DNA of 64,000 bases from Minisyncoccia bacterium (GTDB lineage Bacteria; Patescibacteriota; Minisyncoccia; Phycocordibacterales; UBA9973). Where the stretch lies: NCBI GenBank assembly GCA_049317285.1, contig JBMOIO010000004.1, forward strand, positions 2,994-66,993, in the 5' to 3' direction. The notes under the pieces were generated by a model. That model saw only the letters and a program-made list of their open reading frames with translations, had not been told where the DNA came from and ran no database searches. How positions within the stretch are numbered: position 1 is the first letter of the stretch; each line of letters begins with the position of its first letter. The position numbers and the translations under genes are program-made. Of this stretch, positions 1-64,000 are shown in pieces.

Positions 1-151
1 TCTTTTGCTTGAGATCCTCATAGTCTGTCGGTCGACTGACCGATACTATCCACGACGGAATATTCTTTGTTTCTGCCCATGCTTCAAAAAATTTTTCCTC
101 GGCGAGTTTACCGCGTTCTTCGGGTGTTGTCTTTACCCAATAACTGTCCAT
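1..151 (-). CDS. hypothetical protein, partial (N-terminus only; gene runs off the window start)
   Basis: Minus-strand ATG at 151..149 is preceded by a strong SD (AAAAAGGAGGtacatATG). It opens a reading frame (MDSYWVKTTPEEREGKLAEEKFFEAWAETKN...) with no stop before position 1; hand-translated. Confidence 0.4.
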   Translation of the reverse strand, partial: MDSYWVKTTPEERGKLAEEKFFEAWAETKNIPSWIVSVSRPTDYEDLKQK

Positions 152-283
152 ATGTACCTCCTTTTTATATTTGCATTTATATTACTGTCTTTTTGCGCTT
201 TGTCAATGAAAGAGAGGAGGTCCTAGTTCGTCTTAATAGAGTGATATATATGAATAAAAAAACACTCTTGTTTTTGTTTGATA

Positions 284-1417
284 TTAGAGTTTTTTCAGAA
301 GTACGTCCTTAAAGATAGTCGGGTCGGGGGTATAGTTATAGGACTTGAGACTCTTTTTGTAGTGGGTAAGGATTTCTTCGGTGTAGTCGTCCACCATACT
401 TTTGACCGCACTGGTCTGCGCCATAAAATTATATGCAGTAAAGATACCAAAGTATATTGGGGATTTTTTTGTATTAATCACTCCTGCGAGCGAGTGATGG
501 TAGTTGAGAAAGCCACTCTTTGCGACAATTGCATTTTTTCTGCTTACATTGATCGCACGGTTTTTAATAACGCCTGGGTCAACGGCTGGTACAGAGAGGA
601 CATCGGTGACAGAGAAATCATTGTCTTTTAGTTGTTCTTCAAGGTGTTTGATTACGCGAAGGGTCAGTGCGCAGGTGGTGTAGTTGCCATGGAGACCAGA
701 ACCATTTTTGAAGTAAATGGTTTCACTTCCGACGCCATAGGTCTTTTGCATGTAGGCGGAAAATGCTGCCGGTCCACCGAGCTTGGTAAAGAGGACTTCG
801 GCAGAAATATTTGTCGAATGGTTATTGATCTGTTTCAAAAGAGCTTGAAGCGGAGCGGAGGCGAATTCGTACTTGGTGCCAACCCCTGTATACGGAGTAG
901 TCCGAGAGATGATCTTCACTGTTTTTGCAGTAGGAAGAGTAGAAGTTGCTTTCAAGGCAGTAGTAAGTGCAGTACGTACTGTGCTAGGGGTATTTTCCCA
1001 GTTGAAGTAAAAGTTAGGACTAAAGACGATGGTGTCAATCTTCACTTTTTTCTCGGCGTGCACCTTGTTTAGTACTAGCGACAAATGTTCGGTCACAAAA
1101 TGCGGATCTCCGCCCCCATTGATATAGAGGGTGTTTTTGTTTTGGATAAACGTTGTTGTATAGCGAAAATCTCGAGGGAGTGTTGCGAGTGCAAAATCAA
1201 ATGTGTAGAGCTTTGAGACCGAAGCGGGGATGATGCGCATATCAGCGTTGTACGAGAGAGCATTTTTTTTCCCGTTTTCAATGCATACAGATTGTTTGTC
1301 GCGGGAGATACTATTTTCGTCTATCAGATCGTTTAGCGCACTTTTTAAAGATGCCTCTGTCACGGTAGTGAGCGTGAAGAATAGGAAGAGTGTTGTAATA
1401 GTGAGTGTTTTAATCAT
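284..1417 (-). CDS. D-Ala-D-Ala carboxypeptidase/endopeptidase, PBP4 (peptidase S13) family, signal peptide
   Basis: 377 aa with an N-terminal hydrophobic signal; SVSK (SxxK), SGL-type SxN and KSG (KTG) active-site motifs at PBP4-like spacing. Confidence 0.65.
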   Translation of the reverse strand: MIKTLTITTLFLFFTLTTVTEASLKSALNDLIDENSISRDKQSVCIENGKKNALSYNADMRIIPASVSKLYTFDFALATLPRDFRYTTTFIQNKNTLYINGGGDPHFVTEHLSLVLNKVHAEKKVKIDTIVFSPNFYFNWENTPSTVRTALTTALKATSTLPTAKTVKIISRTTPYTGVGTKYEFASAPLQALLKQINNHSTNISAEVLFTKLGGPAAFSAYMQKTYGVGSETIYFKNGSGLHGNYTTCALTLRVIKHLEEQLKDNDFSVTDVLSVPAVDPGVIKNRAINVSRKNAIVAKSGFLNYHHSLAGVINTKKSPIYFGIFTAYNFMAQTSAVKSMVDDYTEEILTHYKKSLKSYNYTPDPTIFKDVLLKKL

Positions 1418-1448
1418 ACCCTTATTCTACCATGATATACTTTTTACT

Positions 1449-2024
1449 ATGAAAACAGCGGTTATTATCCATGGAATGCCAAGTCGAGAAGAATATATAC
1501 AGACAGGGGCACACTCTTCTGAGCACCACTGGTTGCCTTGGATAAAAAAAGAGCTTGAGCTAAAAGAAGTTACTGTATACACCCCGGAAATGCCTGAGCC
1601 CTATGAGCCGAACTATGAAAGGTGGAAAATGGTTTTTGAACAATTTCCAATAAATGAAGAAACTGTATTGATTGGGCACAGTTGTGGGGCTGGGTTTTTA
1701 GTGCGGTGGCTTTCTGAAAACAATACTAGAGTAGGAAAAGTAATTCTCGTGGCTCCATGGATGGATCCGGATCATGAAGAAACAGCATTGGTGACCGACT
1801 TTTTTGAGTTCACTATCGACCCTTTTATGGTTGAAAAAACAAAAGGAGTAACTATTTTTATTTCAAGCGACGACGATGCGCCCATGCTAAAGACGGTTGA
1901 ACTATTGAAAGAGAATATTACAGGTATTGCGGTTGTAGAATTCTCTGACAAAGGGCATTTTGTAGAGGGGGATATGGGAACGAACGAATTCCCAGAACTA
2001 TTGAAAGAAGTCCTGAATCCATAA
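1449..2024 (+). CDS. alpha/beta hydrolase of the RBBP9/YdeN serine hydrolase family
   Basis: Internal start MKTAVIIHG; GHSCG nucleophile elbow; LVAPW motif; about 190 aa is typical of YdeN-like esterases. Confidence 0.6.
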   Translation: MKTAVIIHGMPSREEYIQTGAHSSEHHWLPWIKKELELKEVTVYTPEMPEPYEPNYERWKMVFEQFPINEETVLIGHSCGAGFLVRWLSENNTRVGKVILVAPWMDPDHEETALVTDFFEFTIDPFMVEKTKGVTIFISSDDDAPMLKTVELLKENITGIAVVEFSDKGHFVEGDMGTNEFPELLKEVLNP

Positions 2025-2044
2025 AACATAGTATACTGAGGTAT

Positions 2045-2536
2045 ATGAAAAAAAAGACCATTATACTTATCGTTTTAGGAGTGCTCCTTATTGTCGCTTT
2101 TGTTGTTATTGAGCGCTCAATCCGCAAGTCGACTATTGAGCAGATAGTGACAGAGGAAAAAGAGGCAGTTGCTGCAGCTGTTGTCGCATTTGGCGACAAG
2201 ATGAAAGATATTGCCCTTATTGCAGAGCAAGAGGTACTCAGTGCAAGTATTAAGAAAGAGTACGAGGATACTGTCGCGCCAGCACTCATCACTCAGTGGA
2301 TTCAGAATCCGACCCGTGCACCAGGACGTACAACAGTAAGCCCATGGCCGGAGCGTATTGAAGTTATTAGTATGGAAAAAGTGGAGAACTACTATAAAGT
2401 GGTGGCAGAGCTCGTTGAGATGACGAACGCAGAAGATGAAAAAGGAACAGAGTTTGGGCGAATCCCTCTGTATCTTACTGTTGCATGGGTAAACGAGGGA
2501 TGGAAGGTTGTCGAGTACCAGGTTTCGATGGAGTAA
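2045..2536 (+). CDS. hypothetical membrane-anchored protein
   Basis: N-terminal TM helix (IILIVLGVLLIVAFVVI), otherwise charged and soluble; no recognizable motif. Confidence 0.45.
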   Translation: MKKKTIILIVLGVLLIVAFVVIERSIRKSTIEQIVTEEKEAVAAAVVAFGDKMKDIALIAEQEVLSASIKKEYEDTVAPALITQWIQNPTRAPGRTTVSPWPERIEVISMEKVENYYKVVAELVEMTNAEDEKGTEFGRIPLYLTVAWVNEGWKVVEYQVSME

Positions 2537-2604
2537 TCTATGAAAAGAATATCAACAATCCTTGGTACTACCCTTAACGAATAGTACCGTTTGTCTTAAT
2601 TACT

Positions 2605-3600
2605 ATGAAAAAACTCTGGTTCAAGCGAAAAGTGTATGGATGGGGGTGGTACCCAGCAACCTGGCAGGGGTGGCTTGTTCTCGCGGTATATATTGCAAGC
2701 ATGTTTGCTTTTGCAGGCAGTGTGGACAATTCATCGCCCGACCGCGAAGTGTTCTTTATGCTCGTTCTTCCGTTTCTTATTTTAACTACAGCCTTGATCC
2801 GCATCTGCTACGCGAGAGGCGAGAGCCCTCGATGGCAATGGGGAGTGCAGAAAGAGTTTGAAATAATCGCGTTTGATCTCGACGGTACTTTGGCTGAGAG
2901 CAAGATGCCGATCGATGCCGAAATGGCGACTCTTATTGCAGAACTCTTAGCAGTAAAAAAAGTCGCAATTATTTCCGGTGCGGGCACTCCTCAATTGCAA
3001 AAACAAGTGCTCTCACGGCTTCCGGGCGATGCATTGCTTTCCAATTTGTATCTGCTTCCCACCAACGGCGCGGCACTGTTGTCGTACAATGGTGCATGGA
3101 ACACTGCATATGAAAATGGGCTGACCACAGAAGAGAAAGCAACAATATTTTCAGCATTTGAACAGGCATTTACTGAAACCGGCTATGTCCGTCCGACAGA
3201 TGCACACGGAGTAATCATCGAAGACCGTGGAGCGCAGATTACTTTCTCGGCACTTGGAAGCACAGCACCAACCCAACTGAAAGCGCTCTGGGACCCGGAG
3301 CATACAAAGCGTATTGCACTGCAAAGTGCACTGAAAAAATATATCCCAGAGTTTTCTGTTTCAATCGGAGGCATGACATCGATTGATATAACAAAAGGCT
3401 CTGTTGACAAAGCGTACGGCATCACCGCCTTGCTTAAGCATTTGAACTGCAATCAGGAAACACTACTGTTTGTCGGTGACGCGCTCTTTACAGGCGGAAA
3501 TGATGCGTCAGTACTCAGGGCAGGTGTTGCTGTTATGGCAGTTGCGAGTGTAGAAGAGACTAAGGCGCTCATGAGGAAATTTATAGAGGGTAAGCTATAA
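2605..3600 (+). CDS. HAD-IIB family hydrolase (Cof/PMM-like sugar phosphatase) with an N-terminal 2-TM membrane anchor
   Basis: HAD motif I FDLDGTL after about 85 aa that contain two hydrophobic helices; C-terminal GDALFTGGNDASV resembles HAD motif III (GDxxND). Confidence 0.7.
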   Translation: MKKLWFKRKVYGWGWYPATWQGWLVLAVYIASMFAFAGSVDNSSPDREVFFMLVLPFLILTTALIRICYARGESPRWQWGVQKEFEIIAFDLDGTLAESKMPIDAEMATLIAELLAVKKVAIISGAGTPQLQKQVLSRLPGDALLSNLYLLPTNGAALLSYNGAWNTAYENGLTTEEKATIFSAFEQAFTETGYVRPTDAHGVIIEDRGAQITFSALGSTAPTQLKALWDPEHTKRIALQSALKKYIPEFSVSIGGMTSIDITKGSVDKAYGITALLKHLNCNQETLLFVGDALFTGGNDASVLRAGVAVMAVASVEETKALMRKFIEGKL

Positions 3601-3607
3601 TAGAGTC

Positions 3608-3949
3608 ATGGAGCCACAAACGACACAACGACCCTGGGGAGAGTTTCGGCAGTTTACCCATAATGAGCCAGTCACAGTCAAGCTAATTTTGGTAAAAGCA
3701 GGCGAATGCCTTAGTCTTCAGCACCACACCCATCGAGAAGAATTTTGGAGAGTGCTTTCAGGAACTCCGCGCATCACTATCGGCGAGAGGGTGGTGGAAG
3801 CGAAAGCAGGGGATGAATTTACTATTTCAGCGACTGTCGCGCATCGCATAGAAGCAGTGGGGGCTGATACCGAACTTTTGGAGATTGCCAGAGGAGTATT
3901 TGATGAGGAGGATATTGTCAGACTTGAAGACAAGTACGGTCGCGTATGA
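3608..3949 (+). CDS. cupin-domain protein, mannose-6-phosphate isomerase type II C-terminal-like
   Basis: 113 aa; WGEF...F start and a two-His cupin core (SLQHHTHREE...ATVAHRIE) typical of PMI-type cupin_2 domains. Confidence 0.55.
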   Translation: MEPQTTQRPWGEFRQFTHNEPVTVKLILVKAGECLSLQHHTHREEFWRVLSGTPRITIGERVVEAKAGDEFTISATVAHRIEAVGADTELLEIARGVFDEEDIVRLEDKYGRV

Positions 3950-4977
3950 TTACTCTCACCCGCCATCCAGAAAACCCTCTTCTTTCTCCTGACCCTGCTC
4001 GCCCATGGGAAACTGAAGGTGTATTCAATCCGGGCGTTGTCCGAATTGGCGAAGAGGTCGTGATGCTCTATCGCGCGGTCGGCGAGCTTGAAGCCTACAT
4101 TTCACGGTTTGGTCTTGCAAAAAGCGCCGACGGTATTCATTTTACGAGCGCCTCAGATGAGCCCGTGTTTGGTCCGCACGAATCGTTTGACCAGTGGGCA
4201 ACCGAAGACCCTCGTATTACAAAAATAGATGACGACTACTATGTGACGTATGTTGCCGTTCCAGAGCGTATTATGCTAAACGGTTCATCTTTTCCGCGAA
4301 CAGTACCGCTTGAAACCGCAACAGGACTTTTAAAGACACGCGATTTTCGCACGTACGAAAATCTCGGCATTATTTCTGCCGAAGATTCAGACAATAAAGA
4401 CATTGTTCTTTTTCCTCGAAAAATAAATGGGCGCTATGCAATGCTGCACCGCCCCAACCGATGGAACAGGCCAAAGTGCGCACGCAGGCAGGCTGAAGGC
4501 AACCCAGTTAACTGGCCGTGTGATCTTTCTGCACTGCCGGAAAATCCCGCTATATGGATTGCGTGGTCTGATGACTTGGTGCATTGGGACAACCACAGCA
4601 TTTTTTTGCCGACGTCGCACGCCAATGATGCAAAAATCGGACCAGGGCTTCCTCCGATTGAAACACCGTACGGGTGGCTTATCATTTACCACCACGTAAC
4701 AACAACAGATCGGCCGGACGGCTTTTGCTACAGTGCGCGCGCAGCACTCTTTGCGCTTGATGAACCAGGGAGGCTCATCGGAAAGCTCAACTACGATATT
4801 CTCGCTCCGGATATGCCCTATGAAAAAGAGCGAAATTCGCACATCGTCTTCCCAACAGGGGGATATGTAAAGGATGATACTTTGTATGTGTACTATGGCG
4901 CATCCGACCGATATGTGTGTCTTGCCACAACAAACCTCTCGGCACTTATTACTGAGCTTAATCAAAAAAAACAATGA
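3946..4977 (+). CDS. glycoside hydrolase family 130 (beta-mannoside phosphorylase-like, DUF377)
   Basis: NPGVV, TEDPRIT and YYGASD motifs and a 343 aa length characteristic of GH130; start overlaps the cupin stop. Confidence 0.7.
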   Translation: MITLTRHPENPLLSPDPARPWETEGVFNPGVVRIGEEVVMLYRAVGELEAYISRFGLAKSADGIHFTSASDEPVFGPHESFDQWATEDPRITKIDDDYYVTYVAVPERIMLNGSSFPRTVPLETATGLLKTRDFRTYENLGIISAEDSDNKDIVLFPRKINGRYAMLHRPNRWNRPKCARRQAEGNPVNWPCDLSALPENPAIWIAWSDDLVHWDNHSIFLPTSHANDAKIGPGLPPIETPYGWLIIYHHVTTTDRPDGFCYSARAALFALDEPGRLIGKLNYDILAPDMPYEKERNSHIVFPTGGYVKDDTLYVYYGASDRYVCLATTNLSALITELNQKKQ

Positions 4978-7220
4978 TGTATGAAACTAGACAGAGTACA
5001 TCCGACAAAGACTGTATTGTTTACCTTTCAACATACCCTCCTCGGGCGTGCGGTATTGCAACATTTACGGCTGATTTGATTTCGTATACTGATGAACTTT
5101 TTTCTGAGGAAGTAGAAACGAGGGTCATCGCAATGAATACAGAGGCCACAGCCGATACTGAGTACGGCCCCAAGGTGCTCTTTTCAATACAGGAAAACCA
5201 GGAGCAGGAATATATAAAAGCGGCACACACACTCAACGCCATGGCGCACGTGTCTTTGATTTCAATACAGCATGAGTTCGGTATCTTTGGAGAACACTTT
5301 GGAAAAAATATAGTACTCTTTTTGCAAGCGCTTACTAAGCCCTCCGTGATTACTTTCCATACGGTTCTTCCGGAGCCTCCGGTTGAAATGAAAGAGGTAA
5401 TGCAAGCAATTCTCAATCGCGTAGAGTCGGCAGTGGTGATGACCGAAGTATCGCGCGAGCTTCTGCTATCACTTTATGATGTCTCTCCTCTAAAGGTACG
5501 TATCATTCCTCATGGTATTCACCCAGAACCCTATACCGACGGAGTATCTGCAAAAGAGCGCCTCGGGCTTTCAGGAAAGCGCGTGCTTTCAACCTTCGGA
5601 TTATTGAGTCGCGGAAAGGGAATCGAGTACGGCATTCGAGCACTTCCAGCAATTGTGGCCGAGTACCCAGACACGGTCTATTTGGTATTGGGTGCAACGC
5701 ATCCGGTTGTCGCACGGCATGAAGGAGAGGTGTATAGAAATGAGTTAATCGCGCTTGCACGCGAGCTTGGGGTAGAAAAATATGTCCAGTTTCATAATAG
5801 ATACTTGGAAACAAAAGAGCTGTTGCTTTTTTTGGAGGCCACTGACATTTATCTTTCGCTTTCGCAAAATCCAAATCAAGCAGTGTCGGGGACATTAAGT
5901 TATGCGCTCGGTTCTGGACGTACCGTATTTTCGACAGCCTTTATGCAGGCAAAGGAGGTGATCACGCCTGAGGTAGGGGTGTTGCTCCAGTTTGGTGAGT
6001 ATACAGGTATTGCGGAAAACTGCCTTCGCCTTTTTGGAAATGTTTCTGAGCTCAAATCGCTTGGTAAAGCAGCGTACTTCAGAACGCGTGCGATGACATG
6101 GTCAAATGTCGCCTTAGGGTATATGACAGTCTTTTCCGAACATGCGCCGTCATTGCTTGGGTTCAAGCACTGCATGGTGCCGATCAAGCTCGACTATATC
6201 AAAAAGCTTACCGATGATTTCGGTATGTGGCAGTTTGCACATCTCGGCAACCCTAATACACACTTTGGCTACACGCTCGACGACAACGCGCGTGCGCTTG
6301 TTGCGATGTGCTGGCTCAATAAACATATGCCCAATGAAGACACGAGTATTCTTGCAGAAATTTATCTCGGCTTCATCGAGCGGTCAGCGTCGGTACACAC
6401 TGAAAGCTTCGCCAATTATTTTACTGTTGAAAGACGAGCAGACAGTGGGTTGAACAATAATGAAAATCTCGAAGACGCCAATGCGCGAGCCTTGTGGGCG
6501 CTGTCGGAAGTGATGCGAAGCACGCTCCCCAAAGAGCTGATTGATCGAGCAAGGAAACTTTTTTCAGAACGCACAGCCGTGCATACACAAGTGGTTTCTC
6601 CGCGCGCTGCAGCCGCCTACATAAAAGCGTTTGCAACTGTTGCGAGCACCTCAGAAGATCACGGCGAACGAGTAGCGCATGTTCGCTTCTACGCAGATTT
6701 TTTGGTTGATCTCTATGAGCGAAGTTCAGACGGCGAGTGGCAGTGGTTTGAGGAGACATTGACCTATTCTAATGGTGTATTGCCGGAAGCTTTATTGGTA
6801 GCCTACACTTTCACAAATGATGAGCGATATCTTTCTGTTGGAAAATCAGCGCTTGATTTTTTGTTGGCACAGTCCTTTGAAGGAAGTGTGTGCGTACCGG
6901 TTGGGCAAGCGGGATGGTATAAAAAGGGTGGAAAAAAAGAACGCCACGATCAGCAGCCCGAAGAGGTTTCCGCACTTGTCTTGGCGCTTGCCAAAATGAT
7001 TTCAATTAAGAGCGATTCAATGTATCAGGAAAAAATTATCCTCGCCTTTAACTGGTTTCTTGGAAACAATCTTCTTCGCCAGTTCGTCTATACCCACGCA
7101 ACGGGCGGCTGCTATGACGGCATTGGAGAGTACGCGATCAATTTAAACCAGGGCGCTGAGTCCACTGTGGTATATTTGCTTGCACGAATTGCAATGGACG
7201 ATATTGGAGAGACCCGTTAG
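4974..7220 (+). CDS. GT4-family glycosyltransferase fused to a roughly 340 aa C-terminal domain of unknown function (possibly alpha/alpha-toroid glycosidase-like)
   Basis: The N-terminal roughly 400 aa have a GT4 architecture (STYPPRACGIATF..., the E-x7-E region near FLEATDIYLSLS). The C-terminal half (GYTLDDNARALVAM...NGVLPEALLVAY...GGCYDGIGEY) is not GT-like. Confidence 0.65.
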   Translation: MMYETRQSTSDKDCIVYLSTYPPRACGIATFTADLISYTDELFSEEVETRVIAMNTEATADTEYGPKVLFSIQENQEQEYIKAAHTLNAMAHVSLISIQHEFGIFGEHFGKNIVLFLQALTKPSVITFHTVLPEPPVEMKEVMQAILNRVESAVVMTEVSRELLLSLYDVSPLKVRIIPHGIHPEPYTDGVSAKERLGLSGKRVLSTFGLLSRGKGIEYGIRALPAIVAEYPDTVYLVLGATHPVVARHEGEVYRNELIALARELGVEKYVQFHNRYLETKELLLFLEATDIYLSLSQNPNQAVSGTLSYALGSGRTVFSTAFMQAKEVITPEVGVLLQFGEYTGIAENCLRLFGNVSELKSLGKAAYFRTRAMTWSNVALGYMTVFSEHAPSLLGFKHCMVPIKLDYIKKLTDDFGMWQFAHLGNPNTHFGYTLDDNARALVAMCWLNKHMPNEDTSILAEIYLGFIERSASVHTESFANYFTVERRADSGLNNNENLEDANARALWALSEVMRSTLPKELIDRARKLFSERTAVHTQVVSPRAAAAYIKAFATVASTSEDHGERVAHVRFYADFLVDLYERSSDGEWQWFEETLTYSNGVLPEALLVAYTFTNDERYLSVGKSALDFLLAQSFEGSVCVPVGQAGWYKKGGKKERHDQQPEEVSALVLALAKMISIKSDSMYQEKIILAFNWFLGNNLLRQFVYTHATGGCYDGIGEYAINLNQGAESTVVYLLARIAMDDIGETR

Positions 7221-7933
7221 GCTTCTTTTAAAAGCATTATGTCTTTTTCTGAAAGTTTCTTTATCGTCCCAACTTTCATTCCTGTTGAGAAAAGTTGTCC
7301 AATACGAATGCGGACCAAGGATTCGACAGTGAGGTGGCACGCTGCACACATACGACGGATTTGGTGCTTGCGCCCTTCGTGCAGAACAATACTAAACGAA
7401 TAGCGGGAGAGACGCTTTGTTGTCGCAGGTTTTGTTTTGATTTTATCGAGCATGATACCTTTCGACATTTTTTCAAGTGCCGCATCAGTGATGTTTTCGC
7501 GCACAGTCACGGCATATTCTTTGTCGATAGTCGCATTCTCTTTGGTGAGCGCGCGGGTGAGGGTGCCGTCGTTGGTCAATATGATCAACCCCTCGGACTC
7601 TTTATCGAGTCGCCCCACAGGGGAGAGATGAGAGAGCTTTGGGAATTTGTCTTTGATATCTTTTGCTTTGGGAAGCGTCTTAGTGGTTTCAAGCCCGCGG
7701 GGCTTGTACAAAAGGACTGATTCTTTTTTGGTAGGAGTTGTCATTCCTTTTACTTCGATAGTATCAGTTGGCTTTACGCCGTACCCCGTCTCTTTGACCA
7801 CTACTCCGTTTACAGAGACAGTGCCTGCGAGAATAAGCGCCTTTGCTTCACGGCGACTCGCAAGACCAAGGTGGGCTATGGCGCGCTCGAGGCGTTCGAG
7901 ACCTGGTACGAGAGTAGAGGAATCAGTTTTCAT
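7217..7933 (-). CDS. pseudouridine synthase, RsuA/RluB family (S4 domain plus PseudoU_synth_2)
   Basis: S4-like N-terminus (LASRREAKALILAGTVSVNG); catalytic GRLDKESEGL motif. Confidence 0.75.
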   Translation of the reverse strand: MKTDSSTLVPGLERLERAIAHLGLASRREAKALILAGTVSVNGVVVKETGYGVKPTDTIEVKGMTTPTKKESVLLYKPRGLETTKTLPKAKDIKDKFPKLSHLSPVGRLDKESEGLIILTNDGTLTRALTKENATIDKEYAVTVRENITDAALEKMSKGIMLDKIKTKPATTKRLSRYSFSIVLHEGRKHQIRRMCAACHLTVESLVRIRIGQLFSTGMKVGTIKKLSEKDIMLLKEA

Positions 7934-8019
7934 AAGGATTGTAGTATACAGGAAAATGTATGTTTTGCCACTAAAATCTTTTTTGTAAAGGTATGAGTAT
8001 TTTTGTTACACTGTAGAGC

Positions 8020-8268
8020 ATGGGATATGTGTACATACTTGAATGCGCCGACGGCACACTCTATATAGGAAGCACGACCGATCTTATCCGCCGTATTCAC
8101 GAGCACAATACTGCAAAAAACGGCGCCCACTACACAAAAATCCGCCGGCCGGTAGCCCTTCGCTATAGCGAGGAGTTACCCACGATTGGCGAAGCCCGCT
8201 CTCGCGAAGCAGCACTCAAGCGCCTCACTCGAGCGCAAAAGCAAGCACTGCTACCAGTTTTTTCTTAA
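8020..8268 (+). CDS. GIY-YIG nuclease family protein (small stand-alone, UPF0213-like)
   Basis: MGYVYILECADGTLYIGSTTDLIRRIHEH shows the GIY...YIG...R...E pattern; 82 aa. Confidence 0.75.
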   Translation: MGYVYILECADGTLYIGSTTDLIRRIHEHNTAKNGAHYTKIRRPVALRYSEELPTIGEARSREAALKRLTRAQKQALLPVFS

Positions 8269-8313
8269 GGAAAATTTCATGCTGTGTATTTTACACTTTG
8301 GGTATCGTACCCG

Positions 8314-8373
8314 CGTGGGCGGTCCGATACTGCGCAACAGCGGCTTCGGTCGGCTAGTTTCGGCCCGCCCACG
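8314..8373. repeat. GC-rich 60-nt hairpin element 3' of the GIY-YIG gene (CGTGGGCGG ... CCGCCCACG arms)
   Basis: Perfect 9-bp terminal inverted repeat enclosing 42 nt; shares the GGGCGG/CCGCCC motif with the hairpin inserted in the tRNA duplicate at 44865..44913. Confidence 0.35.
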
Positions 8374-8444
8374 AGTGTATGATGCATATTCTAGAAGTGC
8401 TATACTGAAAAGGTAATTAGTAACCTAGAAGAGAATTTATACAT

Positions 8445-8789
8445 ATGTTATTCATCATTGGATTATTGATCGGAGCCGCAGTCGTACTGTTTATTTTGCA
8501 AAATATTATCCCTGTCACTGTCACCTTTTTAGTATGGCAGTTTAGTGGGACGATCGCTGTATTGGCCCTCTTGGCCGTTATCGCAGGAGTACTCATCGGG
8601 CTCTTGCTCGCGCTCCCCGCTATTCTCAATAAAGAGTTCAAAAACTCATCGCTCAAGAAACACAATCAAAAGCTCGCTGACGATCTTGAGGAACACAAGA
8701 ATCTTTTGAGAGACATTCCGACAACTGTCGTGCACACGACTGAGCCTGTTGTGATCGAAGAGGTAACCGTAGTAGAAACAAAGGAATAA
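8445..8789 (+). CDS. small membrane protein, LapA/DUF1049-like
   Basis: Two TM helices in the first 60 aa, then a charged tail; architecture is typical of the LapA-domain family. Confidence 0.4.
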   Translation: MLFIIGLLIGAAVVLFILQNIIPVTVTFLVWQFSGTIAVLALLAVIAGVLIGLLLALPAILNKEFKNSSLKKHNQKLADDLEEHKNLLRDIPTTVVHTTEPVVIEEVTVVETKE

Positions 8790-8790
8790 T

Positions 8791-9054
8791 ATGCAGACAC
8801 TAGAACACGCAAACACTTTTTTTCTTATCAGCTCAGTCGGCTTCACTGTTCTCTTTTTAGTCTTGCTCGTATTGGGTATCTATCTGATAGGGATTTTAAA
8901 AACTGTTTTGCGCATCACCAAAAAAGTAGAGCGCGACATCGACACAATCGGGGACACGGCAAAGGAATTTGTCATGGATCTGCAAGAAAGCTCGCTCTTC
9001 TCACTTTTATTTCGCAAAAGAAAGAAGTATACTAAGAAAGGATTATCAGAATAA
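8791..9054 (+). CDS. small membrane protein (DUF948-like)
   Basis: 87 aa, single N-terminal TM, charged C-terminus; translationally coupled to the upstream gene (stop/start overlap). Confidence 0.35.
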   Translation: MQTLEHANTFFLISSVGFTVLFLVLLVLGIYLIGILKTVLRITKKVERDIDTIGDTAKEFVMDLQESSLFSLLFRKRKKYTKKGLSE

Positions 9055-9066
9055 AAAAGCAGTAAC

Positions 9067-9528
9067 ATGATGAAAAAGAAAACACAGAAGGATTCACTCT
9101 CGGCTGGGAATGTTGCAGCAGTTGGAGCAGGAGTTGTGGCACTCGCCGCCGCTTCCTACTATTTCTTCGGCCCGGAAGGGAAGAAGAACCGCAATAGCCT
9201 AAAGGGTTGGATGATCAAAATGAAAGGCGAAATCATCGAGAAGATGGAGGATGCCAAGGACCTTACTGAAGATGTCTACGCAAAAATCGTTGATGTTGTG
9301 TCCGCGAAATACGCTAAGGCCGGCAAGGTAAGCGAAATGGAAATCCGCATGTTCTCTGACATGCTGAAAGCGCAATGGAAGGGGATCACAAAGGCACACG
9401 CAAAGTCGTCTCCTGCAAAGAAGGCTCCCGCTAAAAAAGCGGCTGGTACAGCAAAGAGTGCTGTAAAGAAAAGTGTAACAAAAGCAAAAAGTGCAGTGAA
9501 AAAAGCTGCCAAGAAAGCATCAAAATAA
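9067..9528 (+). CDS. YtxH-like membrane protein with a Lys/Ala-rich histone-H1-like C-terminal tail
   Basis: N-terminus GNVAAVGAGVVALAAASYYFFGPEGKKNR resembles the YtxH family; C-terminal AKKAPAKKAAGTAKSAVKK repeats. Confidence 0.45.
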   Translation: MMKKKTQKDSLSAGNVAAVGAGVVALAAASYYFFGPEGKKNRNSLKGWMIKMKGEIIEKMEDAKDLTEDVYAKIVDVVSAKYAKAGKVSEMEIRMFSDMLKAQWKGITKAHAKSSPAKKAPAKKAAGTAKSAVKKSVTKAKSAVKKAAKKASK

Positions 9529-9557
9529 TTACTTTTGATACTTTCTGTGAAATAAAC

Positions 9558-9598
9558 AAAATGCTGCAGACGACAAGGCCTGCGGCATTTTGCTTTAT
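9558..9598 (+). terminator. rho-independent terminator
   Basis: AAAATGCTGCAG...CTGCGGCATTTTGCTTT hairpin with a U-tract. Confidence 0.5.
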
Positions 9599-9615
9599 AC
9601 GAGTATACTGTTGGT

Positions 9616-10260
9616 ATGCATAACGAACACCACCAACAGCAAATCAACGGACTCCTTATTATTGTCGCAACCCTTATTGTAGGAGCGATTCTTCTCTTTC
9701 TTATTCCCGGAAAACGCGCCGAAGCGCCTGCTCCTGTAGTTACTGAACCAACTCCCGTACAAACAGATACTCGTACTGTGTATAGCTCTCCAGAATACGG
9801 CGTCACCCTTCGCTACAGTGCCGATTTTACTGCACAACCAACAACTGAAGGAACTTCATTTTATTGGAATAGTACGGCAGTTCCGGCACAAACCCTTTTC
9901 CGTATCAGTCTTCCAAAAAGTTTTCAGCCAAACACTAATTTCTCTGAAGCCCGCATCTCACTCTATGCAACAGAAAGCTCGCTTTCCGCAAAGAATTGTC
10001 TGACAGCGCAAAACGGCGAAGTGGCAAGCGGTATGAAAAACTCCTGGGCAGTATTCAAGCTCAGTGACGCCGGAGCCGGCAACTATTATGAGACGACGAG
10101 CTACCGCATGCTGAAAAACGGTGCCTGTGTCGCGCTTGACGCAGTGGTGCATTCGGTTGCTGTGGGCAACTATCCCGCCGAGCTCGGCATCAAAGAGTTT
10201 GACCACTTTGCCGTTAGTCAAAAACTCGATGAAGTGATTGATAGTGTGACAGTACAATAA
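9616..10260 (+). CDS. hypothetical membrane-anchored, likely extracytoplasmic, protein
   Basis: His/Gln-rich start, one TM helix (LLIIVATLIVGAILLFLI), then a Pro/Thr linker and a soluble domain. Confidence 0.45.
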   Translation: MHNEHHQQQINGLLIIVATLIVGAILLFLIPGKRAEAPAPVVTEPTPVQTDTRTVYSSPEYGVTLRYSADFTAQPTTEGTSFYWNSTAVPAQTLFRISLPKSFQPNTNFSEARISLYATESSLSAKNCLTAQNGEVASGMKNSWAVFKLSDAGAGNYYETTSYRMLKNGACVALDAVVHSVAVGNYPAELGIKEFDHFAVSQKLDEVIDSVTVQ

Positions 10261-10353
10261 GGGTCGTGGCCCGCGTAGCCTTGGTGAAGAGGGCTTGCAA
10301 TAGAGGCTCGTCTACAGCTACAATGAAAGTATTAGAAGTAAACAACTATTTAT

Positions 10354-10503
10354 ATGCTCACAACAATTGCAATCCTCCTCCTCATTCTTTGGTTCCTCGG
10401 ATTTATCGGTATTTATACTATCGGTAACTTCATTCACATCCTTCTCGTTGTGGCTGTCGTGATGATTCTCATCCGCATCATCCGCGGAGAAAATCCGTTT
10501 TAA
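10354..10503 (+). CDS. lmo0937-family small membrane protein (49 aa)
   Basis: Hand-translated MLTTIAILLLILWFLGFIGIYTIGNFIHILLVVAVVMILIRIIRGENPF. It matches the lmo0937-family pattern (LWxLGF...HxLLVxAxx) and is followed by a terminator. It was missed by the 60-aa ORF cutoff and lies antisense to the listed 10318..10515(-) ORF. Confidence 0.55.
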   Translation: MLTTIAILLLILWFLGFIGIYTIGNFIHILLVVAVVMILIRIIRGENPF

Positions 10504-10518
10504 GTACTCACACAAAGA

Positions 10519-10543
10519 TACTCCCGAAAAGGGAGTTTTTTTG
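10519..10543 (+). terminator. rho-independent terminator
   Basis: CTCCCgaaaaGGGAG followed by TTTTTTTG. Confidence 0.65.
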
Positions 10544-10560
10544 TTTACAGAAAAATTTCA

Positions 10561-10674
10561 GAAAAATAGAATAGCTCCCCTCGAACCACACACATAATTT
10601 TCTGCTGAAAATTTGTTCCAACTCGCGCCAGACGCGCTCCGTTAGTCGGTTCTCCGGGACTATTCTATTTTTCT
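10561..10674 (+). repeat. intergenic hairpin repeat, copy A (MITE/REP-like structured element family)
   Basis: Conserved core CACACATAATTTTCTGCTGAAAATTTGTTCCAACTCG...CCGTTAG flanked by inverted arms GAAAAATAGAATAGCTCCCCTCGAACC / GGTTCTCCGGGACTATTCTATTTTTC. Related copies lie at 18644, 40696, 46217, 50310 and 59401. Confidence 0.6.
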
Positions 10675-10703
10675 TTCTCCGTAATTCTGGTAGAGTACCT
10701 CGT

Positions 10704-11519
10704 ATGAATACGAGCGAGAAAGCGTTTGTAAAAGCTGTGTATGCCTACTATAAAAAAGAGGGGAGGCATGACTTGGCGTGGCGGCAAACCACCAATCCGT
10801 ACAAGATAGCCGTCTCCGAAGTGATGCTTCAGCAGACCCAAGTATCTCGCGTGAAGGAAAAGTACAAAGAGTTCTTAAAGCTTTTTCCAACAGCAAAAGC
10901 GCTTGCGACTGCGTCTTTGGCGGATGTATTGAAAGTATGGACCGGGCTCGGGTATAACCGCCGTGCAAAATTTTTAAAGGCAATGGCGGAAACAGTGACA
11001 ACTGAATACAAAGGAGTGTTTCCCAAAACAGTGCGCGAACTTGAGGCCTTGCCCGGAGTCGGTCACTATACTGCGCGCGCTATTGCGACCTTTGCATACA
11101 ATACCGCACACACATTTATTGAAACAAATATTCGCACCGTCTACATGCATCACTTTTTTCCCGAGTCAGAAGAATTAGTAGACGACAAGGTGCTGATGCC
11201 GATTATTGAAGCGACGCTCGATACAAAAAATCCGCGCGAGTGGTATTGGGCGCTGATGGACTACGGCAGCTTTTTGAAAACAAGTGGTGTGAAGATTCAC
11301 CGCAATAGTGCGCAGTATAAAAAGCAAAGTCCCTTGAAGGGTTCCGTCCGCGAAGTCCGCGGCGCGATTATTAAAGTGTTGGCACACAACCCGCACACTA
11401 CTACTGCTCTGCGCAAGAAGGTTTCCTTCGACACCCCCCGCTACAACACTGCCCTTGCCCAGCTTGTTACCGAGAACCTTATCGAAAAAAAAGGGAACAC
11501 CTACCAAATAAAATCCTAG
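10704..11519 (+). CDS. HhH-GPD family DNA glycosylase (MutY/EndoIII-like) lacking the 4Fe-4S cysteine cluster
   Basis: The HhH motif LPGVGHYTARAIATFAYN and the following GPD-type loop are present. No Cys-x6-Cys-x2-Cys-x5-Cys cluster; the protein contains no cysteine. Confidence 0.65.
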   Translation: MNTSEKAFVKAVYAYYKKEGRHDLAWRQTTNPYKIAVSEVMLQQTQVSRVKEKYKEFLKLFPTAKALATASLADVLKVWTGLGYNRRAKFLKAMAETVTTEYKGVFPKTVRELEALPGVGHYTARAIATFAYNTAHTFIETNIRTVYMHHFFPESEELVDDKVLMPIIEATLDTKNPREWYWALMDYGSFLKTSGVKIHRNSAQYKKQSPLKGSVREVRGAIIKVLAHNPHTTTALRKKVSFDTPRYNTALAQLVTENLIEKKGNTYQIKS

Positions 11520-11543
11520 CGAGAACCCCTCCTTTTTAGATCC

Positions 11544-11587
11544 CACTTGCATCAAAATCTTGCTATAGCAAGATTTTGATGCAAGTG
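11544..11587. promoter_or_regulatory. perfect 44-bp palindrome (20-bp arms, TATA centre) between the glycosylase and htrA; operator or terminator-like hairpin
   Basis: CACTTGCATCAAAATCTTGC-TATA-GCAAGATTTTGATGCAAGTG; a related imperfect copy lies at 44352..44393. Confidence 0.4.
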
Positions 11588-11634
11588 CCCCGTATACCTT
11601 TGATACTTGGGGGATTTTTACTACAATAGGCTAT

Positions 11635-12846
11635 ATGATATTAAGAATGACGCCTCGAAAACTTCGGCATTTCCGCTTTATTGGCAAAGTGTTCCTTATT
11701 AGCCTCTCCGCAGGCATCGTGCTCCTGGCACTGGTTGCAGGGGTGGTGTGGGCGTTTAAGGACCGTATATTGACCTCTATTGCGCTCTACGTGCCACCGC
11801 CACAACTGCCAAAAATTGCCGAGACACCCGTAATCCCGCTTTCCGGTGGTGAGGTGATCGTGGCGGCCGACAGCGCTGTTGTGCCGGAGGAGAAAGATAT
11901 CCCGCTTTCAGTGTCAGAGGTTGTGGCAAAGGCCGACGACAGTGTCGTGTCTATCACCCTTACCAACAGTGTCGGAAGAATACTCGGTAAAGGAACAGGA
12001 TTTTTTGTTACAAAGGATGGACTGATTGTTACTAACCGCCATGTAGTGGACACTTCCGGCGCTTCGTTTACTGTCACTACCACTGACGGCAAAGAACGCT
12101 CGGCCACGCTTGTGGCAATCGACCCTGTACTCGATATCGCTCTCGTGCGGGTCGCAGGCTCGGGCTTTACTCCGCTTGTGCTCGGAAATTCCAACACGCT
12201 TTCTACTGGGCAAAGCGTTATCGCTATCGGCTACGCGCTTGGCACATTTCAAAACTCTGTCTCTGTCGGTGTAGTGTCCGGCCTTTCGCGCAGTGTCGTA
12301 GCAAGAGGAAATAACGGAGACTCGACCTATCTTGATGCAGTGATTCAAACTGATGCCGCTATCAATAAAGGAAACTCAGGAGGTCCCTTGCTAAACCTCA
12401 AGGGCGAAGTGATCGGAGTAAACGCTGCAAGCGCACTGACTTCGCAGAGTATCGGCTTTGCGCTTCCGATCAATGATGTGAAGCAGGCTATCACTTCGGT
12501 GCAGAAAACAGGCCGTATCATCCGTCCGTATGTTGGCGTGCGCTATACCCAAATCACTCCTGATGTTGCGTCAGAGCGCGGGCTGTCAGTAAACTATGGA
12601 GTAATCGTGGAACCTGGTCGCTCACAAGCCGATATTGCAGTGCTCCCAGGCTCTCCTGCAGCTATTGCAGGCATTATGAGCGGGGATATTATCCTTTCGC
12701 TTAACGGCGTGAAGCTCGACCAGGCACGGAGTTTTGCTTCCTTGATACGGCAAAAAACAGTCGGAGCGACAGTGACCTTGCTCGTATTGCGAAACGGCGT
12801 CACCGCTCCGTATACAGTGACTCTCGCTGAAGCATCTGCTCTCTAG
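11635..12846 (+). CDS. htrA: HtrA/DegP-family trypsin-like serine protease with a PDZ domain
   Basis: N-terminal TM; TNRHVV (His), GNSGGPL (Ser) and a C-terminal PDZ region (GDIILSLNGVKL). The true start may be the MTPRKL a few codons in. Confidence 0.8.
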   Translation: MILRMTPRKLRHFRFIGKVFLISLSAGIVLLALVAGVVWAFKDRILTSIALYVPPPQLPKIAETPVIPLSGGEVIVAADSAVVPEEKDIPLSVSEVVAKADDSVVSITLTNSVGRILGKGTGFFVTKDGLIVTNRHVVDTSGASFTVTTTDGKERSATLVAIDPVLDIALVRVAGSGFTPLVLGNSNTLSTGQSVIAIGYALGTFQNSVSVGVVSGLSRSVVARGNNGDSTYLDAVIQTDAAINKGNSGGPLLNLKGEVIGVNAASALTSQSIGFALPINDVKQAITSVQKTGRIIRPYVGVRYTQITPDVASERGLSVNYGVIVEPGRSQADIAVLPGSPAAIAGIMSGDIILSLNGVKLDQARSFASLIRQKTVGATVTLLVLRNGVTAPYTVTLAEASAL

Positions 12847-12855
12847 TCAGTATTA

Positions 12856-14001
12856 TTACCGAGTGTCCACGATGCGAAATGCATAGAGGGCGCCCAAGAG
12901 GAGGAGTCCTGCCAACAGCATAAAGAGCCCTGTGTATGAAAAAAAGAGGAGGAGCACAGCACCAGTCATCGGCCCGATCACATACGCAAAGGGCTGCATG
13001 ATGCGGTAAAAGCTGATCACGTCTCCGTCAGTATCGGTGACCTGCTTGAAAAAATAGCTGTCATTCATAATCTCAAGCGTACTCGCTCCTATTCGGGTAG
13101 AGAAAAGAATCACTGCCACCGCTATTGCGCTTGGAGTGTTTACAAATGCAAAGAGCGCAATTGCAACCGCTATGACGACAAGCGAGGTGATCATCAGCTC
13201 TTTTTCGCCGAGGTATTTATCCGCGAGTCGCCCCATAGGGTATGGGAAAATAATAAAAGGGAGGAGCATAAAGGAAAATATCGCCCCGACAGTACTCCAA
13301 CTAAAGCCGAGCACTTGTATAAGATAGAGCGGTACATAGAGCGCCATCCACGAAAAGAAAAACTGCAAAAGAAAGTTCAAGGAAATCACCCGGCGAAGTG
13401 CGGGTGTTTTTCGAATGTGTGCAAATGCAGCGACCAGGTTTGGTGCACTTTGCGGGCGCGCGACAAACTTTCGCTGGCTGATAGCGATGATTATTCCGCA
13501 GACTGAAATCGCAACTGCTGAGATGAGATACACCGCACTAAAGCCGTATCGTGTAGAAATCATACCGACCAGTACCGGCATGCTGACCCATCCGATATTC
13601 ATGATCGTGAGCATGAGCCCGCGGATGTTTCCTGTGGCCGTGTTGGCGCTGTAGTGCTCGATGAATATGTCGAGCGCGTAGAGGATGCAGGCGTTGAGCG
13701 CAAAATAGACGACAAATGCTCCGAGGAGAAGGTACTCGCTCTGTACTGTTCCGAGTACCCACAAAAGCGTTGCTGAAAGGAGTATCACCCCAAGCGCCAC
13801 GCGCACTGTGCCAAATTTTCGCATCAAGCGCGGGGCTGAGAGGGTGAGCAGGATAGAAAGCGCGGAGGCGGTGGCAAACAAGACGCTGACAGTGTTTGCG
13901 CTAACATGCGCTCCCAGCATGCTTGAGTGCACATAGGCGACCAGCGCCATATGGAGTGCAAAAAAGAATGATGCAAGGAATACAATCCGAAGTTTTTTCA
14001 T
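12856..14001 (-). CDS. MFS transporter
   Basis: 381 aa with about 12 predicted TM helices and a central loop; MFS-like layout. Confidence 0.65.
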   Translation of the reverse strand: MKKLRIVFLASFFFALHMALVAYVHSSMLGAHVSANTVSVLFATASALSILLTLSAPRLMRKFGTVRVALGVILLSATLLWVLGTVQSEYLLLGAFVVYFALNACILYALDIFIEHYSANTATGNIRGLMLTIMNIGWVSMPVLVGMISTRYGFSAVYLISAVAISVCGIIIAISQRKFVARPQSAPNLVAAFAHIRKTPALRRVISLNFLLQFFFSWMALYVPLYLIQVLGFSWSTVGAIFSFMLLPFIIFPYPMGRLADKYLGEKELMITSLVVIAVAIALFAFVNTPSAIAVAVILFSTRIGASTLEIMNDSYFFKQVTDTDGDVISFYRIMQPFAYVIGPMTGAVLLLFFSYTGLFMLLAGLLLLGALYAFRIVDTR

Positions 14002-14031
14002 GAGTGTAGTATAGCGCAGTTTAGTACGCTA

Positions 14032-15927
14032 TTAGATAGCGAGAATAACCGGGATAACCAGTGGGCGCTTTGCGGTGTTCTGGAAGAGATATTTTGAAAT
14101 CGTTTCTGCCACTTCGTTTTTCGCCATATCAAAGTCGATAGGGTTTTGGCCCTTGGTGCTTGTTTCGATAGTGCGCTTGATCAGTGTGCGAGCGGTGCGA
14201 AGGAGCTCTTGGTTTTCTTTGAGGTACACGAATCCACGAGAGATGAGGTCAGGAGACTTCTTCAAAAGGCCTGTCTTTGCGTCTACAAGCGCCATCACCA
14301 CGAACATACCGTCTTCTGCGAGCATTTGTCGGTCGCGGATGACCACTGTCTGTTCGTCGCCGATAGAGAAGCCGTCCACCATCATTGCCTGTGCAGGAGC
14401 CTTTTCCTTGCGGACACTGATGCGCTCTCCGTCAGGAGAAATTTCGACGATGCTTCCGTTGTCGGGAACGACAATGTTTTGTTCAGGGATGCCAAGTTCC
14501 ATCGCAAGGTCCTTGTGCTGTTGGAGTCGGTAGTGGTTGCCGTGAATCGGAATAAAGAACTTTTCATTCACTTTGCGGTGCAGCCATCGAACATCTTCTT
14601 TGTTGCCGTGACCTGTTGCGTGAACTGTTTCTTCGCCCGGAGTGCGGTAGCTGATGATGCGGACGCCCTGTCGAGCAAGCCCATCTTTCATGCGTTCGAT
14701 TGCGCGTTCGTTTCCAGGGATAACAGAAGAGGAAAGAATCACCGTGTCAGTTTTCTTGAGCGCAAACTTTTTGTCGGTCTTGTTTGCAGCGCGCATGAGA
14801 CCAGAGAATTCTTCACCCTGTCCGCCTGTTGAAAGGACAATACATTTGTGAGGAGGGAATCGGTCGATTTCATCCATTGAAACGATTGTTTCTTTCTTTG
14901 GCTTGAGGAGGCCTGCCTGAATTGCAATCTCAATGTTTGTCTTCATTGAGCGACCGTTTAAGAAGATGTGCTTGCCGAGCGCTTCAGCAATTTCCACGAT
15001 CTTGATAAGGCGAGTGATGTGGGAGGCAAACGCTGCAATAATCACGCGGTGGTTGCTCTCACGGCGCAAAATATTTTCAAGTCCTTGGTGCACTTTGATT
15101 TCCGGCAATGAGAAGCCTTCGTTTTCGATGTTGGTCGAGTCGGTCAAGAGAAGGAGTGTTTTCATTGAGTCGAATATCTTGTACGCTTTCTCTTCGCTTT
15201 CTGTTGCAATGCCGTCGAGCTGATCGAGTTTGTAGTCGCCCGGGTTTACGATCGCGCCATGAGGCGTTTCGATGATCACTCCCATAGAGTCGGGGATAGT
15301 GTGGGTCACACCCCAGAACTTCACGCGAAGTTTGCCCAGTGTCACCACTTCGTTATTTTCCACGATGACAGTGTTCATAGCGGGAAGATGCGGGAATTCA
15401 GCTTGGCGCTTTTTCAGCATCAACACGGTGAGGTTGCGAGAATAGACCGGCGGGTTGCCGATGCGAGAGAGCACAAGCGGTACGCCACCAGTGTGGTCAA
15501 GGTGTCCGTGGGTCACGATGAGTGCGCGGATTTTGTGCTTTCGCTCTTCGAGGTAGCGAGTGTTTGGGATGACATAGTCGATACCGGGAGTTGTTTCGTT
15601 TGAAAACGACATACCCGCGTCAATCACGATGATATCGTCACCGATTTCGATCGCTGTCATGTTCTTTCCGATTTCTTCCACGCCTCCAAGCGGGATCACG
15701 CGGATCACTCCCTCTTCAATAGCGGGGATGTGCGCAGTCTTTCGTTCTTCGACTTGTCCTTCTTGGCCTTCATTTTTTGGCCATGCTGGTCGGCGATTTC
15801 TTCCGCCACCTCCGCCTTGTGGGCGGCGATTGAATGAACGCTTTGGTTTTCCGTTTCCTGCACCTGCTGGGCGAGGGCCGTTATTGTTAAATTGTCTTTT
15901 TGGTTGTGTGTTTGTTTGTTGTTCCAT
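14032..15927 (-). CDS. rnj: ribonuclease J (metallo-beta-lactamase/beta-CASP) with an N-terminal Gly/Arg-rich basic extension
   Basis: THGHLDHTGG motif, beta-CASP region, C-terminal domain; about 60 aa RGG/GN-rich N-terminal extension (RPQGGGGGRNRRP). Confidence 0.85.
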   Translation of the reverse strand: MEQQTNTQPKRQFNNNGPRPAGAGNGKPKRSFNRRPQGGGGGRNRRPAWPKNEGQEGQVEERKTAHIPAIEEGVIRVIPLGGVEEIGKNMTAIEIGDDIIVIDAGMSFSNETTPGIDYVIPNTRYLEERKHKIRALIVTHGHLDHTGGVPLVLSRIGNPPVYSRNLTVLMLKKRQAEFPHLPAMNTVIVENNEVVTLGKLRVKFWGVTHTIPDSMGVIIETPHGAIVNPGDYKLDQLDGIATESEEKAYKIFDSMKTLLLLTDSTNIENEGFSLPEIKVHQGLENILRRESNHRVIIAAFASHITRLIKIVEIAEALGKHIFLNGRSMKTNIEIAIQAGLLKPKKETIVSMDEIDRFPPHKCIVLSTGGQGEEFSGLMRAANKTDKKFALKKTDTVILSSSVIPGNERAIERMKDGLARQGVRIISYRTPGEETVHATGHGNKEDVRWLHRKVNEKFFIPIHGNHYRLQQHKDLAMELGIPEQNIVVPDNGSIVEISPDGERISVRKEKAPAQAMMVDGFSIGDEQTVVIRDRQMLAEDGMFVVMALVDAKTGLLKKSPDLISRGFVYLKENQELLRTARTLIKRTIETSTKGQNPIDFDMAKNEVAETISKYLFQNTAKRPLVIPVILAI

Positions 15928-15936
15928 ATATAAAAA

Positions 15937-17484
15937 TTAGTAAATAGTGTTCTGTCTCTTTTTCGCGAGTAGTGGATACAGTCGGTCAGTATTGGTATAC
16001 CAGCTCGTTACATTCGCGTACCGGAGTACGGGAGAGATAAGTACTGTAGGAATGATACCATGAGCATCTGTTTTGGTCACAAAAGGAATAGTGCTCGTAT
16101 ACAAAGGAAGAATCGCTTCGTAGTTTTCGCTCGGTACAGCTCCTTTTGCAAGTACTGCATTGAATGCACCTGTTGCAAGCGCTGACTGAAAGAATCCCGG
16201 ATCAAAACTTCTCACAGAAACGGTGACCCCCAGCGTCCGAACTTCTTCCGCCAGAGCATTTGCAAGGGCGATAGTGGTCGGTGTGTTGATTGTTGCAATC
16301 GAGAATCCGACTGAAGAACCGTTTTTCATAAGCGTACCGTTTTTGAGCTGGTAGCCGAGTCGTTCGAGTCGAGCGTATATTTCTTCGCTTGTCTCTTTTG
16401 GAGAATCGCGCTCTTTGAGCGGAGTCCCATAACCGTTTTCTACTATAGCGATTATTCGCTCTTTGTCAATATATTGAGTAAGTACAGTGACAAATGCAGC
16501 GTTTGCAAGCGCGCCTCCGTCTCCGCGCAAATGGTAGAGCGTTGCTTCAGTCGCACTTTTCACGGGCACCACCGTGTAGTCGCCCTCTGTGCTTGTCCCC
16601 ACTGTTCCAGAGCTCAGTGCAAAGGTAAAGTCGAGGTCGCCCTCATTCATCGCATCCATCAGTTCTCGTTGGTTGCTGAAAATATGGACAGAGAGTTTTC
16701 TCAAAAGAGGCGCGCCTAGTACATAGTGTTGATTGCGCTTAAAGACAAGAAAGTTCGCAATACCTTTCTCGCTGTCAGTGCGCACGAGCTCAAACGCTCC
16801 TGCGCCAATAGGTTGTACATTTTCAGGGGCTGTCGCAAATGCTTCGTCAGAAATCTCCGCCCATACATGTTCAGGGAGAATACCTATCGTGAGGCGCGCA
16901 AGGAAGTCAGTGCGCGGAGCAGGGAGGGTAAACACGACCGTTCGCTCGTCTGGTGCCTCCACGCCAACAAGGCTCCAGTACGCGGTATAGTTTTGGTTGA
17001 GTGTACTGTTTTGCAGTTTGCCGACCGTAAACAGCACGTCCTGCGAGGTGAGCTTTTTGCCGTCGTGGAATTTTGCTTCTTTGAGTGTGAAGGTATAGGT
17101 CCGGCTGTCGGGCGAGAGCGTGTAGTCTTGTGCAAGTTCAAGCATGATTTCGCCATCAGCAGTTTCCTTCATGAGTCCTGCATAGACGAGCTTGGTGAGC
17201 GCGATGTCGGTGTCGGTCACTGCGAGGATCGGGTTGATACTTTTTGGTGCACCTATGATTCCTTCGGTGAGGGCGCCTCCTGGGGCGGGGACAGTGACAA
17301 GAAAAGAATTATGAAAGGCGACAAGCGTGAAAAAAGCTATTGCAAGGATTGCAATAAATAGGCCCAGCGCAAGCTTGCGGTACGCTGTCATTTCTCCACG
17401 CAAAAGTGCACGGAGTGTTGAGAGAGAGGGGATTTTTTTGTGGGTGAGAAAAGAAAAAAAGGATGCCATTGTGAATCGGCTCAC
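15937..17484 (-). CDS. extracellular solute-binding protein, family 5 (OppA/DppA-like), membrane-anchored
   Basis: N-terminal TM, then SBP_bac_5-like sequence (GAPKSINPILA...LVYAGLM...LAQDYTLSPD); no adjacent permease or ATPase genes. Confidence 0.65.
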   Translation of the reverse strand: MSRFTMASFFSFLTHKKIPSLSTLRALLRGEMTAYRKLALGLFIAILAIAFFTLVAFHNSFLVTVPAPGGALTEGIIGAPKSINPILAVTDTDIALTKLVYAGLMKETADGEIMLELAQDYTLSPDSRTYTFTLKEAKFHDGKKLTSQDVLFTVGKLQNSTLNQNYTAYWSLVGVEAPDERTVVFTLPAPRTDFLARLTIGILPEHVWAEISDEAFATAPENVQPIGAGAFELVRTDSEKGIANFLVFKRNQHYVLGAPLLRKLSVHIFSNQRELMDAMNEGDLDFTFALSSGTVGTSTEGDYTVVPVKSATEATLYHLRGDGGALANAAFVTVLTQYIDKERIIAIVENGYGTPLKERDSPKETSEEIYARLERLGYQLKNGTLMKNGSSVGFSIATINTPTTIALANALAEEVRTLGVTVSVRSFDPGFFQSALATGAFNAVLAKGAVPSENYEAILPLYTSTIPFVTKTDAHGIIPTVLISPVLRYANVTSWYTNTDRLYPLLAKKRQNTIY

Positions 17485-17505
17485 CTATATAGGAGGGTGT
17501 GTTCT

Positions 17506-17733
17506 TTATGCAGTGAGAACGATAGCGGCGAGAGAGACTGCAGCAAAGGCAATCGAAACCGCTATTGTCAGTACAAAGAAGAATCGCTCAGCACCTCTGC
17601 GAGTATGCAAAAATGACGCACTGTCTCCGCCAACAGGAATACCGCTGGCATCGCTTGAAGGGCGTTGGAGAAGGATAAGGGCGATGAGTGCGAGCGCCAA
17701 GAGTATTTGAATGCTGTGCAGAGTTGCTACCAT
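17506..17733 (-). CDS. secG: preprotein translocase subunit SecG (probable)
   Basis: 75 aa, two TM helices separated by an LLQ...GG region that resembles the SecG signature. Confidence 0.5.
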   Translation of the reverse strand: MVATLHSIQILLALALIALILLQRPSSDASGIPVGGDSASFLHTRRGAERFFFVLTIAVSIAFAAVSLAAIVLTA

Positions 17734-17794
17734 AGGTGAAACGAGATGATTATAGCAGACCAGAGCAAATTGGTAAAATTGACTTTTTGTTTAT

Positions 17795-18298
17795 GTGTTA
17801 TATAGTGGTCACAAACTTAAACATTTAAAAATGGAAGAAAACACTTCACCACAGCGAAATGAGACTCTTGCATGGATTCTCTTCGCGGTTTTTTTGTTGC
17901 TTTGCATCATGCGTATGGTTGCAGTTATAAGGATGTATGACCTTTTCTCTGCAAAACAAGCACTCTTCACTAGCTCGTTTGGCATAGAGATGACATTGAT
18001 CATCCTCTACAGCATAGTGTTTGTCATTTATATGCCAGAAGAGGGTAGACCTCCCTTAGTTATTGCTCCGGTGATGAAAAACCTCTTGGGGTACTACATC
18101 GTGCGCTTTTGCTTTATGCTCATTATAGGAAGCTTCCTTTTTGCAGCACTCCTTCGCTTGTTCTTGTTGTACTTGCCGTTTAGTGGATTTCTGTACGCAG
18201 GCGCACTGGTACTGACTATTGTTATGAGTATGTCGCTCTTGCGCATGGCATCGAAATACTACTTCTGGTACCGAATCAAAAAAATCTCACGAAAGTGA
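17795..18298 (+). CDS. hypothetical polytopic membrane protein
   Basis: Four hydrophobic helices; no motif recognised; start may be the internal MEENTSP. Confidence 0.4.
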   Translation: MLYSGHKLKHLKMEENTSPQRNETLAWILFAVFLLLCIMRMVAVIRMYDLFSAKQALFTSSFGIEMTLIILYSIVFVIYMPEEGRPPLVIAPVMKNLLGYYIVRFCFMLIIGSFLFAALLRLFLLYLPFSGFLYAGALVLTIVMSMSLLRMASKYYFWYRIKKISRK

Positions 18299-18338
18299 GC
18301 TTTTTTCTTTACCCGCCTTTACTATATAATAGGTATAT

Positions 18339-18635
18339 ATGGCAAAGACAAAGATTATTCCGCTTGCTGACCGTGTGGTCGTGAGTGTGGTGACTGAAAA
18401 GAAGACGCTGTCCGGTATCATCATTTCCGAAGGGATAGGCAAAGAGCGCCCGGAGCGCGGCGTGGTGACAGCGGTAGGAAAGGGGCGCAAGAACGACAGT
18501 GGCGAATATATGCCAGTAGAAGTGGGTGTGGGCGATGAAGTACTGTTTTCCAAATTCGGTCCGGAGATTATCGTCGTCGACGGCGTCGAGTACTATATAT
18601 TGAGAGAAGATCAGATTCTCGCGATTATTAAATAA
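18339..18635 (+). CDS. groES: co-chaperonin GroES
   Basis: MAKTKIIPLADRVVV... 98 aa, canonical GroES. Confidence 0.9.
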   Translation: MAKTKIIPLADRVVVSVVTEKKTLSGIIISEGIGKERPERGVVTAVGKGRKNDSGEYMPVEVGVGDEVLFSKFGPEIIVVDGVEYYILREDQILAIIK

Positions 18636-18643
18636 TTCTCTCT

Positions 18644-18744
18644 CAACGGTGTATTCCTCGAAATACGCGCATAAAATCCTGCTGGATTTTTGCTACTCTC
18701 GGCTCAGACAGCCTGCGAGATGTATTTCTCGGAGCACACCGTCG
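18644..18744 (+). repeat. intergenic hairpin repeat, copy B, lying between groES and groEL
   Basis: Core GCGCATAAAATCCTGCTGGATTTTTGCTACTCTCGGCTCAGACAGCCTGCGAG with paired flanks CAACGGTGTATTCCTCGAAATAC / GTATTTCTCGGAGCACACCGTCG. Confidence 0.5.
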
Positions 18745-18780
18745 CTCGATCATTTGGTTATTAATGTATAATTAAAGAAT

Positions 18781-20460
18781 ATGGCAAAGAAAATTCTCCA
18801 CGGGCTTGAGGCCCAAGAAGCGCTCACAAAAGGACTGAATACTGTTGCGGATGCAGTGCGCATCACGCTTGGTCCTCGCGGGCGAAATGTTGTATTCGAC
18901 AAAGGGTACGGCGCGCCCATGATCACCAACGATGGCGTTTCTATTGCGCGCGAGATTACGCTTCTCGACAAGTTTGAAAACATGGGAGCGGAGATCATCA
19001 AAGAGGTCGCGAGCAAGACCAATGATACAGCAGGAGACGGCACAACAACTTCAGTTGTGCTCACCGCCGCAATCGCCACCGAAGGGGTCAAGCGTATCGG
19101 TACTGGTGCAAATGGCTTGGTACTGCGCCAAGGCATTGAAGCTGCAGCCGCAGATGTCGTCACCGCCCTTCGCGCGCTTGCACGCCCGGTGAAAAATAAA
19201 GAAGAGATTAAACAGGTTGCAACTATCTCGGCTGAGAGCGAAGAGATCGGAAGCATCATCGCAAGCACTATCGACAAGGTGGGGACAGACGGAGTGGTGA
19301 CAGTGGAGGAGTCCCAAGTGTTTGGGGTCACGAGCGAAGTGGTAGAGGGGATGGAGTTCGACAAAGGTTTTGTCTCGCACTACATGATCAACAATGCCGA
19401 GCGCGGAGAGGCGAGTTATATGAATGTCCCCGTATTGGTGACCGACAAAAAGATTTCTGCTATCAAAGACGTTTTACCACTACTGGAGAAGCTCGCAGCC
19501 GCGGGGAAAAAAGAGCTGGTGATCATCGCGGACGATATCGACGGCGAAGCGCTCACCACATTTGTATTAAACAAAATCCGCGGCATTTTTAATATCTTAG
19601 CAATCAAGGCTCCTGGGTTTGGCGATAGGAAGGCGGGCGAGCTTGCCGACATTGCAGCACTAGTAGGCGCGACTGTTGTCACCGACGCGCTTGGCATTGC
19701 TCTTGAAACTGCAGACACCACAGTTCTTGGAAAGGCGGGCAAAGTCATTTCAACAAAAGAGAAAACAGTGATAGTGGACGGCAAAGGAAAAAAGAGCGCC
19801 ATCAAGGAGCGAGTTGACGCTATCAAAGGTGAACTTAGTCAGGTGGGCGGGAGCAAGCTCGACAAGTTCACGCGCGAGCATTTGGAGAAGCGCATTGCAA
19901 AATTAACGAGCGGGGTCGCAGTTATCCGCGTAGGGGCAGCGACTGAAACAGAGATGAAGTATTTGAAGCTCAAGATTGAAGACGCAGTCAACGCAACCAA
20001 AGCCGCAATCGAAGAGGGAATAGTACCAGGAGGCGGAGTTGCTCTTGCAAAAGTTTCAGGCACAGTGACGAGCGCGATGATAAAGAGTGCGCGATACAAA
20101 AAGTCCACAACCGATAAAGGCGAGAGCGAATTCATGGCAGGCTACATGGCGCTCACCGACGCACTCACCGCACCGCTTCGACAAATAGCGCACAATGCAG
20201 GGCACGCAGATCCGGGGCTTGTCGTAGATGCCGTGCAGAAGTCCGAAAATGCATTTGGCTATGACGCCAGTGCTGACAGTATAGGCGGCGACTTTGTATT
20301 GGTGGACATGATGAAAAAGGGGATCATCGACCCGGTCAAAGTGACCCGCACCGCGCTACAAAATGCAGCCTCCGCCGCCGGCATCCTTTTAACAACCGAC
20401 GTCGCCATCGCCGACGACCCCGATGCTCCAAAGCCAGAGCAACCGCAAGGGGGGTATTAA
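18781..20460 (+). CDS. groEL: chaperonin GroEL
   Basis: MAKKILHGLEAQEALTKGLNTVADAVRITLGPRGRNVV...; 559 aa. Confidence 0.95.
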   Translation: MAKKILHGLEAQEALTKGLNTVADAVRITLGPRGRNVVFDKGYGAPMITNDGVSIAREITLLDKFENMGAEIIKEVASKTNDTAGDGTTTSVVLTAAIATEGVKRIGTGANGLVLRQGIEAAAADVVTALRALARPVKNKEEIKQVATISAESEEIGSIIASTIDKVGTDGVVTVEESQVFGVTSEVVEGMEFDKGFVSHYMINNAERGEASYMNVPVLVTDKKISAIKDVLPLLEKLAAAGKKELVIIADDIDGEALTTFVLNKIRGIFNILAIKAPGFGDRKAGELADIAALVGATVVTDALGIALETADTTVLGKAGKVISTKEKTVIVDGKGKKSAIKERVDAIKGELSQVGGSKLDKFTREHLEKRIAKLTSGVAVIRVGAATETEMKYLKLKIEDAVNATKAAIEEGIVPGGGVALAKVSGTVTSAMIKSARYKKSTTDKGESEFMAGYMALTDALTAPLRQIAHNAGHADPGLVVDAVQKSENAFGYDASADSIGGDFVLVDMMKKGIIDPVKVTRTALQNAASAAGILLTTDVAIADDPDAPKPEQPQGGY

Positions 20461-20471
20461 GAGCAAAAGAA

Positions 20472-20496
20472 AAAAGCAGTCACATGACTGCTTTTT
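20472..20496 (+). terminator. rho-independent terminator after groEL
   Basis: AAAAGCAGTCAcatGACTGCTTTTT. Confidence 0.55.
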
Positions 20497-20511
20497 GAAT
20501 TATTTTTTTTC

Positions 20512-21012
20512 TTATAGGTATAGCGCAAATGTCACCATCCTATTTTTATCTGTTACCTCAGCGACTTCAGAAAGAAATTCCTCCTCATCAATAATATAGA
20601 CACCTTTTTCTTGGTCGATTTGATCTATCGTATTGATTGCGACGACGGTATCTGTCAGACATACGGTAAAGATTTCCATATTGCACTTCTCGAACCATTC
20701 GTAGTCTGATCCAAAGATGAGAGGAGACATGAATCGATGCCTGTTTTTCTGAATAAAGGCAGGAACTTCTTCACAGCTAACTCTGTATAATTTCACTGAG
20801 GGCTTAACACCAAATGTTTCTTTGCGAAGTAGTAATAGTACTGTCCCCGTAAAGCTTTTTGTCAGGCTTGCCAGTGGTGAGAATATGCTATGAATTATTT
20901 GCAAATCATCCATAAGACGACCCCGCCTTTCCTCATCCGGAGTAGCTAAGATGTCTGCCATGGGTACTCGAAGTATCTTTTCCATTGTTAAAATGTTTGT
21001 TTGGAAAAACAA
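20512..21012 (-). CDS. hypothetical protein in an AT-rich block (possible remnant of acquired DNA)
   Basis: 166 aa; GC is clearly lower than the flanks; no motif recognised; adjacent to the methyltransferase fragment. Confidence 0.35.
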   Translation of the reverse strand: MFFQTNILTMEKILRVPMADILATPDEERRGRLMDDLQIIHSIFSPLASLTKSFTGTVLLLLRKETFGVKPSVKLYRVSCEEVPAFIQKNRHRFMSPLIFGSDYEWFEKCNMEIFTVCLTDTVVAINTIDQIDQEKGVYIIDEEEFLSEVAEVTDKNRMVTFALYL

Positions 21013-21128
21013 TACATATAAAAATATAAAATGTCAATGACTATAGGGTATTAATACTAATAAAACCACCTGAAAGGGCGGTTTTTGGTATATTGAAAAA
21101 AGCCTGAATTTATGGGATAGTTTAGAAT

Positions 21129-21368
21129 ATGGAAAAAGAGCGGGCCCTTTTATTGAAGATTTCAGAATTAGAAGCTGAAATAAAAAAACTCAAGAAACAA
21201 AAGAAATATGGCTTGGTTTGGGAAGATAAACTTGAACAAATTGTAGAAGATTGTAAACACAATGTTCCTATCTTGCGTCTTAAGGAAAAGAAGAAAGATA
21301 TTGAGCCTATCATCATTACTGATGAGTCAAAAGACCACAATATTCTGATTGAGGGAGATAATTATCGA
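21129..21368 (+). pseudogene. N-terminal fragment of an N6-adenine DNA methyltransferase (type III Mod / type IIG-like), truncated
   Basis: MEKERALLLK...YGLVWEDKLEQIVEDCKHNVPIL...HNILIEGDNY matches the conserved N-terminus of Mod-like MTases (YGLVWEDK ... LIEGDNL). The ORF then runs out of frame into sppA sequence, with no DPPY catalytic region. Confidence 0.5.
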
Positions 21369-22092
21369 GGACGGAGATTCCGGGCGCGAACGCGCGTGCA
21401 ATGTGCAGGGCATTGCTCTGTATGGAGAGCTCTACACCTATATCCCGGTTGAAGGCTCGGCCGATGATGCAGAGGAATACCACGCTCAGTACGGCGACGC
21501 TGTTTCAAGCGACAATATTGTCGATATGTTGCGATATGCCGAAGATGATGACTCTATCAAGGCGATTCTTATTGAAGTGGACTCAGGCGGTGGCTCACCA
21601 GTGGCCGGAGAAGAGGTGGCAAGCGCTATCGCGGGGCTCACAAAGCCCGTGGTTGCGGTTATCCGCCAAAGCGGTATGTCTGCCGCGTATTGGGCGGTGA
21701 GCAGTGCGGACATGGTATTTGCTTCACGCAACTCGGATGTGGGAAGTATCGGGGTGACTGCGTCATACATTGAAATGATAGACCAGAGCGGGCGCTATAT
21801 TGATCTCTCAAGCGGAAAGTTCAAAGACACCGGAAGTTCCGAGAAGCCGCTCAGTGAAGAAGAGCGCACGCTTCTCATGCGAGACATAAAAATCGTCCAC
21901 GAAAACTTTATTGAAGACATTGCGAAATACAGAGACCTTGCACTTGAACAGGTCAAAGCGATAGCCGACGGCTCAAGCGTGCTCGGCGACCGCGCAAAGG
22001 AACTCGGCCTGATTGATGAAATCGGCAACAGTACTTCTGCACAAACATTCATCGAAGAGTATATCGAAGAAGACGCGGAAGTCTGTTGGTAG
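21349..22092 (+). CDS. signal peptide peptidase SppA-like (S49 family), apparently lacking the usual N-terminal TM segment
   Basis: SGGGSPVAGEE and SGMSAAYWAVSSADMVFA (Ser nucleophile region) and SGKFKDTGS (Lys region); the listed ORF starts inside the conserved domain, directly after the MTase fragment. Confidence 0.6.
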   Translation: MREIIIEDGDSGRERACNVQGIALYGELYTYIPVEGSADDAEEYHAQYGDAVSSDNIVDMLRYAEDDDSIKAILIEVDSGGGSPVAGEEVASAIAGLTKPVVAVIRQSGMSAAYWAVSSADMVFASRNSDVGSIGVTASYIEMIDQSGRYIDLSSGKFKDTGSSEKPLSEEERTLLMRDIKIVHENFIEDIAKYRDLALEQVKAIADGSSVLGDRAKELGLIDEIGNSTSAQTFIEEYIEEDAEVCW

Positions 22093-22139
22093 GTAGTTGT
22101 AATATTAGGGGACTTTGCTATAGTCCCATAAATTGCTTC

Positions 22140-22392
22140 AAAGGCCACGAGGTAGTTTGATCGTTCTTTTCTATAGTGAAATTATGAAGGCTGCAGTGGG
22201 CCTGAGCGCATGAGGCGCGATACAACCTGCAATTGCTGAAATAGTGCCGACGCTAATCGGGCATATCAGTGTTGCCCCCAAGTACTGGCGAGGGAAAAGG
22301 GGCAGCGGTGTTTTAGGGAAACCGAGTCTGAATAGGGCGAATAGAGGAACACTGTAGAGCCATACCGCGTAAGTGCGTGTATGGCTTTTTTA
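22140..22392 (+). ncRNA. candidate structured ncRNA of unknown identity ending in a strong intrinsic terminator
   Basis: A roughly 440 nt noncoding gap; local hairpins (GGCCAC...GTGGGCC; GCGCatgagGCGC; CCGAcgctaaTCGG); terminator GCCATACC-GCGTAAGTGCG-TGTATGGC plus TTTTTT at 22359..22392. No RNase P, tmRNA or SRP consensus could be confirmed. Confidence 0.25.
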
Positions 22393-22499
22393 TTTCCACG
22401 GAGTACACTAAAGAGGAGTTAATAATTCACCAATACCGGTCGTAGTCTCCAAGTGGGACTGCGACTCTTTTTTATACTTCATACAGATATATAGCTGTA

Positions 22500-22528
22500 T
22501 TGACATTGTATATACATTGTATATACTA
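22500..22528 (+). promoter_or_regulatory. sigma70-like promoter with direct-repeat operator driving the dinJ-like gene (leaderless)
   Basis: TTGACA, a 17-nt spacer and TATACT 5 nt before the ATG; ACATTGTATATA occurs twice in tandem across the spacer. Confidence 0.45.
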
Positions 22529-22533
22529 GATAT

Positions 22534-22785
22534 ATGACTACTCTAAACGTGCGAATTGAAGAAGCGACAAAGGCAAAGGCCGCAAAGGTCTTTGAAAAAA
22601 TGGGTCTTGATATGTCGAGTGCAGTCAAGCTTTTTCTGCATCAGGTAGTGAAAGAAAACGGCCTTCCTTTCACTCCTACCAATAACCCAGCCCTGATTCG
22701 CGCCCGCTGGGACAAGCAGGTTGCTGCTGCTCGAAAGAGCGGTACGGCATATGCCACTGGCAAGGAGGCACTGGCGGATTGTTGA
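22534..22785 (+). CDS. DinJ/RelB-family type II antitoxin (orphan; no intact toxin gene downstream)
   Basis: MTTLNVRIEEATKAKAAKVFEKMGLDMSSAVKLFLHQVVKENGLPF is a classic DinJ N-terminus. Only about 135 nt separate it from the next gene, and they hold a 25-codon reading frame (LKTSSCWYWWILEHIRTYF...). Confidence 0.7.
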   Translation: MTTLNVRIEEATKAKAAKVFEKMGLDMSSAVKLFLHQVVKENGLPFTPTNNPALIRARWDKQVAAARKSGTAYATGKEALADC

Positions 22786-22923
22786 AGACGAGCTCGTGTT
22801 GGTATTGGTGGATATTGGAACACATTCGTACTTATTTTAACGAAACCCGCACTGCTTGACTTTTTATACATACCATGCTGTAATAGCGGTAATTAAAGAA
22901 TCGTTCATTTAAACAAAAAACAT

Positions 22924-23379
22924 ATGGCAAACGGAACACCATCAAAGGGGTTTTGGAGATTTATTATCATTTCAACCCTTGTATCCTTAATGGTGCTATT
23001 ACTAATCGCGGTTATAGTTCAGTGGCGACAAAAGAAAACTAACACCGGAGAACTAAAAGCGCTTCAAATCGAAACAAAGAGCCTTAAAAAGAAAGTACAA
23101 ACTCTTGAAAAAGGAAATGCTGAAGAAGAAAAAAAGACTGATGAAGCACTCGCTGAAGTAGATCGCCTCAAGGAATACCAAGTGACGCTTCTCGACTCGA
23201 TCCAGAAGCTACAACCAAAGCCGGACGATAAACCGGATCCTAAAAAGGATGAAAAGAAAGTAGCTACTACTGGTACTGGACGAAGAAAACCGGGCAACAG
23301 TAGTAACTGCAACTGCCCGCCTGTCACTCGAGCAAACACTCAAACGGCTTGGGCGAAGTATGGAATCCCTACACCGTAA
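22924..23379 (+). CDS. hypothetical membrane-anchored coiled-coil protein
   Basis: N-terminal TM, then a heptad-like charged region and a Pro/Asp/Lys-rich stretch. Confidence 0.45.
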   Translation: MANGTPSKGFWRFIIISTLVSLMVLLLIAVIVQWRQKKTNTGELKALQIETKSLKKKVQTLEKGNAEEEKKTDEALAEVDRLKEYQVTLLDSIQKLQPKPDDKPDPKKDEKKVATTGTGRRKPGNSSNCNCPPVTRANTQTAWAKYGIPTP

Positions 23380-23380
23380 A

Positions 23381-23413
23381 CAAAAACCCTCTTATTTAAA
23401 GAGGGTTTTTTTA
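23381..23413. terminator. bidirectional rho-independent terminator
   Basis: AAAAACCCTCTTatttaaAGAGGGTTTTTTT between convergent genes. Confidence 0.65.
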
Positions 23414-24436
23414 TTGCGATAATTGCTCTATGAGTTGTTTGCCGCGCTCGAGTGGGTCTAGTGTCGGCGTGCCGTTTTGGGTGAGGATGACGGAGGTGAA
23501 GGTGTGGCTCGGCGCGTGGTCATACGCAAAACGGTCTGATAGCGGAGTGGTGAAAATACCAGAGAGGCCGAGCGTGCCGGAGGTGATAAGCCTGCCGTTG
23601 CCGCCGACGAAATTCCCCAGAGAGTACGCGACTTTCTTTCCTTTATACGTTTCGATTTTGCGCAACACATGCGGGCCTGAACCCAAGACTAAGTCTGCAC
23701 CTGCATCAATGGCGGTATATGCAACCAGCTGGACATTGCCGCGGTCTTCGGTGCCCATGTATTCGTTTACTCCTGGCACAGCAGTCTTGTCCGAACCTTC
23801 GTTTCCGCCGTGGAAAATGACGATGACAAAATCATGTTCTTGTTTTAATTGCGCCACTCTTTCTTTTATAAAATCATAGTCGGTGATGGTGCGCATCGGC
23901 TTGGTGCTCGAAAGGCCGAGGATGCCGATACGCTTTCCTTTTACAATAATACTCGCAGTCGGCTTGTCGGGCGAAATATAGGGGATGCCCACAGCATCAA
24001 GGACGGCAGTCGTGTCTTTCAAACCCATATCGCCGTAATCATATGAGTGGTTGTTGACCAAGCTCACAAAATCAAAGCCCGAAGTTTTAAGCGCGCTCGC
24101 AAATGAGGGGTCTCCGCGAAATGCATGACAGCGCGAAAGCAAATAGATGCATTTACTTCCGCGATCTTCATTTGCAAAGGTCCCTTCGAGGTTGCCGATC
24201 ATGAGGTCAGGCTCGGCCAATGCAGGGGAAACAAAGGAAAGGACGGTGTGGTTGTAGGTGGCGTCCAGGCTCGGCACCATGTCGCCGACCCACCCCACAG
24301 TGATGTCGTTTGGATACTGCTGACTATTTTTTATGCGGGCGCCGGTGCCTGGAGTGAGCGGGTACGCAAAAGAGAACACAATCGTGCTCACTCCGAGAGC
24401 TATAACAACTAAAAGGAGGCGCCAGAACATTTTCAC
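23411..24436 (-). CDS. CapA/PgsA-family (poly-gamma-glutamate capsule biosynthesis-like) metallophosphatase-fold protein
   Basis: Signal/TM; NLEGTF, FHGGNEG (HWG-type) and GSGPHV motifs typical of PGA_cap. Confidence 0.65.
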   Translation of the reverse strand: MKMFWRLLLVVIALGVSTIVFSFAYPLTPGTGARIKNSQQYPNDITVGWVGDMVPSLDATYNHTVLSFVSPALAEPDLMIGNLEGTFANEDRGSKCIYLLSRCHAFRGDPSFASALKTSGFDFVSLVNNHSYDYGDMGLKDTTAVLDAVGIPYISPDKPTASIIVKGKRIGILGLSSTKPMRTITDYDFIKERVAQLKQEHDFVIVIFHGGNEGSDKTAVPGVNEYMGTEDRGNVQLVAYTAIDAGADLVLGSGPHVLRKIETYKGKKVAYSLGNFVGGNGRLITSGTLGLSGIFTTPLSDRFAYDHAPSHTFTSVILTQNGTPTLDPLERGKQLIEQLSQ

Positions 24437-24445
24437 AGTATTGTA

Positions 24446-26407
24446 TTAGACTAGTGCGTAATCGATAAGGCGCTTTGCAAGGTCGGTTGAAACAACCTTG
24501 AAGCGGACAGAATCCCCAATGCGGAATTCTTTGCGAGTCTTTCGGCCGATAAGGGCGAGCTCGCGCTCTGAGTATTCGAAGAAGTCGTTGCCGATGTCGC
24601 GCATGCGCACCATGCCTTCGCAGCGTGTCGTCTTTTCTTCGACGAACATACCGTTTTGAGATACACCGGTGACAGTGCCGTCAAATAGCTGACCAATGCG
24701 GGTGGACATGTACTCGGTCTGCTTGTATTTGATACTTGCGCGCTCTGCATCAGACGCTTCTTTTTCGCGCATGGAAGAATGAGCCGACATTTTGTCGTAG
24801 TAGTCCCACGTGTCTTTTGAAATGGTCTTATTTTGCAAATACTCGTGAACCAATCGGTGCACCATAAGGTCGGGGTAGCGGCGGATAGGAGAGGTGAAGT
24901 GCGTGTAGTATTCAAATGCCAGGCCGTAGTGGCCGATATTTTTGGTCGAATAAATTGCCTTTGCCATGCTTCGCACGATTGCAGTCTGGATGGTCTCGCG
25001 CTCAGGTTTGCCCTCAAGCGAGAGCACAAGCTCGTTTAATTCTTTCGACGGGATCACGCCGTGCTCGTCCGCGGTGACTTTGTATCCAAGGCGCTTGAGG
25101 AAGAGCATCAGCGTTTCTGCGCGCTCAGGGTCCGGTGTGTCGTGGATGCGGTACACAAACACTTCGTCTGCGTGTTTGTCGCGGGTCGCAACAAACTCTG
25201 CAACCTTGCGGTTTGCCAAGAGCATCAATTCCTCGATCATGTGGTGTGTTGGTCCGCGTTCTTTTGTATAGACGCCGATAGGGACGCCGGCTTCATCGAG
25301 CTTGAACTTCACTTCTGTTGTTTCAAGAGAGATTGCGCCGTTGACGAATCGCTCGCGCTCGAGAAACTGTGCCACTGCAAGTGAAGCTTCGAGCTCTTTC
25401 AAGTACGGTCCTTCTTTGTCATCCAATACTTTCTGTGCGGCTTCGTAGCTGAAGCGATAGTCAGAGTGAATCACTGTTTTGCCAAACCATTCGCTGACGA
25501 TTTCCATGTTGGGCCGGAACACAAATACCGCAGAGAAAGTGAGGCGGTCGACGTTTGGCATCAATGAGCAGAGATTGTTTGAGAGGACTTCGGGGAGCAT
25601 GGGGATAGTGCGGTCTACGAGGTACACGCTTGTTGCACGCTCGGATGCTTCTTTATCAATAGCCATCCCTGGGCGCACATAGTGCGACACGTCAGCAATG
25701 TGAATGCCGATTTCGGTGTTGCCATCCTCGAGGAATTTTACAGAAATAGCGTCATCAAAGTCTTTTGCGTCTTCTGGGTCGATAGTAAAGGTGACAGTGC
25801 CGCGGAAGTCTCGGCGGGTAGCCTTTTCTTCTTCAGTAATCCCATGTTCGGCAATATCGTGCGCTTCCTTTAATACTTCGGCCGGGTAGTCGTCGCTAAA
25901 TCCTTTTTCAAGAGCGAGTGAGAGCATTTCTGCATTGTTCTCAAGCGGGCGACCCAAAACGCGAGTGATTTCACCTGTTGGTTCACCCTGTGGGTTTTCC
26001 CAGTCGCTGATACGGCAAAATACTTTGTCGCCTTGTGCGGCGCCTCCGAGCTTGTCCCCGGGAATAGTGATAGCGGTATACATGCGCCCGTCATTGGTGA
26101 CGATGCAGTGGTTGCCGTTTTCAAATGAAAGGGTTCCGGAATATCCCACCTTTGCGCGCTTGACGATGTCGAGGACCTTTCCTTGCGGGTTAGGGCTCAC
26201 ACTATTAGGAGTGGGAAGGGAAGTCACTTCGACTTTTACGGTGTCGTAGTGGAATGCGCGGTTGAGGGCCTCACGAGGCACTTCTATAGTAAGGCCGAGG
26301 TCGCGGACTTTGACGTAGCCGACTCCTTTGGTCGAAATATTGATCGGGCCTTCGAATTGCGCGCCTGCGGCAAGAGAATGGATACTAGGTGAGTTTTGCA
26401 TGCCCAT
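24446..26407 (-). CDS. rnr: ribonuclease R (RNB family, with S1 domain)
   Basis: 653 aa; cold-shock-like N-terminus, an RNB catalytic core around FTIDPEDAKDFDDAISV, C-terminal S1 (GTVTGVSQNGMFVE). Confidence 0.85.
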   Translation of the reverse strand: MGMQNSPSIHSLAAGAQFEGPINISTKGVGYVKVRDLGLTIEVPREALNRAFHYDTVKVEVTSLPTPNSVSPNPQGKVLDIVKRAKVGYSGTLSFENGNHCIVTNDGRMYTAITIPGDKLGGAAQGDKVFCRISDWENPQGEPTGEITRVLGRPLENNAEMLSLALEKGFSDDYPAEVLKEAHDIAEHGITEEEKATRRDFRGTVTFTIDPEDAKDFDDAISVKFLEDGNTEIGIHIADVSHYVRPGMAIDKEASERATSVYLVDRTIPMLPEVLSNNLCSLMPNVDRLTFSAVFVFRPNMEIVSEWFGKTVIHSDYRFSYEAAQKVLDDKEGPYLKELEASLAVAQFLERERFVNGAISLETTEVKFKLDEAGVPIGVYTKERGPTHHMIEELMLLANRKVAEFVATRDKHADEVFVYRIHDTPDPERAETLMLFLKRLGYKVTADEHGVIPSKELNELVLSLEGKPERETIQTAIVRSMAKAIYSTKNIGHYGLAFEYYTHFTSPIRRYPDLMVHRLVHEYLQNKTISKDTWDYYDKMSAHSSMREKEASDAERASIKYKQTEYMSTRIGQLFDGTVTGVSQNGMFVEEKTTRCEGMVRMRDIGNDFFEYSERELALIGRKTRKEFRIGDSVRFKVVSTDLAKRLIDYALV

Positions 26408-26505
26408 ACTTTACCACAGCAAAGGGGTAAAGGCGAGAAATCTATTGACTATTTTGGCTTGCGTAGTACTATTATGCAAAACAAATTTAAAACTCAAAAT
26501 AAGAT

Positions 26506-26854
26506 GGATGAACCACAAACCCACTATTTTTTCAAAGTAGGACATCATGTTCTTACTAGTAATCTAGGCATTCAGCAAATGTATGGAGAAGGAGAACGTT
26601 TTGCTCTCTATGGCCTTACATGGCTTTGTAAAAATACGGAGGAAACACCGGCAAATCATGTAGTGGCAGTACTTGACGCACTCCCTTCACCAACCTCAAT
26701 AAAGAGGCTTGAAAAAATCCGCAGGACCTATGAAGCTCTTAAAGAGAGAAAATGGTCCGAACTCAAACGCTCTGAAGCGAGGATGCTCATTTCACAGTAT
26801 TTCCCTACACCGAGACCCGTACTTGTTCTCGAGGGAGAGGCAGCGCTCGCCTGA
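26506..26854 (+). CDS. hypothetical protein
   Basis: Listed ORF 26396..26854. A TTGACT-17-TACTAT promoter sits immediately before the first internal ATG, so MDEPQTHYFFKVGHH is the most plausible start; no motif recognised. Confidence 0.35.
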
Positions 26855-26927
26855 ACGCAATAAAACGTTGAACGACCCATATTGGCCGTTTGACGTTTTT
26901 TCTTTTGTCTGCTACCATGACCCCTAC

Positions 26928-27236
26928 ATGTTAAAGATCCGCCTCCAGAGAATTGGACGAAAAAACGAACCGGCATTCCGTATGGTAGTGACCGATTCTA
27001 AAAACGCAGCTCAGAGTGGGAGCTTCCTTGAAATTCTCGGCTCATACACAGTGAAAAGCAACCTCGTAGCCCTCAAAGCCGACCGCATCCTTCACTGGAT
27101 GAAAAACGGTGCACAGGTATCCGACACAGCACACAACATGCTCGTAAAGGAAGGAATCATCGAAGGCAAGAAAAAGAACGTGCTTTCAAAAAAGTCTCCA
27201 ACTGTAAAGCGCAAAGACGCTCCGAAGAAGAAGTAA
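26928..27236 (+). CDS. rpsP: 30S ribosomal protein S16
   Basis: MLKIRLQRIGRKNEPAFRMVVTDSKN... is canonical S16. It sits inside the longer listed ORF 26709..27236 and ends in a basic tail. Confidence 0.85.
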   Translation: MLKIRLQRIGRKNEPAFRMVVTDSKNAAQSGSFLEILGSYTVKSNLVALKADRILHWMKNGAQVSDTAHNMLVKEGIIEGKKKNVLSKKSPTVKRKDAPKKK

Positions 27237-27371
27237 GTTATAAGGTTCATAAAGTTTGTAAAGTTATAAAGCTGAGCATCTGCTTGGCTTTTTACTTTAT
27301 AACTTTCAACTTTTTACTCGCAGGCAATTCTGTTATACTGTGAATATTACTCACTAACAGAATTGCCTGCT

Positions 27372-27677
27372 ATGTCTGATAAAGAATTCCTCGAAATGCT
27401 CGTAAAAGCCCTTGTTGATACACCGGACGAAGTAAAGATAGACCGCTCGGTTGACGAGATGGGAGTACTGCTCACGCTCTCTATTGCACAGTCCGATATG
27501 GGTAAAATCATCGGGCGCTCCGGCAATACCGCTAAAGCAATCCGCACCCTTCTTCGCGTAGTGGGCATGAAAAACAATGCTCGCGTCAACCTGAAAATCA
27601 ATGAACCGGCAGGCTACAAAGGCCAGGCAGATGTCGCCAACCTCGACGACGCAATGGCTGACCTTAAAGATCTCTAA
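27372..27677 (+). CDS. KH-domain RNA-binding protein (YlqC/UPF0109-like)
   Basis: GKIIGRSGNTAKAIRTLL is a GxxG KH motif; conserved position between rpsP and trmD. Confidence 0.7.
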   Translation: MSDKEFLEMLVKALVDTPDEVKIDRSVDEMGVLLTLSIAQSDMGKIIGRSGNTAKAIRTLLRVVGMKNNARVNLKINEPAGYKGQADVANLDDAMADLKDL

Positions 27678-28409
27678 ATGAAATTTCACTTTCTGACCAT
27701 ATTTCCCTCCATTGTTGCAAGCTACTTTACGGAAGCGATGCTCAAACGCGCCAGCGAAAAAAAGCTTGCTTCTTTTGCAGTGCTTAATATTCGCGACTAT
27801 ACGCTCGACCGCCACGGCAAGACCGATGAGCGCCCGTATGGCGGAGGTCCCGGCATGGTGATGACACCCGAGCCTATTTTGCGCGCGTACTCAAAACTGA
27901 AAATGAAGGGTGAAAAGACAAAGGGGAAAGTAAAGGTAGTGATGCTGAGTCCTACCGGCGCGCTGTTTACCAACGCCATGGCAGCAAAGCTTGCAAAGCA
28001 GTACAGCGACATTGTCTTTATCTGCGGGCGCTATGAAGGAGTGGATGACCGCGTGCGAAGCATTTTGAAAGCAGAAGAGGTATCAATAGGCGACTTTGTG
28101 CTGACCGGCGGGGAGCTGCCGGCTTTGGTGATGACTGATGCGATTGTGCGCCAGATACCTGGAGTACTCGGGAAAGGGGAGTCACTTGAAGAATCGCGCG
28201 CGGCCAGCCCGCGCGTCTTTACCCGCCCCGAAGTACTATTGTGGCCCCACTCCGGTAAACCTTCGCGGGGCACGTCCCGAGGTAAGACTTCAGGAGGCAC
28301 GCCCCAGGCTAAGCCTAAGAAATACAAAGTCCCACCGGTCCTTCTCTCTGGAGATCACAAGAAAATAGAAGAGTGGCGCTCTTCACAAAAACTGAGCCAG
28401 CAGAAGTAA
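27678..28409 (+). CDS. trmD: tRNA (guanine37-N1)-methyltransferase TrmD, with a roughly 26 aa low-complexity insertion in the C-terminal domain
   Basis: MKFHFLTIFP..., YGGGPGMVM and GRYEGVDDRV SPOUT-class motifs. A GSKPRT-rich insertion lies between FTRPEV and VPPVLLSGDH. Confidence 0.85.
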   Translation: MKFHFLTIFPSIVASYFTEAMLKRASEKKLASFAVLNIRDYTLDRHGKTDERPYGGGPGMVMTPEPILRAYSKLKMKGEKTKGKVKVVMLSPTGALFTNAMAAKLAKQYSDIVFICGRYEGVDDRVRSILKAEEVSIGDFVLTGGELPALVMTDAIVRQIPGVLGKGESLEESRAASPRVFTRPEVLLWPHSGKPSRGTSRGKTSGGTPQAKPKKYKVPPVLLSGDHKKIEEWRSSQKLSQQK

Positions 28410-28455
28410 AGGGTTTTTTATAGAGGTTTTTTGATAGAGGGGGTGTATACTGTAA

Positions 28456-29373
28456 TTGTTTAATAAATTAAGACCCAATTTCATGAATCACGAAAAGATT
28501 GACGGACAGGAAGAAGGAAATGAGCTTGAGCTTCAGGCAGTTTCATTACAGGAAACAGAAAGCGCTGCAGATCCTTTTGCGAAAGGACGGGAACGCATAG
28601 CAGCAGTCGGAGATTTTATTGCAAAAACAAAAGAAAAGGCGGGCAATGTAGCATCTCGCGTCAGCGGGGCGCTTTCACGCTTTTGGTCACGAACAAAGTC
28701 TGTTGCAGGCGAGAGTGCTGCAGCGGTGTTGTCAGCGGATGTATTGGCATCCAAGGGCTACGATGCTGTTGCTGAAAAAGCATCAGAGATCGATCATGCT
28801 ATCGGCGAAAAAGTTGAGTCATTTGGCGAAACGGTAGGCTACAAAACCGCTGAAGCGGCGGACTATGTACAAGGAAAGGCGCAAGAAGTAAAAAACACTG
28901 TTACTGATGCATATGACGAAACCCTTCTGTGGGGCAAAGACAAAAAAGATCAGGTAGGAGAGTTTATTACAGACAACTACGACAAAGCGATCAATTTCAA
29001 GAATGAAAAAGTGGAGCAGGTAAAAGAGTTTGCCACTGAAAAAGTTGAGCTCGCAAAGGATGTCGCCTTTTTTGTAAAAGAAAAAACATCTGAAGGTCTC
29101 GATAAGGCGAAAACAGGCATTGAAAACCGCTACAACAAAGTGAAGTCATTTGGGGAGAATGCGATCATGGCGGCAAAAATGGAGGCTTCTCGACTTAAAA
29201 ATGCATACCGCGAGAACATGAACGCGCTTCGCCTGCGCCGATTGCAGGCTGAATACGAGCGCATTGCAGCAAATGAGTCCCAGGCTTCAGCAGTTGCCGA
29301 GAAGTTCAAGCAGCAAAAAGACGCATTGGCGGAGAAACTCGGACTCGTTCAAAGCTTAGAAGCAGTAGCATAA
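28456..29373 (+). CDS. hypothetical alpha-helical repeat protein (LEA/apolipoprotein-like amphipathic repeats)
   Basis: Repeated KxxEFxTEKVE / DKAKTGIEN-type 11-mers; no TM. Confidence 0.4.
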   Translation: MFNKLRPNFMNHEKIDGQEEGNELELQAVSLQETESAADPFAKGRERIAAVGDFIAKTKEKAGNVASRVSGALSRFWSRTKSVAGESAAAVLSADVLASKGYDAVAEKASEIDHAIGEKVESFGETVGYKTAEAADYVQGKAQEVKNTVTDAYDETLLWGKDKKDQVGEFITDNYDKAINFKNEKVEQVKEFATEKVELAKDVAFFVKEKTSEGLDKAKTGIENRYNKVKSFGENAIMAAKMEASRLKNAYRENMNALRLRRLQAEYERIAANESQASAVAEKFKQQKDALAEKLGLVQSLEAVA

Positions 29374-29384
29374 TTACAATATCT

Positions 29385-29747
29385 ATGGATAAACAAGCAT
29401 ATAATGAAAAAATACAGCAAAGCGGTCTCTCAGCAGAGAGCAATCAGAAGATAGCGGACCTGTTGAACAGTTCGGAGCTGACGTTTGATGTAAAGGAAAT
29501 GATCAAAGACATTATTCAGGCAGATATTGAGTCCGATCCTGTTGCACTGGATGCAGAAGATATTGCCGCTGCACGTGCACTCGACGAAGAGCTCGTAGCC
29601 GGCCTTGCAGCGGTTGAACACGACCTTGCACAAGACATGGCAGTGGTTGAGACTGAGCTTGCCGACCTTGAAGGAATGACAAGCGAGATGGACAAGGCTG
29701 TGGACGAACAAAAGATAGAAGCCCTAAAGGCTGACATACAGTCATAA
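29385..29747 (+). CDS. hypothetical acidic protein
   Basis: 120 aa, Asp/Glu/Ala-rich; no motif. Confidence 0.35.
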   Translation: MDKQAYNEKIQQSGLSAESNQKIADLLNSSELTFDVKEMIKDIIQADIESDPVALDAEDIAAARALDEELVAGLAAVEHDLAQDMAVVETELADLEGMTSEMDKAVDEQKIEALKADIQS

Positions 29748-29797
29748 AAAAGAAGCACTCAATGGTGCTTCTGATGGATGCTCTGATTTAATTTCTA

Positions 29798-30202
29798 CTA
29801 TATCCAGGCAATTTTTTTCACATTTCCGATAGGGAAGTGAATTCGATACGGCTGAACAAGTGTCATCACATATCTCTTGAAGAGGGTAGATTCATCGTAG
29901 TCATTGTCCGCAAGCTTTTCAAACTCTTTCTTTTCCGAGAATTGGATACTCGTTTTGTCTATGCCATGAGTGTAAAAAAGGTTGATGCCAGCCATGTCGG
30001 TGATAACCAACTCCTTTTCTTCTTGAACGGTTTTTTTAGCTCCGAAGAGTCCTTTTATCCCCCCGACACTTACCCGGTTTCCTTTGGAAAGGTAGGCGAT
30101 AGTGAGGGAGATAACTTTTTTGTTTTGGGCTATTTCCGTAATAGGAAGGACTTCTCCATTGTGGAAAAATTCCGGTATTGGGGCGAAAATGTCTTGTGTC
30201 AT
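29798..30202 (-). CDS. hypothetical protein (AT-rich neighbourhood)
   Basis: 134 aa; no motif recognised. Confidence 0.35.
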   Translation of the reverse strand: MTQDIFAPIPEFFHNGEVLPITEIAQNKKVISLTIAYLSKGNRVSVGGIKGLFGAKKTVQEEKELVITDMAGINLFYTHGIDKTSIQFSEKKEFEKLADNDYDESTLFKRYVMTLVQPYRIHFPIGNVKKIAWI

Positions 30203-30303
30203 ATTGCTTCTATATTAGATTTATGAAAGAAATGTGTGTTATTTGTATAATACCATATAATTTATAAAAAGTCAAACTTCACGTCATTTTCCCCATAGAG
30301 AGG

Positions 30304-30333
30304 GATTTGACAAAAAAACGTTATGGTATATAC
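30304..30333 (+). promoter_or_regulatory. candidate promoter for rpoB, followed by a roughly 135 nt leader
   Basis: TTGACA-16-TATACT upstream of a long untranslated leader before the rpoB ATG. Confidence 0.3.
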
Positions 30334-30469
30334 TCTTTCCACTACTGACTACGGAATGGTTGCGGCTAAAGAGATATTGTAGATTATTAGGTGAGATTAC
30401 ACGTACGCCCTCCGATTCACTAAAAGAATTGGTGCGGCATTTTCGCGTTTTAGTTAAAAATTATACTGC

Positions 30470-33400
30470 ATGAGTAAAACAACACAGGCCGTAGCGGGAG
30501 CACGGCCGAAAAAGTACTTTTCGAAATACAAAGAACCACTCGCACCATTTCCTAACCTGATTCAGCACCAGATTGACTCGTTCAATATGTTGATTGAAAA
30601 AGGGCTTAAGGATGTTTTTAAAGAATTCACCCCGATCCTCGACTACTCTACAAAGAAGTTCCAACTGGACTTCGTCTCATTTCACCTCGTTGAACCAAAG
30701 TTCGACGAACACTATGCTAAAGAAAACAAGCTTTCACTTGAAACACAGCTGAAGGCTCGCGTTCGCCTCACCAACAAACAAACCGGCACCGACAAGGAGC
30801 AGGAAATCTTTATGGCGGACATCCCAGTGATGACCGGTCATGGAACATTCATCATCAACGGTGTTGAACGCTCTATCATTCCCCAGCTCTCCCGCTCGTC
30901 TGGTGTGTTTTTCACCGAGCTTGAAGTAAAAGGCAAGCGCTTTTTCGGTGCAAAGATCATCCCAAACCGCGGTGTATGGATCGAAATCGAATCTGATCCC
31001 GACGGTACTGTGTACGTGCGTATCGACAAGAAGCGCAAGTTCCCGATCATCTCACTCCTTCGAGCAATGGGTCTCACTGAAGACGCTGACATCAAAAAGC
31101 ACTTCAAAAACGAAGCGTCTAAGAAAATGATTGAACACTCAATCGAAAAAGACCCTTCAAAGACGACCGACGAAGCATTGGTTGAAATCTACCGTAAGCT
31201 CCGCGACGGTGACTTGGCTACTGCTGACAACGCACGAGAATTCGTCAACAACCTCTTCTCTGAAGAGCGCTACGACCTTTCTTCTGTGGGTCGCTTCCGC
31301 TTCAACAACCGCTTTGAGCTCGACTCCAGTCCAAAGGAAATGGAGCGCAAGACTCTTTCAGCTTCAGACATCTGCCACATCATCGACAATATCGTAAAGC
31401 TCAACACCACTCCAGGGAGCCATGCAGACGATATCGACGACCTCGCTTCCCGCCGAGTTCGCTTTGTCGGCGAAATGCTTCAGCAAAAAATCTTTGTTGG
31501 TCTCACTCAGATCAAGCGAAACGTGCAGGACCGCATGAGTACTATCGACTCTGCAAATGCGCTTCCAATCCAGGTGGTCAACCAGCGCCCGTTGCAAGCT
31601 CGCATCAAAGAGTTCTTTACGACTAACCAGCTCTCGCAGTTCATGCTTCAGGAAAACGTGCTCTCAGAACTTGAAGAGCTGCGTACCCTCTCTGCGCTTG
31701 GACCCGGCGGTCTCTCACGAGAACGCGCAACCCTTGAAGTACGCGACGTGCACCCTTCTCACTACGGACGTGTGTGTCCTATACACACTCCTGAAGGTCC
31801 AAACATCGGTTTGATCCTTCGCTTGGCTATTTATGCCCGCGTAAACGAATTCGGTATTATCGAAACTCCGTATGTAAAAGTGAAGGACGGAAAGATCACC
31901 GGCGAAATCGCTTACCTCAATGCTGCTGAAGAAGAAAAATGCATCATCGCACACGGCGGAAACAAATACGACGACAAGGGCAACCTTGAAGAGCGCGTTG
32001 AAGCTCGTATTTATCGCAGTCCAGGAATCGTTTCTAAGAAAGAAGTTCACTTCATCGATGTTGCGCCAAACCAAGCATTCTCTCTTGCGACTTCTATGGT
32101 GCCATTCTTGGAACACAACGATGCGAACCGAGCACTCATGGGTTCAAACATGCAAAAGCAGGCGGTTCCATTGATCCGTCCAGAAGCGCCGTTTGTTGCA
32201 ACTGGTGTTGAAGAAAGTGCTGCTCCATACTCAGGCCGTCTCGTTATTGCTGAAGAAGCGGGCGAAGTGGTTGCAGTGGATGCGTCTAAAGTCACTATCC
32301 GCAACGACAAGAACAAAGACCACACCTACAACCTCGTTTCTTTCCAGCGCAACAACAACTTCGGTGCATTCCACCAGCGCCCAGTTGTTTCGCCTGGAGC
32401 GAAAGTAAAGAAGGGCGACCTCTTGGCCGACACTTCTACTACTGACCGCGGACAAATCTCGCTCGGACACAACATGATGGTAGCGTTCATGTCATGGAAC
32501 GGTGCAAACTTTGAAGACGCGATCATCCTCTCAGAGCGACTCGTGAAGGATTCAAAGTTTACCTCTATGTATATCGTTGAATTCGTGTCAGTGGTGCGCG
32601 ATACAAAGCTTGGACCCGAAATCACTACTCGCGATATCCCCAACGTCGGTGAAGGTCGACTCAAAGACCTCGACGAAGACGGTATCATCCGCGTGGGTGC
32701 TGAAGTAAAGGAAGGCGACATTTTGGTAGGGAAAATCACACCAAAAGGCGAGACAGAACTCACTCCTGAAGAGCGTCTCCTTCGCTCTATCTTTGCTGAA
32801 AAGGCACGCGACGTGAAAGACACATCGCTGAAGATGGATCACGGCAAGCGCGGACGCATTATTCGCGTCAAAGTATTCTCACGCGACCAAGGACACACGC
32901 TTGAAAGCGGTGTGATCAAAAAGATTGTTATCGAAGTAGCACAGCTTCGAAACATTTCAGTGGGCGACAAGCTCGCGGGACGACACGGTAACAAGGGTGT
33001 TATTTCTGTCATCCTTCCTGAAGAAGACATGCCTTACACAGCAGACGGCCGACCGGTTGATGTGGTACTTACCCCACTTGGTGTGCCCTCTCGTATGAAC
33101 CTCGGACAAATCTTGGAGCTCCACTTGGGTATGGCAGCTGCTGAACTTGGCTACCAGGCTATCGTCCCTCCATTTGCAGGCGCAACAGACGCTGAAATCA
33201 AAGAAGAACTGGTGAAAGCGGGCCTTCCTTCAAACGGACGCATCCCACTCTTTGACGGACGAACTGGAGATAAATTCGAAAGCGATATCGCTGTCGGATA
33301 CATGTACATCTTGAAACTTCACCACATGGTGGAAGACAAGATTCACATGCGTTCCATCGGGCCGTACTCTCTTATTACGCAGCAGCCACTCGGCGGTAAG

Positions 33401-33685
33401 GCACAAGGAGGAGGTCAGCGCTTTGGTGAAATGGAAGTCTGGGCGCTTGAAGGATACGGTGCATCGCACACGCTTCGAGAAATGCTCACTATCAAGTCTG
33501 ATGATATTCGCGGGAGAGCTGCGACATTCGACTCTATTATCAAGGGCGAAACAATCGGCGAACCAAATGTTCCTGCATCATTCTCTGTGATGTTGAACTA
33601 CCTTCGCGGATTGTCACTGGATGTCGAACTGGTGCAAAGCAAACCTGTTGTGGTCGAAGCCGATGCACAGGAAGTAGAAGCGTAA
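30470..33685 (+). CDS. rpoB: DNA-directed RNA polymerase subunit beta
   Basis: 1071 aa; canonical RpoB blocks (GHGTFIINGVERS..., NMQRQAVPL-like, GDKLAGRHGNKGVIS). Confidence 0.97.
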   Translation: MSKTTQAVAGARPKKYFSKYKEPLAPFPNLIQHQIDSFNMLIEKGLKDVFKEFTPILDYSTKKFQLDFVSFHLVEPKFDEHYAKENKLSLETQLKARVRLTNKQTGTDKEQEIFMADIPVMTGHGTFIINGVERSIIPQLSRSSGVFFTELEVKGKRFFGAKIIPNRGVWIEIESDPDGTVYVRIDKKRKFPIISLLRAMGLTEDADIKKHFKNEASKKMIEHSIEKDPSKTTDEALVEIYRKLRDGDLATADNAREFVNNLFSEERYDLSSVGRFRFNNRFELDSSPKEMERKTLSASDICHIIDNIVKLNTTPGSHADDIDDLASRRVRFVGEMLQQKIFVGLTQIKRNVQDRMSTIDSANALPIQVVNQRPLQARIKEFFTTNQLSQFMLQENVLSELEELRTLSALGPGGLSRERATLEVRDVHPSHYGRVCPIHTPEGPNIGLILRLAIYARVNEFGIIETPYVKVKDGKITGEIAYLNAAEEEKCIIAHGGNKYDDKGNLEERVEARIYRSPGIVSKKEVHFIDVAPNQAFSLATSMVPFLEHNDANRALMGSNMQKQAVPLIRPEAPFVATGVEESAAPYSGRLVIAEEAGEVVAVDASKVTIRNDKNKDHTYNLVSFQRNNNFGAFHQRPVVSPGAKVKKGDLLADTSTTDRGQISLGHNMMVAFMSWNGANFEDAIILSERLVKDSKFTSMYIVEFVSVVRDTKLGPEITTRDIPNVGEGRLKDLDEDGIIRVGAEVKEGDILVGKITPKGETELTPEERLLRSIFAEKARDVKDTSLKMDHGKRGRIIRVKVFSRDQGHTLESGVIKKIVIEVAQLRNISVGDKLAGRHGNKGVISVILPEEDMPYTADGRPVDVVLTPLGVPSRMNLGQILELHLGMAAAELGYQAIVPPFAGATDAEIKEELVKAGLPSNGRIPLFDGRTGDKFESDIAVGYMYILKLHHMVEDKIHMRSIGPYSLITQQPLGGKAQGGGQRFGEMEVWALEGYGASHTLREMLTIKSDDIRGRAATFDSIIKGETIGEPNVPASFSVMLNYLRGLSLDVELVQSKPVVVEADAQEVEA

Positions 33686-33704
33686 TACTCACTCACACAC
33701 ATAT

Positions 33705-37331
<3,627 letters not shown>

Positions 37332-37336
37332 AGGTA

Positions 37337-39076
37337 ATGAACAACTCGGTGATCGAACAAATAAAAAGTCGGTTGCCTATTGCAGAAGTTCTCGCGTCTT
37401 ATATCACACTTATTCCGGCTGGAACACAGTTTAAAGCGAAGTGTCCGTTTCATAATGAAAAGACCGCATCGTTTTCAATTTCGCCGGAGCGAGGGCTATA
37501 CTACTGTTTTGGCTGTGGCGCAAAGGGCGATATCGTCAACTTTGTGCAAGAGTTCGAAGGGGTAGACTTCAAAGGGGCACTCAAAATACTCGCCGACAGG
37601 GCGGGTATAGTGCTTTCTGCGTACAGTGGAAAAACGAGTGAAGAAGTTGATGAGACTGACCGTATCTACAAAGCACTTGATGATGCATCATTGCACTATG
37701 AAAAAGAATTGCAGAACAATAAAGAGGCACTTGAATATCTCAAAGCGCGCGGATTGACAGACGAAACCATTTCGAACTTCCGTATTGGCTACGCGCCAAA
37801 TGAGTGGCGGTATTTAAGTGGCACGGCATCAATCGGAGACACTCTCTTCCTTGAGCGCGCAGGCCTCGCGAAAAAAACAGAAAAGCTTGTCCCGCAAAGC
37901 GACGGTTCGAGTCGCGACATGGGAGGCTACTATGACCGCTTTCGCGGGCGCATTATGTTTCCGCTTGCGGACTCGAGTGGGCGCATCGTCGGATTTTCCG
38001 GGCGCATGTTCCCTGATACTCCTGAAGGCCCAAAGTATTTAAATTCGCCTGAAACAGAAGTGTTTCAAAAGTCGCGCATATTGTTTGGCTTTGATAAAGC
38101 AAAGCAAGCAATTAGAAAGCACAACTTTGCGATCATGGTGGAAGGGCAGATGGATCTCGTGCTTTCGCATCAGGCCGGGTTTAAGAATACGGTCGCAACA
38201 AGCGGTACTGCCGTATCAGAGCAATCAGCGACCGATATGGGCGCACAGCTGGTGGTCTTGTCACGACTCACACCAAACTTGTTCTTGGCATTCGACGGAG
38301 ACAGTGCTGGCGAGAAAGCACTCGCACGAGCGGCGCTTGTGGCCCTTACTTTAGGGATGAATCCAAAGGTGGTATCGCTCCTGGGTGGTGTGGACCCGGC
38401 CGATTTTATCCTCAAAGAGGGGACGGAAGCGTGGAAAATGCGATTGAAGGAAAGCGAACACTATATCCTGCACACGCTTCATGCGATACAGCGCTCGATA
38501 CCGTCGGCGCACGGACTCAAACTGTTGATTCGAGAAAAACTCTTTCCGTTTTTGTTGCGGGTTAAGTCCGCAATCGAGCGCCAGAGCTATCTCGATTCTA
38601 TTGCGCGAGAAAGCAGTCTTGGTGTGAGTATCGTGCTCGAAGACTACACTGCATTTGCCAAAGAACAAGCGAGTGTCCAGAGTACTGCACCACAAGCCCT
38701 TCCCAGCACAAAGTCCGCAACGCACATTGAGCGCTTTGTTGCGTTTGCCGAGCTCTATCCCACCGAGTCAAAAGAGAGTCGCGCACTGCTTACTGATTTT
38801 ACATTCAACGAAAGCCGTCTCACCCTTTCTTCTCTTGGCGAGAACAAAGAGAGTATCCTCGCGCTCATAGAAAGCCAGTACCAGTCGTTTTCAAGCGAGG
38901 ACCGGATAGCTGTGGCGCGTGAGCTTGCCGAAACAATCATTCAAGAATTTCTTCAAGAATTGAAGTTTCAATATTCCATGAGCATGGCTGCCGCCAAGCA
39001 AGAAGGGGACGAAGAAAAAGAACTTCACTATCTCGGACTTCTCCAGCAAATTAACCAGCGTCGTCAGGGAGGGTAA
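37337..39076 (+). CDS. dnaG: DNA primase
   Basis: Zinc ribbon [13 protein letters not shown]...[10 protein letters not shown]; TOPRIM region with EGQMD. Confidence 0.9.
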
Positions 39077-39093
39077 GAGACGCGTCCCACGCC

Positions 39094-39190
39094 GTCCTTA
39101 CGGACTATGCGGGACGCGGTACCACGGCTGTCCTTACGGACTATGCGGGACGCGGTACCACGGCTGTCCTTACGGACTATGCGGGACGCG
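39094..39190. repeat. 36-bp tandem direct repeat (about 2.7 units) with palindromic ends, between dnaG and rpoD
   Basis: Unit GTCCTTACGGACTATGCGGGACGCGGTACCACGGCT at 39094..39129, 39130..39165 and a partial 39166..39190. An 18-nt perfect palindrome CGCGGGACGCGTCCCGCG lies at 39179..39196. Confidence 0.8.
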
Positions 39191-39210
39191 TCCCGCGAAG
39201 CCTCGGCGAA

Positions 39211-40656
39211 GTGGGATTGACTTTTACCCCTATTTCCCTGATGATAGCTATGCACTCATTTATGCCAAATAAGAAACCAGCCCCAAAGGCAAAAGTACAA
39301 CCAAAGAAGGCACTCAAAAAAAGCGCCCCGGCGCCCAAAAATAAGAAGGTAGTAGCGAAGAAACCTACACCAGTCAAAAAAGTCCCCTCCAAGGCAATCG
39401 CAAAAAAAGCAGTAAAGAAACCTGCGAACGTTGCACCAAAGAAAGTAGTAAAGAAAGTAGTACAGAAAACGCCTGTTAAAAAAGTGGCACCAAAGAAAAT
39501 AGAACCAGTTGTAGAACGCGCAAAGCCGCGGCCAATTACTATTCGTCATGCTGGAAGCGCACCTCGTCGCGAAACTAATACTGAAAAGAAATTAAAGGAA
39601 TTGGAAGTGAAGAGCGACGAGCTGATCCAAAAAGGGAAGAAGCGCGGCTTTATCACCTACGACGAGATTTTAAAAACATTCCCCGATATTGAAAACAACA
39701 TTTCATTTTTGGATGAATTGTATGAAAAGTTCTCTGGTGCAGGTATCGATGTTCTCGAAGGGGGAAACCTTCTTGATGTTGACGCGACTGAAGACCTTTC
39801 AAAATACGCAAAGGACTCGCACAGCTTTAGTTCGGTCCAAATGTATCTGAAGGATATCGGTCAGTACCCACTGATCAATGCAGCACAGGAAAAAGAGCTT
39901 GCAAAGCGTATTCAAGCCGGCGACGGCGAAGCAAAGAACTTGCTCGCACGAAGCAACCTTCGCTTGGTGGTAAGTATTGCAAAGAAGTACGCAAACCGTA
40001 CTGCAGACCTTACCCTTTTGGACTTGATCCAAGAAGGAAATATCGGATTGTTTAAGGCAGTAGAGAAGTTTGACCATACGAAAGGCTTCAAGTTCTCAAC
40101 CTATGCAACTTGGTGGATTCGACAGTCTATTACTCGAGCACTTGCGGACCAGTCTCGCACTATCCGTATTCCGGTGCACATGGTGGAAACCATTTCAAAA
40201 TACAAGCAGGTGCTTCGCCGTTTGGCACAAGACCTTGGGCGTGATCCGATGCCTGAAGAAGTAGCGATGGAGATGGGAATCGAAGTTGAGAAAGTGCATG
40301 TCATTGAACAGATCAACCAAGAGACTCGCTCGCTTGAACAGCCGATCGGAGACGACGAAGACAAATCAACCTTCGGTGAATTTATTCCCGACGACAAGAT
40401 TCTTCGTCCCGACCAAGAAGCCTCTCGCCGTATGCTCACCGATGCCATCCGCGCCGTTTTGGAAGACCTCTCTCCAAAGGAGAAACGAATTCTTGAGATG
40501 CGCTATGGGTTGACCGACGGTGTACAGCACACGCTTGAAGAAGTAGGGAAGGAGTTTGGCGTCACCCGCGAACGCATCCGACAGATTGAAGCGAAGGTGC
40601 ACGAAAAGCTTCGCCAAAACGACCGCATTCAGCGGCTGCGCAATTACTTCGACTAG
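39211..40656 (+). CDS. rpoD: RNA polymerase sigma-70 factor (primary sigma) with a basic Lys/Pro/Ala-rich N-terminal extension
   Basis: Regions 1.2-4 are present ([33 protein letters not shown]-terminal [22 protein letters not shown]). The N-terminal roughly 100 aa are [13 protein letters not shown]... The true start may be the internal MHSFMPNKK (about 39250). Confidence 0.9.
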
Positions 40657-40695
40657 TCTCGCCGTAGCTTTAGCAAAGGCGGATTAAGCGCTCAA

Positions 40696-40810
40696 GAAAA
40701 ATAAGTATAGCTCCTTTCGAACGGCACGCATAAATTTCTGCTGAAATTTTGCTCCAACTCGGCTCAGTCAGCCTGCGTTAGACCGTTCTCAAGGACTATA
40801 CTTATTTTTC
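40696..40810 (+). repeat. intergenic hairpin repeat, copy C
   Basis: GAAAAATAAGTATAGCTCCTTTCGAACG-core-CGTTCTCAAGGACTATACTTATTTTTC; the core is nearly identical to copies A and D. Confidence 0.6.
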
Positions 40811-40829
40811 TCTCGCTTAGTGAATAAGT

Positions 40830-40877
40830 AATACAAAAAGCCCTAGTAATAGGGCCTTTTGTATTACTTGCTTTTTT
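40830..40877 (+). terminator. rho-independent terminator
   Basis: TAATACAAAAAGCCCTAgtaaTAGGGCCTTTTTGTATTA followed by a T-run. Confidence 0.55.
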
Positions 40878-40919
40878 GTAAAATCTATGGTATAATTCAC
40901 TTAGACTTAACAACTAAAC

Positions 40920-41216
40920 ATGGACCCAAATAAATCTCTCGAACAACTACTCTCTGCAAAACCGGAAGATATTCTGAAGCAATTGCTTGCTTTTAATCTT
41001 ATGATTCAAAAATCAGGAAACGAGGAAATCATAGCGATATGGCATACATTAAAATCTGCAGAATCTATGGCGAATGCTTCGACAACTGGTTCGGAAAATA
41101 TCCAAGAACTTTTGAAATCTGTAAAATCAAGATTAAAGATTATTCTTGCTGAAGAACATAGTGTATATAGAAAAGAAAAAAAAGAACTTTTCGAATCTAT
41201 TGTAGGAGAATTGTAA
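40920..41216 (+). CDS. hypothetical small protein
   Basis: 98 aa, helical and charged; followed by a terminator-like hairpin at 41224..41248. Confidence 0.4.
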   Translation: MDPNKSLEQLLSAKPEDILKQLLAFNLMIQKSGNEEIIAIWHTLKSAESMANASTTGSENIQELLKSVKSRLKIILAEEHSVYRKEKKELFESIVGEL

Positions 41217-41592
41217 AAAAAAAGCCCGGGCACAGTCTCGGGTTTTTCTTATTGTTGACTTTTGTTTAAAGAAGAGTAGAGTGCTGTGAAATACTGATTC
41301 TATGAAAAAAATCTGCTCAGCTCGTTTCTTGTTTATTTCAGGTTTGGTGTTTCTAGCGTATGCTGTAGCGGCCATATCTCCAATAGCATTTTTTATTGCC
41401 GGAACTTTCCATAGTGTCGCCGGTATACTGACAGTCTACAGCTCGAAGAGTGGAAAGTGGACACGTATTGGGGGAAGCCTGCTTTTTGTCTTTTGGATTA
41501 TGGCATTGATTCCTTCATTTCCTCCTCCGACGGGAAGAAAGGTTATTCCAATGAAAAACCCCATACAGCTTGCTGTATGGGGTTTTATTTTT

Positions 41593-42336
41593 TTACAGAA
41601 TACTGTCGATCATTTTCTTTACCTCCTCAAGCGGGTAGGCGCCTGGGATGATGACCTGTTCACCGGTCTTCTGGTTCACCGCAATGGAGAATGGCGTACC
41701 ACGTGCGCCGATTTTTGTGGCCTCAGCAATATTTGCGTCAACACTTGCGATTGCCTCAGGAGAGCTGAAACACTGCTTGAAGCTTTCGGCATTGATACCG
41801 ATATTTGTTGCAAATGTAGTGAGCGCATTGTTGCTTGTCGGATTAGCTTCGAGTGTGACATCCACTACTTCGTCGAGATAGTTCCAAAAAGCGCTGTTGC
41901 CACCGAGCTTTGCCGCGCATTCAAGCGCAATCGCTTCAGTATAGGCGTTTGGATGCATGTCGAGCGGGAAGTGGCGGTAGACCCACGCAACTTTTCCTTT
42001 GTAGTCTGCGACCACACTTTTAAGTGTAGGATGGAACTTTGAGCAGAAGGGACAGTCAGTGTCGGAATATTCGATTACAATAACCGCAGCATTTTTGTCT
42101 CCTTGCACATGGTCGTCTGCTTGGAGTTTGGCAATGTCGCTCGGGATACTTGTTGGCAGTTCTGGTGCTGTCTCAGCAGGCGCAGTATCCGCTGTTTTTT
42201 TCATACCCGGCACTGTCAGAATAATGGCAAGCGCAATGAGTGCAAGGCCCGTGAGTACTGCTGCAGGAAGGGATAATGTTGGTTTTTTGGTTGTTGTTTC
42301 GTTTTGTGGTTCCATAGGTAGTAGTATATCGCACAA
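41593..42336 (-). CDS. DsbA-family thiol:disulfide oxidoreductase (thioredoxin fold), membrane-anchored
   Basis: CPFC active-site motif and an N-terminal TM; the start may be the internal MEPQNETT (about 42316). Confidence 0.7.
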   Translation of the reverse strand: MCDILLPMEPQNETTTKKPTLSLPAAVLTGLALIALAIILTVPGMKKTADTAPAETAPELPTSIPSDIAKLQADDHVQGDKNAAVIVIEYSDTDCPFCSKFHPTLKSVVADYKGKVAWVYRHFPLDMHPNAYTEAIALECAAKLGGNSAFWNYLDEVVDVTLEANPTSNNALTTFATNIGINAESFKQCFSSPEAIASVDANIAEATKIGARGTPFSIAVNQKTGEQVIIPGAYPLEEVKKMIDSIL

Positions 42337-42395
42337 ATCGGGATTTTGTGCAGGGAATTGAAAAAAAGGCTTATTTTTGCTATAGTATTCCCACT

Positions 42396-43637
42396 ATGTC
42401 GATCACCTCGATTGCTACGTACACTATTACGTTTTTGGCAGTATATGTCCAAGTATTTATCCTTATAACGTTTTTTGAGCGCCGAAAAGACCTCAGGGCA
42501 CAAACCAGCGACGACCGCTTGGCGATTACTCATTTTCCGAGCGTGACTATTATCATGCCGTGCTGGAACGAGTCAAAAACAGTGCATGGCACTGTTGAAA
42601 GCCTTCTTGCGCTCGACTACCCAAAAGAAAAATTATTCATCACTATCATTGATGACGGTTCGACAGACAATACCTGGGAAGAGATGCAGAAATACAAAGA
42701 CCATCCTCAGATCAGTTTGTATCACACAGAGAACGGAGGGAAGCATGTCGCGGTAAATTTTGGTATCGACAAGGCGACAACGGATTTGATCGGGTGTTTG
42801 GACGCAGACTCATTTGTCGCACCGCACGCTCTTACCGACATGGTGCGCATTTTCAACAACCGCCCCGATGTGATGGCGGTTGCACCGACACTGATTGTTC
42901 ACGGCCCCAAAAATATTCTGCAGTGGGCGCAGAAAGTGGAATACAATATGAGCGTGTATCTCAAAAAGATGCAGGCATTTATGAATGCGATCCATGTGAC
43001 CCCTGGGCCGTTTTCTGTATTCCGACGTGAAGTGTTTGAAAAAATCGGAAAATTTAAAAAGGCGCACGGCACCGAAGACCAGGAAATCGCGTATCGCATG
43101 CAGGAAAACCACATGAAGATCGAGCACTGCCCGACCGCGTATGTGTACACGGTTACCCCCGACACAGTGAAAAAGCTCTATACACAGCGCCTGCGATGGA
43201 TTTATGGCTTTATCCAAAACACTATCGACTACCGCCGGTTGATACTCAATCCAAAATATGGAAACTTCTCCCTCTTCACTGTCCCAGCGGGTGTGATCTC
43301 TATTACTGCTACGGTGTACCTCTTTTTTGCAGCAATATACAATATTATTGTCTATATAGCCGAAGTGGTTACCCGGTGGAGTATTGTTGGTTTCACTAAT
43401 TCATTTCCAAGCTTTGAATTTGACTGGTTGTACATCAATACAAAAGCGCTCGGCATGGTGACGATTATTTTGTACTCCCTCGTCCTTATTTCTATGATTG
43501 TCGGCTCACGTATCGCAAAGCAAAAGCTCTCGTGGCACATTATTTCGTTTATGCTGATCTATAGTATTATCGCGCCGTTTTGGTTGATGCGCGCGGTGTG
43601 GAACAGTATTACTTCTAGTCAGCCAAAGTGGCGATAA
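42396..43637 (+). CDS. GT2-family processive beta-glycosyltransferase (PgaC/NodC/cellulose-synthase-like membrane synthase)
   Basis: DDGSTDNT, CLDADS (DxD) and QRLRW (QxxRW) motifs with flanking TM helices. The listed ORF starts at 42348; an extended -10 TGCTATAGT just upstream of the MSITS start at 42396 suggests that start. Confidence 0.75.
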   Translation: MSITSIATYTITFLAVYVQVFILITFFERRKDLRAQTSDDRLAITHFPSVTIIMPCWNESKTVHGTVESLLALDYPKEKLFITIIDDGSTDNTWEEMQKYKDHPQISLYHTENGGKHVAVNFGIDKATTDLIGCLDADSFVAPHALTDMVRIFNNRPDVMAVAPTLIVHGPKNILQWAQKVEYNMSVYLKKMQAFMNAIHVTPGPFSVFRREVFEKIGKFKKAHGTEDQEIAYRMQENHMKIEHCPTAYVYTVTPDTVKKLYTQRLRWIYGFIQNTIDYRRLILNPKYGNFSLFTVPAGVISITATVYLFFAAIYNIIVYIAEVVTRWSIVGFTNSFPSFEFDWLYINTKALGMVTIILYSLVLISMIVGSRIAKQKLSWHIISFMLIYSIIAPFWLMRAVWNSITSSQPKWR

Positions 43638-43638
43638 T

Positions 43639-44328
43639 ATGAATTTTTTTAACCGATACAAATGGAGTAAATACCTTCTCGCTTTTTTCCTCACCGCTGG
43701 CATTTTTGCTGGTGCGCTATTTTTGAGTAACTATATTACTGGGCGAAAACTTCAAAATATCCGCGAACTGCAGGACCGTGTGGCAACCGATATTCTCTCT
43801 TCTGAAACTCAGCTGAACTTGGTGAAAGACCTTTCTTGCGAAGATGTTGGTAATACCTATCTTTCTAGTGAGATTGCCGACCTTGCAGAGCGAATCACTT
43901 ATACGGAAGAAAACGGAACCTCGCCTGAAGATTCGCTTGAGCTGAAGAAACAGTATTCTATTTTAGAAGTAAAAGACTTTGTGCTTTCAAAACAAATCGC
44001 CGAGCGCTGCAACAATCTTCCTGTTACCATTTTATATTTCTATACCGATAAAAATATCTGCCCGGACTGCGTGAAGCAAGGGTATGTGCTCGACGCACTG
44101 CGCAACAAATACGACAATGTCCGTATCTATTCATTTGATTCAAAGCTTGATCTGACGACGATTAAAACCCTAAAGACAGTCTACGGTATTAGCGACCAGC
44201 TCCCTGCATTGGTAATAGACGGCGTGACAGTCAACGGCTTTAAATCACTCGATGAGATTGCCGCAGTCCTTCCGAGTGCTATCACCAACCCTGCTCCAAA
44301 AGCGCCTGTAGTTTCTAAAGATCTTTAG
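43639..44328 (+). CDS. membrane-anchored protein with a CxxC (CPDC) motif, possibly thioredoxin-like; translationally coupled to the GT2 gene
   Basis: N-terminal TM; ILYFYTDKNICPDCVKQG resembles a thioredoxin-fold CxxC context; its start is 1 nt after the GT2 stop. Confidence 0.4.
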   Translation: MNFFNRYKWSKYLLAFFLTAGIFAGALFLSNYITGRKLQNIRELQDRVATDILSSETQLNLVKDLSCEDVGNTYLSSEIADLAERITYTEENGTSPEDSLELKKQYSILEVKDFVLSKQIAERCNNLPVTILYFYTDKNICPDCVKQGYVLDALRNKYDNVRIYSFDSKLDLTTIKTLKTVYGISDQLPALVIDGVTVNGFKSLDEIAAVLPSAITNPAPKAPVVSKDL

Positions 44329-44351
44329 ATAGTGATAAAAAGGGGTGGAGA

Positions 44352-44393
44352 AATACCACCTCATACTCAAAAATATGCTATCGCAAGATTTTG
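44352..44393. promoter_or_regulatory. imperfect palindrome related to the 11544 palindrome
   Basis: ATACTCAAAAATATGC-TATC-GCAAGATTTTGAGTAT shares the AAAATCTTGCTATAGCAAGATTTT core. Confidence 0.3.
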
Positions 44394-44495
44394 AGTATTG
44401 GAAAGAGAAAAAAAGCCGCTCTATGTCAGATCGAAAGACCCTCGGAGGGGAGAGCCCTCGGGTTCGAATCTGACACAAAGAGGTCTACCAAATAA

Positions 44496-44523
44496 TAAAA
44501 CCCCTAGATTAACCAGGGGTTTT
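44496..44523. terminator. bidirectional terminator between the CxxC gene (+) and tRNA-Thr (-)
   Basis: AAAACCCCTagattaaccAGGGGTTTTT. Confidence 0.55.
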
Positions 44524-44529
44524 TATTAT

Positions 44530-44605
44530 TGGAGCCGCTTGTCAGACTCGAACTGACGACCCTCACTTTACAAAAGTGTAGCTCTACCAACTGAGCTAAA
44601 GCGGC
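44530..44605 (-). tRNA. tRNA-Thr (anticodon TGT)
   Basis: The reverse complement GCCGCTTTAGCTCAGTTGGTAGAGCTACACTTTTGTAAAGTGAGGGTCGTCAGTTCGAGTCTGACAAGCGGCTCCA folds as a cloverleaf with a 7-bp acceptor stem, D and T arms, a TGT anticodon in a 7-nt loop and an encoded CCA. Confidence 0.8.
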
Positions 44606-44844
44606 ATAGGGGAGATATGCTCTTTTAAAAATCTTCTTCCCGCCGCGCTCTTGAAGTATAACTCCCTTTTGCGTGCACTAAGAATATCTTTAAATGTTTC
44701 GGTATAGATGACTGATATGTCAGTCATAGAACGCGTTGTTTGAGTATGCCCCCGCTTGTGCTCGGCAATTCTTCTTTCAAGGTCATTTGTCATTCCCTTA
44801 TAGAATTTTCCCGATGCATCTTGGAGAACGTATACGATATACAT
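44596..44844 (-). CDS. GIY-YIG nuclease family protein (second copy), overlapping the 5' end of tRNA-Thr by about 10 nt
   Basis: MYIVYVLQDASGKFYKGMTNDLERRIAEH has the GIY...YKG...R motifs. The start is taken at the internal Met of listed ORF 44596..44862. Confidence 0.65.
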   Translation of the reverse strand: MYIVYVLQDASGKFYKGMTNDLERRIAEHKRGHTQTTRSMTDISVIYTETFKDILSARKRELYFKSAAGRRFLKEHISPMPL

Positions 44845-44848
44845 AGAA

Positions 44849-44926
44849 TGTAGCTCTACCAACTCCCGCCCGAACGACTTGAACAGAGCTTCAGCGTCGT
44901 TCAGTCGGGCGGGGAGCTAAAGCGGC
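44849..44926 (-). repeat. partial duplicate of tRNA-Thr nt 1-29 interrupted by a 49-nt GC-rich hairpin
   Basis: TGTAGCTCTACCAACT at 44849..44864 plus GAGCTAAAGCGGC at 44914..44926 equals tRNA positions 44577..44605. The hairpin CCCGCCCGAACGAC...GTCGTTCAGTCGGGCGGG at 44865..44913 is inserted in the D-loop. Confidence 0.7.
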
Positions 44927-44984
44927 GTACCCGAGTGTTAATAAATTAACCCTCGAGTTTTTTCATTATAATGAAAAAACAATT

Positions 44985-45371
44985 TTATGCAACTATTTTC
45001 TTTCGGCGGGTTTTTGGTTTCTCACCTACGTCCTTTGAACTTGAAATGCTGTGAAGGAAGTATGAGGAAGGGCCGTTTTCAAGCCCGGTGAGCACATCAT
45101 GCTTTTGAAACAGTGGTGCCGCTTTCGGAAATACGCGAACAAACGCTTTTGCCAAGCCCGAGTTCCCCCAATTGAACACACGGCGACTGTAGAGCCCGCC
45201 TGCATAGTAGCTGCGGCGGGTGAGACGAATGACACGGTCAACCTGGCGGAGCGCTACGCGGTCAAGGGTCGTGTGTTCACGCGCCTCGCTCTCATGCCAC
45301 CACAGAAGCATGACAGAGAGCCAAAAGAGGACAATAAGTACAGCAAGGAGGATAAGGAGCGTTGTAATCAT
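44985..45371 (-). CDS. hypothetical membrane protein
   Basis: N-terminal TM (LLILLAVLIVLFWLSVMLLWW); no motif. Confidence 0.4.
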   Translation of the reverse strand: MITTLLILLAVLIVLFWLSVMLLWWHESEAREHTTLDRVALRQVDRVIRLTRRSYYAGGLYSRRVFNWGNSGLAKAFVRVFPKAAPLFQKHDVLTGLENGPSSYFLHSISSSKDVGEKPKTRRKKIVA

Positions 45372-45384
45372 ACAACAAAGCTAC

Positions 45385-46161
45385 TTATGCTACGGTATAA
45401 AGCACAAACTTTTCGACTGTTGCTCCATTGTCTTTTGCAAACTGTGCAATTGTTTTTTCAGGAGTCTTAAAGAATGGCTGATCGAGGAGAATTTGCTCTT
45501 TGAAGAATGCATTGATTTTTCCTTCAAGGATTTTTGCTTTCATGTCTTCTGGCTTGTCAGAGTTTTCAACTTCTGCCTTCAGCACTTCCATAACGTTTGT
45601 TCTGTTTTCCTCAGAGATTTCACCTTCTGAAAGAAACGCTGGCTTCATCGCAGTCACATGCATTGCAATATCTTTTGCAACTTCAGCAGTTCCGCCATTG
45701 AGCACTACCACTGCAGCAGTTTTGCCGGTGTGGTGAGTATAGGCACCAACAGCATCGCCACTGATTTCTTCCACAGTACCAAGTTCGATCTTCTCACCAA
45801 TTTTCAACACTACATCACTGATAAGGGCAGGAGAAGTATCGCGCATAGCGTCGACGCCACTTTCCCATGCTATGTCAGCAAGCTTGTTCAACAGCGCCAC
45901 GAAGTCTTCGTTTTTTGCGACGAAGTCAGTTTCGCAGTTCAGGATGAGAGTGAGCGCGCGCTTTCCGTCAGTGCGCACCACTACTGTACCGTCTGAAGCA
46001 TCACGGTCGCCCTTTTTCGCAGCGATATCAGCACCTTTCTTCTGAAGGAGGATGATTGCTTTTTCCATGTCGCCTGCTGCTTCTTCAAGCGCTTTGCGGC
46101 ACTGCATGACACTGATACCTGTCTTGTCCCGAAGTTCTTTTACTTGTTCTGTAGTGATCAT
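45385..46161 (-). CDS. tsf: translation elongation factor Ts
   Basis: MITTEQVKELRDKTGISVMQCRKALEEAAGDMEKAI is the UBA-like N-terminus of EF-Ts; start taken at the internal Met of the listed ORF. Confidence 0.9.
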   Translation of the reverse strand: MITTEQVKELRDKTGISVMQCRKALEEAAGDMEKAIILLQKKGADIAAKKGDRDASDGTVVVRTDGKRALTLILNCETDFVAKNEDFVALLNKLADIAWESGVDAMRDTSPALISDVVLKIGEKIELGTVEEISGDAVGAYTHHTGKTAAVVVLNGGTAEVAKDIAMHVTAMKPAFLSEGEISEENRTNVMEVLKAEVENSDKPEDMKAKILEGKINAFFKEQILLDQPFFKTPEKTIAQFAKDNGATVEKFVLYTVA

Positions 46162-46216
46162 ATTGGTTAAAAGTTTAAAGTTATAAAATTGAAAGAATTG
46201 ATGATGATGCTTCATT

Positions 46217-46312
46217 GGTACTTTCCACGAAACGCACGCATAAATTTCTGGCTGTTGTTTTGCTCCAACTCGGCTCAGTCAGCCTGCGTTAGACGTTTCT
46301 TAGGAAAGCACC
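46217..46312 (+). repeat. intergenic hairpin repeat, copy D, lying between rpsB and tsf
   Basis: GGTACTTTCCACGAAACG-CACGCATAAATTTCTGGCTGTTGTTTTGCTCCAACTCGGCTCAGTCAGCCTGCGTTAGAC-GTTTCTTAGGAAAGCACC. Confidence 0.55.
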
Positions 46313-46336
46313 TGCTTCCGCTCTAGGAAGTTCCGC

Positions 46337-47011
46337 TTATTTTCCTCCGAATGCGTCCTTGAGTATACCAAGGATAGTCACAATACTCGAGGTAGAGCTG
46401 TCGTTTGCAACAATAGGGTAGTCGATTCCGCGCACTGAACAGTCAGTGTTTCCGATAGAGATCACTGGGATGTTCATCTTGCGAGCTTCCAAAAGTGCGA
46501 TTGATTCCTTTTTCGGGTCGATGATCACGACTGCTTCCGGCATCTTGTAGAGGCCGACAACACCTGCAAAGTATTTGTCCAAGCGAGCCATTTCACGAGT
46601 CAGAAGAATCTGCTCTTTCTTTGTGTACTTTTCAAACTCGCCGTTGGTGCGGTCTTCGCGCATCTTCTCGAGCTTTTGGATGCGCACCTTCATCTGAGGG
46701 AAGTTGGTGAGCATGCCTCCGATCCATCGTTCGGTAACGAATGGCTGAGAAAGTACGCTCGCAGTGGCGATAGTCGCATTGCGGGCTTCAGGCTTTACAC
46801 CGACGAAGAGTACGTTTTTTCCGGCAGCTCCAAGAGACGCCAAAAATTCGCCTACTTTTTCAAGAGCGATAACTGTTTTTTCAGCGTCGATAATATCAAC
46901 ACCGTTTTTGTTACCATAAATAAAGTTGGTAACGGTAGGGTGGCGGCGAGTACGGCTGTAGCCGTAGTGAACGCCTGCCTCCATGAGGGTAGTAGGGTCT
47001 ATTTTTTTCAT
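46337..47011 (-). CDS. rpsB: 30S ribosomal protein S2
   Basis: LMEAGVHYGYSRTRRHP... is canonical S2. The listed ORF extends to 47041; the MKKIDP start is more consistent with S2 N-termini. Confidence 0.9.
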   Translation of the reverse strand: MKKIDPTTLMEAGVHYGYSRTRRHPTVTNFIYGNKNGVDIIDAEKTVIALEKVGEFLASLGAAGKNVLFVGVKPEARNATIATASVLSQPFVTERWIGGMLTNFPQMKVRIQKLEKMREDRTNGEFEKYTKKEQILLTREMARLDKYFAGVVGLYKMPEAVVIIDPKKESIALLEARKMNIPVISIGNTDCSVRGIDYPIVANDSSTSSIVTILGILKDAFGGK

Positions 47012-47153
47012 AACAATCTGTAGCAGAGTACCAATGGGCACCCTTTTTAACTGAATAATTCGTCCAAATGACGAGTCGTTACTATAGCATTTAAAGGCTG
47101 TTTTATCAATAGATACTTCTTTTTTTTGCCATTTTGTGCGAATATGAGTCTAT

Positions 47154-48404
47154 ATGCGCCAAAGCCAATTGTTTACGAAAACTAAGAAAGAAAACCCAGC
47201 GGATGAGGTGTCTAAAAACGCACAGCTGTTGATCCGGGCCGGGTACATTTTCAAGGAAATGGCAGGGGTCTACAGCATGCTCCCGTTGGGACAGCGCGTG
47301 ATGGAGAAAGTGATCGGTATTGTAAAAGAAGAAATGGACGCTGTGGGTGGTGTGCAGATGAAAACTTCTGCGCTTCAGAGCAAGGAAGTGTGGGAGAAGA
47401 CAAACCGCTGGGACGACGAAGTCGTGGACAACTGGTTTAAGACAACGCTGAAGAATGGTACAGAGGTGGGACTATCATTTACGAACGAAGAAGCGTACTC
47501 AAATATCGTAAAAAGTTTTGTGAGCTCGTACAAAGACCTTCCGCTCTACCCGTACGACTTCAAAACTATTTTTAGAAATGAAACGCGCAGCAAGTCAGGG
47601 ATTATGCGTGGGCGCGAATTTTATTGGAAGGCACTCTATTCGTTTTCAGCAGACCTCGAACAGCACAATGTATTTTATGAAAAGATGAAGGGTGCGTATG
47701 CGCGCGTGTATAGCCGTGTTGGCCTGGGTGATTCTACCTACCTCACATTTGCTTCCGGCGGAACATTTTCAAAATATTCGCATGAGTTTCAAACTGTTTC
47801 AGAAGCAGGAGAGGATATTATTTATGTCTCACAAGAGAAAGGTATTGCAGTGAACAAGGAAGTGTATACCGATGAAGTGCTTGCAGAGCTTGGTTTGGTA
47901 AAGGAAGATTTGGAGGAAAAGAAAGCGATAGAGGTTGGGAATATTTTCTCCCTCGGCTCAAAGTTTTCTGAACCGTTTGATCTCACCTATAAAGACAGTG
48001 ACGGAAATGAAATCGCAGTGTTCATGGGCTCGTATGGTATCGGTATCACTCGCTTGATAGGTACAGTGGTTGAAGTGCTCTCCGACGCGCAAGGAATCGT
48101 GTGGCCGGAATCTATCGCTCCGTTTAGGGTGCACTTACTCCAGCTCGGAGAAGGCGCGAAAGACGAAGCAGAGAAATTGTATGCTGATTTAATAGCACAA
48201 GGAATCGAAGTCCTTTTTGATGACCGAGCAACAGCGCAGGCAGGCGAAAAGTTTGCAGACGCTGACCTTATCGGCATCCCGCACCGTATTGTAGTATCAG
48301 ACCGCTCACTTGCAGCAGGGGGAGTGGAGTACAAGCACCGTACAGAAGAGAAAGGGGAAGTACTGAGCGCACCAGACGCAATTGTAAAAGTTATGCATGT
48401 TTAA
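47154..48404 (+). CDS. proS: prolyl-tRNA synthetase (short form without insertion/editing domain)
   Basis: Class II motifs (FRNE..., GREFYW) and a C-terminal anticodon-binding domain; 416 aa. Confidence 0.85.
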   Translation: MRQSQLFTKTKKENPADEVSKNAQLLIRAGYIFKEMAGVYSMLPLGQRVMEKVIGIVKEEMDAVGGVQMKTSALQSKEVWEKTNRWDDEVVDNWFKTTLKNGTEVGLSFTNEEAYSNIVKSFVSSYKDLPLYPYDFKTIFRNETRSKSGIMRGREFYWKALYSFSADLEQHNVFYEKMKGAYARVYSRVGLGDSTYLTFASGGTFSKYSHEFQTVSEAGEDIIYVSQEKGIAVNKEVYTDEVLAELGLVKEDLEEKKAIEVGNIFSLGSKFSEPFDLTYKDSDGNEIAVFMGSYGIGITRLIGTVVEVLSDAQGIVWPESIAPFRVHLLQLGEGAKDEAEKLYADLIAQGIEVLFDDRATAQAGEKFADADLIGIPHRIVVSDRSLAAGGVEYKHRTEEKGEVLSAPDAIVKVMHV

Positions 48405-49440
48405 ACGGTTTTACGAAAAGTTTTCTAATGATATAGGGATCGATTTGGGGACGGCCAATACGCTCGTGTATTTGCGCGGGCACGGCATTATCATCAATGA
48501 GCCGTCGATTGTGGCAGTAAACCAAAAGACAGGACAGATCGTGGCGGTGGGGCGCGAAGCAAAAAATATGTGGGGCAAGACGCCGGCTCATATTCAGATC
48601 GTGCGCCCGCTTTCAGAAGGTGTGGTCTCCGACTTTGAAATGACCGAAGAGATGCTCGCCTATTTTATCCGCAAAGCAGAGAAGCTTTCACAGAAATTTT
48701 TTCGTCCGCGCGTTGTGATCGGAGTCCCGAGCGGTATCACTAATGTTGAAATGCGCGCAGTGTATGATGCTGCAATCGATGCCGGAGCGCGCGAAGTGTA
48801 TTTGGTGGAAGAAGCGATGGCAGCTGCTATCGGGGTCCGCTTGCCGGTCTTGTCAGCAAGCGCCACATTTATCGTTGATATTGGGGGCGGGACAACTGAC
48901 ATCGCGCTGATTGCGCTTGGTGGTATTGTGCGGTCGCTGAATTTGAAGGTTGCGGGCGACCACTTCAATATGCGCGTTGTCGAATACATGCGCGACGAGT
49001 TCAAGCTTCTCATCGGAGAGCCGACAGCTGAAAATGTGAAGCTTGCGTTGGGAAGCGCGATTGAGACCGACTACATGGAAATAGAGGTGCGCGGGCGCGA
49101 CTTGGTATCCGGTCTTCCGAAAGCGCTCATGATTACCGACGGAGATATTCGCGAAGCGATTGCGCGCTCAGTTGCGCTTGTTGTTGCTGGTATTCAAGAA
49201 GTATTGGAAACTGCACCGCCTGAAATGGTGGCTGATATTATCGGAAGCGGAATCGTGCTCACCGGAGGAGGCGCACTCTTGCGCGGGTTGCAAGGGCTTT
49301 TGCAAAGCGAGCTAAAGCTTCCGGTTCATGTTGCCGAAGATCCGCTTTCAGCTGTTGCTCGCGGGACAGGTATTATCCTCGACCAGTTCGAGGAGTATAC
49401 TTCTGTTATCATTCCTCTTACCGACCATGTCACCATATAA
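48397..49440 (+). CDS. mreB: rod shape-determining protein MreB
   Basis: IGIDLGTANTLVY ... actin-fold phosphate loops; 347 aa. Confidence 0.9.
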   Translation: MFKRFYEKFSNDIGIDLGTANTLVYLRGHGIIINEPSIVAVNQKTGQIVAVGREAKNMWGKTPAHIQIVRPLSEGVVSDFEMTEEMLAYFIRKAEKLSQKFFRPRVVIGVPSGITNVEMRAVYDAAIDAGAREVYLVEEAMAAAIGVRLPVLSASATFIVDIGGGTTDIALIALGGIVRSLNLKVAGDHFNMRVVEYMRDEFKLLIGEPTAENVKLALGSAIETDYMEIEVRGRDLVSGLPKALMITDGDIREAIARSVALVVAGIQEVLETAPPEMVADIIGSGIVLTGGGALLRGLQGLLQSELKLPVHVAEDPLSAVARGTGIILDQFEEYTSVIIPLTDHVTI

Positions 49441-50182
49441 AATCACTCGCCGAAATCAAAATCCTGCAAACATAGCGCTTCGCATTCTAGGCATTGTTGC
49501 TTCTGTTGCAGCACTTGTTTTTATTGCACGATTCTTGGTGAAGTCCCATGGCGAAGTGATCATTCCCTTATACCCGGACTCTTTTAATACAGCACTCATG
49601 TCTCGGCGCCAGCTGGTGAGGAAAGTAAACGAACTGCAAAGCACGCTCGATAGCTACTATGCACAGAGCGCAAACCTTTCGTTATTGGAAAATGAAAATG
49701 CGGCGATCAAGGCAGAGCTTGGTCGCGACCCAGAGTCGCGCGGAATCTTGGCACATGTACTCACCGTACCGAACCGAAGTTTTTACGACACCTTTGTTAT
49801 TGATGCAGGAAGTGCTGAAGGTATACAAATAGATCAACAAGCATACGCATTTGATGCAATTGCTTTAGGAACCGTAAGCCAGGTTTCTGAGCACAATGCG
49901 GTTGTCACACTCTTTAGTGCACCAGGTACGGAAACAAGTGGGACTGCAGTGGGGAGTGATGTAGCAGTGACACTGATTGGGCGCGGAGGCGGGGAATACG
50001 AAGTGCGCATGCCGCGCGATGTGCATTTTGATATTGGATCGGCTATTGCGCTACAAAGTGTGTACCCAGCCGTGCTTGCCGAAGTGGAGAAGATCATCAC
50101 TGATCCGCGCGACCCGTTTCAAAGACTCCTTGCAAAAGCACCGGTAAACCTTACGGCTCTGAAGTGGGTGGTGATTAGGTAA
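49427..50182 (+). CDS. mreC: rod shape-determining protein MreC (probable)
   Basis: Follows mreB with an overlapping stop/start; N-terminal TM, coiled-coil segment and a beta-rich C-terminus. The listed ORF 49328..50182 begins inside mreB. Confidence 0.65.
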   Translation: MSPYKITRRNQNPANIALRILGIVASVAALVFIARFLVKSHGEVIIPLYPDSFNTALMSRRQLVRKVNELQSTLDSYYAQSANLSLLENENAAIKAELGRDPESRGILAHVLTVPNRSFYDTFVIDAGSAEGIQIDQQAYAFDAIALGTVSQVSEHNAVVTLFSAPGTETSGTAVGSDVAVTLIGRGGGEYEVRMPRDVHFDIGSAIALQSVYPAVLAEVEKIITDPRDPFQRLLAKAPVNLTALKWVVIR

Positions 50183-50215
50183 TTTTTTATATACTGCGCA
50201 TTTCTCGCAAACAAT

Positions 50216-50277
50216 AAAAATATGCTTCTGCAGAACTCGGTCTAAAGCCCTCAGACACAGCTTCGAAGCATATTTTT
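50216..50277. repeat. perfect 13-bp-stem hairpin enclosing a degenerate fragment of the repeat core
   Basis: AAAAATATGCTTC ... GAAGCATATTTTT; the loop contains GAACTCGGTCTAAAGCCCTCAGACACAGC, which resembles the core CCAACTCGGCTCAGACAGCC. Confidence 0.4.
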
Positions 50278-50309
50278 CTTTTTGCTCGAATGCTTGTCGA
50301 CGACGATAA

Positions 50310-50407
50310 GTACTGTGCTCCGAGAAATGACTAACGGAGGCTGTCTGAGCCGAGTTGGAACAAATTTTCAGCAGAAAATTATGTGTGCATTTCGAGGAAT
50401 ACAGTAC
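50310..50407 (-). repeat. intergenic hairpin repeat, copy E (reverse orientation)
   Basis: Reverse complement: GTACTGTATTCCTCGAAATG-CACACATAATTTTCTGCTGAAAATTTGTTCCAACTCGGCTCAGACAGCCTCCGTTAGTC-ATTTCTCGGAGCACAGTAC. Confidence 0.55.
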
Positions 50408-50450
50408 TTGGAGAAGGAGAGAGAAACATGATAATGTTACTTAACTTACT

Positions 50451-51638
50451 ATGCTCAAATTCACGATACAAAAGAAATTAGACGGAACACTTGCGCGAGC
50501 GGGGGTTATTGAGACGTCGAACGGCAAGATTGAAACGCCTGCATTTGTGACCGTAGGAACAAAGGCTGCCGTAAAAGCGCTCACCGCTGAGCAAGTGCGC
50601 AGTTTAAACGCACAAGTAGTGCTCGCGAATACGTACCATCTGTATCTTCAACCAGGACCCGATATCATAGAAAAAGCAGGCGGCTTTGGTCCGTTTATGG
50701 ACTGGCACGGGCCGACCATGACTGACTCGGGCGGGTTTCAGGCGTTTTCTCTTGGCGCTGCATTTGGAAGCCACGTGAGCAAAGTAACGCGCAATAACGA
50801 TGCGCCACTTGAAGACACTTCGGCGACAAAAGGACAGCTTGCAACCGTGACCGATGAAGGGGTTGAATTCAAGAGTCATATCGACGGAAGTAAACATTTA
50901 TTTACTCCGGAGCGAAGCATGGAAATACAGTGGAAACTTGGCGCGGATATGATATTTGCATTTGATGAGTGCACGAGCCCTACAGCTGCATATGAATACC
51001 AAAAGAAATCCCTTGACCGAACCTACGAGTGGGCAGTGCGAAGCCTCGCTCGCCACGAAGAATTGGACACTGAAAAAAAGCAGTCGATATTTGGCGTGAT
51101 ACAAGGCGGGCGCCACCAAGACTTGCGCGAAGAGGCTGCGCGAACGCTCGGAGCACTTGATTTCGACGGCTACGGTATCGGAGGCTCGTTTACGAAAGAC
51201 GATATCGGCAATGCAGTAGGGTGGGTCAATGCAATCCTGCCGTAAGACAAGCCGCGCCATTTGCTTGGCATCGGGGAACCTGTGGATATTTTTAATGCAG
51301 TAGAGGCAGGATGCGATTTGTTTGACTGTATTGCACCGACTCGTATGGGGCGCCATGGCACTATTCACACCGCAGACGGACGTATCAATATCAAGAACTC
51401 GGCCTTTATGACAGATTTTTCTCCGATTGAAAAAGACTGTACCTGCTACACCTGTACGCACCACACTCGCGCGTACATTGCACATCTCTTTCGTGCAAAC
51501 GAGTCAGCTGCCGGCACGCTTGCATCGATCCATAACCTTCATTTTATTTTACGGTTAGTAGAAAGTATGCGCGCAAGCATTCTTGACGGAAGTTTTGCAC
51601 AGCACAAGCAGTCTTTTATTGCACGCTACTACAAATAA
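50451..51638 (+). pseudogene. tgt: queuine tRNA-ribosyltransferase (tgt) interrupted by one in-frame TAA at 51243..51245
   Basis: The two listed ORFs (50451..51245 and 51261..51638) are in the same frame and together give full-length Tgt: ...NAILP*DKPRHLLGIGEPVD..., with the Zn site CTCYTC...H intact. The stop falls where Tgt has a variable residue before DKPRYLMG. Confidence 0.7.
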
Positions 51639-51666
51639 CAATAAAGGGGTGGTATACTTTAGGCGT

Positions 51667-51837
51667 ATGTTTTCAGTCCGCAAATCACTTGTTTATTTTT
51701 TGGTTTTCGTTGTTATCGGAGCATTTGTTGTGTATAACATCGTTAATACTGCATGGGACGGTACGTATGATTATGACAAGGAGTATGGCTATGCCGTGGG
51801 GAATACCGACGAATATACTCCCGACCCGGTTCAATAA
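51667..51837 (+). CDS. small hypothetical membrane protein
   Basis: MFSVRKSLVYFLVFVVIGAFVVYNIV... has one TM. The listed ORF 51583..51837 overlaps the tgt 3' end, so the internal start was chosen. Confidence 0.3.
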   Translation: MFSVRKSLVYFLVFVVIGAFVVYNIVNTAWDGTYDYDKEYGYAVGNTDEYTPDPVQ

Positions 51838-51866
51838 AGAAGAGCGCATAACAGCGCTCTTCTTTA
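51836..51866 (+). terminator. rho-independent terminator
   Basis: AAGAAGAGCGCataacaGCGCTCTTCTTT. Confidence 0.5.
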
Positions 51867-51881
51867 TGATATAGTGCTTTC

Positions 51882-53981
51882 ATGAAAAGCGGTGCATTTG
51901 AGCTCCATAGTGAGTTTCCGCCAGCCGGGGACCAGCCTGAAGCGATCAAGCAATTGATCAAGGGCGTGAAAAAGGGTTTGAAAAAACAAACCCTTTTAGG
52001 TGCGACCGGTACCGGAAAAACGTTTACCATGGCAAATGTCATTGCTGAAATCCAAAAGCCGACCTTGGTGATAGCTCACAACAAAACGCTTGCCGCCCAG
52101 CTTGCCAGCGAGTTTGAGGAATTTTTCCCGAACAATGCTGTGCACTATTTTGTTTCCTACTACGACTACTACCAGCCGGAAGCATACATGCCAGTGACCG
52201 ATACGTTTATCGAAAAAGACGCACAGATCAACAAAGAGATCGACCGTCTTCGTCATGCATCCACTCAGGCACTTCTGACGCGCAACGATGTGATCATTGT
52301 CGCCTCTGTTTCTTGTATCTATGGTCTCGGTTCCCCGGTGGAATACGAGAAAAAGAATTTTAAGATAGAGAAAGGGATGACACTTTCGCGCACCGAAGCA
52401 ATGCAGCGCTTGATCAGCATTCACTTTGAGCGCACTCCTGCCGATCTTTCACCTGCCAAATTCCGCGCACTCGGAAATAAAATCGAAGTGATGCCAGTGT
52501 CGGAGACATTTCAATACATGATCGAATTTTCCGGAAGCACCGTTTCTTCTATTTTAAAAATCGACCCAGTCTCTGCCCGTATTATCGCTGAAGAAGAGAC
52601 GGTGTATATCTTTCCGGCAAAGCACTTTGTCACTGATGTCAACGAAAAGGAGCGTGCTGCAAAAGACATTCAGCACGAGCTCAATGAACAGCTAAAGTAT
52701 TTTGAAGCAGAAGGAAAGCTTTTGGAAGCGGAGCGTATCAAGCGCCGTACCAACTACGATCTCGCGATGATCCGCGAGATGGGGTACTGCAGTGGTATTG
52801 AAAACTACTCCCGCCATATGTCCGGCAAAACTGTCGGCGAACCACCCGAAACATTGCTTTCGTATTTCCCAAAAAAACCTGATGGTAGTCCTGATTTCAT
52901 GCTCTTTATTGATGAGTCGCATGTGACTTTGCCGCAGCTGCAGGGAATGTATGCCGGCGACGCATCGCGCAAAAATACGCTCGTAGAATTCGGCTTTCGA
53001 TTACCTTCGGCAAAAGATAATAGGCCATTGAAGTACAATGAATTTGAAGAGCGTATTAATCAGGTGGTCTATGTTTCCGCAACACCAAGCACGCTTGAGC
53101 GCGAAAGCTCCGACGCAATCGTCGAGCAGATTATCCGCCCGACCGGTCTTGTCGACCCACTGGTTGAAGTGCGCCCCATTTTGGAAGAAAAAGCGGGCAA
53201 GTCCCCACTTCGCCCTGAGGGCTACGCGGGGCAAGTTTCGGACTTTATCACTGAAGTGGAAATCGAAATCAAAAAGGGTGGGCGTGTGCTCGCAACCACA
53301 CTCACTAAGCGCATGGCAGAAGACCTCTCAGCGTACTTAAAGGAAAAGAAAATAAAATCAGAATACTTGCACAGCGATATTAAAACAATTGAGCGTATTC
53401 AAATCATCACCAAGTTCCGCAAGGGAGAGTTTGATGTCCTCGTTGGGGTGAACCTGCTTCGCGAAGGCTTGGATATGCCGGAGGTAACGCTTATTGGGAT
53501 ATTGGATGCCGACAAGGAAGGCTTTCTTCGAAGCGAGGTGTCGCTGATTCAGACAATCGGGCGTGCTGCCCGCAACTCAAACGGCCGGGTGATTCTCTAC
53601 GCTGACCATATCACCGGCTCGATGGATCGCGCGATGGGGGAGACAAAGCGCCGTCGCGATATTCAGCTTGCGTACAACAAAACGCACGGTATCACGCCGA
53701 AAACAATCCAAAAGAAGATTCGCGATATTTCTCAGGCACTTGAAAGCGAACATGCAAAAGCGGTGAACAAAGAGCTCGCGCTTGATATGGAGCTCTTTGC
53801 CGCAGAAGAGCTCGCAAACAAGGGCAAGAAAACAAAAGGAAAGAAAAACCCAATCGAGAAATTGATTGCTATCAAGGAAGCCGAAATGAAAGAGTCAGTA
53901 AAACTGCTCGACTTTGAAACAGCCGCAATCTTGCGCGACGAGATAAAAGTCCTTCGTGAGAAAACCTATATCAGCGAGTAA
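51882..53981 (+). CDS. uvrB: excinuclease ABC subunit B
   Basis: GATGTGKT Walker A, helicase motifs and a C-terminal UVR domain; 699 aa. An extended -10 TGATATAGT lies 7 nt before the ATG. Confidence 0.95.
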   Translation: MKSGAFELHSEFPPAGDQPEAIKQLIKGVKKGLKKQTLLGATGTGKTFTMANVIAEIQKPTLVIAHNKTLAAQLASEFEEFFPNNAVHYFVSYYDYYQPEAYMPVTDTFIEKDAQINKEIDRLRHASTQALLTRNDVIIVASVSCIYGLGSPVEYEKKNFKIEKGMTLSRTEAMQRLISIHFERTPADLSPAKFRALGNKIEVMPVSETFQYMIEFSGSTVSSILKIDPVSARIIAEEETVYIFPAKHFVTDVNEKERAAKDIQHELNEQLKYFEAEGKLLEAERIKRRTNYDLAMIREMGYCSGIENYSRHMSGKTVGEPPETLLSYFPKKPDGSPDFMLFIDESHVTLPQLQGMYAGDASRKNTLVEFGFRLPSAKDNRPLKYNEFEERINQVVYVSATPSTLERESSDAIVEQIIRPTGLVDPLVEVRPILEEKAGKSPLRPEGYAGQVSDFITEVEIEIKKGGRVLATTLTKRMAEDLSAYLKEKKIKSEYLHSDIKTIERIQIITKFRKGEFDVLVGVNLLREGLDMPEVTLIGILDADKEGFLRSEVSLIQTIGRAARNSNGRVILYADHITGSMDRAMGETKRRRDIQLAYNKTHGITPKTIQKKIRDISQALESEHAKAVNKELALDMELFAAEELANKGKKTKGKKNPIEKLIAIKEAEMKESVKLLDFETAAILRDEIKVLREKTYISE

Positions 53982-53984
53982 TGA

Positions 53985-54428
53985 TTATTTCTTGAGTGGG
54001 TCGAGGTGCGAAACGATACCGATTGCAGCTGCAATGAGGGCGAGGTTTTTGATGATGTACTGCCCGACAAGGGTGGGAACAAACGGTGCGCTAAAGCTTT
54101 CGCTTGGAAGAAAAACAAGAGGGAGGGCAGTAGTTATCATGTGAATAAGAAGTAGTGGCATGACAACGCGCTCGGCACCTTTGATAAGAAAGAGAACACC
54201 GATGAGCATTTCAAATAATGCAAAAAGTGCGTAAAAGGTTGCAAACGGCATTGCCCAGGCAAGTGTTGTGTCAAAAAGCCCGTGAACCAGGGGTCCTGCA
54301 GGGGAAAGGCCAATAAGCTTTAGTGTCCCAAACCAAAAGAAAATAATAAAGAGGGAGCCACGCGCCACAGGGACTGAACTGCGGCGGAAAAAAGCTAGTA
54401 TTGTGCGGTCAATTTGTCGAATAGTCAT
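53985..54428 (-). CDS. DoxX-like small polytopic membrane protein
   Basis: 147 aa, four TM helices; a DoxX-like layout. Confidence 0.45.
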   Translation of the reverse strand: MTIRQIDRTILAFFRRSSVPVARGSLFIIFFWFGTLKLIGLSPAGPLVHGLFDTTLAWAMPFATFYALFALFEMLIGVLFLIKGAERVVMPLLLIHMITTALPLVFLPSESFSAPFVPTLVGQYIIKNLALIAAAIGIVSHLDPLKK

Positions 54429-54487
54429 AGGAAACAGTGTATCATATGCCCCTTTTAAAAAGGGGGTATTTTTGCTATACTGTATTG

Positions 54488-57184
54488 ATGCCTACTACTC
54501 CCAAAGACTCTCCCAAGACTCCTAAAAATAGCGAAAAGCACAGCATTGACTACGGCACAATCGTGGTTAAGGGCGCACGCACGCACAACCTTAAAAATGT
54601 GAGTGTCGAAATGCCCCGTGGAAGAATGGTGGCGATCACTGGCCTTTCAGGTTCTGGAAAGTCTTCACTTGCTTTTGACACTATTTTTGCCGAAGGACAG
54701 CGCCGGTATGTCGAGTCGCTCTCTTCCTATGCCCGCCAATTTTTAAACCAAATGCCAAAGCCCGATGTCGATGAGATCACTGGCCTTTCGCCCGCTATTT
54801 CTATCGACCAAAAGTCGCGCTCTAACAACCCGCGCTCAACGGTAGCGACTATTACTGAAATCTACGACTACCTTCGTGTGCTCTATGCCCGTATTGGGAA
54901 AGCATATTGCCCGGTCTGTGGCACACTGATCACTCGTCTTTCAACTGACGAGATCAACGCATTCATCCTCGGCAAGATTAAGGAATTTTCTAAGACGAAG
55001 AAGGCGGATAAGGATGTGATGGGCGTCACCTTCAACGATACTCGCATACAAATTTTTGCCCCTGTCGTGCGCGGGCGAAAAGGCGAGTACTATCAGCTTT
55101 TGTATGATTTGCTCGGGCGCGGATTTTCAACTGTGCGTGTCGACGGCACCACACATAGCCTTCGCGAAAAGATCGAGCTTTCAAAAACAACAAAGCACAC
55201 TATTGAAGTATTGGTGGACGAGCTTGCTGTGCACGAATTCAAAGATAATCCGCGCGACTCAGAGCTCCGTCTTTCAGAAGCGGTAGAGCGCGCACTATTG
55301 GAAAGTGATGGATTGGTGCAAGTGGTGTTTGGCGTAAGTCCCGACTTTGCCATGCAGACTGACAGCCTGCAGGAATTTTTGATGTCGTCGAAATTTTCGT
55401 GTCCCAACGACGGCTTTTCATTTCCAGAAATCGAGCCACGATTGTTTTCATTTAACTCGCCGTATGGCGCGTGCCCGGAGTGTAATGGTATTGGGACCAA
55501 GTTTTTTGGCGGTAGCGAGCCCTGTACTGTTTGTAATGGCAAGCGCCTTCGTCCTGAAGCGCTTAACATCTTTTTAGGTGAAGGTCGTACTAAAAAAGGG
55601 GAGGCCGACCGTGGAGATTATGGGACTAATATTGTGGACCTCACTTCATTTTCTGTAGAACAGGCATTTGATTTCTTTGGTTCATTGAAACTCTCTGCAA
55701 AAGACAAAGAGGTTGCAACACCGATCTTGCGCGAAATCGAAGACCGCCTCACCTTTCTTTTGAATGTTGGCTTGGAATATCTCGCACTTTCTCGTACTGC
55801 AAACACACTCTCTGGCGGGGAAGCGCAACGCATCAGACTTGCATCCCAGCTTGGTTCTCGATTGGTGGGTGCTATGTATGTGCTCGACGAGCCGACGATT
55901 GGCTTGCATCAGCGCGACAACGAGCGCCTTATTAAAACGCTTTTGGACCTTCGCGATATCGGTAACACTATTATCGTAGTGGAGCATGATGAAGACACTA
56001 TCTTTGCTTCCGACTATTTGGTGGATATCGGCCCCGGTGCCGGCATTCATGGAGGAAATGTTGTGGTCTCTGGCTATCTTGACGACTTGCTTGCCGCAAA
56101 GAACAATGACTCAGGCTCGCGCACACTTGCCTATCTTCGGCGTGAAGAAGAAATTGCTATTCCTGAGAAACGACGCGATGACGACAAGGGAATGATCCGC
56201 ATTGTCGGCGCGCACTTGCATAATATTGTGAATCAAAACATTGAGCTTCCGCTTGGGCGCATGGTGTGTATCACTGGTGTATCAGGGAGCGGAAAAAGTA
56301 CTTTCCTTTATGAAGTGTTATACAAAAACCTCCAGGCTCGTTTTGAAAGAAAACTGCGGAGTGCGCAAATCTATAACTGCGCGTCTATTACTGGCACTGA
56401 ATATTTACAGCGAGCGATTATGATCGACCAGTCTGCTATCGGCCGCACCCCTCGCTCAAATATTGCGACGTATACTGGGGCATTTACTCATATTCGAGAA
56501 ATTTTTGCCGCAACCGAAGAAGCGCGCTTGCGCGGATGGAAGCTCAACCGCTTTTCATTTAATGTGAAAGGGGGGCGATGCGAAGCCTGCGAAGGAAACG
56601 GGCAGATCGCGGTGGAAATGCACTTTTTGCCGACAGTGTATGTGACGTGTGATGTCTGCAATGGCAAGCGCTTTGATAAAGAAACACTCACCGTCAAATA
56701 CAAAAAGAAAAACATTTATGACGTGCTCCAGCTTTCTGTTGAAGAGGCGCTCGAATTCTTTATAGATATTCCCGCTATTTCAGACCGCCTTAAAACGCTC
56801 TCTGATGTGGGATTGCACTATGTAAAACTGGGGCAGTCCGCAACAACTCTTTCCGGAGGTGAAGCGCAGCGGGTAAAAATCGCGTCCGAGTTGTATCGTC
56901 CGTACATGGAAAAAACAATGTATCTGTTGGACGAGCCGACGGTGGGACTCCACTATGACGACGTGAACAACCTCATTGGCGTGCTGAACCGCTTGGTGGC
57001 AAAAGGAAATACTGTTGTTGTGATCGAGCACAACCTCGACCTTATCAAGTGCGCGGACTGGCTGATCGACTTTGGTCCTGAAGGCGGAGTTCATGGCGGA
57101 AAGATTGTGGCAAAAGGAACACCTGAAGCGGTTGCAAATACTGCCAAGAGCTTCACCGGACAATACTTGAAAAAGATTTTGTAA
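54488..57184 (+). CDS. uvrA: excinuclease ABC subunit A
   Basis: Two ABC ATPase modules ([20 protein letters not shown]) and Zn-finger cysteine pairs. The start is taken at MPTTPK, preceded by an extended -10 TGCTATACT; the listed ORF starts at 54437. Confidence 0.95.
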
Positions 57185-57822
57185 TGCTTACTCCAAAAGC
57201 ACAGGATATATGGAAAAAAATCGCCCCCGTGCTTTTGAAACAGTATCGGCGCGACAATACTTTTTTGGATTATAAAAACCCGTGGGAGCTTTCTGTTGCA
57301 GTGACTCTTTCCGCACAGACTACTGACGATATGGTAAACAAGGTGACCCCTGCATTGTTTAAAGCGTATCCTACACCCGAGAAATTGGCGAAAGCACCGA
57401 TTGGAAAAATTTCGGCACTTGTCAGCCGTCTGGGATTTTATCGCACCAAAGCGAAATATATAAAGGCAGCAGCAGAGGTGTTGGTACGAGAATTTAAGGG
57501 AGTGGTGCCCCATGACCCCGACCTTATCCAAAAACTTCCCGGTATTGGGCGCAAGGGCGCGATTGCAGTGATATCAAATGCCTATCCAAAATATAAAAAT
57601 ATTGGCATCCCGGTCGATACGCATGTGATTCGTTTTGTAAAACGTTTTGAGCTGACGCGCGCGACCGACCCTTCCAAAATAGAGCAAGACCTGCTTCAGA
57701 TTATTCCAAAAAAAGACTGGAAGCGCGCAGGCTACGCGATAAAAGAATACGGGCGAAAAGAGGGGAAGGCTCGGGGGTACAAGCCAGAGATCGACCCACT
57801 GATGAAAGCATTGAAAAAATAA
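57184..57822 (+). CDS. nth: endonuclease III-like HhH-GPD glycosylase lacking the Fe-S cysteine cluster
   Basis: LPGIGRKGAIAV HhH and the GIPVDTHV catalytic Asp loop; no cysteines at all. Confidence 0.75.
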   Translation: MLTPKAQDIWKKIAPVLLKQYRRDNTFLDYKNPWELSVAVTLSAQTTDDMVNKVTPALFKAYPTPEKLAKAPIGKISALVSRLGFYRTKAKYIKAAAEVLVREFKGVVPHDPDLIQKLPGIGRKGAIAVISNAYPKYKNIGIPVDTHVIRFVKRFELTRATDPSKIEQDLLQIIPKKDWKRAGYAIKEYGRKEGKARGYKPEIDPLMKALKK

Positions 57823-57855
57823 ACGCCATCGATTTTACTCGATGGCGTTATTATT
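57822..57855. terminator. bidirectional terminator
   Basis: AAACGCCATCGAttttacTCGATGGCGTT with a perfect 11-bp stem. Confidence 0.6.
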
Positions 57856-58108
57856 ACGATTTAAAGCCAATCACTACTCTTGTTTTTGGTCGACCAATGT
57901 CAAACGATGATTTTGAAGCAAATTCATAGCACTCCCATATTTGATCTTCATTTAAACCGGTTTTTTCAGTGATGTAGGTAATGTTCTTTCGCAAGCGATC
58001 AACAGGGGGCATTCCTTCAAAAACGATTTCTATAATCTTTAGTATCCCCAGTTTATAAATTAGTTCTTTCTGATGGTTGTTAGGAGAGTTAAAGTCTAAA
58101 CTTTTCAT
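57854..58108 (-). CDS. hypothetical small protein with a possible HTH (AT-rich insert between nth and uvrC)
   Basis: 84 aa; KNITYITEKTGLNEDQIWE looks HTH-like; low GC. Confidence 0.3.
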   Translation of the reverse strand: MKSLDFNSPNNHQKELIYKLGILKIIEIVFEGMPPVDRLRKNITYITEKTGLNEDQIWECYEFASKSSFDIGRPKTRVVIGFKS

Positions 58109-58141
58109 ATTCTTAGTTTTTTGTTATAATACCACCATATT

Positions 58142-59389
58142 ATGCTTCGTCAAGAGTTAGACAATTTGAAACTGCCAAACACTCCGGGTGTGTATTTCTG
58201 GCGCAATGTCGCTGGGACTATTTTGTATATTGGCAAGGCAACAAGCTTGCGGGAGCGCACGCGCAGTTATTTTGCGCCGGATTTGATCAAAACCCGCGGG
58301 CCACGGCTTGTGGACATGGTGTTTAAGTCTACGACGGTTACTTGGCAAGAAACTGATAGTGTTTTGGAAGCACTGATTCTTGAAGCGAACCTCATCAAGA
58401 AACATCAGCCCTACTACAACCGCGACGAAAAGGATGACAAGAGCTTTAACTGTATCGCCCTTACCAAGGAAGCATATCCGCGTATCTTGTTGGTGCGCCA
58501 GAAAGATATTGATAGCAGGAATAAACTCATCACGTTACCAAAGCAAAAAGGAATACAAATTCCCTATGATGCAGTGTTTGGTCCGTACCCGCGCGGGTCT
58601 TCTTTGAAAGACGCGCTTGCTATTATCCGCAAGATTTTCCCCTTTCGTGACCGGGCAAGCGCCATGAAAGACAAGGAAATATTTTACCGCCAAATTGGCC
58701 TGGCCCCGGATGTCACCTCTGTTGAAGCGACAAAGCAATACAAGAAAAATATTGGGCGTATCAAGCTTATTTTGCAAGGGAAATTGAAGCCGTTGGTGGA
58801 AGCATTGAAAAAAGAAATGCTTACGAAAGCAAAAGCGGAGAAATTTGAAGAGGCAAATGAGTTGAAGCAAAAGATATTTGCGCTCGAGCATATCCAGGAT
58901 GTGTCTCTCATCAAGCGCGACTTGGTGACTGGCGGCGGCGCAAATGTATTTCGCATTGAGGCGTACGATGTGGCGCATATTTCCGGCAAACAGATGGTGG
59001 GTGTGATGACGGTGGTTGAGAATGCGACGACAAACAAAAACGAGTACCGCAAATTTATCATTCGCGGGTTTGAAAAAGCAAACGATGCGGGAGCGCTTCG
59101 CGAAATGCTTATGCGCCGTCTCGCGCACCCCGAGTGGTCGTACCCAAATGCAATCGTGGTGGACGGAAATATCATACAGATGAATGTGGCGACTGCAGTT
59201 TTGAGTGAATTAAAGCTCGACATACCGGTCATAGCGGTGACAAAAGATGAACGACATCGACCCAAAGCGATCAGTGGCCCAACTGAGATCATCGAACTTC
59301 ACAAATACGCAATCCTGCTTGCGAACAGCGAGTCGCACCGCTTTGCGCTTTCTTTCCATAAAGACAGACGAAGCAAAGCGATGGTATAG
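58142..59389 (+). CDS. uvrC: excinuclease ABC subunit C, short form lacking the C-terminal (HhH)2 domain
   Basis: N-terminal GIY-YIG (PGVYFWRN...ILYIGKATSLRER), a UVR motif (EKFEEANELKQKIFALEH) and an RNase H-like endonuclease region (IEAYDVAHISG); only 415 aa. Confidence 0.8.
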   Translation: MLRQELDNLKLPNTPGVYFWRNVAGTILYIGKATSLRERTRSYFAPDLIKTRGPRLVDMVFKSTTVTWQETDSVLEALILEANLIKKHQPYYNRDEKDDKSFNCIALTKEAYPRILLVRQKDIDSRNKLITLPKQKGIQIPYDAVFGPYPRGSSLKDALAIIRKIFPFRDRASAMKDKEIFYRQIGLAPDVTSVEATKQYKKNIGRIKLILQGKLKPLVEALKKEMLTKAKAEKFEEANELKQKIFALEHIQDVSLIKRDLVTGGGANVFRIEAYDVAHISGKQMVGVMTVVENATTNKNEYRKFIIRGFEKANDAGALREMLMRRLAHPEWSYPNAIVVDGNIIQMNVATAVLSELKLDIPVIAVTKDERHRPKAISGPTEIIELHKYAILLANSESHRFALSFHKDRRSKAMV

Positions 59390-59400
59390 GGTTTAATAAA

Positions 59401-59504
59401 ATGGGTATAGTCCTTGAGAACCGTCTAACGGAGGCTGTCTGAGCCGAGTTGGATAAAATTTCAGCAGAAATTTATGTGTGCGGTTCGAGGGGAGCTATAC
59501 CCAT
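59401..59504 (-). repeat. intergenic hairpin repeat, copy F (reverse orientation), between uvrC and ddl
   Basis: ATGGGTATAGTCCTTGAGAACCG ... CGGTTCGAGGGGAGCTATACCCAT arms around the reverse-complemented core. Confidence 0.6.
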
Positions 59505-59556
59505 TTTATTATTAACAGTAAGAAAAATTTTAGTTCGGAATGCTATACTATTTCTA

Positions 59557-60513
59557 ATGAAACGTATTGGTATTCTTCGCGGTGGCGTGAGCCCCGAATA
59601 TCACCTCTCTCTAAAGACAGGCGCAAATGTTGGTCGTGCACTTGCAGAGGCCGGCTTTGAAGCAATCGATATGCTCTTAGATAAAGATGGCGTGCTCCAT
59701 ATAAAAGGAGTGCCAGCAGATCTTGAAAAAACACAGTCGAGTGTGGACGCTGTATGGAATGCACTTCATGGCGAGTTTGGTGAAGACGGACAAGTCCAGC
59801 GCATGCTTGAGAGCTATGGGATTCCGTTTACTGGTTCAGGTACTTTGGCAAGCGCATTAGCTTTCAATAAAGCCACCGCAAAAGATACTGCAAAAAATTT
59901 AGGTCTCAATACCCCGCAGTCACTCCTTGTTATGCCTGACGGTACAGAAAGCGTGTCAGAAATAACACAGCGCATTTATAAAACAATGGCGCCACCGTGG
60001 GTACTCAAGCCGCTCACAGGGGGCGGAAGTGTCCGCGCATACTTTGCCTTTACTCCGCTTGAGCTTTCGCAGTTTGTCGACGACAGTGTGGGTCATGCCG
60101 CACCATTTTTAGCGGAGCAGTATATTGAGGGGCGGGAAGCGGCAGTGGGTGTGGTAAACGATTTTCGAAATGAAAGCGAGTACGTGTTGCCAGTGATGGA
60201 AATCCGCTCGCCCAGCCGCGGAGTCTTAAGTCACGGCATGCGCACTAGTGACGAGGACTATGCCGTGCCGACAGGGAGCTTTACCGCAAGCGAACGGGAA
60301 GAGCTAAGCACTCTTGCGCGAAAGCTCCACGCCACCTTTGATGCAAAAGACTATTCGCAGAGCGAATTTATTGTCGACAAGCGCGGGAAGATTTGGTTTA
60401 TCGAAATCGATACGCATCCACACCTCACAGATAACGCACCTTTTCTCAAGGCGCTCGATTCTGTCGGCTCAAGCTTGCAGGAATTTGTGAAATCAATTCT
60501 TGAGAATAAGTAA
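59557..60513 (+). CDS. ddl: D-alanine--D-alanine ligase
   Basis: MKRIGILRGGVSPEYHLSL..., ATP-grasp region; start taken at the internal Met of the listed ORF, preceded by an extended -10 TGCTATACT. Confidence 0.85.
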   Translation: MKRIGILRGGVSPEYHLSLKTGANVGRALAEAGFEAIDMLLDKDGVLHIKGVPADLEKTQSSVDAVWNALHGEFGEDGQVQRMLESYGIPFTGSGTLASALAFNKATAKDTAKNLGLNTPQSLLVMPDGTESVSEITQRIYKTMAPPWVLKPLTGGGSVRAYFAFTPLELSQFVDDSVGHAAPFLAEQYIEGREAAVGVVNDFRNESEYVLPVMEIRSPSRGVLSHGMRTSDEDYAVPTGSFTASEREELSTLARKLHATFDAKDYSQSEFIVDKRGKIWFIEIDTHPHLTDNAPFLKALDSVGSSLQEFVKSILENK

Positions 60514-60531
60514 CAGTGCTACACTGTATTT

Positions 60532-61536
60532 ATGGAACACCACAACAAAGTAACCCCATACTTTTTCTTTATTACGCTCGGTACGCTGATTGCGCTTATC
60601 ACGAGCGTATCAGCATTTTTAAATCTGGTATTTGAAACACTCAACCATGTTTTCCCCGATATCCTTACTGAATCGTATGTTTCTGGATACTATTCATACT
60701 CGTTTGATGCTATCCGCACACCGCTTTCGCTGTTGATTATTGTCTTTCCTCTCTATCTTATATTGGAGCGCTTGTGGCGCAAGGCATCAGAGTCGAAATT
60801 ATCAGAGTGGAGTGACACGCTTCGCAAGTGGGCGCTGTACCTTGTCTTATTCTTAACAAGCGTGACCGTGATTGCTGACTTGGTAACATTGGTCCGCTAT
60901 TTTGTGAGCGGAGAAATCACTACACGCTTTATTTTGAAAGTTGTTATCGTACTTATCACAGCCGGTATGGTGGGGTGGTACTATATCCGTCGTTTGCGAA
61001 AGCCAGCTCCTGGTCATTGCGATATGTGGTTGATGATAAAAAGTATTGTCCTTGTACTTGGGGCAATCATTTGGGCATTTACCGTCATTGGGGGTCCAGG
61101 AAGTCAGCGTACACTTCGTCTTGATCAGCGAAGACTCGACGACCTTCAAGCAATCCAGTGGGCTGTAATCAACTACTGGCAGCAAAGCGAAACACTCCCT
61201 GCAGACTTATCCGCGCTTTCAACACCGCTTTCAGGGTACAAAGCGCCTGTTGATCCTGAGTTCCAAAAAGGAGCTGTGTATGAATACCGCGTAGTGGATG
61301 CAAAAACTAATTCCTTTGAATTGTGTGCAACCTTTACAGCAGCTTTGCCAAAAGGGTGGGTAAGTAATGGGGCAGGTGGAGCATATCCAATGCGCGACAG
61401 TGCTACTTCTGTCAGTTCTGCATTTCCTGCAAATGCACCCAATGAGGTGTGGGCACATGATGCGGGACGCACTTGTTTTACCCGAACCATCGACCCAGTA
61501 TTTTATCCGCCGTTTCCTAAAGAGGAAAAACGCTAA
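60532..61536 (+). CDS. DUF5671-like membrane protein (N-terminal multi-TM domain plus C-terminal soluble domain)
   Basis: Four N-terminal TM helices with a layout common in CPR DUF5671 proteins. Confidence 0.5.
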   Translation: MEHHNKVTPYFFFITLGTLIALITSVSAFLNLVFETLNHVFPDILTESYVSGYYSYSFDAIRTPLSLLIIVFPLYLILERLWRKASESKLSEWSDTLRKWALYLVLFLTSVTVIADLVTLVRYFVSGEITTRFILKVVIVLITAGMVGWYYIRRLRKPAPGHCDMWLMIKSIVLVLGAIIWAFTVIGGPGSQRTLRLDQRRLDDLQAIQWAVINYWQQSETLPADLSALSTPLSGYKAPVDPEFQKGAVYEYRVVDAKTNSFELCATFTAALPKGWVSNGAGGAYPMRDSATSVSSAFPANAPNEVWAHDAGRTCFTRTIDPVFYPPFPKEEKR

Positions 61537-61544
61537 AGTAAACA

Positions 61545-61580
61545 AAAACCGCCCAAAAATTTACCAGGCGGTTTTTGTTT
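61545..61580 (+). terminator. rho-independent terminator
   Basis: AAAAACCGCCcaaaaatttaccagGCGGTTTTTGTTT. Confidence 0.6.
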
Positions 61581-61615
61581 GCCGTAGCCGTGGATTTATG
61601 GAACAATGAACTTCT

Positions 61616-64000
61616 ATGAAGCCCACTGCGTACGACCACAACGCTATAGAGAAGAAATGGCAAAAAACGTGGGAAAGTGCTGAAACCTATAAGACCGAGA
61701 CTGGAACTAAGAAGAAAAAGCACTATGTGCTGGATATGTTCCCGTACCCGTCCGGGGTAGGACTTCATGTAGGGCACCCTCGTGGCTATATCGGAAGCGA
61801 TGTCTATGCCCGACAAAAGCGCATGGAAGGGTTCAATGTCCTTCATCCGATGGGGTTTGACTCCTTTGGTCTTCCGGCCGAGCAGTACGCTATTGCAACT
61901 GGAAAAAACCCTGCCGTATTTACTGAAAAGCTTGTGGCACAGTATAAAACCCAACTCTCTATTATGGGGCTCTCCTATGACTGGTCGCGCGAAGTGTCCA
62001 CCCACCGGCCCGAATACTACAAATGGACCCAATGGATATTTCTTCAGCTGTTTGACGCATGGTATGACACAAAGAAAAATACAGCGCGTCCGATAAGTGA
62101 CCTTGTTACACTTTTTTCGAAGAGCGGAAACAAGAATATTAGTGCAGTAGTTGATCAGCAGACTCCAATTTTTTCTGCAATAGAGTGGGCTGCATTTTCA
62201 AAAAAAGAGCGCCAAGAAATGCTCATGAAATACCGCCTTGCCTATGAGGGTTATGCAGAAGTGAATTGGTGTCAAGAATTGGGCACAGTGCTTGCAAACG
62301 ACGAGATTGTTGATGGCCCAAAAGGACCAGTCTCTGAACGAGGAGGTTTCCCTGTCATAAAGAAGTCTATGCGACAGTGGTTTATGCGCATTACTGCATA
62401 CGCGGACCGTCTTGCAGCAGACCTTAATACACTCGATTGGCCTAATAATATAAAAGAGATTCAAAAAAACTGGATCGGAAAAAGCGAGGGAAGCGAAATT
62501 ACCTTTGAATTGTTTTCAAAAAACGATGGGCATAGCGTGGGAGATATGAAAGTCTTTACAACGCGCGCCGACACGTTGTTTGGGGTGACGTATGTTGTAT
62601 TTGCACCGGAGCACGCAGATGTTGAAGGGTTGAGAGAATATATCACTAACTGGAAATCAGTTGAAGCATATATCAAAAAAATAACTCAGAAAGATGTGCA
62701 AGAGCGCACCGCTGAAGGAAAAGAAAAAACCGGCATAGTGCTGGAGGGTTTGTACGCAATTAATCCTGCAAACGGCGAAGCGGTTCCAGTATGGATTGCC
62801 GACTATGTGCTCGCAAGCTATGGAACAGGTGCGGTGATGGCGGTGCCTGCTCACGACGAGCGCGATTTTGAATTCGCCAGAAAATATCATGTCTCGATCA
62901 AGAGAGTGATCAATGATGACATGAACAAGGGTAATGTTCCGCGAGAATACCGAAATGATCTAAACAACTATATTGAAAACATTGCAACAGCGAAAGACTT
63001 TTGTTTTACCGGATATGGAATACTCGTCAATTCAGGAGAATTCAACGGTCTTACCTCTGAAGAAGCAAAGAAAAAAATTACAGAATATGTGGGCGGGCGC
63101 ATTGTCACTAAGTACAAAATGCGAGACGCGATTTTTGCGCGACAACGCTACTGGGGAGAGCCGATTCCGCTTCGTTCAGCGCCTGATAGCACAGTAGAGC
63201 CTTTGAAAGAAAAGGAACTGCCATTGATACTTCCAAAAGTGAAATCATATGAGCCAACTGGAACAGGCGAGAGCCCACTTGCCTCTATTAAATCGTGGAC
63301 GAAAGAGGGGTACGAGACTAATACGATGCCGGGATGGGCGGGCTCTTCATGGTACTTCCTTCGCTATATGGACCCGCAGAACACAAAGGTATTTGCTGGT
63401 AAAAAAATGCTCGACTATTGGAAAGAGGTGGATATGTATGTTGGCGGGGCAGAGCACGCGACAGGACACCTCTTGTATTCGCGTTTTTGGCACAAATTCC
63501 TCTATGACATGAAGTATGTCCCTGTAAAAGAGCCGTTTAAAGCGCTTCGAAATCAGGGAATGATAGGTGGTGCCGACGGCCGAAAGATGAGCAAGCGATG
63601 GGGAAATGTGATTAACCCGGACGACGTGGTGAAAACCTACGGCGCCGACAGCTTGCGCGTATTTGAGATGTTTCTCGGACCGTTTGATGCGCATTTGCCA
63701 TGGAGCACTGATGGCATCATGGGTGCACGGCGTTTTATCGAACGTGTCTGGAGACTAGGGAATAAGCTTTCGCAGAACAATGCAAAAAAGACTGATGCAA
63801 GCGCAGAAAAAGTACTTCATAAAACAATTAAAAAAGTGAGCGATGATATTGCATCGTTTTCTTTCAACACAGCAGTGTCTTCGATGATGATCTGTTTGAA
63901 TGAAATGGAAAAAGCTGAAACGATTTCAATAAAAGATTTTAAATTATTTTTACAAATACTCGCGCCATTTGCTCCGCATGTTACCGATGAGCTTTGGAAA
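61616..64000 (+). CDS. leuS: leucyl-tRNA synthetase, 5' partial (continues beyond the window)
   Basis: Hand-translated MKPTAYDHNAIEKKWQKTWESAETYK...PYPSGVGLHVGHPRGY (HIGH-type); open to the window end, so absent from the ORF track. Confidence 0.9.
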   Translation, partial: MKPTAYDHNAIEKKWQKTWESAETYKTETGTKKKKHYVLDMFPYPSGVGLHVGHPRGYIGSDVYARQKRMEGFNVLHPMGFDSFGLPAEQYAIATGKNPAVFTEKLVAQYKTQLSIMGLSYDWSREVSTHRPEYYKWTQWIFLQLFDAWYDTKKNTARPISDLVTLFSKSGNKNISAVVDQQTPIFSAIEWAAFSKKERQEMLMKYRLAYEGYAEVNWCQELGTVLANDEIVDGPKGPVSERGGFPVIKKSMRQWFMRITAYADRLAADLNTLDWPNNIKEIQKNWIGKSEGSEITFELFSKNDGHSVGDMKVFTTRADTLFGVTYVVFAPEHADVEGLREYITNWKSVEAYIKKITQKDVQERTAEGKEKTGIVLEGLYAINPANGEAVPVWIADYVLASYGTGAVMAVPAHDERDFEFARKYHVSIKRVINDDMNKGNVPREYRNDLNNYIENIATAKDFCFTGYGILVNSGEFNGLTSEEAKKKITEYVGGRIVTKYKMRDAIFARQRYWGEPIPLRSAPDSTVEPLKEKELPLILPKVKSYEPTGTGESPLASIKSWTKEGYETNTMPGWAGSSWYFLRYMDPQNTKVFAGKKMLDYWKEVDMYVGGAEHATGHLLYSRFWHKFLYDMKYVPVKEPFKALRNQGMIGGADGRKMSKRWGNVINPDDVVKTYGADSLRVFEMFLGPFDAHLPWSTDGIMGARRFIERVWRLGNKLSQNNAKKTDASAEKVLHKTIKKVSDDIASFSFNTAVSSMMICLNEMEKAETISIKDFKLFLQILAPFAPHVTDELWK

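What the first reader, a model, noticed from the sequence alone, without database searches (positions are those of the whole stretch)
2605..7220. Putative mannoside metabolism cluster: membrane-anchored HAD-IIB, PMI-like cupin, GH130 phosphorylase and a GT4 fusion
Four consecutive, partly overlapping genes combine several functions. The HAD-IIB is PMM/Cof-like. The cupin is of the mannose-6-phosphate isomerase type. GH130 enzymes phosphorolyse beta-mannosides to alpha-Man-1-P. The last gene is a GT4 glycosyltransferase. Together these could interconvert Man-6-P, Man-1-P and a beta-mannoside (for example a mannosyl compatible solute or a cell-surface glycan). In an organism with a minimal metabolism such a self-contained sugar module is notable. 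It may represent a salvage route or a storage cycle.
Basis: partly seen in the sequence, partly recalled or inferred. Interest (0 to 1): 0.55.

Follow-up and report, generated by a model that had tools for sequence, protein, structure and literature searches.

The report
Beta-1,2-mannoside phosphorylase operon of CPR bacteria
Four tightly packed genes in a tiny-genome (Paceibacterota-type) bacterium probably make and break down a beta-1,2-linked mannose sugar using mannose-1-phosphate. Two of them, the phosphorylase and an uncharacterised transferase fusion, form a pair found in hundreds of small-celled bacteria and archaea whose product nobody has identified.

Summary
Four same-strand genes (2605-7220), separated by a 7-bp gap and two 4-bp overlaps, encode:
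- a 2-TM-anchored HAD-IIB mutase of the PMM/PgmH family;
- a stand-alone type-II PMI cupin;
- a GH130 enzyme with all residues of beta-1,2-mannoside phosphorylases;
- a GT4-like domain fused to an uncharacterised (alpha/alpha)6 barrel.

The conserved core is GH130 plus the GT4-(alpha/alpha)6 fusion. GH130 is adjacent or fused in 58 of 73 loci from Patescibacteria, Omnitrophota, Dehalococcoidia, DPANN and Asgard genomes. The two are sometimes one 1086-aa protein. The cupin and mutase are accessories, mostly in the window's own GH130 clade (cupin 9/12, mutase 5/12 loci).

Two features are unusual:
- a clade-specific 33-residue insertion in GH130 loop L2, the loop reported to govern GDP-mannose access;
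- replacement of the GT4 EX7E motif by invariant QX7Y.

Most likely function: a cytoplasmic cycle Fru-6-P <-> Man-6-P <-> Man-1-P <-> beta-1,2-mannoside, serving as a reserve or solute. The fusion protein would make or trim the acceptor. The product is unknown and no biochemistry exists.

This is a new variant of a known kind. The closest parallels are the Thermoanaerobacter GH130 cluster and Leishmania mannogen.

The parts
2605..3600 (+). Membrane-anchored HAD-IIB phosphohexomutase of the PMM/PgmH family. Catalytic domain from about aa 85, with DLDGT and GGND motifs.
   Evidence: 4bnd alpha-phosphoglucomutase 1e-37 over the full domain, followed by eukaryote-type PMMs; 35% identity to 4bnd.
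2605..2856 (+). N-terminal 84-aa extension with two predicted transmembrane helices. The positive-inside rule (inference) places the mutase domain in the cytoplasm.
   Evidence: Kyte-Doolittle peaks at aa 22-40 and 47-70; 73/84 residues identical in L005. The extension is absent from the 277-284 aa orthologues in L007 and L008. It has no Pfam family.
3608..3949 (+). Stand-alone type-II phosphomannose-isomerase-like cupin (113 aa) with the SLQHHTHREEFW and AHRIE metal-site motifs.
   Evidence: PF01050 5.6e-22 covering profile positions 11-116 of 116; matches the C-terminal PMI part of GMP_PMI. Same gene next to GH130; archaeal examples.
3946..4977 (+). GH130 beta-1,2-mannoside phosphorylase-like enzyme (343 aa).
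   Evidence: Residues R43, E87, D88, K151, R169, K230 and H249 map onto Uhgb_MS R47, E136, the catalytic Asp, K184, R202 and R242 (PMC12814180). Conserved in 58-59 of 60 partner GH130s, except K230.
4453..4551 (+). Clade-specific 33-residue insertion in GH130 loop L2 (PNRWNRPKCARRQAEGNPVNWPCDLSALPENPA), directly after the phosphate-binding Arg169.
   Evidence: absent from all solved homologues; present, with the pattern HRPNxW..P.C..LPxxPxIW, in the sampled rows of a 120-homologue alignment (the pattern residues are conserved columns across all 120); 12 clade-A loci have 33-35 residues; 47 clade-B loci have 7-9. Translation checked.
4974..7220 (+). Two-domain protein: a GT4-like GT-B domain (aa ~12-392) fused to an (alpha/alpha)6 barrel (aa ~396-748).
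   Evidence: AF2 full-length model has pLDDT 90 and pTM 0.87. Foldseek finds MshA, PimB', GlgM, SPS and BshA for the N-terminal half and 7tem for the C-terminal half.
5877..5903 (+). QAVSGTLSY: the position of the GT4 EX7E donor-binding motif, here Q302...Y310.
   Evidence: alignment to MshA gives E316->Q and E324->Y. Q in 83/84 and Y in 82/84 bacterial and archaeal homologues; MshA R231 becomes L/F/M; K236 = K215 is kept. Translation checked.
6159..7220 (+). (alpha/alpha)6 barrel domain of unknown activity. Invariant residues include D436/D437 (GYTxDDNAR), R440, R505, W589/W591, Y598-N600, D659-P662, D715 and N723-E729 (near-invariant: E663/E664).
   Evidence: AF2 model pLDDT 92.5. Profile hit to YPO2471 (7tem) at 2.4e-18. 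Foldseek TMq 0.82 to 7tem and about 0.7 to AGE-family epimerases. No conserved His inside the barrel. Translation checked.

Best explanation
This is a cytoplasmic operon for turnover of a beta-1,2-linked mannoside through alpha-mannose-1-phosphate.

Proposed steps:
1. The cupin isomerises fructose-6-P to mannose-6-P.
2. The membrane-tethered PMM/PgmH-type mutase converts mannose-6-P to alpha-mannose-1-P.
3. The GH130 enzyme reversibly transfers that mannose in beta-1,2 linkage onto an acceptor (reverse phosphorolysis). When phosphate is high or carbon is needed, it releases mannose-1-P again.
4. The obligate partner protein supplies and processes the acceptor. Its retaining GT4-like domain makes an alpha-glycoside primer or head group. 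Its (alpha/alpha)6 domain, which has invariant carboxylates, hydrolyses or transglycosylates that glycan.

The net role would be an internal mannoside reserve or solute that is filled and drained without spending NTP per residue, analogous to the Leishmania mannogen cycle.

Shown here: family memberships, conservation of active-site residues, gene coupling, fusions and phyletic spread.

Inferred: the direction of flux, the acceptor, the GT4 donor, the activity of the barrel, and the physiological role.
For: - GH130: closest to 1,2-beta-oligomannan phosphorylase Teth514_1788 (9fj8, 1.2e-43) and beta-1,2-mannobiose phosphorylases. It keeps the catalytic Asp, the beta-1,2-specifying Glu and the phosphate-binding Arg/Lys/His (residue roles from PMC12814180).
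- HAD: all 17 solved relatives with E below 1e-4 are phosphohexomutases.
- Cupin: passes the PMI type-II Pfam cutoff threefold.
- Translational coupling: 4-bp overlaps.
- Natural fusions tie the parts together: GH130-GT4-barrel in one 1086-aa chain, PMM-like HAD-GH130 in L015, and HldC-like nucleotidyltransferase-HAD in L039.
- The cluster keeps its order in five further genomic contexts with unrelated flanks. In L007 it sits beside transketolase, a PfkB kinase and FBP aldolase.
- None of the four proteins has a signal-peptide-like N-terminus (read directly from the translations). No transporter or secreted glycosidase is adjacent to the cluster in the window or in the Paceibacterota loci examined.
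- Precedents: GH130_6 genes cluster with a Man-1-P nucleotidyltransferase and a GT4 in Thermoanaerobacter (PMC4264767). A beta-1,2-mannan reserve cycles through Man-1-P in Leishmania (PMC10913872).
Against: - No biochemical data exist for any member.
- The GH130 scores 195 bits against an equivalog cutoff of 450. It also carries a 33-residue L2 insertion of unknown effect.
- The HAD is closer to a glucose-phosphate mutase (4bnd) than to PMMs. It accompanies the module in only 5 of 12 clade-A and 3 of 47 clade-B loci.
- Stand-alone type-II PMI cupins are poorly characterised.
- The GT4-like domain lacks EX7E, so it may use an unusual donor or be inactive.
- The barrel has no characterised homologue.
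- Whether CPR cells contain any beta-1,2-mannoside is unknown.
- The authors of PMC12814180 caution that a biosynthetic role for bacterial GH130 is unproven.
Confidence: 0.5

Rival explanations
1. Catabolic salvage. The cell imports beta-1,2-mannooligosaccharides from a host or neighbour (for example yeast-type or bacterial glycans). GH130 phosphorolyses them to Man-1-P, which the mutase and cupin feed into glycolysis. The GT4-barrel protein only recycles mannose into the cell's own glycans, as proposed for Thermoanaerobacter.
For: This is the physiological role proposed for the closest characterised enzymes (PMC4264767). Phosphorolysis saves ATP, which would suit a fermentative symbiont. An MFS transporter and a family-5 solute-binding protein lie 6-10 kb downstream in the window.
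Against: No transporter, solute-binding protein or endo-glycosidase is linked to the module in the window or in the Paceibacterota loci examined. Across the 80 wider loci the only transport-related neighbour that recurs is an ABC ATPase, in 8 loci. The window's MFS and SBP genes are on the opposite strand and were not seen travelling with the cluster in the other loci. The strict pairing, and the occasional fusion, of the phosphorylase with a transferase-like protein is unusual for a purely degradative system.
Confidence: 0.2
2. Synthesis and controlled breakdown of a small mannosyl compatible solute. The GT4 domain glycosylates a small acceptor, as its nearest structural neighbours MshA, BshA, SPS, GlgM and TreT do. 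The fused barrel hydrolyses it, as the (alpha/alpha)6 trehalases, invertases and mannosylglycerate hydrolases do. GH130 adds or removes one beta-mannose.
For: Foldseek neighbours of the GT4 domain are mostly small-acceptor GT4 enzymes. In other lineages the module is accompanied by GH100/GDE_C/MGH1-like hydrolases (11 loci) and ROK kinases. Four invariant arginines in the barrel would suit an anionic or phosphorylated ligand.
Against: No solute with a beta-1,2-mannoside plus an alpha-glycoside is known from these phyla. No phosphatase partner is present, since the HAD is mutase-like. Acceptor specificity cannot be read from GT4 sequence.
Confidence: 0.17
3. Cell-envelope glycan or glycoconjugate assembly: the genes build a surface mannan or glycolipid.
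For: Sources label the fusion protein 'glycosyltransferase involved in cell wall biosynthesis'. The mutase is membrane-anchored in the window. A GT2 gene lies elsewhere in the window.
Against: No flippase, polyprenyl-phosphate transferase, GT-C enzyme or secretion signal accompanies the module. The GT4-barrel protein and the GH130 have no predicted TM segment. The anchor on the HAD is confined to the window's close relatives. Source names are generic automatic labels.
Confidence: 0.08

Closest known systems
Thermoanaerobacter sp. X-514 GH130_6 cluster (Teth514_1785-1796; Chiku et al. 2014, PMC4264767)
   Same: It contains beta-1,2-mannoside phosphorylases that are the best sequence matches (9fj8 at 1.2e-43, 7fip at 1.9e-39). 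They are clustered with a GT4 glycosyltransferase and a Man-1-P-processing enzyme, are cytoplasmic, and share the alpha-Man-1-P hub.
   Different: The Thermoanaerobacter cluster has an ABC importer, a GH5 enzyme and a canonical Man-1-P guanylyltransferase. The window has none of these. Instead it has a PMM/PgmH-type mutase, a stand-alone PMI cupin, a GT4 lacking EX7E fused to an (alpha/alpha)6 barrel, and a GH130 with a 33-residue L2 insertion.
Leishmania mannogen cycle (GT108 MTPs; Sernee et al. 2019 as cited in PMC10913872 and PMC12814180)
   Same: It forms an intracellular beta-1,2-mannan reserve and mobilises it by reversible phosphorolysis to Man-1-P, using five-bladed propeller enzymes mechanistically equivalent to GH130. 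It links to hexose-phosphate pools.
   Different: It belongs to a different CAZy family (GT108, not GH130) and is eukaryotic. Priming is by GDP-Man-dependent MTP1/2, not by a GT4-barrel fusion. No product has been shown in CPR bacteria.
Lactococcus lactis alpha-phosphoglucomutase PgmH/APGM (PDB 4bnd) and eukaryote-type PMMs
   Same: Same HAD-IIB fold family, aligned end to end at 35% identity with the DxDxT and GGND motifs.
   Different: The window protein has an 84-aa two-helix membrane anchor. Its sugar preference is unknown. From memory, PgmH is reported to be glucose-specific; this was not checked here.
Yersinia pestis YPO2471 (PDB 7tem), a structural-genomics (alpha/alpha)6 protein
   Same: It is the only solved relative of the C-terminal domain detectable by sequence (2.4e-18; TMq 0.82). 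It shares the DD, R, YxN, DG and N.N.GAEST motifs.
   Different: It is a stand-alone, exported protein without a GT4 domain. It lacks the DQQPEEV motif. Its function is unknown, and no paper was found.
Cyclic beta-1,2-glucan synthase Cgs (a transferase, an (alpha/alpha)6 domain and a GH94 phosphorylase in one protein). This comparison is from memory only.
   Same: It combines a glycosyltransferase, an (alpha/alpha)6 glycan-processing domain and a beta-1,2-glycan phosphorylase, sometimes in a single polypeptide.
   Different: It works on a different sugar (glucose), and all three domains belong to different families. Cgs is an inner-membrane protein. GT4 enzymes are retaining, so the GT4 domain could not itself make the beta-linkage from an alpha-linked donor. 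The analogy was not tested here.

Membership tests
GH130 (Pfam PF04041) | Profile match above the gathering score over the whole five-bladed propeller | tested here: met
   153.3 bits against a cutoff of 26, covering profile positions 3-315 of 320.
GH130 phosphorylases (as opposed to GH130 hydrolases) | Catalytic Asp plus basic phosphate-binding residues (Arg, Lys/Arg, His) instead of carboxylates | tested here: met
   D88, K151, R169, K230 and H249 align with the Uhgb_MS and Teth514 residues (roles). All but K230 are conserved in 58-59 of 60 partner GH130s; K230 is Asn in clade B.
beta-1,2-specific GH130 (subfamilies 4 and 6) | +1 subsite pair Arg47/Glu136 (Uhgb_MS numbering) | tested here: met
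   R43 and E87 are present and conserved in 59 of 60 sequences.
beta-1,2-mannobiose phosphorylase equivalogs (NCBIfam NF052550 and NF050092) | Score above the curated equivalog cutoff | tested here: not met
   194.7 bits against 450, and 192.2 against 550. The protein is related but is not an equivalog.
GH130_6 (Teth514-type) | Short loop L2 after the phosphate-binding Arg | tested here: not met
   There are 33 extra residues (aa 170-202) relative to 9fj8 and 7fip. CAZy subfamily assignment itself is not testable with these tools.
GH130 phosphorylase | Measured phosphorolysis or reverse phosphorolysis with alpha-Man-1-P | not testable with these tools
   Requires an enzyme assay.
HAD-IIB / PMM-PgmH phosphohexomutases | HAD-IIB profile above cutoff, DxDxT nucleophile motif, GGND motif, and end-to-end similarity to known mutases | tested here: met
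   TIGR01484 79.2 bits (cutoff 41.8) and PF03332 31.4 bits (cutoff 22.4). 4bnd matches at 1e-37 over aa 86-327. The FDLDGTL and GGND motifs are visible in the alignment.
Cof-type HAD-IIB phosphatases | TIGR00099 above cutoff | tested here: not met
   59.5 bits against a cutoff of 137.
Phosphomannomutase (substrate = mannose phosphates) | Preference for Man-1-P/Man-6-P over glucose phosphates | not testable with these tools
   Support is contextual only: adjacency to the PMI cupin and GH130, and a HAD-GH130 fusion in L015.
Type-II phosphomannose isomerase cupin (PF01050) | Profile above cutoff over the whole domain, and cupin metal-ligand motifs | tested here: met
   78.5 bits against a cutoff of 23.6, covering profile positions 11-116 of 116. 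SLQHHTHREEFW and AHRIE are read from the translation. Their identity with the PMI type-II metal-ligand consensus is from memory, not tested.
Bifunctional GMP/PMI (TIGR01479) | N-terminal nucleotidyltransferase domain plus the C-terminal cupin | tested here: not met
   77.9 bits against a cutoff of 373. Only profile positions 358-467 match, so the protein is a stand-alone cupin.
GT4 retaining glycosyltransferases | GT-B fold and a family profile match | tested here: met
   PF13692 32.2 bits (cutoff 27). A profile built from homologues hits MshA at 6e-14. Foldseek TMt is 0.75-0.82 to MshA, PimB', PimA and BshA.
GT4 retaining glycosyltransferases | EX7E motif and the Arg/Lys pair that bind the NDP-sugar | tested here: not met
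   E316->Q302, E324->Y310 and R231->L210; only K236 = K215 is kept. This pattern is invariant across 86 homologues.
AGE superfamily epimerases/isomerases (cellobiose 2-epimerase, YihS, mannose isomerase) | (alpha/alpha)6 fold plus conserved catalytic histidines (the His requirement is from general knowledge of the family) | tested here: not met
   The fold is similar (TMq about 0.7, 11-13% identity), but no His is conserved inside the barrel among 86 homologues.
YPO2471-like (alpha/alpha)6 proteins | Significant sequence and structure similarity | tested here: met
   2.4e-18; Foldseek 2e-14 with TMq 0.76-0.82. The family has no known function.

The most novel reading that the evidence does not exclude
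Ultra-small prokaryotes (CPR, DPANN, Omnitrophota and others) build an intracellular beta-1,2-mannan or cyclic/capped oligomannan reserve with a three-activity machine: phosphorylase, GT-B domain and (alpha/alpha)6 domain. This would be a mannose counterpart of cyclic beta-1,2-glucan synthase and a bacterial/archaeal 'mannogen'. In this reading the QX7Y GT-B domain does not use a classical GDP/UDP-sugar. It would use either sugar-1-phosphate directly or an unusual ADP-linked mannose made by the HldC-like enzyme seen in some loci. The polymer could then be made with little or no nucleotide expenditure, in organisms that must scavenge nucleotides.
Probability: 0.12. Interest if true: 0.85.

Novelty: new variant of a known kind. 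Interest (0 to 1): 0.58.

Why it matters
CPR and DPANN organisms are thought to have very limited carbon-storage and biosynthetic capacity. Here a conserved, horizontally shared two-gene module (found in at least 569 species-level genomes) is linked to Man-1-P chemistry. That would indicate an overlooked glycan: a reserve, a solute or a signalling molecule.

The module also defines two uncharacterised enzyme groups that can be tested directly:
- a GH130 clade with a long insertion in the loop that controls nucleotide-sugar access;
- a GT4-like family that has replaced its donor-binding EX7E motif and is always fused to, or encoded beside, a YPO2471-like barrel.

Both are of interest for CAZyme classification and for enzymatic synthesis of beta-mannosides.

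Tried and rejected
- Promoter and terminator scans of 1900-8100 gave no more sites than shuffled sequence, so they say nothing about operon boundaries.
- No paper was found on YPO2471. No paper describes GH130 clusters in CPR beyond a passing count in one Microgenomates genome. A search for GH130/GT4 genomic context found nothing relevant.
- The supplement of the Thermoanaerobacter paper did not reveal what Teth514_1785 is. Whether it is the barrel homologue remains open.
- I considered the C-terminal domain as a cellobiose-2-epimerase-like enzyme, which would have recreated the Bacteroides mannan pathway (epimerase plus GH130 plus PMM plus PMI). I rejected this because no catalytic His is conserved.
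- I considered the HAD as a sugar-phosphate phosphatase partner of the GT4 domain (SPS/SPP logic). I rejected this because every significant solved relative is a mutase and the Cof and SPP models fall below cutoff.
- My first HMM alignment of distant GH130 partners was misaligned and suggested loss of phosphate-binding residues. Realignment with MAFFT L-INS-i showed they are conserved.
- No second copy of any cluster gene and no HldC-like gene occurs elsewhere in the window.

Full report
**1. Observation**

A 7-bp spacer is followed by two 4-bp overlaps, which is typical of translational coupling. The next gene, a pseudouridine synthase at 7217-7933, is convergent. The rest of the window holds housekeeping genes (RNase J, RNase R, GroEL, DnaG, sigma-70, MreB, UvrABC, Ddl). 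It has no other sugar-nucleotide gene and no second copy of any cluster gene. The closest homologues of the cluster proteins come from Candidatus Paceibacterota/Patescibacteria assemblies.

**2. Family assignments**

All four assignments hold against curated cutoffs.

*The HAD.* It is HAD-IIB (TIGR01484, 79 bits against a cutoff of 42) and matches the eukaryote-type PMM Pfam model. The Cof model is below cutoff. Against solved structures the domain aligns end to end with Lactococcus lactis alpha-phosphoglucomutase 4bnd (1e-37, 35% identity) and then with 15 PMM entries. All 17 matches with E below 1e-4 are mutases; two weak matches (E 0.003 and 0.006) are not. It is therefore a PMM/PgmH-type phosphohexomutase. 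Whether it prefers mannose or glucose phosphates cannot be read from sequence.

Its first 84 residues form two hydrophobic helices. This segment is better conserved than the catalytic domain between the window and its 82%-identity relative L005 (73/84 against 194/247 identical). More distant orthologues of 277-284 aa lack it. By the positive-inside rule the catalytic domain faces the cytoplasm; this is inference.

*The cupin.* It covers the entire PF01050 model (78.5 bits against a cutoff of 23.6). This is the PMI half of bifunctional GMP/PMI enzymes, without their nucleotidyltransferase half.

*The GH130.* It is closest to 1,2-beta-oligomannan phosphorylase Teth514_1788 (9fj8, 1.2e-43), then to beta-1,2-mannobiose phosphorylases 7fip and Lin0857, and to the dual phosphorylase/transferase Uhgb_MS. 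I mapped it onto the residues analysed by Ladeveze et al. (PMC12814180):
- R43 and E87 are the +1-subsite pair that specifies beta-1,2 linkage.
- D88 is the catalytic Asp.
- K151, R169, K230 and H249 line the phosphate site.

These residues are at least 95% conserved in 120 close homologues. All but K230 are also conserved in 58-59 of 60 GH130s that partner the fusion gene across phyla; K230 is Asn in clade B. The protein scores well below the NCBIfam equivalog cutoffs (195 against 450 bits), so it is a relative of the characterised enzymes, not an orthologue.

**3.

(a) *An insertion in GH130 loop L2.* The window GH130 carries a 33-residue insertion (aa 170-202, nt 4453-4551) immediately after phosphate-binding Arg169. 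This is loop L2, the element the 2025 study identifies as deciding whether GDP-mannose can enter the active site. In the sampled rows of a 120-homologue alignment the insertion is present, and its pattern residues (HRPNxW...P.C...LPxxPxIW) are conserved columns across all 120 sequences. It is absent from every solved GH130.

(b) *A two-domain last gene.* Residues ~12-392 form a GT-B/GT4 fold. The nearest structures are MshA, PimB', GlgM, sucrose-phosphate synthase, BshA and TreT, with TMt 0.7-0.8. However, the EX7E signature is replaced by Q302-X7-Y310, and MshA Arg231 is replaced by Leu; only the Lys (K215) remains. This pattern is essentially invariant in 86 bacterial and archaeal homologues, so it defines a family rather than marking decay.

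Residues ~396-748 fold with high confidence (pLDDT 92.5) into an (alpha/alpha)6 barrel. The only sequence-detectable solved relative is the uncharacterised Yersinia protein YPO2471 (7tem, 2.4e-18, TMq 0.82). AGE-family epimerases, GH9, GH76 and GH88 follow at 11-13% identity. No histidine is conserved inside the barrel, which argues against AGE-type epimerase chemistry. The invariant residues are carboxylates and arginines: D436/D437, D659, D715 and E729 (E663/E664 near-invariant), and R440, R505, R544 and R738. The full-length model has pTM 0.87, suggesting a fixed arrangement of the two domains.

**4. Co-conservation**

Around homologues of the fusion protein at 48-82% identity, the order cupin-GH130-fusion recurs in all five further distinct genomic contexts examined (six contig records), each with unrelated flanks; a sixth context, L005, shares the window's flanks. 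The gene immediately upstream of the cupin varies:
- a PMM-like HAD in L005, L007 and L008;
- an HldC/RfaE-domain-II-like nucleotidyltransferase in L001/L002;
- a second cupin in L006;
- no related gene in L003/L004.

A scan of one genome per GTDB species with the barrel profile found at least 569 positive genomes. They include many Patescibacteria classes, Omnitrophota, Dehalococcoidia, Elusimicrobiota, Planctomycetia, Woese-, Pace- and Altiarchaeota, and Asgard archaea. Some record labels, such as Gammaproteobacteria and Methanosarcinales, look like mis-binning.

In the 80 best loci the barrel is always fused to the GT4-like domain. GH130 is directly upstream or fused in 58 of the 73 loci that have upstream sequence, and lies within the locus in 63. 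Stand-alone barrels also exist in metagenomes. The barrel family has 4,882 50%-identity clusters at E<=1e-3.

Two GH130 clades serve as partners:
- Clade A, the window's clade, has the L2 insertion.
- Clade B has a short L2 and a different insertion upstream of the WEKD motif.

The cupin lies within 3 kb in 9 of 12 clade-A loci and the HAD in 5 of 12. In clade B the figures are 2 and 3 of 47. The conserved core is therefore GH130 plus GT4-barrel, and the four-gene operon is a Paceibacterota elaboration.

Natural fusions reinforce the functional links:
- GH130-GT4-barrel in a single 1086-aa protein;
- PMM-like HAD fused to GH130 in L015;
- HldC-like nucleotidyltransferase fused to HAD in L039.

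**5. Mechanism**

The best-supported reading is a cytoplasmic cycle: Fru-6-P <-> Man-6-P (cupin) <-> alpha-Man-1-P (mutase) <-> beta-1,2-mannoside (GH130, reversible). The fusion protein would provide and process the acceptor.

None of the four proteins has a signal-peptide-like N-terminus (read directly from the translations), and no transporter or secreted glycosidase is adjacent to the cluster in the window or the Paceibacterota loci examined. Together with the pairing to a transferase-like protein, this favours internal synthesis and mobilisation over import-driven catabolism.

There are two precedents:
- The Thermoanaerobacter GH130_6 cluster has a Man-1-P guanylyltransferase and a GT4 (PMC4264767).
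- The Leishmania beta-1,2-mannan reserve cycles through Man-1-P (PMC10913872).

I put about 0.5 on this general model. The rivals are exogenous-mannoside salvage (0.2), a small mannosyl solute with a fused synthase/hydrolase (0.17) and envelope glycan synthesis (0.08). The acceptor, the GT4 donor, the barrel's reaction and the effect of the L2 insertion are all unknown.

**6. Comparison and novelty**

The individual folds and the idea of a GH130-centred Man-1-P pathway are known. The following were not found in the searchable literature:
- the specific GH130 clade;
- the QX7Y GT4-like family;
- its obligatory (alpha/alpha)6 partner domain;
- the spread of the pair through small-genome bacteria and archaea.

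I classify the finding as a new variant of a known kind.

The most novel reading still open is a mannose analogue of cyclic beta-1,2-glucan synthase or 'prokaryotic mannogen', possibly independent of classical nucleotide sugars. That analogy is from memory. I give it about 0.12 probability.

**7. Verdict**

Nothing about its product is demonstrated. Interest: 0.58.

Noticed in passing
L003 8001-11261; L010 1563-4838; L011 5754-9029 (proteins P0044, P0046, P0060): In some Patescibacteria-type contigs GH130, the GT4-like domain and the (alpha/alpha)6 barrel are fused into one protein of about 1086 aa, with the cupin gene immediately upstream.
   Followed up: partly
L015 5159-6853; L039 9046-10287; L001 6138-6626: Two further fusions occur. 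A PMM-like HAD is fused to GH130 (564 aa). An RfaE-domain-II/HldC-like adenylyltransferase is fused to a PMM-like HAD (413 aa). In Nomurabacteria a stand-alone HldC-like gene sits upstream of the cupin where the window has the HAD. This hints that some lineages make an unusual, possibly ADP-linked, mannose donor.
   Followed up: partly
L055 3280-6552; L082 3077-6778; L059 1606-5265: Jorgensenbacteria carry tandem GH130 genes, including a 651-aa double-GH130 protein. Dehalococcoidia loci have proteins of about 1220 aa with a C-terminal GH130 and about 900 N-terminal residues that match no Pfam family.
   Followed up: no
L028 11056-12261, L026 2064-2726, L085 13885-15027, L071 12021-12839, L090 1730-3976: Outside Paceibacterota the module is often accompanied by a GH100/GDE_C/MGH1-like (alpha/alpha)6 hydrolase (11 loci), a PIG-L-type deacetylase (9), a canonical GT4 (9) and a ROK kinase (5).
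   Followed up: partly
L010, L011, L022, L043, L056 (labelled Gammaproteobacteria); L061, L077 (labelled Methanosarcinales): The record taxonomy of several MAG contigs carrying CPR/DPANN-like versions of the module looks inconsistent with their gene content. For example, L010 has the same gene arrangement as the CPR locus L003 and is 54% identical to the window's barrel domain. These are probably binning or labelling errors.
   Followed up: no
window 2045-2536 (+): A 163-aa ORF with an N-terminal hydrophobic segment and no Pfam match lies 68 bp upstream of the cluster. A 162-aa ORF with no Pfam hit lies upstream of the cluster in L005, though not adjacent to it; homology was not checked.
   Followed up: no
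window 8020-8268 (+) and L001, L005, L006: A small GIY-YIG protein (about 80 aa) recurs within a few kb of the module in six loci with otherwise different flanks. This may be coincidence, since such genes are common in these genomes.
   Followed up: no
window 1-64000: GC skew is positive in most 2-kb windows and cumulative GC skew rises almost continuously across the window. Most genes are on the + strand. This is consistent with a single replichore and leading-strand bias.
   Followed up: no

Follow-up and report, generated by a model that had tools for sequence, protein, structure and literature searches.

Hairpin repeats in a 64-kb patescibacterial window belong to a large undescribed family of structured, possibly mobile elements

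What kind of element is a hairpin of roughly 100 nt that recurs between the genes of a patescibacterial contig, with arms that change from copy to copy and remain paired? Genomes of Patescibacteria are about 1 Mb in size and are usually called streamlined and repeat-poor. The window analyzed here, the whole 64-kb stretch of DNA, carries one such structured 100-nt unit per ~11 kb, even inside the groESL and rpsB-tsf operons, and the apex of the unit is conserved across many patescibacterial lineages. We found that the repeats are members of a large undescribed family of ~100-nt hairpins across the tiny-genome Patescibacteria (CPR).

A covariance model was built from 40 family members, and the whole window was scanned with the filters off. 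Exactly six matches were obtained, scoring 64.7-87.8 bits (E = 1.5e-26 to 6.8e-19), and the next-best match reached 12 bits. All six copies listed in an earlier note on this DNA, which had been made from the sequence alone, were thus recovered by the model where that note had placed them, at E <= 7e-19 (Table 1). A 21-nt core motif occurred four times in the window, as compared with 0.00 expected from shuffles.

Table 1. Positions of the hairpin copies, and of the structural parts of copy 1, in the 64-kb window
Feature	Position	Strand	Remarks
Copy 1, full hairpin (the one originally flagged)	10561..10674	-	core 10579-10656, 79.2 bits
Copy 1, P1 5' strand, including internal loop with G·A mismatches	10647..10673	-	dot-bracket, positions 2-28 of the - strand read
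Copy 1, hairpin P2	10618..10645	-	fold prediction; family covariation in helices 2 and 3
Copy 1, hairpin P3	10592..10616	-	fold prediction; family covariation in helix 4
Copy 1, P1 3' strand, starts GGUUCGAGGGG	10561..10588	-	fold prediction
Copy 2, groES-groEL intergenic	18644..18746	-	core 18656-18732, 73.7 bits; Cpn10/Cpn60 neighbours
Copy 3, between rpoD stop and rpoD terminator	40696..40810	-	core 40715-40792, 87.8 bits
Copy 4, between rpsB and tsf	46215..46316	-	core 46225-46303, 64.7 bits
Copy 5, between mreC and tgt	50308..50409	+	core 50320-50397, 81.8 bits
Copy 6, directly after uvrC-like gene	59401..59504	+	core 59414-59490, 74.5 bits
Possible decayed copy adjoining copy 5	50213..50280	- (opposite orientation)	7.2 bits, E = 7, not significant alone

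Copy 1 follows a small ORF and its terminator, and a HhH-GPD glycosylase gene (10704-11519, +) starts 30 nt further on; the copy is antisense to both neighbouring genes. Copy 2 is antisense to the groES-groEL operon, and copy 3, flanked by rpoD (39211-40656, +) and the terminator (~40838-40870), is also antisense. The remaining three copies are sense: copy 4 to the operon of rpsB (46337-47041, -) and tsf (45385-46215, -), copy 5 to mreC (49328-50182, +) and tgt (50451-51245, +), and copy 6 to the uvrC-like gene (58142-59389, +). Parts of the arms are common to subfamilies, one comprising copies 1, 3, and 6 (...ATAG/CTAT...) and another copies 2 and 5. The orientation of the copies in the window switches between copies 4 and 5 (46-50 kb). 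A replication origin at this switch was rejected, the genes there being an aminoacyl-tRNA synthetase gene, mreB, and mreC, not dnaA/dnaN. GC skew was positive in most 2-kb windows, and its cumulative curve went from 0.17 to 1.62 without a lasting reversal.

In each copy, a three-way junction that bears two conserved hairpins, P2 and P3, tops a long, near-perfect stem (P1). The apex of ~60-75 nt is conserved, and the stem below it, of 20-40 bp, is locus- or lineage-specific in sequence. Across the family, P2 contains an internal loop of G-S-A/G-A, and P3 contains a bulged A and a C-AGCA-G loop. In copy 1, P2 is made up of CUAAC/GUUGG with the conserved U·G, the internal loop GGA/GA, the stem GCGC/GCGC, and the loop GUCUG, and P3 reads ACAAAUUUUC-AGCA-GAAAAUU(A)UGU, with the bulged A and the invariant C-AGCA-G loop. 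The P3 of copy 4 is a variant (CTGGCTGTTG), which is not random decay because the relative L203 has the same variant. The earlier note had described a single internal stem-loop in the core. This stem-loop is present; in copy 1, however, its stem is GCGC/GCGC instead of GGCT/AGCC, a compensated change, and the core holds a second covarying hairpin (AAWWTYC-TGCT-GRAWWTT; AAAATCC/GGATTTT in copy 2), so the core is a three-way junction, not a single stem-loop. All six copies were much more stable than their own shuffles (z = -4.5 to -8.5, taking the better strand of each), with copy 3 reaching a minimum free energy of -52.5 kcal/mol (z = -8.5).

Covariation was examined in 125 distinct copies from ~100 species. 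All 22 modelled pairs had changes on both sides, and 93.9% of the cells were paired, as compared with 68% in shuffles and 31-52% with slid partners. The stem of P2 varied across the family from GGCU/AGCC to GCGC/GCGC and GGCC/GGCC. Helix 4 (P3) was 99.4% paired, and its closing pair was GC in 74, GU in 30, and AU in 19 copies; the U·G in P2a was invariant across the six window copies, and a tandem sheared-type G·A motif is present in the family. The proposal that selection for the folding of a single strand maintains a conserved core and co-varying stems therefore stands, and the changes remained compensatory when the copies were extended to this larger set. The core-adjacent changes, in alignment columns 23-25 and 85-87, were as previously described (ACC/GGT, ACG/CGT, ATAC/GTAT, ATG/CAT, and ACCG/CGGT), and in the six-copy alignment the outer arms differ yet stay paired.

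Several known motifs were considered and rejected. On inspection of the sequence only, P2 has a 3 × 2 nt loop, as opposed to the geometry of a 3-nt bulge plus tandem G·A in a K-turn. A hammerhead or other three-way-junction ribozyme was ruled out since the junction strands are short and variable and the pattern CUGANGA ... GAAA ... UH is not met; an apparent hammerhead string, CUGACGAG, is part of a covarying stem. For a dif/Xer-like site, GCGCATAA resembles the XerC arm, but the second arm (TTATG) is missing at the required 6-bp spacing.

The structurally constrained strand is the complement of the one on which the hairpins had originally been read. In a strand-symmetric comparison of the arms, stem mismatches on this strand were G·U in 77 cases versus A·C in 22 (p = 2.5e-8), and G·A in 88 versus C·U in 8 (p = 4e-18). 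The asymmetry was kept in copies with both neighbouring genes antisense (19 vs 3 and 16 vs 1) and was found 10-19 bp into the arms (44 vs 9). The constrained strand also folded better by 6.6-13.4 kcal/mol in all six window copies; for copy 1 (z = -6.9), the minimum free energy was -47.6 kcal/mol on the - strand and -40.2 on the + strand. Both the mismatch asymmetry and the folding energies thus correct the earlier strand assignment. The observation that orientation is independent of transcription was confirmed, with three sense and three antisense copies in the window and a split of 52 vs 45 among the 97 scorable copies. Copies sit ~0-15 nt from stop codons. No enrichment of T-tracts after the stem was found family-wide, the 3' flanks being no more T-rich than the 5' flanks, and a search by eye, unscored, for an internal sigma-70 promoter gave only poor hexamer matches in either orientation.

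We investigated the spread of the family and its novelty. At least 119 species-level genomes matched a 24-nt pattern, and almost all genomes among the matches listed were labelled as Patescibacteria/CPR lineages. The model gave 126 matches in 100 sources, with extra copies in many loci, and the family occurs at over a hundred non-tRNA sites with the same apex and strong covariation. At the gathering threshold of Rfam 15, the window yielded tRNA only and 18 related loci only tRNA, rRNA, and tmRNA; at E <= 10, copy 6 produced chance matches only (MIR405 and SQ2397). No description of the repeat family was found in the literature, in keeping with the suggestion that it is uncharacterized. A phage origin was rejected, as viral contigs in IMG/VR gave no matches to the family. 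Clustering of ORFs from 119 loci revealed no protein family in more than 8 loci, and the recurring ones look housekeeping. A neighbouring partner gene was likewise dismissed, nothing being recurrent in the 119 loci (~8-kb; loci of 8-22 kb), and no recurrent or transposase-like family that might represent the transposase of a parent IS was detected beside the copies in these flanking loci, which are not whole genomes.

Comparison of related genomes showed gain or loss, inversion, and decay of copies within the time over which close relatives have diverged. A single copy occupies the copy-1 site in the window; in L203 the ortholog is joined by a second, inverted copy that abuts it, and in L201 there is only a stub, converted into a perfect palindrome. 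The L203 ortholog carries a compensated arm change (GA/TC to CA/TG). The site without the second copy of L203 contains no matching hairpin, and whether the extra copy reflects gain or loss is undetermined. At the copy-2 site, L201 and L203 carry a copy in the same position and orientation, with arms that are different but self-complementary. Third-codon identity among the three genomes that share this groES-groEL copy is 47-60%, near saturation, and among metagenome GroEL relatives, the best 17 scanned (51-63% identity) had no such copy in the groES-groEL spacer. At orthologous loci, the core lies in opposite orientations in the pairs L001/L067 and L056/L066, P3 is lost in L081, and abutting pairs occur in L008, L014, L045, L116, and L203. 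No nucleotide-exact pair of filled and empty sites was obtained: a GroES search for a strain-level empty site gave only the same genome (L120, 100% identical), and the next-closest genomes (GroEL 97% and 89% identical) are already near synonymous saturation. The earlier note had also pointed to a degenerate fragment at 50216-50277. The segment found there holds P2-like residues within a perfect 13-bp A/T-flanked hairpin, and its match to the model is not significant by itself; it is nevertheless plausible as a remnant of a family copy because similar stubs, with P2 but without P3, exist in relatives (L081, L066, and L201).

The arm variation is not wholly a product of point-by-point compensatory substitution. 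At one orthologous site, the arms differ wholesale between related genomes. In other genomes, the 3' part of the local tRNA is repeated on the flanks of tRNA-linked copies, once inverted and once direct. The direct repeats are 16-30 nt long and run from C56 of the T-loop onward in tRNAs of many identities; at least 12 tRNA identities are found upstream of the same apex, the repeat matching the tRNA in each case, in non-coding units of 110-280 nt. In L109, three tRNAs are each followed by A-x-A'-core-A, with one A' being an inverted copy that is perfect over 20 nt; L088 has a 29-nt hairpin repeated on either side of the core. The inverted copy A' has two possible pairing partners, the 3' end of the actual tRNA and the downstream copy; its use as a tRNA primer-binding site was rejected since it has no complement to CCA. 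The idea that the arms stem from already existing terminators, with the element inserted into their loops, was rejected too: canonical terminators, separate from the elements, lie beside them and not around them, both at copies 1 and 3 and in relatives. Because the arms of tRNA-linked copies are copies of the local flank and orthologous arms can be wholly different, a DNA-level process that writes or homogenizes the arms probably contributes alongside selection. Target-derived arms were demonstrated only for the tRNA-linked ('type B') copies elsewhere, not for the six window copies.

The family behaves like a mobile element with its fold kept on one DNA strand, and no known element family explains its mechanism. 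We read the repeats as a Patescibacteria-wide family of non-coding, non-autonomous mobile hairpin elements whose enzyme and mechanism are unidentified, and we give this reading an even chance of being right. In its best form, the element is REPIN-like in lifestyle and is acted on in single-stranded form, by an enzyme and a mechanism that are unknown. The conserved apex is inferred to be the recognition module for a trans-acting enzyme that would be encoded elsewhere in the genome, possibly a HUH-type nuclease like RAYT or parvoviral Rep, or another structure-specific recombinase. Such an enzyme would act on the element while it is single-stranded (as ssDNA or an RNA intermediate), and copying by fold-back or template-switch synthesis might write target-derived sequence into the arms, which would keep the arms complementary and let the apex appear as 'flip' or 'flop'. 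Effects on host transcripts, such as those from hairpins within operons or from copy 4 occluding the tsf ribosome-binding site, would be by-products, sometimes perhaps co-opted. Against mobility, no excision or insertion intermediate was seen and no enzyme was identified. Should the element be a replicator, it would represent a class of intragenomic mobile DNA that is both new and ancient and is built the opposite way round from REPINs and MITEs; it would point to an unrecognized structure-specific nuclease or recombinase, a possible tool, and to a way of copying the target into the arms of a hairpin.

The main rival, which we consider unlikely but serious, is a structured RNA module that is selected by the host and transcribed in its own orientation, dispersal being secondary. 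It might be a protein-binding element or an RNase-processing or stability element, and its closing stem may alternatively pair with the 3' half of the tRNA. The very strong covariation across species would be accounted for, as would the wobble at the closing pair of helix 4, the invariant U·G of P2a in the window copies, and the tandem sheared-type G·A motif. Tolerance of G·U and tandem G·A is a classical signature of RNA helices; it speaks against a DNA reading, and an RNA function is not excluded. The arm-mismatch asymmetry that reaches into locus-specific sequence also favours RNA, although in ssDNA, too, no mismatches are more stable than G·T and G·A. Of the 22 tRNA-proximal copies, 18 lie downstream of the tRNA on the tRNA strand, which would be the clearest case of co-transcription, and A' is able to pair with the tRNA 3' end or the downstream copy. 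This same-strand bias, if it reflects co-transcription, would weigh against integration. Near protein genes, however, roughly every second copy runs antisense to the genes on both sides and bears the same strand signature, so read-through transcription cannot supply the RNA. A promoter of its own is poorly provided for: the 5' arm, the place for an upstream promoter, differs from copy to copy, and by eye, without a formal scan, the core hexamers are only poor sigma-70 matches. There is also no enrichment of U-tracts after the stem. Inversion of the core, abutting inverted pairs, decay stubs, and target duplications are DNA-level features that an RNA gene does not need. The groES-groEL copy, intact at one site in three genomes despite saturated synonymous divergence, counts for RNA and against mobility; its persistence is explained by host-level or local purifying selection no less well than by selfish turnover. 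If RNA, the family would rank among the most widespread unannotated RNA families of an entire bacterial radiation, with a possible link to tRNA transcript maturation. On either reading, the covariance model can be used for annotating CPR genomes, and the family serves as a marker of strain-level genome dynamics.

As to how a mobile element might arise in this form, we put forward only tentatively, and with more doubt than belief, an unknown kind of bacterial element that owes its specificity to structure and not to terminal sequence, whose T-shaped apex is recognized on one strand, and whose rolling-hairpin-like copying writes the target into the arms. A fold-back or rolling-hairpin-like reaction would write an inverted copy of the target and, at tRNA T-loops, a direct copy too. 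This would jointly explain the compensated arms, the flip/flop of the apex, the absence of TIRs and TSDs, and the T-loop-anchored duplications. If true, CPR bacteria would have a counterpart of parvoviral ITR chemistry that is chromosomal and needs no virus, driven by an as yet unidentified enzyme.

We think it very improbable that the tRNA-linked units are attL/attR scars of integrative elements that target the T-loop, with the dispersed copies being unrelated hairpins that share a motif. Att sites of the T-loop type classically have an intact tRNA upstream and a block of identity that begins in the T-loop and extends past the tRNA 3' end, and the tRNA-linked copies fit this layout; the test is not applicable to the window copies. 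However, the units are only 110-280 nt and non-coding, a pre-formed attP cannot supply the separate repeats of at least 12 tRNA identities, the inverted copy A' is there as well, the same covarying apex is found at more than 100 non-tRNA sites, and viral contigs gave 0 matches. A classical MITE, that is, a deletion derivative of an IS with fixed TIRs, short TSDs, and a parent transposase, is largely refuted and retains little credibility. The copies are short, non-coding, multi-copy, intergenic, present in both orientations, and palindromic overall, with subfamilies that have partly common arms, as a MITE would predict; yet it is the centre that is conserved, and the ends vary among the six copies, among species, and among orthologs. 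There is no fixed TIR, and flanking direct repeats were about as long as in a shifted control (91 copies), so the TSD requirement is not met and the earlier judgement against a classical MITE holds. No transposase-like family recurs beside the copies, and conservation over many patescibacterial lineages with RNA-like covariation is also contrary to a MITE. Intrinsic (bidirectional) terminators or look-alike chance hairpins, suggested by the proximity to stop codons (~0-15 nt) and by an A-run before and a T-run after the stem in copies 1, 3, and 6, are refuted as a sufficient explanation and keep next to no credence, given six matches at E < 1e-18 against a next-best of 12 bits, the separate canonical terminators beside copies 1 and 3, the failure of the family to meet the criterion of a G+C-rich hairpin plus U-tract (no family-wide T-run enrichment), and the copies inside the groESL and rpsB-tsf operons.

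ERIC, Correia/nemis, RUP, and BOX are intergenic imperfect palindromes of 100-150 nt that often lie in operons in either orientation; they are foldable in mRNA and can alter its processing or stability. The present family resembles them as intergenic imperfect palindromes, often within operons and in either orientation, but they have conserved termini, in some cases TSDs (TA for Correia), and a genus- or family-restricted distribution, and none of them has a covarying apex of several helices that is conserved in many lineages of one phylum. T-loop att sites share the order of intact tRNA, insert, and direct repeat from the T-loop to the 3' end and beyond, whereas here the inserts of 110-280 nt have no integrase, the repeat matches whichever tRNA is local, and there is an extra inverted copy; the criterion of an own integrase with one fixed attP is not met, as the inserts are non-coding and the repeats match at least 12 different local tRNAs. 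Integron attC sites are also single-strand-folded, strand-selective recombination sites in which structure is conserved, not sequence. Unlike the family, they have conserved R/L boxes at the base, a variable centre, extrahelical bases, and same-orientation arrays between cassettes, next to an integrase; the attC criteria are not met, since the family has a variable stem base and mixed orientations and sits among housekeeping genes.

Parvovirus/AAV ITRs likewise have a long stem and two small hairpins in a three-way junction, their apex occurs in two orientations (flip/flop), comparable to the core inversions L001/L067 and L056/L066, and the complementarity of their arms is kept by copying one arm from the other. 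ITRs, however, are the ends of a linear viral genome on which an HUH Rep acts at a defined nick site, whereas the family consists of internal chromosomal repeats with no virus (0 viral-contig matches) and no Rep or nick site identified. The resemblance extends to shape and behaviour only.

REPs are not known for duplicating the 3' parts of tRNAs. REP/REPIN sequences have been described mainly from Proteobacteria and from cyanobacteria such as Nostoc (PMC3116915), not from Patescibacteria. In a REPIN, two inverted REP 16-35-mers form the conserved ends and the middle varies, whereas here the apex is conserved and the arms vary; the criterion of two inverted conserved REPs at the ends is thus not met, and no RAYT was found in the ~0.9 Mb of flanks looked at. 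The criterion of an extragenic hairpin unit with compensatory changes, in both orientations and in clusters, is met. Like the REP/REPIN-RAYT system, in which compensatory changes in the hairpins are common (PMC3116915), the family consists of ~100-nt non-coding, extragenic, long-hairpin units in high copy number, which occur in both orientations and in abutting clusters without TSDs, persist for long in lineages, and are presumably acted on as ssDNA, on one strand, by a single-copy enzyme encoded elsewhere.

The window was scanned on both strands, with filters off, with R1, a covariance model of the repeat family built from 40 members. Exactly six matches were returned (64.7-87.8 bits, E = 1.5e-26 to 6.8e-19), the seventh-ranked reaching 12 bits only. 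Reading of the sequences revealed a common core between self-complementary but differing flanks at all six sites, and a 21-nt motif, CCAACTCGGCTCAGWCAGCCT, occurred four times in the window versus 0.00 expected from shuffles. The six core-bearing hairpin repeats described in an earlier note were thus recovered, and the covariance-model check suggested there retrieved copies in related genomes as well. The degenerate fragment that it had added (see the table) was not significant alone (7.2 bits, E = 7), but it resembles the decay stubs of relatives.

Coordinates of the repeat copies and of associated features (strand of copies 1-6, constrained strand)
Feature	Source	Coordinates	Strand	Context
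Copy 1	window	10561-10674	-	upstream of HhH-GPD glycosylase gene; antisense to neighbours
Copy 2	window	18644-18746	-	groES-groEL spacer; antisense to neighbours
Copy 3	window	40696-40810	-	between rpoD and its terminator; antisense to neighbours
Copy 4	window	46215-46316	-	between rpsB and tsf; sense to neighbours
Copy 4, 3' arm	window	46215-46235	-	ends right at tsf start codon (ATG 46215-46213)
Copy 5	window	50308-50409	+	between mreC and tgt; sense to neighbours
Copy 6	window	59401-59504	+	3' of uvrC-like gene; sense to neighbours
Degenerate fragment	window	50216-50277
Intrinsic terminator	window	10520-10545		adjoins copy 1
Intrinsic terminator	window	40838-40870		adjoins copy 3
Small ORF	window	10354-10503	+	upstream of copy 1
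Small ORF, called as gene	L201	1674-1823
Small ORF, called as gene	L203	1413-1562
Stub at copy-1 site	L201	1827-1907
tRNA gene	window	44533-44605	-
Terminator hairpin	window	44490-44530		follows tRNA gene
Region 3' of groEL	window	~20500-23400
Region 3' of groEL	L201	11701-15728		DUF4268, N6_Mtase/Eco57I-type enzyme
Region 3' of groEL	L203	11862-16515		Bro-N, T5orf172, HsdM, AAA_21/DUF4435
P2-loop insert carrier	L030	1143-1256
P2-loop insert carrier	L056	1268-1381
P2-loop insert carrier	L098	3175-3285
P2-loop insert carrier	L057	1746-1853
P2-loop insert carrier	L026	6110-6210
tRNA-element array	L109	6091-7840		tRNA-Arg, -Gly, -Pro
rRNA operon	L013	1-835		elements flank 5S rRNA gene
Element	L013	504-585	+	between 23S and 5S; sense
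Element	L013	778-835	-	just 3' of 5S; opposite orientation

RNAalifold folded the six copies into a three-way junction that bears two hairpins and is closed by a long stem (P1). The internal stem-loop recognized previously is P2b (GGCT-CAGNC-AGCC; a compensated GCGC/GCGC in copy 1), but the core also holds a second hairpin, P3, formed by the segment AAWWTYC-TGCT-GRAWWTT (AAAATCC/GGATTTT in copy 2). On the complement of the strand used in the earlier note, here called the constrained strand, an extra helix appeared, P2a (CUAAC/GUUGG), in which a U·G is invariant, and two P1 pyrimidine mismatches read as tandem G·A. The alignment energy was -41.2 kcal/mol on this strand versus -28.9 on the other, and every window copy (6/6) was more stable on it by 6.6-13.4 kcal/mol (z = -4.5 to -8.5). 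Some copies contain a 35-45-nt extra hairpin nested in the P2 apical loop, with one identical insert (..CUUAGAAAAUAA..UUAUUUUCUUGAG..) in three different species, which points either to a sub-family characterised by an expansion segment or to secondary insertion.

Base pairs were counted in a 126-sequence, model-fitted R1 alignment; the search pattern had partly predetermined P3 but placed no constraint on P2 and P1. Standard pairs occupied 93.9% of the cells, versus 68.3% after shuffling and 31-52% with partners slid by 1-3 columns, and the covariation score was 0.585, versus 0.162 in the control. Covariation was strong in P2 and P1 (for example, GC 57 / CG 38, CG 46 / GC 46 and GC 49 / UA 26 / AU 22 / CG 14), and a MAFFT-only seed alignment gave the same pattern. 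The compensatory flank changes reported earlier hold with more copies, all 22 modelled pairs changing on both sides.

The reverse-complemented 3' arm was set against the 5' arm in 87 copies, with scoring blind to wobble pairs. Among the mismatches on the constrained strand, G·U outnumbered A·C (77 versus 22, p = 2.5e-8) and G·A outnumbered C·U (88 versus 8, p = 4e-18). This bias was unchanged by sense or antisense neighbours (19 versus 3 and 16 versus 1 with both antisense) and reached into the arms (44 versus 9 at 10-19 bp from the junction; G·A versus C·U, 33 versus 5 beyond 20 bp). The P3 closing pair was GC in 74, GU in 30 and AU in 19. Together with the fold energies, the bias places the structural constraint on the complement of the strand first considered. 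Because it is indifferent to the neighbours and extends into the arms, one strand is structurally constrained or made by strand-specific copying, regardless of host transcription. Both G·U and G·A are tolerated by RNA. In single-stranded DNA, no mismatches are more stable than the corresponding G·T and G·A, which are also the mispairs that polymerases form most often. Since the mismatches fit all of these, RNA, single-stranded DNA and fold-back synthesis are inseparable on sequence alone. The RNA-like wobble pattern favours an RNA selected by the host, which is the main rival of the mobile hairpin inferred here and not exclusive of it, but antisense-placed copies bear the same strand signature.

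In a one-genome-per-species collection, at least 119 stretches contained a match to a degenerate 24-nt pattern derived from P3. Among the matches listed, almost all were MAGs labelled Nomura-, Kaiser-, Zambryski- or Wildermuthbacteria, Paceibacterota or Parcubacteria, or 'Saccharibacteria'-labelled bins; the proteins nearest to the window GroEL were named Candidatus Paceibacterota. On the related loci, R1 gave 126 matches from 100 sources, many loci containing additional copies that had not been selected for, and it found further copies in an additional set. The element had no match in IMG/VR, in Rfam 15 at gathering thresholds (window and 18 related loci) or in Rfam 15 at E <= 10 (one copy), and no description of it was found by full-text literature search. 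This is an uncharacterised family with a wide distribution among Patescibacteria.

Orientation is independent of the direction of transcription, as had been proposed, with three sense and three antisense copies in the window and a roughly random distribution relative to protein genes in related loci (52 versus 45). The distance to the facing stop codon was ~0-15 nt, whichever stop faced the copy. In the 3' arm of copy 4, a Shine-Dalgarno-like GGAAAG ~6 nt upstream of the tsf ATG is paired within the closing stem, by which the copy may gate translation of tsf in the rpsB-tsf operon. Copies 1 and 3 adjoin canonical intrinsic terminators (a G+C-rich hairpin and a T-run), indicating that the organism uses ordinary terminators and that the elements are additional. 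The conserved small ORF near copy 1 has 49 codons, is hydrophobic (..LLLILWFLGFIGIYT..-like) and possesses its own terminator.

In other genomes, 22 copies were no more than 400 nt from a tRNA gene; 18 of them lay downstream of it with the constrained strand on the tRNA strand (remaining three classes: 2, 2 and 0), a co-orientation that supports host-selected RNA. The core of tRNA-linked copies is immediately followed by a 16-30-nt direct repeat of the local tRNA's own 3' part, which starts at T-loop C56, takes in the acceptor end and continues for up to 11-40 nt into the trailer (tRNAs Leu, Val, Glu, Trp, Pro, Gly, Arg, Tyr and Ser). An inverted copy, A', lies upstream of the core, giving the layout tRNA(..A)-x-A'-core-A; at the L109 tRNA-Arg gene, A' repeats TTCGAATCCTGGCAGGGGCA in inverted orientation, without mismatch over 20 nt. 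The arms of tRNA-linked copies are therefore made from local sequence. Arms of this kind cannot have arisen by point substitution plus selection, and a fixed attP is ruled out since each repeat corresponds to the local tRNA, whatever its identity. Such duplication is not tRNA-specific: in L088, the core has a copy of the same 29-nt hairpin on either side. Across the 3' flanks of 111 copies, an inverted partner was found upstream in ~65 and a direct partner in ~9-16, the two architectures being nearly exclusive. The L109 tRNA genes lie on one strand, each followed by an element unit with copies of the T-loop-to-3'-end segment of the tRNA in question; the third is a compound unit containing the P2 and P3 modules twice each. 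The sole window tRNA (anticodon UUU by Rfam alignment; UUUUGUAAA loop) is followed by an ordinary A/T-flanked terminator and no element, unlike many tRNAs of related genomes.

Close relatives were reached via GroEL (L201/L202, 97% identity; L203, 89%), and synonymous sites were near saturation versus the window (third-codon identity 60% and 47%, respectively). All three genomes have the groES-groEL copy, intact (70-74 bits) and identically oriented. Its P2b varied between them but stayed completely complementary (GGCU/AGCC, GGGC/GCCC and GCGC/GCGC), as did P3 and the arms (ACGGTGT/ACACCGT, AAATCAT/ATGATTT and AAATTGA/TCAATTT). The copy as a whole was 56-65% identical, about the neutral level. 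Such long maintenance is a further point for host-selected RNA. The copy was absent from the groES-groEL spacer of the best 17 metagenome GroEL relatives scanned (51-63% identical). The region just 3' of groEL is wholly different in the three related genomes and looks like a variable restriction/defence islet.

In L203, the ortholog at the copy-1 site shows a compensated pair of transversions (GA/TC to CA/TG), and an inverted second copy abuts it; neither the window nor L201 has this second copy. L201 keeps only a stub, which has turned into a perfect 12-bp palindrome (CCTAACGAGGAC/GTCCTCGTTAGG). Instead of simply eroding, remnants seem to become 'palindromised'. At syntenic loci of other species the core was inverted between homologous arms (L001/L067 and L056/L066). 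P3 was lost in L081, where L030 is intact. Abutting pairs, mostly inverted, occurred in L008, L014, L045, L116 and L203. The element thus undergoes gain or loss, inversion, abutment, decay and target duplication at the DNA level, rearrangements that host-selected RNA would have to explain; no promoter was identified for such an RNA, with core hexamers checked by eye only.

The apex is a deeply conserved, strand-specific, covarying three-way junction on a fast-evolving, always complementary stem. We infer that the element is a non-autonomous mobile hairpin. An enzyme whose gene lies elsewhere (none identified) would recognise its apex as a single strand, and fold-back or template-switch copying may write or homogenise its arms. 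Selection on an RNA or single-stranded DNA fold, previously invoked for the compensatory variation, is supported, but part of the 'compensation' is probably mechanistic, the arms of tRNA-linked copies being copied from local sequence. Neither TIR nor TSD nor a recurrent protein-coding gene was found in the loci examined. Unfixed ends, flanking direct repeats not exceeding the control, no T-tract enrichment after the stem and no recurrent protein family beside copies (maximum 8/119 loci, those housekeeping in appearance) rule out a terminator and, as the earlier note had held, a classical MITE.

We file the element as a variant among the interspersed palindromic repeats, with a real, though low, probability that its underlying mechanism is categorically new. 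REPIN/RAYT is the nearest analogue in lifestyle, and compensatory changes are common in REPIN hairpins too (PMC3116915), but its architecture is reversed relative to the element. Parvoviral ITRs, T-shaped and occurring in flip and flop orientations, come closest in shape and behaviour, a resemblance only.

Follow-up and report, generated by a model that had tools for sequence, protein, structure and literature searches.

A minimal GIY-YIG nuclease cassette at a tRNA-Thr gene of Patescibacteria is probably a selfish, homing-type element with companion hairpins

Bacteriophage T4 SegB is a GIY-YIG homing endonuclease that recognizes a conserved tRNA-gene motif and spreads itself and neighbouring tRNA genes by break repair (PMC2330249). 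GIY-YIG insertions that are neither group I nor group II introns have also been reported in rRNA genes of CPR bacteria; most insertions in these genes sit at the top or base of stem-loops, and the authors called those with GIY-YIG sparse and did not link them to homing (Tsurumaki et al., J Bacteriol 2024; PMC11270868). Here we describe a locus from a 64-kb window (the whole stretch of DNA that was analysed) of a Minisyncoccia/Patescibacteria MAG, the same bacterial group as that of the rRNA insertions, for which no tRNA association, fragment duplication or hairpin family was reported. The locus shares with SegB, which is free-standing in a phage tRNA gene cluster, a GIY-YIG gene embedded among tRNA genes. 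SegB is, however, a phage protein directed at a T-arm motif, with no tRNA fragment duplication, stop codon in a tRNA or companion hairpins, whereas the window protein is chromosomal, belongs to Patescibacteria, has 82 amino acids and is nearer to UPF0213 and Slx1 in sequence and fold. SegB is also much larger, with about 220 amino acids, and has a DNA-binding domain.

The REP/RAYT and IS200/IS605 systems also place short, imperfect, asymmetrically bulged palindromes beside a small nuclease-type gene, cause no target duplication and use structured, single-strand-prone target DNA. Their enzymes are HUH (Y1) tyrosine transposases with covalent intermediates, whereas the sole ORF here is GIY-YIG, and REP elements occur genome-wide, whereas hairpins of the present family were observed nearly exclusively next to the gene, within tRNA copies that are dead. 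Small GC-rich hairpins that spread into genes, RNA genes included, are known as yeast mitochondrial GC clusters, byp elements and Rickettsia palindromic elements. Unlike the present hairpins, these organelle and Rickettsia palindromes have no dedicated adjoining nuclease gene and no specific association with tRNA fragments, and their sequences are unrelated. Integrative elements that target tRNA genes resemble the locus in that they insert into a tRNA gene, duplicate part of it and preserve a functional gene; they do so with a tyrosine integrase and duplicate the 3′ end, whereas here there is no integrase, the 5′ end is duplicated, the left junction is variable and some cassettes bring a whole tRNA with them.

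All parts of the locus are on the minus strand (Table 1). Read in that direction, nucleotides (nt) 1–13 of tRNA-Thr are followed by a 49-nt hairpin, tRNA nt 14–29, TTCT, an 82-aa GIY-YIG ORF and the intact tRNA-Thr(TGT), which is the sole tRNA called in the window by ARAGORN and Rfam. An earlier note, made from the sequence alone, had described the intact tRNA, a GIY-YIG ORF overlapping its nt 1–10 and a second exact copy of nt 1–29 beyond the ORF start, and our analysis bears out all three: the ORF starts at an ATG at 44844 and ends with a TAG (44598–44596) that is tRNA nt 8–10 (U8-A9-G10). The exact split match of 13 + 16 nt is beyond chance, and the split duplication recurs in dozens of unrelated loci. 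Weak tRNA similarity may extend to about nt 36, just ahead of the ATG. The same note had suggested a minimal unit encoding only a small nuclease, which was correct: the cassette is about 320 nt long, and the 321 nt between the fragment and the tRNA hold a single 82-aa ORF.

Table 1. Coordinates in the window of the features of the tRNA-Thr locus.
Feature	Position	Strand	Basis or remark
Intact tRNA-Thr(TGT), functional copy	44530..44605	-	ARAGORN; Rfam tRNA, 64.7 bits; ortholog at the same synteny in L081-L094
GIY-YIG nuclease gene, 82 aa	44596..44844	-	Last codons and stop inside the tRNA gene; Pfam PF01541, E = 1.5e-10
Dead tRNA-Thr 5′ piece, nt 1-13, ahead of the hairpin	44914..44926	-	Exact match
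Bulged GC-rich palindrome ('H'), 49 nt, CCCGCCCGACTGAACGAC...GTCGTTCGGGCGGG	44865..44913		Between tRNA nt 13 and 14, clean
Dead tRNA-Thr 5′ piece, nt 14-29, after the hairpin	44849..44864	-	Exact 16-nt match; followed by TTCT at 44845-44848
Intrinsic-terminator-like hairpin past the tRNA	44497..44523	-	11-bp stem and T run
Promoter-like TTGCAT-16 nt-TATAAT	44965..44992	-	About 40 nt upstream of the fragment; read from the sequence
Second tRNA-derived remnant	44414..44476	-	Inverted copy of the 3′ side of the T-arm (44476-44462), then a direct copy of tRNA nt 54-73 (44435-44414)

The promoter-like element upstream of the fragment was missed by a consensus scan because its −35 element matches at just 3/6 positions. 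Judged from its sequence, it is probably the original promoter of the tRNA, now driving the fragment, hairpin, ORF and tRNA as one transcript; the gap between the hairpin and the ATG (20 nt) is too short for another promoter. A second remnant, a partial tRNA-Thr copy that the earlier note had missed, lies 95 nt downstream of the intact gene, and its direct copy matches the tRNA at 19/20 positions with a 3-nt insert. It is a short version of a different element ('X') that is probably separate from the GIY-YIG cassette. We considered this downstream 3′-end repeat as proof that the window cassette carries a whole tRNA and rejected it, because such repeats are equally frequent at tRNAs without the gene (11/84, compared with 14/68 tRNAs with it).

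The protein is a GIY-YIG catalytic domain only (Pfam 41.6 bits against a cut-off of 22.6, residues 7–75), without the linker and C-terminal DNA-binding domain of enzymes of the I-TevI/Seg type. A 100% identical database protein (P0001) is named a GIY-YIG nuclease and comes from Minisyncoccia. Family ORFs encode 78–84 aa. Across 31 family sequences, Y5, Y15, G17, R25 and E61 are invariant and H29 is present in at least 90%, with catalytic roles that we presume by analogy with I-TevI and UvrC. The AF2 model (pLDDT 89.5) has a beta-beta-alpha-beta-alpha-alpha topology, for which Foldseek returned UPF0213 (1zg2, 1ywl), Slx1 (6seh) and the N-terminal domain of UvrC (1yd5). UPF0213/COG2827 proteins, of the E. 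coli YhbQ type, provide both the best sequence matches (EF2693, 1ywl, and BH0048, 1zg2; E = 4.9e-9 and 2.4e-7) and the best folds, and like the window protein are single-domain proteins of about 80–100 aa; the profile match stops at residue 66, however, and a conserved C-terminal helix, Y(F/L)KSAAGRRFLK, is found only in the tRNA-linked clade. The next-best solved fold is that of Slx1 (TM-score 0.65 on the query), a branched-DNA nuclease. Slx1 is eukaryotic and has an extra zinc-finger domain and a partner, Slx4. Slx1-like cutting of branched DNA would fit insertions in loops and at the boundaries of stems. Purifying selection acts on the protein (family pN/pS = 0.07–0.18). The NCBIfam model grpIintron_endo covers residues 4–42 only, at 18.5 bits (cut-off, 56 bits), and PADLOC returned no defence-system match. 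A second GIY-YIG gene in the window (8020–8268) was considered as another cassette and proved to be an ordinary, stably placed UPF0213 gene (37% identical, no adjoining tRNA, fixed genomic context).

The earlier note had proposed a search for empty sites in related genomes. We found 13 relatives that keep the rpsB-tsf-orf128-tRNA-Thr(TGT) synteny and have neither the cassette with its GIY-YIG gene nor the hairpin. The distance from orf128 to the fragment in the window (59 nt) is comparable with that from orf128 to the tRNA in cassette-free relatives (30–72 nt), and thus the 5′ fragment begins at the place where the tRNA originally did. Aligning the window with the empty relatives at the DNA level gave no insertion boundaries, as the flanks are too diverged. 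A look-up of identical proteins exposed an occupied syntenic relative; in L184/L185, with 50% Tsf identity, the same tRNA-Thr is occupied and the hairpin is also at 13|14. Presence or absence is therefore polymorphic at a syntenic locus, as it is for elements of the I-TevI/Seg type: the 13 empty loci and two occupied lineages are interleaved on the Tsf tree, in which each occupied lineage is nested among empty ones. The insertion is a derived state with a patchy distribution.

A scan of 185,579 species genomes identified 495 relatives, and 81 loci with 88 ORFs were analysed; many further copies of the gene lie beside tRNA fragments, which bears out the suggestion to search for them. The ORF ends inside a tRNA gene on the same strand in 63/88 cases (overlaps of 10 nt in 46, 15 nt in 9, 23 nt in 7 and 11 nt in 1), and a further 14 stop 30 nt or less before one. 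The tRNAs concerned represent at least 19 isoacceptors of 10 isotypes. Upstream of the ORF, 8 nt or more of the tRNA 5′ end are copied exactly in 56/80, and most family ORFs are preceded by a 5′ tRNA copy that is split by a conserved palindrome, CCCGCCCG...CGGGCGGG; the part of the fragment ahead of the hairpin is identical to the neighbouring tRNA in 32/48 loci. The junction between ORF and tRNA is fixed, 4–6 codons past the conserved K74, whereas that between fragment and ORF lies anywhere between nt 15 and nt 47, depending on the family member. The earlier note's view that the cassette carries a tRNA segment holds for the 5′ segment in the window, but the cassettes of several relatives contain a foreign tRNA gene in full: in L060 and L025, an acceptor stem unlike that of the intact tRNA is common to the fragment upstream of it and the remnant downstream, and in L003 the remnant differs from the intact tRNA over its whole length. 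Cassettes also form tandem arrays (L032, L011), and some loci contain layered tRNA debris from serial invasions (L024, L060). The cassettes constitute a large, Patescibacteria-wide and apparently undescribed family at tRNA genes that always leaves a working tRNA copy. A literature search found no description of the nuclease–hairpin–tRNA arrangement, and an mSystems 2026 paper on Patescibacteria tRNA introns makes no mention of GIY-YIG, hairpins or duplications.

The distribution of cassettes follows tRNA type. The nearest-neighbour ORF is at the same tRNA type in 41/80 cases (8.4 by permutation), and ORFs closer than about 80% identity are nearly always at the same type. Near-identical copies did not turn up in differing contexts: the identical proteins examined for P0056, P0034 and the window's own neighbours all sat in a single context. 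A search of 2.9 million viral contigs gave no relative of the protein. All cassette copies seen are old; given this and the clustering by tRNA type, much of the distribution could reflect vertical descent and precise loss. Sequence specificity for the D arm was considered and rejected: TAGCTC at tRNA nt 8–13 is present in 59/77 targeted tRNAs and is also common in neighbouring tRNAs (54/89, from a biased background sample). The 77 adjacent tRNAs represent only 9 isotypes, at best a hint of specificity.

The near-palindromic insert that the earlier note had placed in the D-loop is indeed a bulged hairpin of 49 nt (as DNA, −17 kcal/mol, z = −4.75, 0/200 shuffles as good), but its site is the boundary between the 5′ strand of the D-stem and the D-loop (nt 13|14), not the loop. 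Nor is it an incidental interruption: it belongs to a conserved, separately evolving family of GC palindromes that is present at nearly all related cassettes (L027 has an intact ORF and no hairpin), with no member in 80 cassette-free loci. Removal of the hairpin restores the tRNA sequence exactly, with no duplicated base, in 37/38 mapped insertions, the window included; MITEs of DDE transposons, in contrast, leave a target-site duplication that flanks terminal inverted repeats. Hairpins are inserted at 9|10, 13|14 and 21|22, in the anticodon loop and T arm, and within loops of other hairpins. The hairpins occur in both orientations (50 to 23), downstream of tRNAs and in multiples. Hairpins are 32/32 and 37/37 identical in pairs of loci with an ORF pS of about 0.5 and flanks that are about 58% identical, and another pair has different hairpin subtypes at the same site. 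Co-evolution of hairpin subtype with ORF clade was tried as an explanation and is only marginal (25/46 compared with 36% expected), with subtype at chance level when tRNA types differ. A search of the viral contigs with the hairpin pattern gave 23 matches, of which 21 are GC-rich stretches of high-GC contigs with no relation to the family and only 2 are true copies (L163, L176), which lie away from any tRNA. A known RNA family was ruled out for the hairpin and its region, as Rfam finds only the tRNA (43500–46000 at E up to 1; whole window at gathering thresholds).

We favour, with a probability of roughly 0.6, the interpretation that the site is occupied by a member of a selfish, homing-type family of Patescibacteria elements that are accompanied by mobile hairpins. 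The core is a minimal UPF0213/Slx1-like nuclease gene joined to a functional tRNA gene at the 5′ end of the latter. The cassette has entered a resident tRNA gene of like kind, whose 5′ part (here nt 1–29) remains upstream as a dead copy; immediately 3′ of the ORF stands an intact tRNA, either regenerated or imported, so that the host loses nothing. The ORF, promoterless here, would probably be transcribed from the old tRNA promoter, and because its stop codon lies inside the tRNA, RNase P processing would be predicted to remove that stop. The nuclease may cut structured tRNA DNA, the hairpin or both, and repair of the break could then copy the ORF and tRNA from the occupied allele, with the tRNA sequence as portable homology; such copying would account for the fixed ORF–tRNA junction and the variable left junction. 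The hairpins, small bulged GC palindromes, travel with the cassettes, insert without target duplication where single strand meets duplex or in loops of folded tRNA DNA, and survive only in dead tRNA copies. By splitting the upstream repeat, a hairpin would hinder deletion of the cassette, and it may itself be a substrate of the nuclease. Site-specific nicking of the D-loop sequence by the putative nuclease, as the earlier note proposed, is plausible; for an 82-aa protein that has no DNA-binding domain and is closest to Slx1 and UPF0213, structure is more likely than sequence to be the recognized feature. Some observations count against homing: the intact tRNA beside the ORF retains the full putative target, contrary to the immunity of an occupied allele, and the protein has no DNA-binding domain, unlike known GIY-YIG homing enzymes. 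The clustering of old copies by tRNA type, the poor covariation of hairpin subtype with ORF clade, the hairpin-less L027 and the absence of relatives from the viral contigs weigh on the same side.

A more speculative version, which we offer only tentatively, is a two-part mobile element of a class not recognized before. A minimal, structure-specific GIY-YIG nuclease would recognize folded DNA (the tRNA cloverleaf and its own bulged hairpin) instead of a sequence, drive hairpins cleanly into loops and stem boundaries and swap the resident tRNA for the linked copy by 'cleave and rescue'; the resident tRNA gene would be destroyed, and the host would therefore depend on the tRNA of the element. 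If true, this would be a hydrolytic-nuclease counterpart of REP/RAYT and IS200/IS605.

A rival account overlaps with the homing-type cassette and differs in what is primary. It takes the hairpins to be the real, non-autonomous mobile elements (REP/RAYT or MITE-like) and the GIY-YIG protein to be the mobilizing enzyme, which would nick hairpin loops or junctions in single-stranded DNA; the tRNA duplications would be collateral repair products, persisting only because a working tRNA was restored. Several features of the hairpins point this way: their positions, numbers and subtypes differ at closely related ORFs (L024 compared with L069, and L015 with L050), some are nested in others (L069, L025 and L078), insertion is clean and without target duplication, they cluster within a few hundred nt of the ORF, conservation of their arms far exceeds the neutral expectation and the viral copies are away from tRNAs. 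We nevertheless consider the account doubtful. The site of a hairpin and its orientation are mostly passed on together with the ORF lineage and tRNA type, and hairpins have not dispersed in the sampled loci, with a single copy in the 64-kb window. The in-place inversion between L005 and L010 requires no transposition. GIY-YIG enzymes hydrolyse DNA without a covalent intermediate and therefore cannot perform strand transfer by themselves.

Strong purifying selection on the protein and long persistence at the same tRNA type could instead indicate a domesticated host gene that is co-transcribed with the tRNA. The fragment and hairpin would then be an expression or processing leader (a 5′ stabilizer, an RNase III site or a decoy neutralized by the hairpin), consistent with an ORF that lies within the tRNA transcription unit and in 63/88 cases borrows its stop from the tRNA, and with conservation of the hairpin and the pre-hairpin part of the fragment. 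This is improbable for a gene that is missing from the 13 syntenic relatives, the closest ones included, and that is attached to at least 19 different isoacceptors. Tandem arrays and the layered tRNA debris of serial invasions speak against it as well. Hairpins in both orientations, downstream of the tRNA, nested or in multiples also argue against a leader, and the window already contains a separate, stable UPF0213 gene.

The earlier note had read the locus as the footprint of integration into a tRNA gene. Insertion is upheld by the 13 empty relatives, but the footprint is not that of an integrase, and the related idea that the GIY-YIG gene is left-over cargo of a decayed integrase-type island or prophage is close to refuted. 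Although tRNA genes are classic integration sites, and the repeat 95 nt downstream is a direct repeat of the tRNA 3′ end, that repeat belongs to another element, found no less often at tRNAs that lack the gene, whereas beside the ORF it is the 5′ portion of the tRNA that is repeated. No integrase lies between fragment and tRNA in the window cassette or in the 80 loci, the left junction varies while the ORF–tRNA junction is fixed, and this compact architecture of about 320 nt recurs hundreds of times. A group I or group II intron was rejected, with no Rfam intron match (43500–46000 at E up to 1; whole window at gathering thresholds); a complete tRNA follows the ORF on its 3′ side, and what lies upstream is a duplicated piece, not an exon. 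Finally, an artefact of assembly or binning, such as a chimeric join at repeated tRNA sequence of the kind to which MAG contigs are prone, is almost certainly not the explanation, as an independent Logan assembly (SRR30676221) has the same order of tsf, orf128, the 82-aa GIY-YIG gene and a 229-aa gene, so that the arrangement is no artefact of one MAG assembly, and equivalent compact units recur in 80 loci from unrelated studies and several JGI samples.

The tRNA debris has a practical consequence in false tRNA calls: ARAGORN called hairpin-disrupted remnants in L003, L025 and L066. A very small nuclease with a preference for a structure or site, if the putative activity is real, could serve as a reagent. 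The family would make three questions testable, namely nuclease-based spread that uses the target gene as portable homology, the horizontal exchange of tRNA genes along with such elements and the invasion of structured-RNA genes by GC-rich hairpins, for which the unexplained short insertions in CPR rRNA genes offer a comparison. If the interpretation is confirmed, Patescibacteria, whose genomes are among the smallest of bacteria, would contain, in hundreds of copies, an autonomous selfish unit that ranks among the smallest known and that, with about 320 bp and an 82-residue enzyme, would live on essential tRNA genes without killing them.

The GIY-YIG cassette at tRNA-Thr(TGT), the sole tRNA gene of the 64-kb window, is a derived and patchily distributed insertion. 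As described in the earlier note, the ORF abuts the tRNA with a 10-nt overlap, and a split copy of tRNA nt 1-29 lies upstream of the ORF, in two parts on either side of a palindrome. The TAG stop codon of the ORF is U8-A9-G10 of the tRNA. The insert does interrupt this copy, as had been claimed, but it follows nt 13, where the 5' strand of the D-stem ends, and precedes nt 14, so it is not in the D-loop. As DNA, the palindrome has a folding energy of -17 kcal/mol (z = -4.75) and it occurs once in the 64-kb window. A promoter-like sequence (TTGCAT-16 nt-TATAAT), read from the sequence, overlaps the end of orf128, the small ORF between tsf and the tRNA, about 40 nt upstream of the fragment; a consensus promoter scan gave no call at this site. 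In L081, the closest of the empty relatives aligned, a TATAGT lies about 40 nt before the tRNA-Thr.

Positions of the features discussed, in window coordinates unless a comparison locus (L) is named
Feature	Position	Strand	Basis or remark
Copy of tRNA-Thr nt 1-13, GCCGCTTTAGCTC	44926-44914	minus	sequence match
49-nt palindrome CCCGCCCGACTGAACGAC...GTCGTTCGGGCGGG	44913-44865	minus-strand reading	fold
Copy of tRNA-Thr nt 14-29, AGTTGGTAGAGCTACA	44864-44849	minus	sequence match
TTCT spacer	44848-44845	minus	
ORF of 82 codons, GIY-YIG domain	44844-44596	minus	Pfam E = 1.5e-10
tRNA-Thr(TGT), intact; 10-nt overlap with ORF	44605-44530	minus	
Terminator-like hairpin	44523-44497	minus	
Promoter-like TTGCAT-16-TATAAT	44992-44965	minus	read from sequence
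3' element	44414-44476	minus	short version
3' element, other loci	L010 3330-3490; L020 2290-2440; L029 1600-1750; L051 3330-3480; L084 6280-6560		
Second GIY-YIG gene	8020-8268	plus	82 aa, UPF0213 type
76-nt GC-rich hairpin GTGGGCGG...CCGCCCAC	within 8300-8390		fold

A metagenome scan with the Tsf protein of the window retrieved relatives at 44-75% Tsf identity in which the order rpsB - tsf - small ORF - tRNA-Thr(TGT) is kept; on long enough contigs, a 229-aa gene in convergent orientation and a GT2 gene come next. Thirteen of these syntenic relatives have the tRNA-Thr without the GIY-YIG gene and without the hairpin, which bears out the proposed insertion. The distance from the end of the small ORF to the tRNA in empty relatives (30-72 nt) matches that to the 5' fragment in the window (59 nt), indicating that the fragment marks the ancestral start of the tRNA. 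The comparison of related genomes also revealed polymorphism: at the syntenic tRNA-Thr of another lineage (L184/L185; Tsf 50% identical), a protein only 60% identical to the window nuclease (P0056) is encoded in the same layout of nt 1-13, hairpin, nt 14-27, ORF and tRNA. Every occupied lineage is nested among empty ones on the Tsf tree, implying at least two gains or several precise losses.

A Minisyncoccia metagenome-assembled genome encodes a 100% identical copy of the window protein, named 'GIY-YIG nuclease family protein', and close relatives of 78-84 aa number about 100 in Patescibacteria. A scan of 185,579 species (one genome each) identified 495 relatives, and the loci of the best 80, together with the window, provided 88 ORFs for analysis. 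Most of these (63 of 88) terminate within a tRNA gene on the same strand, with overlaps of 10 nt (46 ORFs), 15 nt (9), 23 nt (7) or 11 nt (1) that use all three reading frames; in the 46 cases of 10 nt, the stop codon is the tRNA's own TAG at nt 8-10. Another 14 ORFs stop no more than 30 nt short of a tRNA. The partners are tRNAs for Ala, Asp, Thr, Val, Ile, Phe, Arg, Lys, Pro and Met, representing at least 19 isoacceptors. The search for further gene copies beside tRNA fragments was productive, in that the first 8-22 nt of the partner tRNA are copied exactly, at most 160 nt upstream of the ORF, in 56 of 80 cases. The architecture of the window is thus canonical for the family, and the minimal nuclease unit suggested in the earlier note is a recurrent, compact unit of about 320 nt with a small nuclease gene. 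Nearest-neighbour ORFs adjoin the same tRNA type in 41 of 80 cases, compared with 8.4 expected, so cassettes mostly keep one tRNA type and rarely switch. Some loci contain tandem cassette arrays (L032 800-2400, L011 990-1670, L075 2990-3750, L041 and L063). L032 has four ORFs, and L011 has two exact copies of a 310-nt unit made up of fragment, hairpin and ORF; these arrays are consistent with unequal crossing-over between tRNA-derived direct repeats.

The nuclease is under purifying selection (pN/pS 0.07-0.18 in eight pairs) and has the invariant residues Y5, Y15, G17, R25 and E61. Its predicted structure is a GIY-YIG fold (pLDDT 89.5), the nearest solved relatives of which are the uncharacterised UPF0213 proteins EF2693 and BH0048, followed by Slx1, a branched-DNA nuclease, and the N-terminal domain of UvrC. 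The 82-aa protein lacks a DNA-binding domain and ends in a clade-specific, conserved basic helix, Y(F/L)KSAAGRRFLK. It has no match to known defence proteins and no relative on the viral contigs searched. The window encodes a second GIY-YIG protein, of ordinary UPF0213 type and 37% identical to the tRNA-linked one, from a very large and highly conserved family (2373 matches). Its gene adjoins a pseudouridine synthase gene, as it does in L203, the sole close homologue retrieved with context; a more distant member (P0195) has one different context on all of its contigs. The 76-nt GC-rich hairpin that follows this gene (-52 kcal/mol, z = -4.5) has no match in Rfam.

In nearly all loci, the upstream tRNA copy is split by a GC palindrome with common ends, CCCGCCCG...CGGGCGGG; the hairpin is a conserved element rather than an accident. 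It comprises an inner stem, a 3-4-nt bulge in one arm and a variable loop, spans 29-59 nt, has a mean DNA folding energy of -14 kcal/mol (64 distinct copies) and forms sub-families such as TCCGCCCGGATGAAC...GGACGGG and CCCGCCAGAATGAC...GGGCTGG. Removal of the hairpin restores the exact tRNA sequence in 37 of 38 mappable cases, and insertion therefore involves neither target duplication nor deletion. The commonest insertion points, between nt 9 and 10, 13 and 14, and 21 and 22, are the boundaries of both D-stem strands; further ones map to the anticodon loop (35 and 36, 36 and 37 as mapped, 37 and 38) and to the T stem or T loop. In L069, L025 and L078, hairpins are nested in the apical region of another hairpin. 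Fragments carry up to four hairpins (L060 and L070), and both orientations occur (50 versus 23). Hairpin arms are conserved far above neutral DNA: two pairs of loci have hairpins identical at 32/32 and 37/37 positions, with ORFs that differ at about half of all synonymous sites and flanks about 58% identical. In another pair, hairpin subtype and orientation differ at a shared site between nt 9 and 10. Two related tRNA-Val loci (L005 and L010, 2948-2984 in each) have the same 37-nt hairpin at the same site as exact reverse complements, indicating either in-place inversion or excision and re-insertion. The family has no member in 80 cassette-free loci picked via an unrelated gene (about 0.5 Mb). 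Two true copies, CCCGCCCGAACGACTG...CAGTCGGGCGGG, occur on IMG/VR viral contigs (L163 12837-12869 and L176 12244-12279), next to other small hairpins and with no tRNA or GIY-YIG gene alongside; the remaining 21 pattern matches on viral contigs are unrelated GC-rich sequences. Other small hairpin families, GGCCGACGTGTTAGTCGGCC and TCCCGATCGAAGCATCGGGA, unrelated to the CCCGCCCG type, split tRNA fragment sequence of an earlier layer, which lies upstream of the present layer (L024 2858-2900 and L006 2905-2945).

The ORF-tRNA junction is constant, at 4-6 codons past the conserved K74, whereas the fragment-ORF junction varies from tRNA nt 15 to nt 47, defining the conserved module as the ORF followed by the tRNA. 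Several loci show that a whole foreign tRNA can arrive with this module. In two of them, L060 and L025, the acceptor strands of the upstream fragment and of a downstream remnant riddled with hairpins are complementary to one another and unlike those of the intact tRNA between them. In L003, L056 and L072, the ORF is directly followed by an intact tRNA and then by a hairpin-bearing remnant (nt ~7/10-76); tRNA and remnant differ throughout in L003. L024 has two fragment layers, from successive events. Given that the window fragment equals the tRNA over nt 1-29, its sequence does not tell the origin of the intact copy. Up to the hairpin, the fragment is identical to the tRNA in 32 of 48 loci, and beyond the hairpin it is perfect in only 7, a pattern compatible either with ongoing gene conversion or with use as a homology arm.

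Many Patescibacteria tRNA genes have, on their 3' side, a small element distinct from the cassette. Beyond tRNA and terminator, it consists of an inverted copy of the T-arm 3' side, a structured core (one type with AAGGGGTCGGGAAAACGGGAGTTTTCCCGTGGYGGAA, a second with GAGGCGGGGTCGC...TGTGACC) and the 3' end of the tRNA again, repeated directly from the T loop on. It occurs at 14 of 68 tRNAs with a GIY-YIG gene and 11 of 84 without, has no Rfam match and may be a miniature integrative element or an unknown RNA gene.

Overall, a compact nuclease gene kept by selection is inserted in tRNA genes, always leaving an intact tRNA, and hairpins insert cleanly at structural junctions of the dead tRNA copies. 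The nuclease would cut folded tRNA-gene DNA, its own hairpin or both, and repair of the break would copy the ORF and tRNA from an occupied allele. Resolution of the right end through tRNA homology would produce the fixed ORF-tRNA junction, and joining of the left end inside the 5' fragment, through annealing or short homology, would produce the variable one. The hairpin would interrupt a direct repeat through which the cassette would otherwise be deleted, and may be the substrate of the nuclease. The window ORF is probably transcribed from the old tRNA promoter. More speculatively, RNase P cleavage would remove the stop codon, which lies inside the tRNA, from the message, and this could keep the nuclease scarce. 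The main point that this mechanism leaves unexplained is that any tRNA-based target persists in the intact tRNA beside the ORF.

In an alternative by analogy with REP/RAYT, it would be primarily the hairpins that move, mobilised by the protein; this reading overlaps with that of a homing cassette. The patchy distribution, many tRNA partners, tandem arrays and layered tRNA debris make a domesticated operon with a regulatory leader unlikely. The earlier note had seen the footprint of integration into a tRNA gene; it is not of the integrase type, and a decayed integrase island is excluded because the flanking repeat is the 5' part of the tRNA and the 320-nt unit recurs. Identical gene order around the locus in a second assembly and equivalent structures in other loci exclude an assembly artefact.

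The cassette probably belongs with nuclease-driven selfish elements. Its closest working analogue is SegB of phage T4, a homing endonuclease of the GIY-YIG type, which recognises a tRNA motif and is spread along with tRNA genes (PMC2330249); lacking a DNA-binding domain, the cassette protein falls outside the SegB-type homing family. GIY-YIG proteins have been reported in non-intron insertions of CPR rRNA genes, where rRNA insertions are mostly at the top or base of stem-loops (PMC11270868); this may be the rRNA counterpart of the tRNA cassettes. In the literature searched, coverage of which was incomplete, we found no description of a tRNA-linked cassette, the 5' duplication or the hairpin family. 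The family-wide architecture is one of conserved mobile hairpins and sometimes a whole tRNA, without integrase-type integration. ARAGORN calls hairpin-disrupted remnants tRNA genes (L003 3343-3418, with the anticodon placed at position 38; L066 3270-3342; L025 2061-2135), and tRNA remnants will inflate tRNA counts in Patescibacteria annotations.
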